Assembly (NCBI GenBank): GCA_964455675.1
Contig: CAYVYK010000008.1
Span: forward strand, 62,001 to 94,015
Direction: 5' to 3'
DNA length: 32,015 nucleotides
DNA from: an uncultured Methanosarcinales archaeon
Lineage (GTDB): Archaea; Nanobdellota; Nanobdellia; Woesearchaeales; CAYVYK01
Positions within the stretch are counted from its first letter, which is position 1. Each line of letters starts with the position of its first letter. Below, piece after piece: positions 1-32,015 of the stretch. The notes under the pieces were generated by a model that saw only the letters and a program-made list of their open reading frames with translations, was not told the DNA's origin and did no database searches. Position numbers and translations under genes: made by a program.

Positions 1-3000
1 AACGACGGACTCTCCACCATGCTCATCGAGGCGAGCGCGTACACCCTCAGCGTGAAAACAACGGACCTTTCCGGAGATCCACAGACAAGCTACACACCGG
101 GAGACACAGTCCGGATCGAAGCAGTCATCAAAAATTCCACGACAAGCCTCAACGCCACCATGATCAACTGCACGATCACATTCCCCAACGGAACTCAGGA
201 AGCTCACGACATGACCGCAACAAGCACGGGCAATTACTACTATGATTTTACCACGCCCGCGGACCTTGAAGGAAGCTACGGCGTGCGCGTCGCAAGTCTC
301 GTCGAAGGAGTCAGCCAGAGCAAGAGCATCGGATTTGTTGCGGAATCCACAGCGTTCAACATGTTTGCCATCAACACAAATTATCTTGACCAAGTACAGG
401 GAGGAGGAGCCTTTGTCAGCGCTTTCGCGCCTGGAGCAAACATCACAATCATGGCGATCAGGGTCAACATCTCAAAAGGAGGATACATGGCGGAGGATGG
501 AATGATCGATATCGAGAATCCATCTGCAGGAATCTACTGTGAGGACGTCGTCAGCGTCACTCTAGTCAAGGATGACAAAGGTACAGTCTACAGCGTCGAC
601 ACCTTGAATCTGAATATCACGAGCCTGCAAGACCTTGTGGACACCGATTTCTTCCCGGCAGAAGTCACTCCCCCAGCGGCAATGATGCGCCAATGCATGA
701 TTATCATCAGAAACACGAGCCTACCAAAAGGATTCTACACCATCCAAGGAATGCTTGACCTGGGCACCGAAAAACAAGCCGGAACATCATTTAGCATCCA
801 GCGACTCCTCGCGGACGCGTACACCGTCGACAAGAACGGGAACGAATTCGGATTCTTCTCACCAGGAACAACCGTATACATGAAGATCACGCTCACCGAC
901 ATGCTCACTGACCTTGCTCTCAACGATTCACAAATCAAGGAAGTAACTATCAGCCAGGTCGAGAAAAATGGAGTGCTCTACACCGTAACAAACGAGTCCT
1001 ATGACAACACGACCGCGACACTTAGATTCACATCACCAGCCTACGAAGGATTCTACTCACTCAGGTTTAGGTTCAAGGCGATGATCGATGGAGCAAACCA
1101 TACAGGAGAGGGACAAGCATTCTTCCAGCTCAAAAAGTATATCATCTTCGCACAAGTGGCCCAAGGAGAGGGAGATATGGGACCTGGCTTCAAGAAACCA
1201 GGCGACAATATCACGCTCACCGTCACCATCGTCGACATCGAGAAAGGAGGCCTCTTTGAGATCGGAATGAGCGGAGGAACTGCCATGTCATGCACGGGAT
1301 GCGAGGGCCTCAACGCGCGAGTGACACGTATCTTCAACGACCAGCTATTCCAGGAGGTTGATGACTCCGCATACACCGCAACAGAAGGAAGCGTCACAAG
1401 CAGCACGAGCGGAGCCACCATCATCATCCAACAGGACACCACATTTGACACGGGATGGTACATGCTTGACATCGAGCTCTATAATCCCGAAGACGAGAGC
1501 GAGGTGTACACCGGATTTGGATTCTTCGAAATCAGAAACTTCTTCGTCCCCATGCTCGACATGGAATACAACGCGACAAACAACAGCTTCAGTTCGGACA
1601 GCAGCGAGGAATGGACTAGCGAAGGAGAGTTTACCTTCGAAACAGGAAGCAACGCGTATCTTAAAGTCCTTGCCATGCGACCTGGACCAAACGGCGGAGT
1701 AAGCCTCAACATCACCAACGCCACCATCATCAATGTCCTCAAAGAAGGATACGACGGCCCGCCAATCCCCGTGGACTACCAAGGAGGCATCAGCGAACGA
1801 TTCGTACGAAGTCAGGTGTGCAGCGGCCCAGGCAATTGCACGTATGAAATGAGCACGAAGTGGATCGCAAACATCAGCGGACTATCAGAAGAAGGGTTCT
1901 ACATGGCGAACATCCGTGTCACCACTGACTCAGGATCGGACATCGGAAGCGCGGACATCATCATCGCGGCATTCCAGCTCGCCGCAGACTATCGCGGAGA
2001 CGACTCATGGGACCCTATCTTCGCAAGCGACGAAAATCTCACCATTACGTACAGCGCAACCACTTTTGACGACCAGATGCACAACCTCGATGCGGCAGTA
2101 CTCCAATATGTGTGGAGCGGAAAAGAAGGAAAACCGCAACGAGTAACCGAGGAAGACTGGAGCTGCCCATGCGCGGGCCACGAATGCGTCTGCAACGTAC
2201 GTCTCTCAGACTTTGAGGAAGGATGGTACGAATTCCAGTTCAAAGTGAATGACACAGAAGGCAACAGCCAAACATCACTCATCGAAATACGCATCAAAGA
2301 TTACCTCTTCAGCCTCCCGCAAATCCTTGAAGTGTTCAACTGGAACTCGGACACCGGAGACACCGGAAGCATCGAAGTTCGGGAGTCAGAAGATCGATGC
2401 GATAATTCCAATCTCTGGCTACAGTGGGACAACATGAACTATCTCGCGAACAGCAACTATCTCTTCATCAACGAGACTGAGCGCAACATCACAGCATACT
2501 TCAAAGCCGATGCGTGCGAAGATGAAGTCAACAAGACATGCTTCATCGACGGATCGTATGAGTTCAACTTCACGGACTATCAGGAATTCGACAAGGGACC
2601 CGCAACAGTCGGAGTTCTCATGTACTGCATGAACGAATCATCCGCTCGGAACACAACACTCGACAACTGCTTCCCCGACCTGCAGGAGGGTTTTGTGCCC
2701 ATCGGAATCATGACAAACCTCACACACACGTGGGTCAAATATAACATCAACAATGACACCGACGGACGAAATTACAGCATGAGCGGGGCAAACATCAGCA
2801 CAACGGCAGGAGACACAATCTACCTTGGCAGCGACACATGGACAAGCATGGGAATACCTGCAGGAGATCCTCCACAATGGAATTATACGGATTCACGCAT
2901 CATCCACTACCAACACGGATGGCAGGGAAGCTACTATGATATTGATGAATACCTACATGTAACAGATAAGCCAGAGGGCTTTAAAGTAGGGGGCTTTTGT

Positions 3001-6000
3001 GAGATCGAGTCAGGATCAGTATTCATAGAAAATATGCCACCAAATTCAGCCTGCACGCACGGGGTAACCATGTATGCAGTCATGAACACAACGCATTCCA
3101 TGCTCAGCTACAACACGAACATGACAGGATCATGGGTAACGCAGGGAATCCAAGAACACACGAGCAGCAACTGGTCAGTCATTGACACGGGATACAACAA
3201 TGGGGGGACCGCGGGCAATTACACACGCGTCATCGACGCTGATTACTACGGAAAATTCATCCCGATGGGACAGGATATGGACATCGCGGACTACATCATT
3301 CCACCGGCGTATTCGCGCACGATGCGAGGAACTTTTTTCTGCGTGCAGAACGACTCCGAAATCAACAACCAACCACGACAATGGTACCAACGTGGAGGCT
3401 CGCAGTGCGACCAAGGCATAGAGGCAGAAACCGTGTACACATTCAGCAACGGTACACACCTCTGGGTCGGATCAGGCGATAATGATCTCTCTGACAACAC
3501 CGCCATCAAGGCAGGAGAAACTTTCTCGGGAGTTGTCAACCAAACATGGGAACTTGTATCCCTCAACGTGAGCAGCTACCAAAGCGAATTCAGAGTGCGC
3601 CTAGCAGACAACTACATCTGCGGAGAGACATGGAACTGCGAAGAAGGGGAATGCACCAAATCATTGTACGAACTCATCAGACCGCAAACCGACACCAACT
3701 TCGGATTCGGATACATCAATCTCGTGCAGAGCCCGTGGATGGTTGATTACCAGTACACCGCGTTCAACAGCAGCAGGTACGTGTACCTCTACCATAACAG
3801 AACACACTTATGGCTAACGGAGGATGGCAACTTCTCTGGACATAACGGCACCGCAATCGGACGAAACATCAGCGATCCGTACGGCGGAAGCTGGTACGTA
3901 AAACAACTCTCCGACAGCAGCATATCCCTACGCGGCAACACGAGGCTCGCAAGCACTGGAGGAATATTCAACCTCACAGTGTACAGCAAGAGCGGTACCG
4001 TGCGTATCGGAACGATGAGGGAGGTGGAGTTCGGCTTCTTCAAGATGAACGAAGGAGGCAGAAGTGGCATCGACCTTAATGGCGACGGACTTACGAATGG
4101 AACCATGTATTATATACTCTCGGACAACAGCACGGCAGGAGTGTACGACACATTCTTCTTCTCGTCGAACAGCACATTTAACGCCCCCATATCCGTGAAC
4201 GCAAACAAAGCGACACGAACGTTCGTCGGAGGAAACGACACGCTCACACTTCTCTCCATCGATCCGCGCGCGGACCGGGTACGCTTCTATTCGAGCGATA
4301 CCGGAGACTGGTCGGACCTTGGAGACATCGCGGTCAGCGGCAACATCAGGATCCCATTCCTTGTGATGAAACCAAACGGGTCAACAGTCGCCGCAACAGT
4401 AACCGCAAAAGGAGTCTACACGTATAATGATGAAGGAGCAAAGGAATACCGCGCGTTCGATACTGAGGTATCCGCAAGCTCCTCCTCGGGTGAGCTCCTC
4501 CTCAATTCAGGAACAACGGGCGGGGCATTTGACACCGGCATCAACCTCTTTGAGATCGTCGCGAATACGAGCGAAGGTAACCTCTCCATAGAAGAATGGA
4601 GATGGCCGCGAGCAAACCTCCAAGCATTCCTTGTGACGAATTATCTCGGACGCGGAGGATGGATCGAGGGATTTGCGCCTATTGATATTGATGTCTTTAG
4701 CGAGCAAACAGGAACACGAACCCTCGAAGTTTTCACCGCAAACCTCTCACAACAATACCAAGGAACCGGAGCGTATTATGGAGTTGTGGAAGACGGATGG
4801 GATGACAATGTCAGCGCTTGCAACCTCGTCAGACCCTTAGGAATCGATCCCGATCCTGACGAAGAAATCCATCAATCACGATGGCGCCTACGCAATCCCA
4901 ACTATTTCTTCTACTATAGCGGCGATGGAGCAGACGGAGAGAAGGTATGGATCAAGGCAGGAGACTGCAACTATACGGACATCCCATCATATGAAGTTGG
5001 AGACCCCATCAATGTGACAAGCGATGGCAAGACCTACTTCCTCGAAGTCCTCGCGATACGGGCAAGCACCGGACCAAACAACAGGAGCTTTGCACTCATC
5101 GGCGTGAACATCACGAACACCACGCTCATGAAACCAACACAGATCGACCACATGAACAACGGCCTCCGGTGGGCACTTGCCTCAATCAACATCAGCAACC
5201 AGACCGTCAACGTGCTCTATGTGAACGCAACAGAAAATCCCATGTGCGCTGTCTACGGCGGATGGGAGTACCTCACCGGAGCATTCCTCACGACGAACGG
5301 AGACTACAGCGGAACAGCACTTGTGGCAGGATCAGATATCCCCGGATTTACGAACAAGTACATCGCGGGCATCGGGCCAAACAGGTGGGAAGGAATCATG
5401 ATCGGAAACAACTCAGCAATCACAAGAAACTTCGCATTCGGCAACATGAGATTTGCTGACAATACGCTCGTGTACGTGAAGGACCTCAACGAAACGATCC
5501 AGAACATGGACCTCAACATCGACGGAGACAAGAGCGACAACTTCACGATCGTCGTGTACGATGAACTCTCTGACGGCACCCAAACACTCAACCGAGTAAC
5601 AACGGATGACGACCTTGAGATCACACCCAACTGGCAGAGCTGGGGATCGGAAAGCGCGTACTATGACTATAGCGGAACGGAAACAGGAATCGCAGAACAA
5701 TGGGGAAGCCTCCCGAACGCTATCTGGAGCGGAAACGTGGAATTCGGACCAAGCCAAGAGAACGAAACCTACCGACAGCTTGATTGGGAGCAACGATCAG
5801 TGTACAACGTGATCCTCTTCAACAACACGGCGATGCTCCTCAGCAAGGAAGCATGGTGTGGCATCCCCGACGAAGAGACAATAAAAGTCATCTCGCGGGC
5901 GTACCACTTCAACCAGACAAGCATCCAGGGCGCAAACACAACCATCAGTAAGATCTTCAAGCTCGGATTCTCAGGAGGGGGAGCGTACGACCCAAGCCTG

Positions 6001-6183
6001 TACACCATCACGAACGGCACAACGGATAACAACGGATACGCAGTCGCAAGCGCATCACCAGTTGGATCGTGGGAAACTGACAGCGGCGGAGAATACCTCT
6101 TTAGGCTCTTTGTTACAAGCCCGCAGGGTGTAAGCTCAACCGAGCACAGCTTTGTTCGGATTGGAGGTGAGTGCACATGGTAA
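1..6183 (+). CDS. Giant modular secreted / S-layer-like glycoprotein, 5'-truncated (>2,060 aa)
   Basis: The frame is open from base 1 (aac gac gga ctc tcc acc atg) and no signal peptide follows the ATG at 19, so the true start is probably upstream. It has six Ig/MG2-like modules starting (Y/F)xPGxx(V/I), four N-x-T-H modules, DxNxDG Ca-binding-like loops and dense N-x-S/T sequons. There is no C-terminal TM helix. Confidence 0.85.
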   Translation, partial: NDGLSTMLIEASAYTLSVKTTDLSGDPQTSYTPGDTVRIEAVIKNSTTSLNATMINCTITFPNGTQEAHDMTATSTGNYYYDFTTPADLEGSYGVRVASLVEGVSQSKSIGFVAESTAFNMFAINTNYLDQVQGGGAFVSAFAPGANITIMAIRVNISKGGYMAEDGMIDIENPSAGIYCEDVVSVTLVKDDKGTVYSVDTLNLNITSLQDLVDTDFFPAEVTPPAAMMRQCMIIIRNTSLPKGFYTIQGMLDLGTEKQAGTSFSIQRLLADAYTVDKNGNEFGFFSPGTTVYMKITLTDMLTDLALNDSQIKEVTISQVEKNGVLYTVTNESYDNTTATLRFTSPAYEGFYSLRFRFKAMIDGANHTGEGQAFFQLKKYIIFAQVAQGEGDMGPGFKKPGDNITLTVTIVDIEKGGLFEIGMSGGTAMSCTGCEGLNARVTRIFNDQLFQEVDDSAYTATEGSVTSSTSGATIIIQQDTTFDTGWYMLDIELYNPEDESEVYTGFGFFEIRNFFVPMLDMEYNATNNSFSSDSSEEWTSEGEFTFETGSNAYLKVLAMRPGPNGGVSLNITNATIINVLKEGYDGPPIPVDYQGGISERFVRSQVCSGPGNCTYEMSTKWIANISGLSEEGFYMANIRVTTDSGSDIGSADIIIAAFQLAADYRGDDSWDPIFASDENLTITYSATTFDDQMHNLDAAVLQYVWSGKEGKPQRVTEEDWSCPCAGHECVCNVRLSDFEEGWYEFQFKVNDTEGNSQTSLIEIRIKDYLFSLPQILEVFNWNSDTGDTGSIEVRESEDRCDNSNLWLQWDNMNYLANSNYLFINETERNITAYFKADACEDEVNKTCFIDGSYEFNFTDYQEFDKGPATVGVLMYCMNESSARNTTLDNCFPDLQEGFVPIGIMTNLTHTWVKYNINNDTDGRNYSMSGANISTTAGDTIYLGSDTWTSMGIPAGDPPQWNYTDSRIIHYQHGWQGSYYDIDEYLHVTDKPEGFKVGGFCEIESGSVFIENMPPNSACTHGVTMYAVMNTTHSMLSYNTNMTGSWVTQGIQEHTSSNWSVIDTGYNNGGTAGNYTRVIDADYYGKFIPMGQDMDIADYIIPPAYSRTMRGTFFCVQNDSEINNQPRQWYQRGGSQCDQGIEAETVYTFSNGTHLWVGSGDNDLSDNTAIKAGETFSGVVNQTWELVSLNVSSYQSEFRVRLADNYICGETWNCEEGECTKSLYELIRPQTDTNFGFGYINLVQSPWMVDYQYTAFNSSRYVYLYHNRTHLWLTEDGNFSGHNGTAIGRNISDPYGGSWYVKQLSDSSISLRGNTRLASTGGIFNLTVYSKSGTVRIGTMREVEFGFFKMNEGGRSGIDLNGDGLTNGTMYYILSDNSTAGVYDTFFFSSNSTFNAPISVNANKATRTFVGGNDTLTLLSIDPRADRVRFYSSDTGDWSDLGDIAVSGNIRIPFLVMKPNGSTVAATVTAKGVYTYNDEGAKEYRAFDTEVSASSSSGELLLNSGTTGGAFDTGINLFEIVANTSEGNLSIEEWRWPRANLQAFLVTNYLGRGGWIEGFAPIDIDVFSEQTGTRTLEVFTANLSQQYQGTGAYYGVVEDGWDDNVSACNLVRPLGIDPDPDEEIHQSRWRLRNPNYFFYYSGDGADGEKVWIKAGDCNYTDIPSYEVGDPINVTSDGKTYFLEVLAIRASTGPNNRSFALIGVNITNTTLMKPTQIDHMNNGLRWALASINISNQTVNVLYVNATENPMCAVYGGWEYLTGAFLTTNGDYSGTALVAGSDIPGFTNKYIAGIGPNRWEGIMIGNNSAITRNFAFGNMRFADNTLVYVKDLNETIQNMDLNIDGDKSDNFTIVVYDELSDGTQTLNRVTTDDDLEITPNWQSWGSESAYYDYSGTETGIAEQWGSLPNAIWSGNVEFGPSQENETYRQLDWEQRSVYNVILFNNTAMLLSKEAWCGIPDEETIKVISRAYHFNQTSIQGANTTISKIFKLGFSGGGAYDPSLYTITNGTTDNNGYAVASASPVGSWETDSGGEYLFRLFVTSPQGVSSTEHSFVRIGGECTW
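6163..6170 (+). promoter_or_regulatory. Archaeal-type Shine-Dalgarno GGAGGTGA
   Basis: ggaggtga lies 6 nt before ATG 6177, inside the end of the upstream gene, consistent with translational coupling. Confidence 0.75.
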
Positions 6184-7463
6184 AACAAGCACTCATCGCC
6201 CTCATCATGCTGATTATGCTGCCTGCCGCATTTGCGGCGAGCGCAAGCATCAGCCAATCAGGAGCGGACAGCGGAACAGTAATGCAAGGCGTCGCATTCA
6301 CGCTCTCGGTCACAGGAATATCAGGCAGCGGAACGGCAACCGTCACGCTCCCAAGCGGATTTACGGCGACAGAAGAAACGACAAAGTCATTCTCGGGAGA
6401 GAGCGTTTCATGGACAACGATCACGGCAAGCTCCACAATGAGCGGGCAGACCATCAGCGTCCTCATCAGTGGAACAGGAAGCCCGGAAACTGCGACAACA
6501 AGCTCTTTCAATGTTATCAGTGCGCCAAGCCTGGGACTATCCGTCAGCCCAACCTCGTGGTCCTTTGACGCAGGAGATAATACCGAGATAAGCGTGAACA
6601 TCCGAAACAGCGGCGATACCACGGCACAAAACGTCGTCGCACTACTTTCGCTCCCAACGGGATACTCCACAGGATCAACGTCGCAAACTATCACCAGCAT
6701 TGCATCAGGAGCAAGCAGCGCGGTCAGCTGGGACGTTACCGCTGGAAGCTCAGCGGCGAGCGGGACGATTACCCTTAGAGTTAGCGCGTCAAACGCAGAC
6801 ACGGCGACGGGTACAATCACCACAACAAAGAACTCGAACGGCGGCGATGATGACTCGGGTGGAGGAAGCGGGGGCAGTTCATCAGGAGGATACGCATTCG
6901 CGACACCAACGCCGACACCAGCGCCGGTCATCCTTGACATCAACGCAGGACAATCAGCAACCATAACGCTCAGCAGCACACCCAAAACCAAACGCGTCGC
7001 AGTCACCGGAAAGATCGAGTATATGCTCGGCGTACAACCCCACAGCATCACGATAAAAAGCGTTACTGCAACAAGCGCTACGATTGTCGTAGCGTCGGAA
7101 CCTACTGAAGTCACACTACTCCTCGGCGAAGAGAAAAAACTCGACGTGACGAACGACCGGATTGAGGACATCAATGTCAAGCTTGTCGCAGTTAACCCAA
7201 CGGCTAATTATGCAGAACTTGAGATCACGCTCCTTCCGGCCCCACGACCAACCGAGCCGGAACGCGAAAAGGACAAGGAAGCTGCAAATACCGGAGGACC
7301 AGCGCCGCTAGGCGAGACACTCAAAAAAGCAGCGAGCAGCACACCAATCATTATTGTCGGACTCATCGTGATCATCGGTGCAATCATCTACGGTGTTATC
7401 ATCAGCGTGCACCACCATACACAGAAGAAAGAACCGAAAGACAAAAAGGAAGAGAAGAAGTAG
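6177..7463 (+). CDS. Membrane-anchored cell-surface protein: signal peptide, Ser/Thr-rich Ig-like (NEW3/CARDB-like) domains, C-terminal TM
   Basis: Signal peptide MVKQALIALIMLIMLPAAFA; NEW3/CARDB-like motif 'GDNTEISVNIRNSGDTTAQNV..LPTGY..IASGASSAVSWDV'; G/S and PT linker; TM 'IIIVGLIVIIGAIIYGVII' followed by a Lys-rich tail. ATG 6177 is preferred over GTG 6171 on SD spacing. Confidence 0.85.
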   Translation: MVKQALIALIMLIMLPAAFAASASISQSGADSGTVMQGVAFTLSVTGISGSGTATVTLPSGFTATEETTKSFSGESVSWTTITASSTMSGQTISVLISGTGSPETATTSSFNVISAPSLGLSVSPTSWSFDAGDNTEISVNIRNSGDTTAQNVVALLSLPTGYSTGSTSQTITSIASGASSAVSWDVTAGSSAASGTITLRVSASNADTATGTITTTKNSNGGDDDSGGGSGGSSSGGYAFATPTPTPAPVILDINAGQSATITLSSTPKTKRVAVTGKIEYMLGVQPHSITIKSVTATSATIVVASEPTEVTLLLGEEKKLDVTNDRIEDINVKLVAVNPTANYAELEITLLPAPRPTEPEREKDKEAANTGGPAPLGETLKKAASSTPIIIVGLIVIIGAIIYGVIISVHHHTQKKEPKDKKEEKK

Positions 7464-7535
7464 TTGCCACAAGCGACGACTGGTACTTCATTTGCACTTG
7501 GAGATGCATCAGTATCCAGGGACGGCTTTCGCAAT

Positions 7536-7553
7536 CATCACGATTTCGTGATG
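7536..7553. repeat. Perfect 8-bp inverted repeat catcacga-tt-tcgtgatg
   Basis: Read directly. It is intergenic, upstream of the low-GC ORF. A second IR gattac-ctc-gtaatc lies at 7585-7599. Confidence 0.7.
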
Positions 7554-7629
7554 TTTCTCCTCCAAAATCCGTGCATCGAAAAGCGATTACCTCGTAATCC
7601 TTAAAAGCCACAGAGTAATCTCGAATCTT

Positions 7630-8058
7630 ATGTTCCTAAGACATTATATTTATACAGAACCAAATCTAGGTAATGCAGAAAAAAGTATAGATGTATTAGT
7701 AAACGAATTTGGTCTTGTTCCAGCATTTCATCCAACTGATGATAGAGAGTATGTCTGGGAAGACGAACAAGGGATTGGGAGATATAATGTTCGATTCAAA
7801 AATAACCGAAGATATGATAAAAAAGAAGTTGACATCATCATGTTTCACTATTGGGCCAACGAATCTCGTGCAAATAGAACTATTTTTGAAAGAGATCCTA
7901 TGAAGGATGCAGTATTACGAGTAAAACAAGTTTTGAAAGGGATCTTATTTGAAGATCGATTTGAAGACTATTCTTTGGATGAAGCAATGGAAGTATCCAC
8001 GAATCCTGGGTACTTAAAGGGGAAATATCGTGGAAAGCTCAAACCGAATTGCCGCTAA
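7630..8058 (+). CDS. Hypothetical protein, low-GC orphan (142 aa)
   Basis: Clean ORF with TATA-like cttaaaa at 7600-7606. GC is about one third (19/60 in 7681-7740) against roughly half in flanking genes. No family recognised. Confidence 0.7.
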   Translation: MFLRHYIYTEPNLGNAEKSIDVLVNEFGLVPAFHPTDDREYVWEDEQGIGRYNVRFKNNRRYDKKEVDIIMFHYWANESRANRTIFERDPMKDAVLRVKQVLKGILFEDRFEDYSLDEAMEVSTNPGYLKGKYRGKLKPNCR

Positions 8059-8093
8059 CAAAGCATTGAGCATGGAATTCTCCTTCTCTCTTG

Positions 8094-8306
8094 GGACGGT
8101 CAGCCACATATCGGTCCAAGAAAGATTTCCACGAATAGAACATTAATAATAGCGTAGGACGGTCGGCCTCCCTCAGGTCTAAGAAAGAGTTCTATGAATA
8201 AATACGAATAGAAAAATACTGAGAGCGTAGGACGGTCGGCCTCCCTCCGGTCGGCCTTGAACGGACGGCATCTTAAGGCTTCGCCTTAATGATGCCTTTG
8301 CTACGC
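8094..8306 (+). repeat. Three degenerate tandem copies of ggacggtcRgcc-N7-ggtc, the last extended into a GTAG-bounded multi-hairpin (REP-like)
   Basis: Cores at 8094, 8157 and 8230. 8151-8179 and 8224-8252 match at 28/29 bases. gcgtag (8225-8230) pairs with ctacgc (8301-8306). Internal hairpin ggcatc-ttaaggc-ttc-gccttaa-t-gatgcc at 8267-8296. Confidence 0.75.
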
Positions 8307-8349
8307 GTGGTTGCACGTTGGCTGTTTACTATGCAGTATTCTGTGTCTT

Positions 8350-8363
8350 GAGAAAGTTTATAT
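8350..8363 (+). promoter_or_regulatory. BRE + TATA box (gagaaag tttatat) for the lgt-like gene
   Basis: TATA at 8357-8363 is 25-31 nt before ATG 8388, the spacing expected for a leaderless archaeal transcript. Confidence 0.65.
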
Positions 8364-8387
8364 GGGAGAGATGCTCGCAGCATACTG

Positions 8388-9266
8388 ATGGTTATCTATT
8401 TCCCGGTTATCAAATACCTCTATTTTGGCACGTACAAACAGCCCGTGTTCCAGATCACCGGGTATATTGCAGCTGTAGTCGGTCTTTATATCGCATATTA
8501 TCTCCTCAACCAGGAGAAGCAAAAATTGTGGGATATCGCGGGAAGCATGATCGCGGGGGGGATCGGAGTATTCCTGGGAGCGAGACTCTTCTACTTCTTC
8601 GGGCCATGGACAATGCACTATTCATGGACAATCACCGAGCGATTGCTACGGTTCTCAAAGTTCTGGACGGGAGGACTCGTCATGTACGGGGGACTCCTTG
8701 GAGGAATGCTCGTCCTGTACGCATATATTCGCTGGAAGCGATTGTCCGTTCCACAATATTTTGATATCTACGCGATCATGTTTGCTGTTACCCTATTGAT
8801 CGCACGATTCGGGTGCCTCCTCTCGTATGACCACCCAGCAAAAGAAACGAACCTTGCGTTCGGAGTCGTGCATTACACGCATCCAGGGCTCCTTCCGTTT
8901 GGACTCAGCAGCGGTTACAAAACATGGGTACAAGACCATGCAGTATATCCATCAGATATCCTCTACATCCTCTACATGGCCGTACTCGTCGCGCTACTCT
9001 TCTACATCTACTTCCACATCAAGCCAGACCTGTTCAGAGGACACCTCGCGATGTTCACCGCGTTCTTCTACCCTCTGAACAGATTCCTCAACGAGTTCCT
9101 GCGCAGCTACTCATGGCACTTCTTTGGGCTTACAGCATCACAGCTTGTGTGCATCGTAATACTGGCTATAGCGCTCGTCATGCTCCACCGGAAAGGGTAC
9201 AACCTGATTACATTCCTCAAGAAATTATTTACTCGTCCAGATGATCAGAAACATCCTTCTCTCTGA
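8388..9266 (+). CDS. lgt: Prolipoprotein diacylglyceryl transferase (Lgt) family membrane protein
   Basis: Multi-TM protein with Lgt hallmarks in order: GARLFY, W.GGLVMYGGLLGG, ARFGC (RxG motif), YPS.LY, RFLNEFLR, GLTASQ. Confidence 0.85.
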   Translation: MVIYFPVIKYLYFGTYKQPVFQITGYIAAVVGLYIAYYLLNQEKQKLWDIAGSMIAGGIGVFLGARLFYFFGPWTMHYSWTITERLLRFSKFWTGGLVMYGGLLGGMLVLYAYIRWKRLSVPQYFDIYAIMFAVTLLIARFGCLLSYDHPAKETNLAFGVVHYTHPGLLPFGLSSGYKTWVQDHAVYPSDILYILYMAVLVALLFYIYFHIKPDLFRGHLAMFTAFFYPLNRFLNEFLRSYSWHFFGLTASQLVCIVILAIALVMLHRKGYNLITFLKKLFTRPDDQKHPSL

Positions 9267-9471
9267 TAAACGAGATCATCATCTCCCTATCAAGATCATC
9301 AAGACCAGAATCCATGCGCTCAACAGCACTGATCGCGACCGCAGCGTACCCTTTCGGCCAGCATACAACGTACGTTTGAACTCCAACCCTTGAAGGTTTC
9401 CTATACTGCAAATATTCGGTGGTCTCTACGCACTGCTCAACGCCCATGCAACACCAGCATGAATACTCCAT
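9229..9471 (-). CDS. Small hypothetical protein (72-80 aa)
   Basis: It fills the gap between lgt and the minus-strand operon. Minus-strand tttaaata lies at 9479-9486, and an alternative ATG at 9447. It overlaps the lgt 3' end. Confidence 0.35.
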   Translation of the reverse strand: MEYSCWCCMGVEQCVETTEYLQYRKPSRVGVQTYVVCWPKGYAAVAISAVERMDSGLDDLDREMMISFIREKDVSDHLDE

Positions 9472-9540
9472 TTGAGATTATTTAAACATTCGCATTCGGC
9501 AATCCAAAAGCACATACTGCGCAGCGCACCATGGATCGTG

Positions 9541-12084
9541 TTATGCCAATGATTCGAGAAGCGAAGGAGGAACCCGGTGCTCGGGATCTGATTCATTCAT
9601 GTATTCCGCGCGAGCCTCATCCAATCGAGCCTTCTGCACAGCGACAATCGCGTCGGCATTCTGATCAAAGTAGTTATGAACCTGAAAGGCGTGCGCGGCA
9701 AGCCGCTCTCCATACGCAATATCAGGACTGCCATCATACTCAAAATGATCAATAGGGAACTGCTCATTATTGCCCCTGATCCGCATCTCAAGACCGGCAA
9801 CAACATTTGACGGCATACACGTGAACGGCATCAGGTTCACAGCACCGGAGAACCCATGATGCATGGCAAGTGAGAGCTCAGCCGCCGAGATGATCGCCTC
9901 ACCACGGAACGCGAGATCAAGATACTTTGATCCCTCATTTAGCACATCATCAATCGGGGGATCGGGAAACCTTCCCACGATCGGAAGGAAGGGAACCTCA
10001 TACAAACGCTCCTTATTCGACTGATACTCATGCTTACGATGCAGAAGATATGATTGCACCCAGAGGGGAACCACACCAAGCGCCGAAGATTCCTCGCGCC
10101 TTTCCTCAAGATCACGACGCTGCAAGGCCGCGATATACTTCACCCACATCCCAAAGGGAGACATGATGGAACCAATCCCATCCGTCTCGAGAGCGCGCAC
10201 AATACCACGATTGATATGCTCGTTCAAACGCACGTACACCTCGCCAACAACCTGATCGAAGACGGGCGGCTGGTCACGCACGGGAACACGCATCAATTCA
10301 CGAGCAGCATCATATATCAAGTCAAGATACTCATTTCGGTTCTCCATGCGTTCACAGATACCATGCAGAGTGGACTCATAAATTGCATCAACATCACCAG
10401 GAGTTACTTCCCTCACGCGCTGGATGGAGGCAGCCTTTTGCAAGGAATCTATCGCACGGATACCCTTCCATAGATCAGCCTGAAGCTTGATACGATCAAC
10501 GAAATTAAGACCAGCAAGCGAGTAATAGTTCGCCGCATTTAGGGTAAAGAAGCGAAACGGATTATCCTGATACCTTGGAGACGCAAGTATATCCGCAAGG
10601 GATCTCCCCTCCGCAACCATCTCCTGAATCAATTTCCGACGATGAATCTCAAGAACACGGCGGGATTGCTGATTCATGTACTGGCCATACCTACACGGAC
10701 CTGCGGCAGTACCTTGGAAGAACGCAAACCTTCTCGGATCAAAGGAAGCCTCAACAACCTCCTTGCCATCTACATTCACCACATCAACGGGGCCAAGCGC
10801 ATCCGCAAATTTGGAATCGAGGACGATCCCAGGACGGTCCAAACGCACACGACCTGACATGATCGAGCGATAAAAATGGCCACCCGTCTCGGCACAGGGA
10901 ATGCACGCGCCATCATCCGTGAATTTCTTCCCCACGAGAAGTGTCTCATCATTATTCGGCTCAAAGCAGTACGCAGGAACCCCCCATCCACGCATGACGG
11001 CAGCAAAAGGCTGACCATGATCGCACATCAGGTTAAACAAGAGCACGCGACCTTCGGCATCTGTGAGAGGATTATACAGCCTGAGCGGATCCTCAAGCTC
11101 TCTTACCGCGTCTTTTTTCGCGCCACGATTCGCGATCGTGTTCACGTACGACTCAACCCTCGTGCGAATATTCGCGGACATGTCCGCGCTATCAACCTTG
11201 ATCGTTAGCATACTGCCGCCAAGGATATTCTTGACCTCGTCGATGATAAAGGAATCAGGACCACAGGGGAAGCACGTCACATAGATCGGCTTTATGAATG
11301 GATGCTTGCGCACATAGTGAGCTGCGGCAAGCATGCGGACATGATAATTCCAGTACACATGACCATGCAGATCAAGGAATTCCGGCTCACGCACGATCTC
11401 ATGCAACGGAAGCATATCCATACTGATACAGTCATACCCCTTATCCTGGACGATGTGGTCAATATCGCTCTTTAAGCGGAGATCACGCGCAACATAATAC
11501 CTCGCGAGCATGACAAAAAGGGGAGTACCACGTTCAAGAGCCTGCCTCATCGCATCCTGACCAATACCCAGAAGCTGCTGCTGAAACTTACGCTCTGCCG
11601 CAAATGCGTAATCAATCGCAGCAGAGCCGTCCGCTGAAGGATTCAACTCACGCGCGACAGACTCGAGCTGACGGTAGAGCGTGTCGCGCTTACCCTTCCG
11701 AAACTCCAGAACTGGAGCGAGAAACTTTGCGTGATCACCAAAACGAGCGATCTGAAGACCCTTGTTTCCCTGAACATACACGCACATATGAGAATCATGA
11801 ACGTCGTTGTACTCCTCACCCGAGATCAACGCAGGAATGAACACGCGATCAATCGAGGGATCATCAAGGAGGACACTCGTGTGAGCATACGCAAGCTTCT
11901 GCGCAAGACAAGTCTGGGAAGGAGCAAGCTCATCAGCGCGCGCAACAATCCTCTCCGTCGTATCAGGCGAAGGAACCACATTCCAGCCGATACGCTCAAA
12001 GAACTCCCGAAAGAAGGGGTAAAACTCATAAAAGTGCAGAGCTCTTGGATACCCAATAGTGCCGATGGCGTTCTCAAGAGTCAC
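9541..12084 (-). CDS. DUF2229 + 2-hydroxyacyl-CoA dehydratase (HgdD)-like reductase component; PlsA C-terminal/PlsR-like
   Basis: Motifs IGYPRAL.FYE..PFF..FF, SQTCLAQKLAYAH, MCVYVQG, CFPCGPDSF, RTRVES, ACIPC..T.G, GPCRYGQY, VVGEVYVR, GEA and PFTCMPSNV. The GTG start overlaps the upstream stop (GTGA, 12084-12081). Confidence 0.85.
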   Translation of the reverse strand: MTLENAIGTIGYPRALHFYEFYPFFREFFERIGWNVVPSPDTTERIVARADELAPSQTCLAQKLAYAHTSVLLDDPSIDRVFIPALISGEEYNDVHDSHMCVYVQGNKGLQIARFGDHAKFLAPVLEFRKGKRDTLYRQLESVARELNPSADGSAAIDYAFAAERKFQQQLLGIGQDAMRQALERGTPLFVMLARYYVARDLRLKSDIDHIVQDKGYDCISMDMLPLHEIVREPEFLDLHGHVYWNYHVRMLAAAHYVRKHPFIKPIYVTCFPCGPDSFIIDEVKNILGGSMLTIKVDSADMSANIRTRVESYVNTIANRGAKKDAVRELEDPLRLYNPLTDAEGRVLLFNLMCDHGQPFAAVMRGWGVPAYCFEPNNDETLLVGKKFTDDGACIPCAETGGHFYRSIMSGRVRLDRPGIVLDSKFADALGPVDVVNVDGKEVVEASFDPRRFAFFQGTAAGPCRYGQYMNQQSRRVLEIHRRKLIQEMVAEGRSLADILASPRYQDNPFRFFTLNAANYYSLAGLNFVDRIKLQADLWKGIRAIDSLQKAASIQRVREVTPGDVDAIYESTLHGICERMENRNEYLDLIYDAARELMRVPVRDQPPVFDQVVGEVYVRLNEHINRGIVRALETDGIGSIMSPFGMWVKYIAALQRRDLEERREESSALGVVPLWVQSYLLHRKHEYQSNKERLYEVPFLPIVGRFPDPPIDDVLNEGSKYLDLAFRGEAIISAAELSLAMHHGFSGAVNLMPFTCMPSNVVAGLEMRIRGNNEQFPIDHFEYDGSPDIAYGERLAAHAFQVHNYFDQNADAIVAVQKARLDEARAEYMNESDPEHRVPPSLLESLA

Positions 12085-14090
12085 GAGAGCAGCACCTCAC
12101 GAGAACGCTCAATCGGCGTCCTTGCAGTAGTCTTACGCTCAACATTCGTAAACGTTGCATCACACTTCTGACCATCATAAATCGTGCGTTCGGCCGTCTT
12201 AATAACAGAAACATCACACAAGTTCTGGCATCCGCGACAGACAACCGTCCTTTGCGAATAATCATAATCAGCATCCAACCCACGGAATTTCGAGTGGAAA
12301 GTGAGATCAGTCCGGTGCTCGTACTCCTGCACTCGATCGATCGCATAGAGAGCGATACCGAGGCAGCCAGTTTCGGCGCAGGACGGAGGAACAACAAAGC
12401 GATCGAAGTCGTGCAAACGCTGAAATGCGGCAAGCACGGCAACATTCCTTGCCGTACCACCTTGGAAGAAAATAACCTCGTCAGGATTTGGAACGAGCTT
12501 AAGTGACTCCACCAAGTACTCAAGCTGCTTGAACTCATTACCATAATTCCTCGCTATACCAAGAGCAATCCCAGCACAGATATCACTGACAGAAACTCCG
12601 TTCATCGCCGCAAAATCACACTCCTTCTTCATGAATGTCGTGCATCTTCCATGCAACGTATAGAGACCGGAAGACCGGATGGCACCGTGATCAAAAAGAT
12701 CAAGACGCTTCCTGTAATCAGGCTCACCTGGGAAGAGCTTCAAGGCCTGCTCTTCGATGAAGGTACCGGTTCCAGCAGAACAGATCTGATTCATCGCGGA
12801 ACTTAGCACAACACCATCCAAAACCTCCATGTATTTTGAGTCCTGACCACCAATCTCGATGATACCCCGCAGATTGCATCCGAGCTGCCGCGCGAGATGA
12901 AGACCACCAATCGCCTGCGCAGTAATCTCATCCTCTACAAAATCAGCATTAATGAAAAAACCAACCGCATACCTACTCGATCCAGTCGTTGCAACAGCCT
13001 TAATTGGCAAGTCACGACCATGCTTACCAAGGAAGTGAGCAATGCCCTTTCTCGTCGCAATGAGAGGCTTGCCTTCCGTATCAAGATAGATCGCATCAAC
13101 AAGCTCGTGCGTCGAGGCATCAACCAAACCAAGAACCGTGCTCCGAGACCCGATGTCAATACCGATAGCATACTCGTGGCCAGGTCGCACTTTTCCAGAA
13201 AACTGGCCGGGACTATCAAGGTAGACTTTAGACTTTGCCCCACGAAGCCGCAATGGCGATTCGAGCGTCAGAACATTCCTACTCCTCGAAGCAGGAGGCT
13301 GCAATTCATACTTTTCATGCCCAATAATTGCACGAGCGGCACCAATCGCGGCTTGGCACGCTGGATACTCCGCCGGCACAAATAATTCATCAGGAACAGA
13401 TTTTGCCTCACGAATAAAATCCGTCACGAGCTTTTTTTCCGCGAGACGGCCATGCACGGTAAGGGGACCATTGAAACGCTCAACCTTCACGACATCCGAG
13501 TACAAATTCCGAGCAACGCAATTCACGAGACCACGGGCAATCTGACCCTCGGAAAAACCCTTCGAGCTTGTCGTCACACGACGGGACTTGGCAAATACCG
13601 CGCAGCGCGCGACAATTGGCGCCGTGCTTTCCGCCCCTTCTGCCGCGGCAAAGAACGCATCGATCGATGGATACTGCATCGCCTCGCTCTGCTCCTCAAT
13701 AAAAGAGCCTGTGCCGGAAGCACACTTGCTATTTGGCTTGAAAAACTCAAGAGCCCTACCATCTTTTGCAACGAAGCGGCAGCTCTCTGCACCAATATCA
13801 ATAATATACTTTACACCTAACGGGGCGCCAAACATATGAGCCTGGATTTCCGCAATCTTCCTCATGCCAAGCGTTGGCGCAATCTCCGTAGAGAACGCTC
13901 CAAAGACAGCAGCAGAAACGTGAAGACCATCAAACTCGCCGAGCTCTCGGCGCACAGCAGCAACAATACGCTCAAGGTCCTTACCGTGCGGTAGGTAGAG
14001 CGGATCCTTGAGCAGTAGACCTGCATCGTTTAACGCAGCAACCTTCAGGCTGCTCGCACCAACATCGATCCCCAGATAGACATTCTGCAT
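12081..14090 (-). CDS. Tandem BadF/BadG/BcrA/BcrD (ASKHA) ATP-dependent [4Fe-4S] activase, HgdC-like; PlsA N-terminal-like
   Basis: Domain 1: YLGIDVGASS..IIDIGAES..NSKCASGTGSFIEEQ..RCAVFAKS. Domain 2: GIDIGSRST..TTGSSR..EITAQ..IEIGGQDSK..MNQICSAGTGTFIEEQ..RCTTF..FQGGTARN. C-terminal CRGCQNLC..GQKC. ATG 14090 fits the TATA spacing. Confidence 0.9.
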   Translation of the reverse strand: MQNVYLGIDVGASSLKVAALNDAGLLLKDPLYLPHGKDLERIVAAVRRELGEFDGLHVSAAVFGAFSTEIAPTLGMRKIAEIQAHMFGAPLGVKYIIDIGAESCRFVAKDGRALEFFKPNSKCASGTGSFIEEQSEAMQYPSIDAFFAAAEGAESTAPIVARCAVFAKSRRVTTSSKGFSEGQIARGLVNCVARNLYSDVVKVERFNGPLTVHGRLAEKKLVTDFIREAKSVPDELFVPAEYPACQAAIGAARAIIGHEKYELQPPASRSRNVLTLESPLRLRGAKSKVYLDSPGQFSGKVRPGHEYAIGIDIGSRSTVLGLVDASTHELVDAIYLDTEGKPLIATRKGIAHFLGKHGRDLPIKAVATTGSSRYAVGFFINADFVEDEITAQAIGGLHLARQLGCNLRGIIEIGGQDSKYMEVLDGVVLSSAMNQICSAGTGTFIEEQALKLFPGEPDYRKRLDLFDHGAIRSSGLYTLHGRCTTFMKKECDFAAMNGVSVSDICAGIALGIARNYGNEFKQLEYLVESLKLVPNPDEVIFFQGGTARNVAVLAAFQRLHDFDRFVVPPSCAETGCLGIALYAIDRVQEYEHRTDLTFHSKFRGLDADYDYSQRTVVCRGCQNLCDVSVIKTAERTIYDGQKCDATFTNVERKTTARTPIERSREVLLS

Positions 14091-14116
14091 AGATAACACA
14101 GAGGGGTCGCGGTGTG

Positions 14117-14133
14117 TTTAAAAGGGTTTTCTT
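14117..14133 (-). promoter_or_regulatory. BRE + TATA (aagaaaaccc ttttaaa) for the activase operon
   Basis: TATA-like element 27-33 nt upstream of ATG 14090. Confidence 0.55.
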
Positions 14134-14244
14134 GAGTTGTAGTAGAGTCCATATCAACAATTGCGGGAAATGCTTAAACGCGCTTATTTCTTGTTCATAT
14201 CTAATCCTCATATTCCTGGATCGATCCATGGGTGATTTGATCCG

Positions 14245-14261
14245 CACCTATTATATAGGTG
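14245..14261 (+). promoter_or_regulatory. TATA box (ttatata) embedded in a perfect 7-bp inverted repeat cacctat-tat-ataggtg
   Basis: TATA at 14251-14257 is 25-31 nt before ATG 14282. The IR is read directly. Confidence 0.6.
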
Positions 14262-14281
14262 ATATCTATTGAAGATACTCC

Positions 14282-15019
14282 ATGGCAAAGGTATACTTTA
14301 CTACAAAGGACGGAAATCGGATATGCGGGATCCATCACGAAGGCACACACCCAAGCTTGGTCATTCTATGGCATGGATTTCGATCAAACAAGGATAGCAC
14401 CACAAATCGCGCGATCGAACCATTGCTTCTTGGCGAGGGAATCGGGGTGCTTCGGGCGGATTTCTATGGGCACGGAGAAAGCTTTGGCAAGTTCGAGGAT
14501 GTCACAATCACCGAGGCTGTGGAAGATGTCTGTGCATCCGTCGGATGGGCACGAAAACGAGGATACAAACGCATCGGACTCCTTGGATCCAGCTTTGGAG
14601 GACTTGCATGCCTCATCGCCGCAAGCAAAGTCAGCGTGGAAGCTCTCGGCCTTCGATGCCCGGTTATCCAAAAGATGGGGGATACCATTTCGGACGATCC
14701 GAAACAATGGAAAAAGAAAAAATTCCTCGACCTTGAAAAGATAGATGGAAAGGGTGCGCGACTTTCCTACTCGTTCTATGAAGACGCACAACAATGGGAT
14801 GGGTTTGCCCTCGCGCGCAAGGTCGCGTGCCCAACACTCATCATTCACGGAGATGCAGACACAATCGTTCCATGCGAAGACAGCAAACACATCGCAAAGC
14901 TCCTGCAGGATTCAGAAATCTATATCATCAAGGGAGCTGACCACAGATTCTCCGCCCACACCGAGATACTCCTTGGAAAGTTCATCGCGTTCTTTCACAA
15001 ACATCTCAACGCACAATAA
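14282..15019 (+). CDS. Alpha/beta-fold serine hydrolase (esterase/lipase/peptidase-like)
   Basis: HGF oxyanion motif, RADFYGHGESFG, nucleophile elbow GSSFGG, PTLIIHGDADTIVP (Asp) and GADHRF (His): a complete Ser-Asp-His triad. Confidence 0.92.
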   Translation: MAKVYFTTKDGNRICGIHHEGTHPSLVILWHGFRSNKDSTTNRAIEPLLLGEGIGVLRADFYGHGESFGKFEDVTITEAVEDVCASVGWARKRGYKRIGLLGSSFGGLACLIAASKVSVEALGLRCPVIQKMGDTISDDPKQWKKKKFLDLEKIDGKGARLSYSFYEDAQQWDGFALARKVACPTLIIHGDADTIVPCEDSKHIAKLLQDSEIYIIKGADHRFSAHTEILLGKFIAFFHKHLNAQ

Positions 15020-15902
15020 CGCCGGAGTCCTGATTGAACAGCTTATTCTGGAACTTAACATACGTATCGATTGAACGTTTGAAGTAGGGCGGGTGCTGTT
15101 TCTGAATATGGCCAATAACATAATAACCGACAGCCATCATCGTCCCATAATCAGCCCAAGAAGGCAGAGGTATCTCAGCCCTTGCCGTTCCCCACATCTT
15201 GTTCTCATATCCAAACGAGAGGAAGAACTCGGTGTCCGATCGAATCACCGTCTTTGCATGCATGGTCTGTTCGGGAGTGAAAATTCTTGCTGATACAATA
15301 GGACCAAAGAGCTCGTCAAACTTGGTCTGGAGCATATCCTTGATGAGAGAGAAATTATTCGGAATGATGAGGAAGAACGCCTTATGCTTGCTCATGTCAG
15401 GAATCCTTGGCGCAACGGTCTTCTGAATGTATTCCTTGATCTTTGCAGGGTTCTCACCAGTTGAACCAAGAATCATACCAAGGTACGTCGACGTGTTATA
15501 GGTGTAGGGCTCGGGAACTTTTGGGAAAAACTTTGTCTCATCCGCGTACTTCATCGCCGGGGCCTCATTATTATTCGTCCACAACGTGACGTGAATCCCC
15601 TTCTTCTTCAGATATTCTGCAATACCTGGAGCGGACTTTGCACCGCTCGCCGAAATGAGAACAGCACCATCAACTTCACAGCCCTTGAGGAGTTCCTTGT
15701 AGGAGGACTCGTCGGCAAATAGCGCATCAGCTGACCGAAAAATGATCCTTCCCGTGAATGCCGCATTCACGCTTCCCACAACCAGCGGCCGCTTAAACTC
15801 CTTTGGGTTCACGACGGGAGGCTTCACCTTGCAGAATACATCAAGCGCATTCAGCACCGCCTGATCAAGATCAACTATGGATTCTTCTTTTTTGCTTGGC
15901 AT
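15006..15902 (-). CDS. SIS (sugar isomerase/phosphosugar-binding)-like protein
   Basis: VVGSVNAAFTG, AVLISASGAKSA and LWTNNNEAPA follow the SIS pattern (G-S-G-x-S, IS.SG, T.N..SP). It overlaps the hydrolase convergently by 14 bp. Confidence 0.55.
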   Translation of the reverse strand: MPSKKEESIVDLDQAVLNALDVFCKVKPPVVNPKEFKRPLVVGSVNAAFTGRIIFRSADALFADESSYKELLKGCEVDGAVLISASGAKSAPGIAEYLKKKGIHVTLWTNNNEAPAMKYADETKFFPKVPEPYTYNTSTYLGMILGSTGENPAKIKEYIQKTVAPRIPDMSKHKAFFLIIPNNFSLIKDMLQTKFDELFGPIVSARIFTPEQTMHAKTVIRSDTEFFLSFGYENKMWGTARAEIPLPSWADYGTMMAVGYYVIGHIQKQHPPYFKRSIDTYVKFQNKLFNQDSGVIVR

Positions 15903-15925
15903 ACCACGATCCAGAGAGAACCTCC

Positions 15926-15939
15926 TTATAAATTTTGTC
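15926..15939 (-). promoter_or_regulatory. BRE + TATA (gacaaaa tttataa)
   Basis: TATA 24-30 nt upstream of ATG 15902. Confidence 0.7.
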
Positions 15940-16060
15940 AGCTACCGACAGAAAAATCCCGCAGACACCTCATGATCGGAATTACTAACTACCTAGGTAC
16001 GAGGCTTAAAACAATTTTGTATGATGCGTAGCCGCAATCAGATTGTATAGTTTCCATTCT

Positions 16061-16075
16061 CGAAAAGTATTTAAT
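16061..16075 (+). promoter_or_regulatory. BRE + TATA (cgaaaag tatttaat), candidate promoter of the 16383 operon
   Basis: Good match to the archaeal BRE/TATA consensus. It implies a 5' leader of roughly 285 nt. Confidence 0.55.
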
Positions 16076-16169
16076 AATCACCTTTTTTCATTCCTCAGTG
16101 GTTTTATCAATTGACCTTTGGCCAATGATAAAAAGCGGTTACTATTCAGGAGATACAGAATGTTGGGGG

Positions 16170-16352
16170 GAGACGAGGCTTACACACTGAACATGTACTT
16201 CGCTAGTCCTCGATCTCGAATCATTGTCATGAATCATCATAGTCAACCATGACCCTACGAATGTTGAGATGCTCCGGATGGCTTGTGCTCTGCAAGCGCA
16301 GACTGTCCGCCGCGCGGAACAGCATTCGCAGGCGCAGCTGAAACACTGCTGC
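16170..16352 (+). ncRNA. Candidate structured 5' leader RNA
   Basis: Hand-paired stems: 16170-16178/16208-16217, 16226-16231/16248-16253, 16258-16266/16320-16328 (enclosing 16275-16281/16303-16309 and 16282-16287/16291-16296), and 16334-16338/16348-16352. Several G-U pairs favour the + strand. Confidence 0.35.
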
Positions 16353-16382
16353 AACCTAAATGAACTATAGGAGGAAAAGAAT

Positions 16383-17489
16383 ATGAGAAAAGCAATGACC
16401 ATATTGGTTGCTGTTCTTCTGCTGCTACCAGTTGTTGCAGTAGCAAAGGACTGCAGTGACCCGGACGTCATCTGCACGAGTGGCGATGTCTCAGAGACTG
16501 CGCACATCTCGTCCGGCGGTTCTGCGCCACCAGTGGTCCACTATGCGTGGGTTCTTCCAGATGAAGACGACTACGTAGAAGGAACACAGATTTGGCCAGA
16601 ATTGAGTGATGAACGCAACGACATCTACGCGTGCGTTGTTGTTGGCGACCCACAGGGACGCGACGACATCCAGAACGTGTATGTCGATGTGTACCACCCA
16701 GTCGGCACTGAAGGAATCCTGCCATGTGTTGCGGCAGACGGTCAAGTATGCGACCAGAGCGGACAAGGCCAGCCATGGGACCACAACCCCAACAACGGCC
16801 TCTTCAAGTACCAGGTCCACGCATACAAACTCGACCCGATGTACGACCAAGCAGAAATCGAGCAATGCAAGCTTGACGCACTCGATGCAGGACTCATCAG
16901 CCAGGATGATTTCAACGAAATTGACTACTGGATATTCGACCAGCCTGAATGGTACATGTACAAGGTATACTTACCAATGCTGTACCACCAGCCAGCAGGA
17001 ACCTACGAAGCAAAAGCGTGGGCAACCGACACGGCATCAGGAACAAGCCAGACACTCTCGACATTCTTCGACTGGGTATCGACTGTAGGAATCGAAATCG
17101 ACTTCTATGGCGGAATCAATTACGGAACACTCCAGCCAAGCGTGTACAAGATTGTCCAGGGTAACTACGTGATGAGCGACGGCGACAACAATCCAACGAT
17201 CAAGAACGAAGGAAACGAGCCAGTCACCCTCAAGGTGGCAAGCACGAACCTCACAGGAATCCAGTTCCAGAAAGAAATCGACGATTTCGACCTGAAATGG
17301 GACCCAGAGGAGCGCGGCTATGGCTACGGCCAGATATACTTCATCGGCGGACAGCAGGTAACACTGCAGGACAAGCTCGAACTCTGCCAGACCGAGAAGA
17401 TTGACTTCTCAGTGCATGCAGATGTCGGACTCCCGTCAGACACGTACCAAGGAACCATGACCATCTGGGCTTCGGCCTTCGATTGGTAA
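16383..17489 (+). CDS. Secreted protein of unknown family (368 aa), candidate major surface-filament subunit
   Basis: SD aggagg at 16369-16374; signal peptide MRKAMTILVAVLLLLPVVAVA; acidic, beta-rich, no TM anchor; ends YQGTMTIWA. Paralogous to the C-terminal half of the next gene. Confidence 0.85.
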   Translation: MRKAMTILVAVLLLLPVVAVAKDCSDPDVICTSGDVSETAHISSGGSAPPVVHYAWVLPDEDDYVEGTQIWPELSDERNDIYACVVVGDPQGRDDIQNVYVDVYHPVGTEGILPCVAADGQVCDQSGQGQPWDHNPNNGLFKYQVHAYKLDPMYDQAEIEQCKLDALDAGLISQDDFNEIDYWIFDQPEWYMYKVYLPMLYHQPAGTYEAKAWATDTASGTSQTLSTFFDWVSTVGIEIDFYGGINYGTLQPSVYKIVQGNYVMSDGDNNPTIKNEGNEPVTLKVASTNLTGIQFQKEIDDFDLKWDPEERGYGYGQIYFIGGQQVTLQDKLELCQTEKIDFSVHADVGLPSDTYQGTMTIWASAFDW

Positions 17490-17519
17490 GGGTTAACCAC
17501 CCTTTTTTTTCTTTTTTTT
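17488..17519 (+). terminator. Hairpin + oligo-T terminator/attenuator
   Basis: aagggt-taacc-accctt stem followed by T8-C-T8, directly after the 16383 stop. Confidence 0.75.
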
Positions 17520-17561
17520 AATCATTTTTTACATCCGAAAGAGGTGAAGTGAGGAACCACT

Positions 17562-19370
17562 TTGAAAATCACGCTCATATTCGCCCTAACGCTCATTCTT
17601 TCCCTCTCAATATGCTACGCAGAGCCAACACTTTGGACAACAGATTCTACCGGCACTGCAACATTTGATTTTGATCCTGGAGAAATTGTCTATATCCACG
17701 GAACCGGATATCTCCCGAGCGAACCGCTCAGCGTTCGGATCATTCGACCGGACGGAAGCGTTGAATCATGCGACATTGACATGTGCGATGGCGCATATCT
17801 CGACGGACCTACATCATCCGACACGAATGGGGAATTCACGTTCTACCGCTATGACCTCGACGGAATCGAGGGATTCTACAATCTCACTGTATCAGACAGG
17901 GAATCAAGCACCAGCATCAATTTTGGAGATGGCGCGTGCGACAACTGCCACCAGGGCAACTATTGCGACGAGGATTCTGACGGATATGCGGGCTGGCAAG
18001 GATGGTGCGGCCTCTGTTTCCTTTGCGGCGTCCCCATCAACGACTGCGATGATGACAACCCAGAAGTGAACCCTGGAGTTACCGAGGAAGACTGCACGTG
18101 CTTTGATGAGATCAACAACGACTGCGACTTCTACACAGACGAGTACGACCCCGGCTGCTTTTGCATGAACGGCGATGACGACAACCAGAACGGCCTCATC
18201 GACTGCGCTGATGGTGAATGCAGCGATGAAGCGTACTGCACGGACGAGGACATCAGCACGATGGCATGCGGCCTCTTTTCGTGCTCAGATGAATTTGACA
18301 ACGATGGAGACGGCGACGTCGATGATGATGACCATGGATGCACAGAAGACCCAACAGGATGGACATTTCCCGAGAGCGCAACTATTGGAGGAGGAAGCGC
18401 TCCTCCTGTCATCCAATATATATGGGTACTCCCCGATGAGGACATATACACGTCGGAGACACAGCTTTACCCAGACCTTTCGGAAGAACGCAATGATATA
18501 TACTCATGCGTTGTTGCGAGCGACCCACAGGGACGCGACGACATCCAGAACGTGTATGTTGACGTCTACCATCCACAAAATACCGAGGAAATCATCCCAT
18601 GTGTCACGGAAGATGGAAGCGTGTGCGACCAGAGCGGATACGGCCAGCCATGGGACCACACACCACAGAACGGGCTCTTCAAATACCAAGTTCATGCCCA
18701 GAAACTCGACCCATTGTATGACAGAGAGGAAATCGAGCAGTGCAAGCTCCTCGCGCTGAACGCAGGGCTCATCACGCAAGATGACTTCAACGCGATCGAT
18801 TACTGGATATTTGACCAGCCGGAATGGTACATGTACCGCGTCAACCTGCCCATGCTCTACCACCAGCCAGCAGGGGATTATGAAGCACGATCCTGGGCCA
18901 CAGACACATCCTCATCGGTGAGCGATCCTCTCTCAAGATATTTCACATGGATCAGCACCGTTGCGATCGAGATCGACTTCTACGACGGCATTGATTATGG
19001 AACGCTCCAGCCAAGCGTGTACAAAATAATCCAAGGGAACTACGCAATGCAGGATGGAGACAACCAGCCGACGATCAAGAACGAAGGAAACGAGCCAGTC
19101 AGCCTCCGCATCGAGAGCACAAACCTCACTGGCGAGCAATTCCAGAAAGTCATTGATGATTTTAACGTGAAATGGGACCCTGAGGAACGCGGAAGCGGAT
19201 ACGGACAGACATACTTTGGGAGCGGGCAAGAGGTGGAACTTGCAGATCCGCTGGAACTATGCCAGACAGAGAAGATCGATTTCTCCGTGCACGCTGACGT
19301 GGGACTACCCGCTGACGCATATAGCGGCACGCTGACAATCAGGGCGCTTGCGGCAGGCCTACCACCTTGA
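17562..19370 (+). CDS. Secreted paralogue with added N-terminal Ig-like and Cys/Asp-rich (MopE-like) modules (602 aa), candidate minor/tip subunit
   Basis: TTG start with gagga at 17551-17555; signal peptide; Ig-like 'FDPGEIVYIHGTGY..RPDG'; 'DCDDDNPEVNPG..CFDEINNDCD' and 'C.NG.DDNQNGLIDCAD.EC'. The C-terminal ~325 aa share long identical blocks with 16383. Confidence 0.85.
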   Translation: MKITLIFALTLILSLSICYAEPTLWTTDSTGTATFDFDPGEIVYIHGTGYLPSEPLSVRIIRPDGSVESCDIDMCDGAYLDGPTSSDTNGEFTFYRYDLDGIEGFYNLTVSDRESSTSINFGDGACDNCHQGNYCDEDSDGYAGWQGWCGLCFLCGVPINDCDDDNPEVNPGVTEEDCTCFDEINNDCDFYTDEYDPGCFCMNGDDDNQNGLIDCADGECSDEAYCTDEDISTMACGLFSCSDEFDNDGDGDVDDDDHGCTEDPTGWTFPESATIGGGSAPPVIQYIWVLPDEDIYTSETQLYPDLSEERNDIYSCVVASDPQGRDDIQNVYVDVYHPQNTEEIIPCVTEDGSVCDQSGYGQPWDHTPQNGLFKYQVHAQKLDPLYDREEIEQCKLLALNAGLITQDDFNAIDYWIFDQPEWYMYRVNLPMLYHQPAGDYEARSWATDTSSSVSDPLSRYFTWISTVAIEIDFYDGIDYGTLQPSVYKIIQGNYAMQDGDNQPTIKNEGNEPVSLRIESTNLTGEQFQKVIDDFNVKWDPEERGSGYGQTYFGSGQEVELADPLELCQTEKIDFSVHADVGLPADAYSGTLTIRALAAGLPP

Positions 19371-19424
19371 TTCTGACTTGACCCAACTGATGGTTATTAA
19401 AATCAATGCGGATTCTCCTCCTTG

Positions 19425-20057
19425 ATGCACAATAGGAAATACAGCCTCAACATGCTCGACGAACTTGATCTTGAAGTACTCTGCAGGCACGTACCAGCAC
19501 ACTACCAGCCAACACCCCGGCCGATCGTGATGTGCGTTGGGGCGCTCTTTGATGTTGAAGCCGCAACACTTCGGCAGTTTCATCATGATGCATACCACAT
19601 CCCTCCGCACGATACCATCGTTGCGGCATGCAACACAACCGACACACCTGTCAGCGCCCGCAGTGCTGACGGCTTTGACTACGCCCAATTCGGCTGGATG
19701 AATGGAGACGCGCGAAGAGACCTCACGTGGATGGGGCCACTCATGAAAACGAAGCGAGTAGCATACGACCTCTCCTCCATCCGTAATCCCGACCTCGTGC
19801 GGACCCATGAATGGGCCGATGTGTTTGGAAAAGCCCTCATCTGGACACTACCCTCGGGAGTCGTCATCACGCAAATTAAATCCCACGACGCCCATCTGTA
19901 CACGCGGCTCCTTGCGGAGATTGAAGCACGATATGATGTCAGACCTGTTTTTTCCGGAGTTACCGGAGTTGGGGATGAAGACGATCCGTTTGAGAACGAT
20001 TATCACACGATCGGGATCTTCCAAGGAAGGCATGGAACGGAACTCGCACGAAGATGA
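19425..20057 (+). CDS. Hypothetical protein (210 aa), possibly a degenerate class I methyltransferase-like fold
   Basis: ttattaa at 19394-19400 sits 25-31 nt before ATG 19425. Weak motif order IVMCVGA..YDL..IRNP..LPSGVVI; the fold call is speculative. Confidence 0.6.
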   Translation: MHNRKYSLNMLDELDLEVLCRHVPAHYQPTPRPIVMCVGALFDVEAATLRQFHHDAYHIPPHDTIVAACNTTDTPVSARSADGFDYAQFGWMNGDARRDLTWMGPLMKTKRVAYDLSSIRNPDLVRTHEWADVFGKALIWTLPSGVVITQIKSHDAHLYTRLLAEIEARYDVRPVFSGVTGVGDEDDPFENDYHTIGIFQGRHGTELARR

Positions 20058-20100
20058 GTGTTCACAATACGACACCCGCGCAACCCTTGAAGATCCTATT

Positions 20101-20114
20101 CCAAACCTTTAAAA
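20101..20114 (+). promoter_or_regulatory. BRE + TATA (ccaaacc tttaaaa)
   Basis: TATA 24-30 nt before ATG 20138. Confidence 0.6.
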
Positions 20115-20137
20115 AACAGAAGTGACTCTCAACAAAC

Positions 20138-20866
20138 ATGAAAAACGAGAAATCTCTGGTTTTCATCATCGGAGGCATTCTTTTCCTCATCATCGCAGGA
20201 GTACTCATCTACCACACATTCACGACGAAAGCAGCAACAAACCTCAAGGATGACGTGTACTCTGAATTCACATGCACATGCTGCGACGGATCACTTCTCG
20301 AGACAAGCGAGTCCTGCTACATGGGAGGAGGAATGAAACTCTACATCGACAACCTCATCCTGCAGGGATACGACAAGACCCGCGTCATGGAAGAAGCGGT
20401 AAAGAAATTTGGAGTCATGGCACTCATTGACCGGAGCAAGCAGGAAGAGTATGGATACAAGTTCCTCGAAAGCCTGCCTTCAGGAGTGCCAAACATGAGC
20501 ATCGAGCCTCTCGTCGTTGATCTTGGGAACATCAGTATATCAAAAGGGATATTCATCCAAGACTACAAGATCAAGAACAACGGTGATGCCGACCTTATCA
20601 TTACGGATATCAGCACATCATGCGCATGCCTGCACGCATCATTCATCAAGGACGGCAGGGAGACCGTGCGCATGGGACGATTCAGCCACGAAGAAGGATG
20701 GCAATTCGTGCTTCGCCCAGGAGAGAACGCAATACTGCGCGGATACCTTGATGCGCGCGTCACGAACTGGCAGCTTGGACATGTCGAACGGTTCATCACG
20801 ATCGTTTCAAACGACCCCGTCCACTTCAATTCTGGCGTTGCAATGATGATGAACCTCGTGCCGTGA
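20138..20866 (+). CDS. Membrane-anchored CcmH-like CxxC domain fused to a DUF1573-like Ig domain
   Basis: N-terminal TM. 'FTCTCCDGSL..S..C....MK.YI..LI.QG.DK..V......KFG' resembles CcmH. 'IKNNGDADLIITDISTSCACL...LRPGE...ITIVSNDP' resembles DUF1573. Confidence 0.7.
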   Translation: MKNEKSLVFIIGGILFLIIAGVLIYHTFTTKAATNLKDDVYSEFTCTCCDGSLLETSESCYMGGGMKLYIDNLILQGYDKTRVMEEAVKKFGVMALIDRSKQEEYGYKFLESLPSGVPNMSIEPLVVDLGNISISKGIFIQDYKIKNNGDADLIITDISTSCACLHASFIKDGRETVRMGRFSHEEGWQFVLRPGENAILRGYLDARVTNWQLGHVERFITIVSNDPVHFNSGVAMMMNLVP

Positions 20867-20871
20867 GATCC

Positions 20872-21411
20872 ATGAAGCCAGCCGCGATCATCGCGATTAT
20901 TATTCTTGTGACAGTCACAATCGGATGCCAGGAGAAACAACCGACAATAGGCGTCGCAAACTTTCCGGATGCGTTCTTGAATGATAGTACATTTAGTGCA
21001 AAGATCGTCGTTGATGACTATGCACCTGACAACGAGCTCATCGCCGTACAGAACTTTGTGCAGTACCTGGACGAGGAATACAACCTTCCCCCTGACACGA
21101 GCATCCAGTATAAGCATGTCAGGAATATCTATGGACAAAACACGATCTTCATCGGCACGTGCGCGCAGCAACCCCACAACAAGTTCGTCAACCTTTTTGT
21201 CGACTGCCTCTCCATGGAAGACAACATCGCGATCATGCGGTGGGTGGAAAAGGGAGACATCAAGATCCTTGAAGTTGTCGGGAAGAATTACCAGGATACT
21301 GAAGAAGCACTCTATGTTCTCATACACGAAGATGATTTTAATCTCAATGGCCGCGAGATTCAGGTACGGGGCAGCAGTTTCGACACACTCGAAGCACGAA
21401 TAACAGGGTAA
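20872..21411 (+). CDS. Predicted lipoprotein with an S-layer-like domain
   Basis: MKPAAIIAIIILVTVTIG-C lipobox, with the Cys codon at 20926-20928. 'IVV...APDNE..A...NTIFIG...N...LEVVG....DT..A' resembles archaeal S-layer-associated domains. Alternative GTG start at 20863 overlaps the upstream stop. Confidence 0.75.
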   Translation: MKPAAIIAIIILVTVTIGCQEKQPTIGVANFPDAFLNDSTFSAKIVVDDYAPDNELIAVQNFVQYLDEEYNLPPDTSIQYKHVRNIYGQNTIFIGTCAQQPHNKFVNLFVDCLSMEDNIAIMRWVEKGDIKILEVVGKNYQDTEEALYVLIHEDDFNLNGREIQVRGSSFDTLEARITG

Positions 21412-21439
21412 TCAGCCAGGTTATTCCTCTCACTTTGCG

Positions 21440-21455
21440 ATTTTTTTACCTTTTT
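21440..21455 (+). terminator. Oligo-T archaeal terminator
   Basis: ttttttttaccttttt about 30 nt after the 21411 stop. Confidence 0.5.
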
Positions 21456-21507
21456 GTCACGACCTAGATACTAATTCCAAATGTCTTTTCTCGACGGTAA
21501 ATGCTGC

Positions 21508-21522
21508 CGTAACGTTTATATA
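21508..21522 (+). promoter_or_regulatory. BRE + TATA (cgtaacg tttatata) for the distal surface-protein operon
   Basis: Consensus TATA at 21515-21522 and a G-rich SD-like gggggt at 21596-21601 before ATG 21609. Confidence 0.6.
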
Positions 21523-21608
21523 TTTATTGCTACTTCTGAGTGGTCTATTTGTTTTATTTAGTTACAGTAGTTAAATTACGATCAATCACGTAGTTGGGGG
21601 TCAAGCGG

Positions 21609-22811
21609 ATGACGTACAAAATAATACTGGGAATTTTTGCCATACTGCTCCTTGCAGCACCGGTCCTTGGAGCAGGAGTCGGTCTTTCGCCATCACGGAT
21701 CATCATCGAGAATGCGTTCAAGGGGGGAGAATACCAGCGACCCTTGCGCGTCGCACTCACATCTAACCAAGAAATGACAGTAGCCCTGACAACAGCAGGA
21801 AACGCAAGTTCCTGGGTCACGTTCTATGAACCAAACAGCATGAGTACACCCATCACGAGCGTTGACATTCCCGCTGGCGGAAATCAAGTCGTCATGGCAG
21901 TATTCCGAATACCAACAGATGCACCCAACGGGAACTATAATCTCGAAATCTTCGCATCAAGCGTCCCCAAGGGAGCCATAAACGGAACGGGATCAGCAGT
22001 AAGCCTGGTCACCACATCCGTCGTGAGAGTGGTAGTCACGGGCAACCAAGTCATATCAGGAGACGTACGATCCATCAGCATGGATAGCGTAGAATCCGGC
22101 CAAAACGCACGGATCAAGGTGGACTTCAAGAACACAGGAAACGTGATGGCAAAACCAGCCATCATGATCGACATCTTCAAGGATGGACGATTGGTTGACC
22201 AGATCATGCACGATACGACCACCATTTCAACAAACCAAATACAGATCATCCCTGTAGAATGGAGCACTGAAGGACGAGGAATCGGACCATTCCTTGCGAA
22301 CGTCACCGTATACCTCCAGGAAGCAGTCATTGCAACGCGCAACCTCACATTCAACGTAGAAGAACGAGGGACGTACTCTGCGGAAGGATCAGCACTCGTC
22401 GTACGCAATCCGACAGACCTTTCAATCGGGAAAACATCAAAGATCGAAGTGGACTTCTACAATTCGGGCAAAATCGACCTCACCGCCAAAATCATCGGTG
22501 AAGTCTATGTCAACGGTCAACTCACAGACACATACAACGGAGAGGAAGTCATGGTCAAAGTCGGAGAGCAACAGACACTCACCGCATACGTCAAACCAAG
22601 CGTGAAAGGCGACTATGTCCTTAAGACAAAGGTCTCATACGCGGGGAAAGCAGCACCATTATCTGATTTCACATTTACGATAGGCCAGAATGGCGCTGCA
22701 AGCGCAGGCAAAGGAAACATGAGGACACTCCTCATCATTCTCGTTGCACTCGTCGTCCTTGCCATCGGCATCGCACTTGTCGCAATAGGTATCTATCTCG
22801 CAAAAAGGTGA
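21609..22811 (+). CDS. Membrane-anchored three-Ig-domain protein, DUF916/DUF3324 (WxL-interacting protein)-like
   Basis: Signal peptide; 'GVGLSPS...IPAGG..V...FRIP.DAPNG.Y....V.V.G' then 'FKNTGNVMAKP...I' and a third Ig domain; C-terminal TM plus KR. Confidence 0.65.
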   Translation: MTYKIILGIFAILLLAAPVLGAGVGLSPSRIIIENAFKGGEYQRPLRVALTSNQEMTVALTTAGNASSWVTFYEPNSMSTPITSVDIPAGGNQVVMAVFRIPTDAPNGNYNLEIFASSVPKGAINGTGSAVSLVTTSVVRVVVTGNQVISGDVRSISMDSVESGQNARIKVDFKNTGNVMAKPAIMIDIFKDGRLVDQIMHDTTTISTNQIQIIPVEWSTEGRGIGPFLANVTVYLQEAVIATRNLTFNVEERGTYSAEGSALVVRNPTDLSIGKTSKIEVDFYNSGKIDLTAKIIGEVYVNGQLTDTYNGEEVMVKVGEQQTLTAYVKPSVKGDYVLKTKVSYAGKAAPLSDFTFTIGQNGAASAGKGNMRTLLIILVALVVLAIGIALVAIGIYLAKR

Positions 22812-22817
22812 TCTCTA

Positions 22818-25800
22818 ATGAAACACTATGTAATAATCGCACTGCTTGTCCTACTATGCGCACAATCAGCGCTCGCTGCTGATATCGGACTTGCCGTCAA
22901 ACGCACAGTCGCACTTGACGCAATGCATGAACAACCAGTCAAGACGCTCCTTGAGAGCAATGGCCATACGATCACCCTCATAGACAAGCTGAATGTCGCA
23001 AGTTTCGACTGGGACAGCATCGATCTGCTCGTCATCCCGGGACTGCCCACAGCTGATGATCCCCTCTGGGTCTCTTACATGCAAAATCTTCCCGTTAACA
23101 CCGTCAATACTATCGCCATTTACCCAGACTATCTTGATGAGTGGCACTGGATTGATGCTGGAAGCATATCACTTGTAACGTATAGCGGCCAGTCCGCAGT
23201 ATACAGCGACGAAGGATACGGAATAGTTGATGATATCCCAAGCGATGCTGACTTACTAACCGGCAGCGGCAGAAAACTCGTTCGAGTCCTCAAGTCTCAA
23301 ACATCAATGACCCCACTCGCCAATTTGATCAACCAGAACGACTATGGATTCCTCTATATCGATCCCCCAGGCGGCTTACTCCGCAACGGACTACCGCATA
23401 GCAGCGCGATCATCTACTCAGGCGTTCCATACCCTGGAGCATGGACGGCATCCGGACAAGAGATACTCCTTAACTCAGTCAATTGGATGGTGAATGGCCT
23501 AGATCAGGACGAAGACGGAATCACGGATGGCGATGACAACTGCCCAACCGTTTACAATCCCGAACAGGAAGATACTGACAGCGACGGCGTCGGAGACGCA
23601 TGCGATGTGTGCATCAACGATCCAGAAAATGACGCGGACGAGGATGGAATTTGCGGAGATGTCGACAACTGCCCAAGCGACTCCAACCCAGATCAAACAG
23701 ACAGTGATGATGACGGAATGGGAGATGCTTGCGATACGTGCCCAAACGACCCAGAAAATGATTCTGATGATGATGGTGTGTGCGGGGACATCGACAACTG
23801 CCCTGATACTTCCAATCCATCACAGACTGACACAGATAATGATGATATCGGAGATGCATGCGACCTATGCCCCAATGATCCACAGAATGATATCGACCAA
23901 GACGGCATTTGCGGAGATGTCGACAACTGCCCATATGTCTACAATCCAAGCCAGCAAGACACCGATGGTGACGGCGTTGGAACCGCATGCGATAGCGATG
24001 AGGACATGAATCCTCCGACTGTCACGCTTATACTGCCTGAGAACAATCAAGTCAATTACACTTTAGGAACAACACTCTTCTTCAATTATTATTATACTCC
24101 AACCGACCTGGAAGCACCGATGCTCCAGTGCCAGCTCTACTGGAATAAGAAGAGCTTTGGGAATCCGAACGGGTACTTTGTCTCAGTCGGAAATCCCGTA
24201 CAGATTGCAAGCGGCGCTACTGGGTTCTTCCTTCCATCACCATTCACGCGAAGCTATGGGCTCTCACAGACAATTCTTTGGAACGTACGCTGCACTGACG
24301 GCGTGAATCAGGCATTTGCCCCAAGCAATTACACACTAACAGTCAATTTCGTCGACGGAGAATGCCTCACTGATGCCCAATGCACAGGAGTTACCGAGTG
24401 CGACCAGATGGATGCTTGCGTCGGTCCAGACTATTACGATTATACCGATCAACCAGAGACCTGCGTTGCCTACATGTGCGAAGGGACGGCATGCAGTGAT
24501 CCCGTAATATCCTACAACGATCCACGCTGCGGGTGCACTATTAATGAAGACTGTGACGATGGCATATCGTGCACAATGGACACGTGTGGAGATGACGATC
24601 TTTGCGTGAATGAGCCAGTACACAGCTTATGCGATGATACACTCTACTGCAACGGACAAGAGTCATGCGATATCCTAGAAGGATGTGTCAATGGAGCAGC
24701 TCCGGCACTAGATGACGGCGTCATCTGCACCATCGATTCATGCGATGAGGAACTCGACAGCGTCACACACAGCGCAAGCGACGCTCTCTGCGATAACGGA
24801 CTCTTCTGTGACGGCGTAGAGACCTGCGATCAAGTTCTCGACTGCCAGATTGGAACCGCAGTTGACTGCTCGGCGTACGGAGTTGGCACATGCACGAACG
24901 ACCCTGATAACAATCCATTCACGTATGATTACTACCTCTCCACGTGCGACGAGTCAACAGACTCATGCACACAGGACGCTCCTGCAATGACTCACGAGTG
25001 CGACATCGACAACTGCGGAGCGGAATGCATCACCGATACCGACTGCGGATCAGTCTGTTCCCTTCAGGATGGATGCTATGACGGCATGTACCGAGATTAT
25101 CTCGATGTGCCAAGCACATGCAGCGCGTGCGAATGCGCAGCGGTCGAGTGCACACAGTATATCCAACTCCAGACAGATGGAGATGAAGATGGCGCAGATA
25201 TTGAATGCGAACTTGATTGCGATGACAACAATCCAGCAGTTTATCCTGGAGCCCTAGAAATCTGTGACGGCGTCGATAACAACTGCATCGATGGAGCTGA
25301 CGAAGGCTTCCCTGACAATGATGCGGATGACCTAGCCGACTGCGTGGATAGCGATGATGATAATGACGGCCTTCCTGACACGATTGAACTTGACATGACT
25401 GACGGATTCTCAACGGACCCATTCAATGCGGATAGCGATGGCGAAGGCTTACTTGACGGCGCAGAGGATGCGAACGTCAACGGACAGGTCGACGAAGGTG
25501 AGACCGATCCAAACAATGCAGATACTGATGGAGATACGTACAGCGATCTCATTGATCTGTTCCCCCTTGATGCAACCGAATGGACAGACCTAGATAGCGA
25601 CGGCACTGGGGACAACAGCGACCCAGACATGGACGGAGACGGAACCCTCAATGAAGATGACACCATCATCGGAAACCATCTGCAGATCTCGGTCACGATC
25701 AACGGAAATACCGCAGCTAGCGGACTATCCGTGAACGGAACGGTCGACCCGGCAACCTTTACAGATGACGGAGAAGTGACAATCTCTGGCGATGGAGTAC

Positions 25801-26612
25801 CTATAGTCACATTCGTCCATGGATTTGAAAGCATCCTTGACTTGCGCGGAATCTCGATCCAGATGAGTAACGATGGAACAGGATCCCTGATCATCAGCGG
25901 CATCACCCTTGCCGAAGGAGAGACAAAGAGCGCATACCTACCTGATGTCAGCACATCAAGCACAGTCTGCGTCTTTGACGAGGAAGTCGTGACACTCAGC
26001 GTTGAAGGAGACTGCGCAAACGGCATCAAGCTGACATGCCCAGGAACGAACGGAGCTTACGAATGTACAGCAACTCTTGGAGCACCCTATACTATATCAG
26101 GACTTCGGCATTCCGGCGTCACCGAATACAGCTATACTGCACCAGTTGTCAACAATCCAGGAGGCGGTGGAGGCAGCAGCAGACGAACTACACCAACCCC
26201 TACACCAGTACCAAGCTTTGATTTCCTCTCAGCATTCTTTGACTCGCAGTGCGTGCCAGATTGGCAATGCGGATCTTGGAATTCATGCCAGGCGAGCGGA
26301 ACACAGACACGAACATGCCAGGACATGCATCAATGCGGAACTCTAACCGGAAAACCAGTTGAGCAACAAGCGTGCACGATCGCATCGGTCACGGAAGTGA
26401 CCACAGAACCTGCTGGAAGCGTAGCGACAGAAGAACAGATCGAACCAACCGCCACACCAGAGGAGCCCGAAACACCTGGAATCACCGGAGCAGTCATCGG
26501 CGGATTCCAAAAGCACGCAATCGCCTGGCTCATCGTCGTAGCCGCCTTAATTGGCATCCTTGTTGGAGTACGGTTCTACGTGAAAAAACCCAAAAAGGAC
26601 AGATCAAAATGA
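22818..26612 (+). CDS. Large Ca2+-binding surface adhesin-like protein with TSP3 repeats, Cys-rich repeats, MopE-like and TSP1-like modules and a C-terminal TM (1264 aa)
   Basis: SD aggtga at 22806-22811; signal peptide; DNCP..YNP.Q.D.D.DG.GDACD repeats (~23500-24000); DDG.SCT.D.C / CDD.L.C.G.E.CD repeats; DCDDNNPAVYPGA.EICDGVDNNC; CVPDWQCGSWNSC..GTQTRTC; GITGAVIG, TM and basic tail. Confidence 0.9.
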   Translation: MKHYVIIALLVLLCAQSALAADIGLAVKRTVALDAMHEQPVKTLLESNGHTITLIDKLNVASFDWDSIDLLVIPGLPTADDPLWVSYMQNLPVNTVNTIAIYPDYLDEWHWIDAGSISLVTYSGQSAVYSDEGYGIVDDIPSDADLLTGSGRKLVRVLKSQTSMTPLANLINQNDYGFLYIDPPGGLLRNGLPHSSAIIYSGVPYPGAWTASGQEILLNSVNWMVNGLDQDEDGITDGDDNCPTVYNPEQEDTDSDGVGDACDVCINDPENDADEDGICGDVDNCPSDSNPDQTDSDDDGMGDACDTCPNDPENDSDDDGVCGDIDNCPDTSNPSQTDTDNDDIGDACDLCPNDPQNDIDQDGICGDVDNCPYVYNPSQQDTDGDGVGTACDSDEDMNPPTVTLILPENNQVNYTLGTTLFFNYYYTPTDLEAPMLQCQLYWNKKSFGNPNGYFVSVGNPVQIASGATGFFLPSPFTRSYGLSQTILWNVRCTDGVNQAFAPSNYTLTVNFVDGECLTDAQCTGVTECDQMDACVGPDYYDYTDQPETCVAYMCEGTACSDPVISYNDPRCGCTINEDCDDGISCTMDTCGDDDLCVNEPVHSLCDDTLYCNGQESCDILEGCVNGAAPALDDGVICTIDSCDEELDSVTHSASDALCDNGLFCDGVETCDQVLDCQIGTAVDCSAYGVGTCTNDPDNNPFTYDYYLSTCDESTDSCTQDAPAMTHECDIDNCGAECITDTDCGSVCSLQDGCYDGMYRDYLDVPSTCSACECAAVECTQYIQLQTDGDEDGADIECELDCDDNNPAVYPGALEICDGVDNNCIDGADEGFPDNDADDLADCVDSDDDNDGLPDTIELDMTDGFSTDPFNADSDGEGLLDGAEDANVNGQVDEGETDPNNADTDGDTYSDLIDLFPLDATEWTDLDSDGTGDNSDPDMDGDGTLNEDDTIIGNHLQISVTINGNTAASGLSVNGTVDPATFTDDGEVTISGDGVPIVTFVHGFESILDLRGISIQMSNDGTGSLIISGITLAEGETKSAYLPDVSTSSTVCVFDEEVVTLSVEGDCANGIKLTCPGTNGAYECTATLGAPYTISGLRHSGVTEYSYTAPVVNNPGGGGGSSRRTTPTPTPVPSFDFLSAFFDSQCVPDWQCGSWNSCQASGTQTRTCQDMHQCGTLTGKPVEQQACTIASVTEVTTEPAGSVATEEQIEPTATPEEPETPGITGAVIGGFQKHAIAWLIVVAALIGILVGVRFYVKKPKKDRSK

Positions 26613-29600
26613 ACATAAAGCTTGGACTCATCTGCCTTGTGCTCATTATAGCGCAAGCTACCTTTGTATGCGCAGCGGAAGACATCGCACTCATCGTGGA
26701 CAATAGGCATTCCCTTGATCCCATCTATGAACAGCGGGTGTACACGGAACTCGGCAGCATGACGTCCATGGTTGATGGACTTCCCTTCAACATCAGCATC
26801 ATCGACCACGAGAATAATGAAAGTTACAGCTATGACCAATTCGCGGCAATCATCGTCGCAGGACGACCAGGAAACGTCGCATATTCTCCAGACTTCCTGT
26901 CGCTTCTAAGAACCGTACCAGTAAACGACCACAAGACCCTTGCCATCGACGTCTCATTTATGCCAGTATGGGGATGGGATGAACAGTACCAAAGCACGAC
27001 GATCTATTACCAGAACCAAAGTATTGAATTTATTAACAACACTGACGCGATCGTCAGCGGATATACCGGCGATACACAGGTATACGACGCCAACTGTCCG
27101 CACACACCAACGCTCATCGGCCTACGCAAAGAAACGAGCAATCTTACTCCACAAGCACGGTTCTATTTCTACAGCACTGTCTACAATATCATATCCAGCG
27201 CGCGACCAGGAACACATCTTGATTATGGAGAGGTCGCCGCGGATAGATTAGTACATTTCGGGCTTTCCTACCCACAATGCTGGACAAGCGATGGAGCAGA
27301 CATTTTCCACAATGCGGTGTATTGGCTGCTCTACGGTGGAGACCTTGATCGGGACACCGTACGCGACGAACTTGATAATTGCGTAACGACAGAAAATCCA
27401 GGACAAGAAGACTTTGATGGGGACGGCATGGGCGATGCGTGCGACCCTGATGTGGATGATGACGGCTACGCCAATGATATCGACTGCAATGATTACAACG
27501 CGGACATTAACCCGGGAGAAATTGAGCTTCCCGACGGCATGGACCAGAATTGCGTCAATGATGCGCCTCTATTCATCCAGACAATCGGGAACCAGACATG
27601 GCCAGAGGATGGCAATATTATCGGAGCCGTATCCCTCAGTTCGCACTTTATAGATTATGATAACACAACCCTTTATTACTCAATTTCCGGCAATACCAGC
27701 ATCCATGTCACAATCACCATGGATACGTCTGTCGATCTTACGCAACCAGCGGACTATTATGGATCGGAAATTGTCACGTTCTCAGCATATGATGGAGCCT
27801 CAACTGCGACATCAAACAAAGTCACACTTAATGTCACCCCTGTGAATGACGCACCAACATTCGAACCAGCACTCGTCAACCACACAGTCCTTGAAGATGC
27901 GCTATTCCACTATGACATCAACTGCTCTGACATAGATCTTGATGCGCTCACCTATCATGACAGCGCAGACGAGTTTGAGATTGACCCCGCAAGCGGACTC
28001 ATCCTCTGGATCCCCACGAACGATCATGTTGGAACGCATCATGAGGACATCACATGCGGTGATGGGCTAGTCAATACCACAGACGATATAACGATAGAAG
28101 TCATCAATACGAACGACGCACCAGTCATCGATGTTCCATCCGTCATCATGGAAGAAGACACAGTCCTAACGCTCAATCTCAGCGCGCATTCGCACGATGA
28201 CGACAATGATATCCTCAGCTATACAATAACCTCTGAGAACAGCACGGAAGCGGACTGCAACGTCAGCGGCAGCATCCTCACAATCACCCCAGCACAGAAC
28301 TTTAATGGAGCTGCGTTCTGCTCGATTATTGCATCAGACAGTACCGCAAATAGCACCGTTGACGATTTTGGCATCACGGTCATCCAAATCAATGACGATC
28401 CTGTGCTCAACCACATTTCCAACATGAGTATCGTTGAAACATACCTCGCAGATATCAACGCGACAGGAGAACTTGGCGCATATGATGCAGATGGAGATGA
28501 ACTCCACTTTAGCTTTACACCCCCGTTTGACAGTCAAGGACGGTGGGAAACCGCTTATGATGACGCAGGCGTCTATGAGATCACGATCAGCGTTGATGAC
28601 ATGCATGGAGGAGTAGACAGCCAGACCATCAGAGTCACCATCTACCCAAAGATCGTCATCAACGAGTTCGAGAGCAACCCAGAAGCCGGCGAACAACCGT
28701 GGGCTGAGCTCTACAACCCGCGCGTCGGAGGAATAGATCTCTCGAGTTGGACGATCACCGACAGCGGATTACACACGGTACCTCTTCCAGCGATCACACT
28801 TTTAAGCGGAGAGTACTATATCCTATCCATCGATACGCTTGAAAGCACATCCGAACAGCTCACGCTTACAAACAATCTCGGTATCGAGATCGATGAAACA
28901 CTCATCGCAGATGATCCCTATGGCGACAACGGCGCCTATGCACGATCACCAAACGGATATGACACAGATTCAGACAGCGACTGGAACTTTCAAGCGGATA
29001 CAGAAAGCATCAACAATGACAATGATGTTGTAGCCCCGACCGTGACACTCATTTCCCCACCAGACGGACTACTGGTACGAACAAACACAACATACTACCA
29101 CCAGATCTATAATTATACCGTCGTTGACGACCGGGCTGCGAGCCTACTGTGCAGATTCTACCACAATAAGACAGGCAGCTGGCTCCCATACGCAATCGCG
29201 ACCGTACCAAACGCAACCCTTTCTTCATTTACACAATCATCATTCACGTACGACAAGAGCATTGTGTGGAACGTTGTGTGCAATGATACCATCAACAGTG
29301 CATTCGCACAGAAGAACTACACGTTTGGTGTCGACTTCAACCAAGCACCGGTCCTTGACGAAATCAGCACGATCACTATCAACGAAACTGAGATCGCAGT
29401 CATCAATGCGAGAGCTTCCGATCCAGAAGGACACAGCATTACTTATACCATAAATGACAGCAGGTTCAACGTGACGAGCGGCATTCTACCAAGTGGAGAA
29501 CTCTTCACAACAGGATGGCAAACTACACACGCTGACACAGGAATCCATTCAGTTCTTGTGAGCGCAACAGACGACACGACAACCGACAGCCAAGTTGTCC

Positions 29601-32015
29601 TGATCATCGTCCTTGATAACGATGCGGATAACGACGATATTATCGACCTGTATGACAACTGCATTGATGCCTACAATCCAGAACAAACCGATACCGATGC
29701 AGATACCATCGGCGATGCATGCGACATTTGCCCGCAAGATCCTTTAAATGACGCGGATGGGGATGGTACATGCGGAGATATCGACAACTGCCCTGCTATT
29801 TACAATCCAGACCAAACCGATAGCGATAGCGACGGAGAAGGAGACGCATGCGACGCATGCCCACTCGACGCAGAAAACGACGCAGACGGAGACGGATACT
29901 GCGCGGATGTCGACAACTGCCCAAGCGACTACAACCCAGAACAAACAGACACAGACAGCGACGACATCGGAGACCTCTGCGACACGTGCGTCAATGATCC
30001 AATGAATGATATTGACGGAGACGGACTCTGCGCTGAAAATGATAACTGCCCAAGCGACTACAACCCAGAACAAACAGACACAGACAGCGACGACATCGGA
30101 GACCTCTGCGACACATGCATGCTTGATCCAGAAAACGATATCGATGCGGACGGCTCGTGCGGCGATGTTGACAACTGCCCCACCCTCTACAATCCAGACC
30201 AGCTTGACAGCGATGGAGACGGTCCTGGAGATGCGTGCGACATCTGCCCACTTGATGATGAAAACGACTTTGATGGCGACGCGATATGCGGTGATCTTGA
30301 CAACTGCCGATACACGTACAATCCAGCACAGGAAGATACCGACAATGACGCAATCGGAGACTTCTGCGACAACTGCCCAAGCGACCCGGAAAACGATGCA
30401 GACGCGGATGGACTCTGCGCAGACTATGATAACTGCCCAAGCGATTACAATCCTTTGCAGACTGATACTGACAGTGACAGCATTGGGGATGCATGCGACA
30501 CTTGCATGATTGATCCAGAAAACGATATCGATGCGGACGGCTCGTGCGGCGATGTTGACAACTGCCCAACCCTCTACAATCCAGACCAAACCGATAGCGA
30601 TAGCGACGGAGAAGGAGACGCATGCGACGCATGCCCACTCGACGCAGAAAACGACGCAGACGGAGACGGATACTGCGCGGATGTCGACAACTGCCCAAGC
30701 GACTACAACCCAGAACAAACAGACACAGACAGCGACGACATCGGAGACCTCTGCGACACGTGCGTCAATGATCCAATGAATGATATTGACGGAGACGGAC
30801 TCTGCGCTGAAAATGATAACTGCCCAAGCGACTACAACCCAGAACAAACAGACACAGACAGCGATGGAGATGGAGACGTATGTGACGTGTGCATGTACGA
30901 TCCTACAAATGATATCGATGGTGATGGCATTTGCAATGATATCGACAATTGCCCAACATTCTACAATCCAGAACAAACAGACTCTGACAATGATGGAATC
31001 GGAGACATCTGTGATGTATGCATGCATGATCCCCTGAATGATGGGGACAGCGATGGATACTGTGCAGACGAGGACAACTGCCCCTTCATCCCGAATCCAA
31101 CACAGGACGATCTTGATAGTGACAGTATTGGAGATGCATGCGACGCATGCCCACTCGACGCAGAAAACGACGCAGACGGAGACGGATACTGCGCGGATGT
31201 CGACAACTGCCCAAGCGACTACAACCCAGAACAAACAGACACAGACAGCGACGACATCGGAGACCTCTGCGACACGTGCGTCAATGATCCAATGAATGAT
31301 ATTGACGGAGACGGACTCTGCGCTGAAAATGATAACTGCCCAAGCGACTACAACCCAGGACAGGAAGATAGCGATACTGACGGCATGGGAGATTCATGCG
31401 ATCTATGCCCAGCTGACGATGAAAATGACGCGGACAACGATGGCATCTGCGGAAATGAGGACAACTGCGCACTCATCTACAATCCAGAACAAACAGACAG
31501 TGATGGAGATGGAACAGGAGACGCATGCGACACGTGCATAAGCGATCCAGACAATGACGCAGACGGAGACGGACTATGCGCAGATAGCGACAACTGCCCA
31601 GCAATCTATAACCCTGAACAAACAGACACGGATAGCGACGGAATAGGAGATGCATGCGACAGCTGCGCAAACGATCCCTCAAATGATATTGACAACGATG
31701 GCATCTGCGGAAATGAGGACAACTGCGCACTCATCTACAATCCAGAACAAACAGACAGTGATGGAGATGGAACAGGAGACGCATGCGACACGTGCATAAG
31801 CGATCCAGACAATGACGCAGACGGAGACGGCATATGCGGCGACCTTGACAACTGCGCTGAGATATACAACCCAGAACAAACAGACACCGACGCAGACGGA
31901 ACAGGAGACGCATGCGACAACTGCCCACTCGACGCTCAAGATGATGAAGATGGAGATGGTATATGCGGCGACCTTGACAACTGCGCTGAGATATACAACC
32001 CAGAACAAACAGACA
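26609..32015 (+). CDS. Giant surface protein, 3'-truncated (>1,800 aa): N-terminal domain shared with the upstream gene, cadherin-like Ig repeats, lamin-tail-like domain and a long TSP3 array
   Basis: Not in the ORF track, presumably because it has no stop in the window. ATGA overlap at 26609-26612; reads MNIKLGLICLVLIIAQATFVCAAEDIALIVD; has VNDAP/NDAP cadherin-like modules and IVINEFESNP..WAELYNP (~28650). The same frame reads ..CAEIYNPEQTD at the window end. Confidence 0.9.
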   Translation, partial: MNIKLGLICLVLIIAQATFVCAAEDIALIVDNRHSLDPIYEQRVYTELGSMTSMVDGLPFNISIIDHENNESYSYDQFAAIIVAGRPGNVAYSPDFLSLLRTVPVNDHKTLAIDVSFMPVWGWDEQYQSTTIYYQNQSIEFINNTDAIVSGYTGDTQVYDANCPHTPTLIGLRKETSNLTPQARFYFYSTVYNIISSARPGTHLDYGEVAADRLVHFGLSYPQCWTSDGADIFHNAVYWLLYGGDLDRDTVRDELDNCVTTENPGQEDFDGDGMGDACDPDVDDDGYANDIDCNDYNADINPGEIELPDGMDQNCVNDAPLFIQTIGNQTWPEDGNIIGAVSLSSHFIDYDNTTLYYSISGNTSIHVTITMDTSVDLTQPADYYGSEIVTFSAYDGASTATSNKVTLNVTPVNDAPTFEPALVNHTVLEDALFHYDINCSDIDLDALTYHDSADEFEIDPASGLILWIPTNDHVGTHHEDITCGDGLVNTTDDITIEVINTNDAPVIDVPSVIMEEDTVLTLNLSAHSHDDDNDILSYTITSENSTEADCNVSGSILTITPAQNFNGAAFCSIIASDSTANSTVDDFGITVIQINDDPVLNHISNMSIVETYLADINATGELGAYDADGDELHFSFTPPFDSQGRWETAYDDAGVYEITISVDDMHGGVDSQTIRVTIYPKIVINEFESNPEAGEQPWAELYNPRVGGIDLSSWTITDSGLHTVPLPAITLLSGEYYILSIDTLESTSEQLTLTNNLGIEIDETLIADDPYGDNGAYARSPNGYDTDSDSDWNFQADTESINNDNDVVAPTVTLISPPDGLLVRTNTTYYHQIYNYTVVDDRAASLLCRFYHNKTGSWLPYAIATVPNATLSSFTQSSFTYDKSIVWNVVCNDTINSAFAQKNYTFGVDFNQAPVLDEISTITINETEIAVINARASDPEGHSITYTINDSRFNVTSGILPSGELFTTGWQTTHADTGIHSVLVSATDDTTTDSQVVLIIVLDNDADNDDIIDLYDNCIDAYNPEQTDTDADTIGDACDICPQDPLNDADGDGTCGDIDNCPAIYNPDQTDSDSDGEGDACDACPLDAENDADGDGYCADVDNCPSDYNPEQTDTDSDDIGDLCDTCVNDPMNDIDGDGLCAENDNCPSDYNPEQTDTDSDDIGDLCDTCMLDPENDIDADGSCGDVDNCPTLYNPDQLDSDGDGPGDACDICPLDDENDFDGDAICGDLDNCRYTYNPAQEDTDNDAIGDFCDNCPSDPENDADADGLCADYDNCPSDYNPLQTDTDSDSIGDACDTCMIDPENDIDADGSCGDVDNCPTLYNPDQTDSDSDGEGDACDACPLDAENDADGDGYCADVDNCPSDYNPEQTDTDSDDIGDLCDTCVNDPMNDIDGDGLCAENDNCPSDYNPEQTDTDSDGDGDVCDVCMYDPTNDIDGDGICNDIDNCPTFYNPEQTDSDNDGIGDICDVCMHDPLNDGDSDGYCADEDNCPFIPNPTQDDLDSDSIGDACDACPLDAENDADGDGYCADVDNCPSDYNPEQTDTDSDDIGDLCDTCVNDPMNDIDGDGLCAENDNCPSDYNPGQEDSDTDGMGDSCDLCPADDENDADNDGICGNEDNCALIYNPEQTDSDGDGTGDACDTCISDPDNDADGDGLCADSDNCPAIYNPEQTDTDSDGIGDACDSCANDPSNDIDNDGICGNEDNCALIYNPEQTDSDGDGTGDACDTCISDPDNDADGDGICGDLDNCAEIYNPEQTDTDADGTGDACDNCPLDAQDDEDGDGICGDLDNCAEIYNPEQTD
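29620..32015 (+). repeat. Coding tandem array of 129-bp (43-aa) TSP3 units, about 18 copies visible
   Basis: Unit DNCP..YNP.Q.D.D.DG.GD.CD.C..DP.ND.DGDG.C. Exact DNA duplications occur at offsets of 129, 258, 387, 774 and 1290 bp, all multiples of 129. Confidence 0.9.

Follow-up and report, generated by a model that had tools for sequence, protein, structure and literature searches.

A probable divergent two-gene variant of the PlsA/PlsR-Ger enzyme family in a DPANN-like archaeal genome

The closest described systems to the locus analysed here are the DUF2229-type enzymes Ger and PlsA. In the excerpts of PMC13159169 drawn on here, Ger is described as a BBD arrangement with short D and H segments after it (BBDHDDH or similar), and its family as one found in anaerobes; the C-terminal part is said to differ among homologues, and the required domains are stated to be unknown. 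PlsA is a single gene in Enterococcus and Lactococcus, and a two-gene operon form exists too (excerpts of PMC12838417 and PMC9702350). As far as the excerpted texts go, functions have been tested for only two members of this large family (PMC13159169, PMC12838417), and the enzymes that form alkyl and alkenyl products are stated to be indistinguishable by sequence (PMC11868695). Ger homologues had been reported earlier in Woesearchaeota and Pacearchaeota (PMC13159169, in part), and Ger hits in Woesearchaeia, together with the idea of bacterial host-lipid modification, were published in 2022 and 2025 (PMC13159169, PMC11868695, both as excerpts). The published family screen applied thresholds of E≤1e-50 and a coverage of at least 30%.

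The window, that is, the whole stretch of 32,015 nucleotides analysed here, belongs to a genome that is DPANN-like, 99% complete and archaeal, as a preliminary description of the locus had supposed: its SSU and LSU rRNA match archaeal models. The open reading frames confirm the coordinates and strands given there for four genes, namely a central pair on the minus strand, an lgt gene converging on it and an alpha/beta hydrolase gene diverging from it. The upstream gene of the pair (12081..14090, minus strand) encodes a double activase of 669 amino acids (aa) from an ATG at 14090. Its frame is open from a GTG at 14099, but the ATG is most likely the true start, and the resulting 669 aa equal the length of the database entry. 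The downstream gene (9541..12084, minus strand) codes for the catalytic, reductase/dehydratase-like protein of 847 aa, which consists of a DUF2229 half (approximately residues 1-335) and a homologous second half (336-847). The GTG start of the catalytic gene overlies the TGA stop of the activase gene in a GTGA overlap (12081..12084, minus strand), which suggests that the two genes are translationally coupled. On the minus strand, the TATA-like sequence TTTTAAA (14117..14123) precedes this gene's ATG by 27-33 nt and is a candidate archaeal promoter that would give rise to a leaderless transcript of the pair. The runs listed for this sequence are two of DNA, both belonging to a single sludge-metagenome study, and none of RNA. 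A recent transfer of the pair was also considered and left no clear signal: GC and GC3 are ordinary, at less than 1 SD from the genome's genes, and the codon-usage distance is at about the 90th percentile of long genes.

The activase contains two BcrAD_BadFG stretches (PF01869) and scores 134 bits against the NCBIfam model CoA_E_activ (TIGR00241), above its cut-off. Cys126 and Cys166 are present in 95% of the rows of an 87-row alignment, and Cys440 and Cys486 as well as Cys621, Cys624, Cys628 and Cys646, the latter four forming a C-terminal CxxCxxxC...C motif, occur in 100%. In the catalytic protein, DUF2229 (PF09989) was found at residues 9-225 (E 1.4e-38), and six cysteines (C59, C101, C274, C394, C464, and C756) are invariant among 58 sequences. 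Thus, all 14 predicted metal-binding cysteines in the two alignments are retained by the pair. The preliminary description had read the locus as a coupled unit of the order activase, activase, DUF2229, and an HgdD-like part. Coupling, order and colinearity with fused homologues agree with this reading; the HgdD-like part, however, has no Pfam match to HGD-D (PF06050) even at E 10, and its nature is indicated indirectly. Firstly, 94-95% of the 847-aa protein aligns colinearly with fused proteins; weak HGD-D matches occur in some of these, and the homologues P0004 and P0013 have such matches of 28-29 bits at the equivalent place. Secondly, hhalign relates residues 1-335 to residues 336-847 with 96.9% probability (E 1.8e-10, 309 columns), and the three cysteines of each half fall in register. 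NCBIfam reported no family for the catalytic part in the 847-aa protein and three relatives. Searched against the PDB, neither the protein nor its 58-sequence profile significantly matched any solved HAD/BCR subunit, the best non-significant matches being the 'Dehydratase family protein' entries 7yyl_C and 6eno_A (E 0.32 and 0.75); the protein is not close kin of the amino-acid-fermentation dehydratases, and HgdAB and BCR chains proved too distant for an alignment with it. In the ESM Atlas, the look-alikes of residues 336-847 are bacterial stand-alone proteins of 447-506 aa (score 0.92), which may serve as a lead only.

Taken together, the two proteins are colinear with fused PlsA/Ger-type proteins of bacteria, which are about 1400 aa long. 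In nearly all of the best 80 bacterial loci the activase maps to approximately residues 1-670 and the catalytic protein to approximately residues 680-1400 of single open reading frames, with E-values down to about 1e-97. These 80 species-genome loci all belong to uncultured or candidate bacteria, with neither T. maritima nor C. perfringens among them; the nearest named relatives are Thermodesulfobacteriota, Planctomycetota including Brocadia, and delta-proteobacterial lineages, groups that the excerpts of PMC13159169 and PMC11868695 list with Ger homologues. Wider searches returned 37 and 1149 matching proteins, and an exhaustive search gave 2147 representatives at E≤1e-3, of which 219 reached E≤1e-30. 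Close relatives are few, with identities of 56-63%, and all others stay at or below 35%: beyond the pair's own cluster, the best match is one 256-aa fragment at 56% identity, followed by proteins at no more than 35%. A metagenome scan for relatives added one locus at 28% identity. The activase is 63% identical to P0039, and both proteins end at the same place; P0039 and its partner P0002 come from one 6606-bp contig and show the same split and the same gene end. Among the relatives at 57-63% identity, P0003 and P0320 are encoded on contigs of 11.6 and 15.3 kb. The module order, B-B in one gene and D plus a second HgdA/B-like half in the other, is that described for Ger and PlsA, as the preliminary description had noted (PMC13159169 and PMC12838417, as excerpted). 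The pair is a real, divergent split variant of this known family, and its membership in the PlsA/PlsR-Ger group is predicted from the architecture and from homologues that are themselves uncharacterised.

The position of the pair within the family is less settled. The stem of the clade formed by the query, P0002, and P0003 measures 1.56 substitutions per site with LG+G4 and 2.07 with a mixture model; for this clade the tree gives no settled place and carries a long-branch warning. In the archaeal order to which the genome belongs, a DUF2229 protein occurs in only 23 of 301 genomes, and its distribution is polyphyletic; the enzyme is therefore not required for the order's way of life. Among 14 control genomes DUF2229 was found in four, including the Ger host Thermotoga maritima and Lactococcus lactis, and in none of the four archaeal controls. 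The patchy and polyphyletic occurrence and the very divergent sequence would fit a non-functional remnant of genes acquired from bacteria long ago. However, both reading frames, the start/stop overlap and the full set of metal-binding cysteines are intact, and relatives at 57-63% identity retain the full length and the same two-gene split. Such a remnant is therefore the least probable of the explanations weighed here. Judged from these sequence features, from the ordinary GC and GC3 and from the ferredoxin-reducing enzyme described below, the pair is likely functional.

The gene inventory bears on the choice of substrate. In this 99%-complete genome, searches found no GGGP synthase (PcrB), CarS, CdsA, or PlsY, and across the order PcrB gave marginal partial matches only (≤25 bits, in 13 of 101 genomes). 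Genes that handle lipids of the bacterial type do occur, and both findings support the preliminary description: the genome holds two PlsC-type acyltransferases, a PLD-like enzyme, a FabF-like ketoacyl synthase, LspA, and three Lgt genes, and 42 of its 1631 open reading frames have a lipobox-like start, as compared to 1-2 in five shuffles. No true cyclopropane-fatty-acid synthase was detected in the genome, where CMAS gave matches at the level of generic methyltransferases (≤28 bits). A radical SAM gene adjoins the Ger-like gene of another genome, G118 (locus L045), and has only generic relatives here. Both results weigh against the lipid reading given below. An MMPL-type transporter is uninformative, because 13 of the 14 controls match as well. 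A pyruvate:ferredoxin oxidoreductase-type gene (178.9 bits) encodes an enzyme that reduces ferredoxin.

Since no lipid-backbone pathway was found, archaeal or bacterial, the substrate would be a diacyl lipid from outside. With moderate confidence, the pair may be regarded as a split and strongly diverged ATP-driven Fe-S ester reductase of the PlsA/PlsR-Ger type that acts on such an externally sourced lipid. The architecture, the conserved metal ligands, the gene coupling, the gene inventory and the presence of a ferredoxin-reducing enzyme are observed, whereas substrate, product and lipid source are what we infer in the following scheme, which is modelled on the BCR/HAD family and on PlsA/Ger. 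In the 669-aa protein, reduced ferredoxin would charge a [4Fe-4S] cluster that bridges its two ATPase domains, and ATP hydrolysis would then push the electron into the two 3-Cys clusters of the 847-aa protein. By reduction, the latter might convert the acyl ester at the sn-1 position of an existing glycerolipid into an alkyl or alk-1-enyl ether. The outside diacyl lipid would most likely stem from a bacterial partner.

Downstream of its own putative TATA-like box (TTATATA, 14251..14257, plus strand, 25-31 nt upstream of the ATG), the gene diverging from the pair (14282..15019, plus strand) encodes an alpha/beta serine hydrolase of 245 aa whose best Pfam family is Hydrolase_4. The nucleophile elbow reads GSSFG, and the protein is cytoplasmic, with no signal peptide. 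Its best solved relatives are cinnamoyl/feruloyl esterases (such as PDB 3PF8 and 2WTM, E 1.7e-23 to 7.7e-20), which align over almost the full length and share the GxSxG motif. Cinnamoyl, feruloyl and chlorogenic acid esterases together span E 1.7e-23 (3pf8) to 1e-16, whereas monoacylglycerol lipases reach E 1.6e-7 or weaker. The role of a lipid trimmer assigned to this protein by the preliminary description thus finds no backing in its nearest solved relatives. The hydrolase may instead be taken to hint at the same chemistry on another substrate: the pair could be an ATP-dependent Fe-S reductase/dehydratase for an ester or acyl compound that is no membrane lipid, perhaps linked to the esterase-like hydrolase 190 bp away. 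The divergence of the clade on its very long stem could accompany such a change. An insertion relative to the consensus, seen in the second half of the 847-aa protein when the profiles of the halves are compared, would be in line with this, as would a DUF2229 score of 133 bits, which compares to 118-235 bits in 14 large DUF2229 proteins from 13 loci of the same order, and the small number of functions tested in the family. On the other hand, the characterised DUF2229-type enzymes all use glycerolipid esters, no CoA-transferase or ligase gene was seen among the 17 window open reading frames scanned, and in addition to the hydrolase's own TATA-like box, none of 94 related loci (none of them a close relative) has a hydrolase homologue beside the related genes. 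A changed substrate is possible but appears rather unlikely on balance, and the hydrolase probably does not belong to the system of the pair.

A similar picture emerges for the gene that converges on the pair. It lies at 8388..9266 (plus strand), behind its own TATA-like box in the upstream sequence (8357-8363, plus strand), and encodes a divergent Lgt-family paralogue of 292 aa. The match to LGT (PF01790) is clear (E 7.6e-30; the score of 104 bits far exceeds the cut-off of 24.9) and spans profile positions 19-238 of 240, but the protein falls far below the cut-offs of all NCBIfam Lgt equivalog models. It is one of the three LGT genes of the genome and not the canonical one: its identity is 36.7% with another divergent copy, which lies on contig C10, and approximately 25% with the canonical copy of contig C16. 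Upstream of lgt, several giant surface-protein genes follow one another in the same direction, and the sister copy on C10 adjoins giant surface proteins too. A search for Lgt relatives gave six matches, all at or below 28% identity and none from the 6606- or 11638-bp contigs of the pair's relatives; this blank is weak, because the genome's own 36.7%-identical copy was missed as well. The alignment with E. coli Lgt (PDB 5AZB/5AZC) is weak (5azb, E 0.0049, 19.6 bits). In this weak alignment, residues corresponding to R143, Y235, R239, and E243 are kept, whereas the positions of H103 and N146 are occupied by Y and C, so that HGGL becomes YGGL and the N of GRLGNF becomes C. We take H103, N146, Y235, and E243 to be important residues of the E. 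coli enzyme. For R143 and R239, importance has been reported (PMC12462473). The interval that separates lgt from the catalytic gene contains a possible Cys-rich and unannotated open reading frame of 80 aa (9229..9471, minus strand), which lies downstream of the latter and shares 38 nt with the end of lgt; it has no Pfam family and no homologue in the 94 related loci.

According to the preliminary description, these genes might form one module, in which the pair etherifies a scavenged diacyl lipid, which is then trimmed by the hydrolase and serves the adjacent Lgt as the source of a modified glyceryl group for lipobox proteins. The presence of LspA and of the 42 lipobox-like proteins would suit this proposal, and so would a lineage-specific Lgt copy that keeps four of the aligned E. 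coli positions; with three Lgt genes among approximately 1631 open reading frames, a post hoc estimate of the chance that one lies beside the pair is about 1 in 100. However, the preliminary description itself had named a lack of conserved linkage as a refutation, and the linkage is absent from the loci examined. Window-type Lgt, like the hydrolase, is found in 0 of the 94 related loci (none a close relative), canonical Lgt in one of them at a distance of 4.6 kb, and LGT in none of 13 DUF2229 neighbourhoods of the same order. LGT occurs in 281 of the 301 genomes of the order, with or without a DUF2229 protein, as opposed to the 23 that have the latter. The convergent orientation of lgt, its own TATA-like box, its place behind the giant surface-protein genes, the Y and C at the H103 and N146 positions, and the esterase-like rather than lipase-like hydrolase also speak against a joint function. 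The module is therefore improbable, and the Lgt paralogue probably does not belong to the pair's system. A more elaborate variant is very improbable: here the pair would etherify host phosphatidylglycerol and the adjacent Lgt paralogue would prefer the ether donor, giving giant adhesins esterase-resistant anchors in an archaeon that lives on sn-glycerol-3-phosphate ether lipids made from stolen ester lipids. The Lgt paralogue and the esterase are treated here as separate transcription units that are not conserved partners and are unrelated to the pair or at most loosely related.

Because the host-lipid hypothesis has already been published and the coupling to Lgt and the hydrolase fails in the loci examined, the value of the pair is that of a well-characterised candidate and not that of a discovery. 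Within the PlsA/Ger family the lineage is an extreme outlier in sequence, yet it keeps every metal ligand and can therefore help to define the essential parts of these enzymes. If the pair reduces scavenged bacterial ester lipids, it would offer a two-gene construct for probing whether DPANN archaea rebuild host lipids, a question that bears on the 'lipid divide' and on the identity of the hosts of Woesearchaeota.

Compared to known systems, the pair resembles HgdAB/HgdC and the class I benzoyl-CoA reductases in its ASKHA-type activase with two cysteines per domain for a bridging cluster, and in a catalytic part made of two homologous 3-Cys halves. Unlike in those systems, the activase is a fused double domain, and no CoA-transferase gene is nearby. 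With Ger (Thermotoga maritima Tmari_0479; Desulfatibacillum alkenivorans SHJ90043) the pair shares two BcrAD/BadFG domains, DUF2229 and a second reductase/dehydratase-like part, a likeness to the architecture described for Ger. However, Ger is one protein of approximately 1400 aa, whereas here two genes are cut at the joint between Act2 and DUF2229; moreover, the pair lacks detectable HGD-D Pfam pieces and is at most 35% identical to any bacterial fused homologue. In PlsA-PlsR of Clostridium perfringens (CPE1194/1195), the Act1, Act2, Red1, and Red2 modules and the BCR/HAD-type Fe-S chemistry correspond to those predicted for the pair (PMC12838417 and PMC9702350, as excerpted). The split of the C. 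perfringens system falls after Red1, to judge from the protein lengths (PlsA comprising Act1-Act2-Red1 and PlsR Red2; PMC12838417, in part), in contrast to the split after Act2 seen here, and a PlsA/PlsR-like split into proteins of 1090 and 463 aa occurs within the same archaeal order in genome G186 (locus L047).

The gene pair is a real, intact and coupled two-gene unit on the minus strand. The first gene (12081-14099) encodes an activase with a double BcrAD/BadFG ATPase domain (PF01869; TIGR00241 at 134 bits, above the cut-off). Its start codon is probably the ATG at 14090, which gives a protein of 669 aa, equal to the length of the database entry. The second gene (9541-12084) encodes an 847-aa catalytic protein with DUF2229 in its first 225 residues (PF09989, E 1.4e-38), and as read from the sequence the two genes overlap in GTGA, with the start codon over the stop codon. 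The Pfam matches and the colinearity with proteins of ~1400 aa bear out the order activase-activase-DUF2229-second half proposed in the preliminary description. A search with the 847-aa protein found 37 matching proteins, the two closest at 60% and 57% identity. The others were mostly BcrAD-BcrAD-DUF2229 proteins of ~1400 aa, some of them also with HGD-D, which share 20-30% identity, most of them across at least ~90% of the query; the top match with a named source was from Thermosulfurimonas dismutans. In nearly every one of the best 80 species-genome loci, all of them bacterial, the activase corresponds to residues ~1-670 and the catalytic protein to residues ~680-1400 of a single ORF. The split position is conserved: P0039, a database relative 63% identical to the activase, ends at the same residue, and its contig is as long (6606 bp) as that of its catalytic partner P0002.

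The second half of the catalytic protein had also been described as HgdD-like. HGD-D gave no Pfam match in the 847-aa protein even at E 10, but the second half is homologous to the DUF2229 half. When the 58-sequence alignment of the protein was cut at residue 335 and the halves were compared, they matched with 96.9% probability (E 1.8e-10, 309 columns), and C59, C101, and C274 were in register with C394, C464, and C756. The halves correspond to the alpha/beta-like pair of three-cysteine modules that is expected for the BCR/HAD superfamily. In an 87-row alignment of the activase, C126/C166 are conserved in 95% of the rows and C440/C486 in 100%, and the CxxCxxxC...C motif (621-646) is kept in 100%; the pair shows no sign of decay.

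HMMER, run exhaustively against 1.84 billion representatives, gave 2147 matching proteins at E<=1e-3, of which 219 reached E<=1e-30. Outside the cluster of the query, only one 256-aa fragment reached 56% identity and all others were at <=35%; the relatives' cluster has members on ENA contigs (up to 15.3 kb) and on fragments from Tara mesopelagic 0.1-0.22 um samples. In a tree of the catalytic part (91 rows, IQ-TREE quick search, LG+G4; rows matching <700 query residues, namely loci L045, L047, L051, L052, L075, L082, and L119, were left out), the query and its relatives P0002 and P0003 form a clade with 100% support, whose stem measures 1.56 substitutions per site. The stem lengthens to 2.07 in a second tree of 66 chosen rows under a mixture model, where this clade joins a small mixed clade and another long-branched clade of the order in an unresolved group of ten rows, and the program warns of long-branch attraction. 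In the second tree, the proteins from this order fall into three or more distinct groups, which makes the gene polyphyletic within the order. Four of 14 control genomes have a DUF2229 match, T. maritima and L. lactis among them; all four archaeal controls lack one. Neither the 847-aa protein nor its profile had a significant match among solved chains; thus, the protein is not closely related to the amino-acid-fermentation dehydratases or the benzoyl-CoA reductases.

Judged by its architecture and its homology to uncharacterised relatives, the pair appears to be a split, extremely divergent PlsA/Ger-family variant in a DPANN-like archaeon. Lipid ester reduction, the conversion of ester to ether lipids known from the bacterial enzymes PlsA/PlsR and Ger, is its best-supported function, and we give it about an even chance of being correct. 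The main rival, a changed substrate in this long-stemmed pair, is possible and rather doubtful. Ger homologues have been reported from Woesearchaeota, Pacearchaeota, Methanosarcinales, Methanomicrobiales, and Asgard archaea (Sahonero-Canavesi et al., 2022; PMC13159169), and a 2025 Black Sea study reports matches to Ger, Mss, and ElbD in Woesearchaeia MAGs (PMC11868695). Therefore, the idea that such a cell converts bacterial ester lipids to ethers is already a published hypothesis. According to the Black Sea study, Ger and PlsA are inseparable by sequence (PMC11868695).

That the organism is an archaeon was confirmed by its archaeal SSU and LSU rRNA. The genome (1.72 Mb, 25 contigs, 99% complete) is the sole member of its family, in an order of well over 100 families whose genomes measure about 0.6-2.7 Mb. 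An inventory of its lipid genes, as suggested earlier, found none of the backbone genes for PcrB/GGGP synthase, CarS, PlsY, and CdsA in this 99% complete assembly; order-wide, PcrB gave marginal partial matches only (<=25 bits, 13 of 101 genomes). Present are Lgt, LspA (contig C2, 151059-151448), two PlsC-type acyltransferases, one of them directly after LspA, and, from a scan of 39 of the 64 listed ORFs, a PLD-like protein of 318 aa (L143; C12, 47335-48291) and a stand-alone FabF-like ketoacyl synthase of 482 aa (L143; C12, 42299-43748). The UbiA protein of the genome adjoins PMT_2 glycosyltransferases, and a pyruvate:ferredoxin oxidoreductase-type gene is also encoded. The gene set suggests an organism able to remodel lipids but not to make them, which agrees with the view of such DPANN archaea expressed in the Black Sea study (PMC11868695). 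The PlsC-type acyltransferase beside LspA is a candidate for further lipoprotein acylation. A crude lipobox pattern matched 42 of 1631 ORFs, compared with 1-2 when the N-termini were shuffled (five shuffles). On C2, the genes of LspA and this acyltransferase overlap (151059-152023; L010:1453-2657), and several lipobox ORFs and a DedA/VTT protein are encoded nearby.

In the window, lgt (8388-9266, plus strand) is convergent with the pair, and the gene of a 245-aa alpha/beta hydrolase (14282-15019, plus strand) is divergent from it across a gap of ~190 bp. A TATA-like box precedes the start codon of each of these three units by 25-33 nt, which suggests separate archaeal promoters and leaderless transcripts. 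The catalytic gene is closely followed by an 80-aa Cys-rich ORF (9229-9471, minus strand; N-terminus CWCC...C...C), which runs into the end of lgt and has no family match. The remainder of the window encodes giant surface proteins with TSP3, cadherin-like, and CARDB domains. Upstream of lgt (8131-8252), a 49-nt unit is repeated at a spacing of 73 nt; with <=3 mismatches allowed, its 21-nt core, GTAGGACGGTCGGCCTCCCTC, has 26 occurrences spread over 12 of the genome's contigs, often closely paired, and the unit represents an undescribed family of dispersed repeats.

The pair, Lgt, and the hydrolase had been proposed to form one lipid-remodelling module. Of 301 genomes in the order, 23 have DUF2229 (22 above the cut-off; the count includes this genome and two unpublished ones that were otherwise left aside) and 281 have LGT, as do 210 of the 222 high-quality ones (nine unpublished genomes included); LspA is present in 55 of 61. 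Among 105 of the 145 listed ORFs at 13 same-order loci (those farthest from the central gene were dropped), no LGT gene adjoined the DUF2229 gene, and a weak alpha/beta hydrolase was seen at one locus. phmmer searches of 4417 ORFs from 94 loci found no match to the hydrolase, the window Lgt, the 80-aa ORF, or a 298-aa neighbour, and canonical Lgt matched in one locus. No conserved linkage of the pair with lgt and the hydrolase was seen at these loci, and the module reading is quite unlikely. A lineage-specific link may exist, since none of the 94 loci is from a close relative of the pair.

The canonical Lgt of the genome (C16, 16453-17175; 213 bits) shares 37-43% identity with six sampled Lgts of other genomes in the order. 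The window copy and a second divergent one (C10, 68926-69693; L148:5897-6766) are 36.7% identical to each other and ~25% to canonical Lgts, and by this comparison the window Lgt is not the housekeeping copy. Both divergent copies adjoin giant surface-protein genes and may be dedicated enzymes that lipidate these proteins. In this archaeal order, Lgt and LspA of the bacterial type belong to the core gene set; two papers state that no archaeal homologues are known (PMC12462473, PMC6098224). LGT also occurs in 11 of 14 genomes from other orders of the class. Among solved structures, the hydrolase is closest to esterases of cinnamoyl, feruloyl, and chlorogenic acid type (E 1.7e-23 and weaker), and monoacylglycerol lipases match only at E 1.6e-7 or weaker.

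Other forms of the Ger-like gene occur in the same order. At L045 (G118, contig C1, 7810-13248), a fused gene of 1341 aa is followed by a convergent gene for a B12-binding radical SAM protein of 484 aa, which may be a membrane-spanning-lipid-synthase-like partner. L052 (G089, C21, 87-5396) carries a three-gene split into DUF2229 (326 aa), DUF2229/HGD-D (354 aa), and a single activase (319 aa), directly upstream of two MMPL-family transporter genes. At L046 (G213, C16, 3811-8132), the split into 660 and 782 aa is cut as in the window pair, to which it is only 25% identical, and at L047 (G186, C9, 8038-12698) proteins of 1090 and 463 aa are cut after DUF2229, like PlsA/PlsR.
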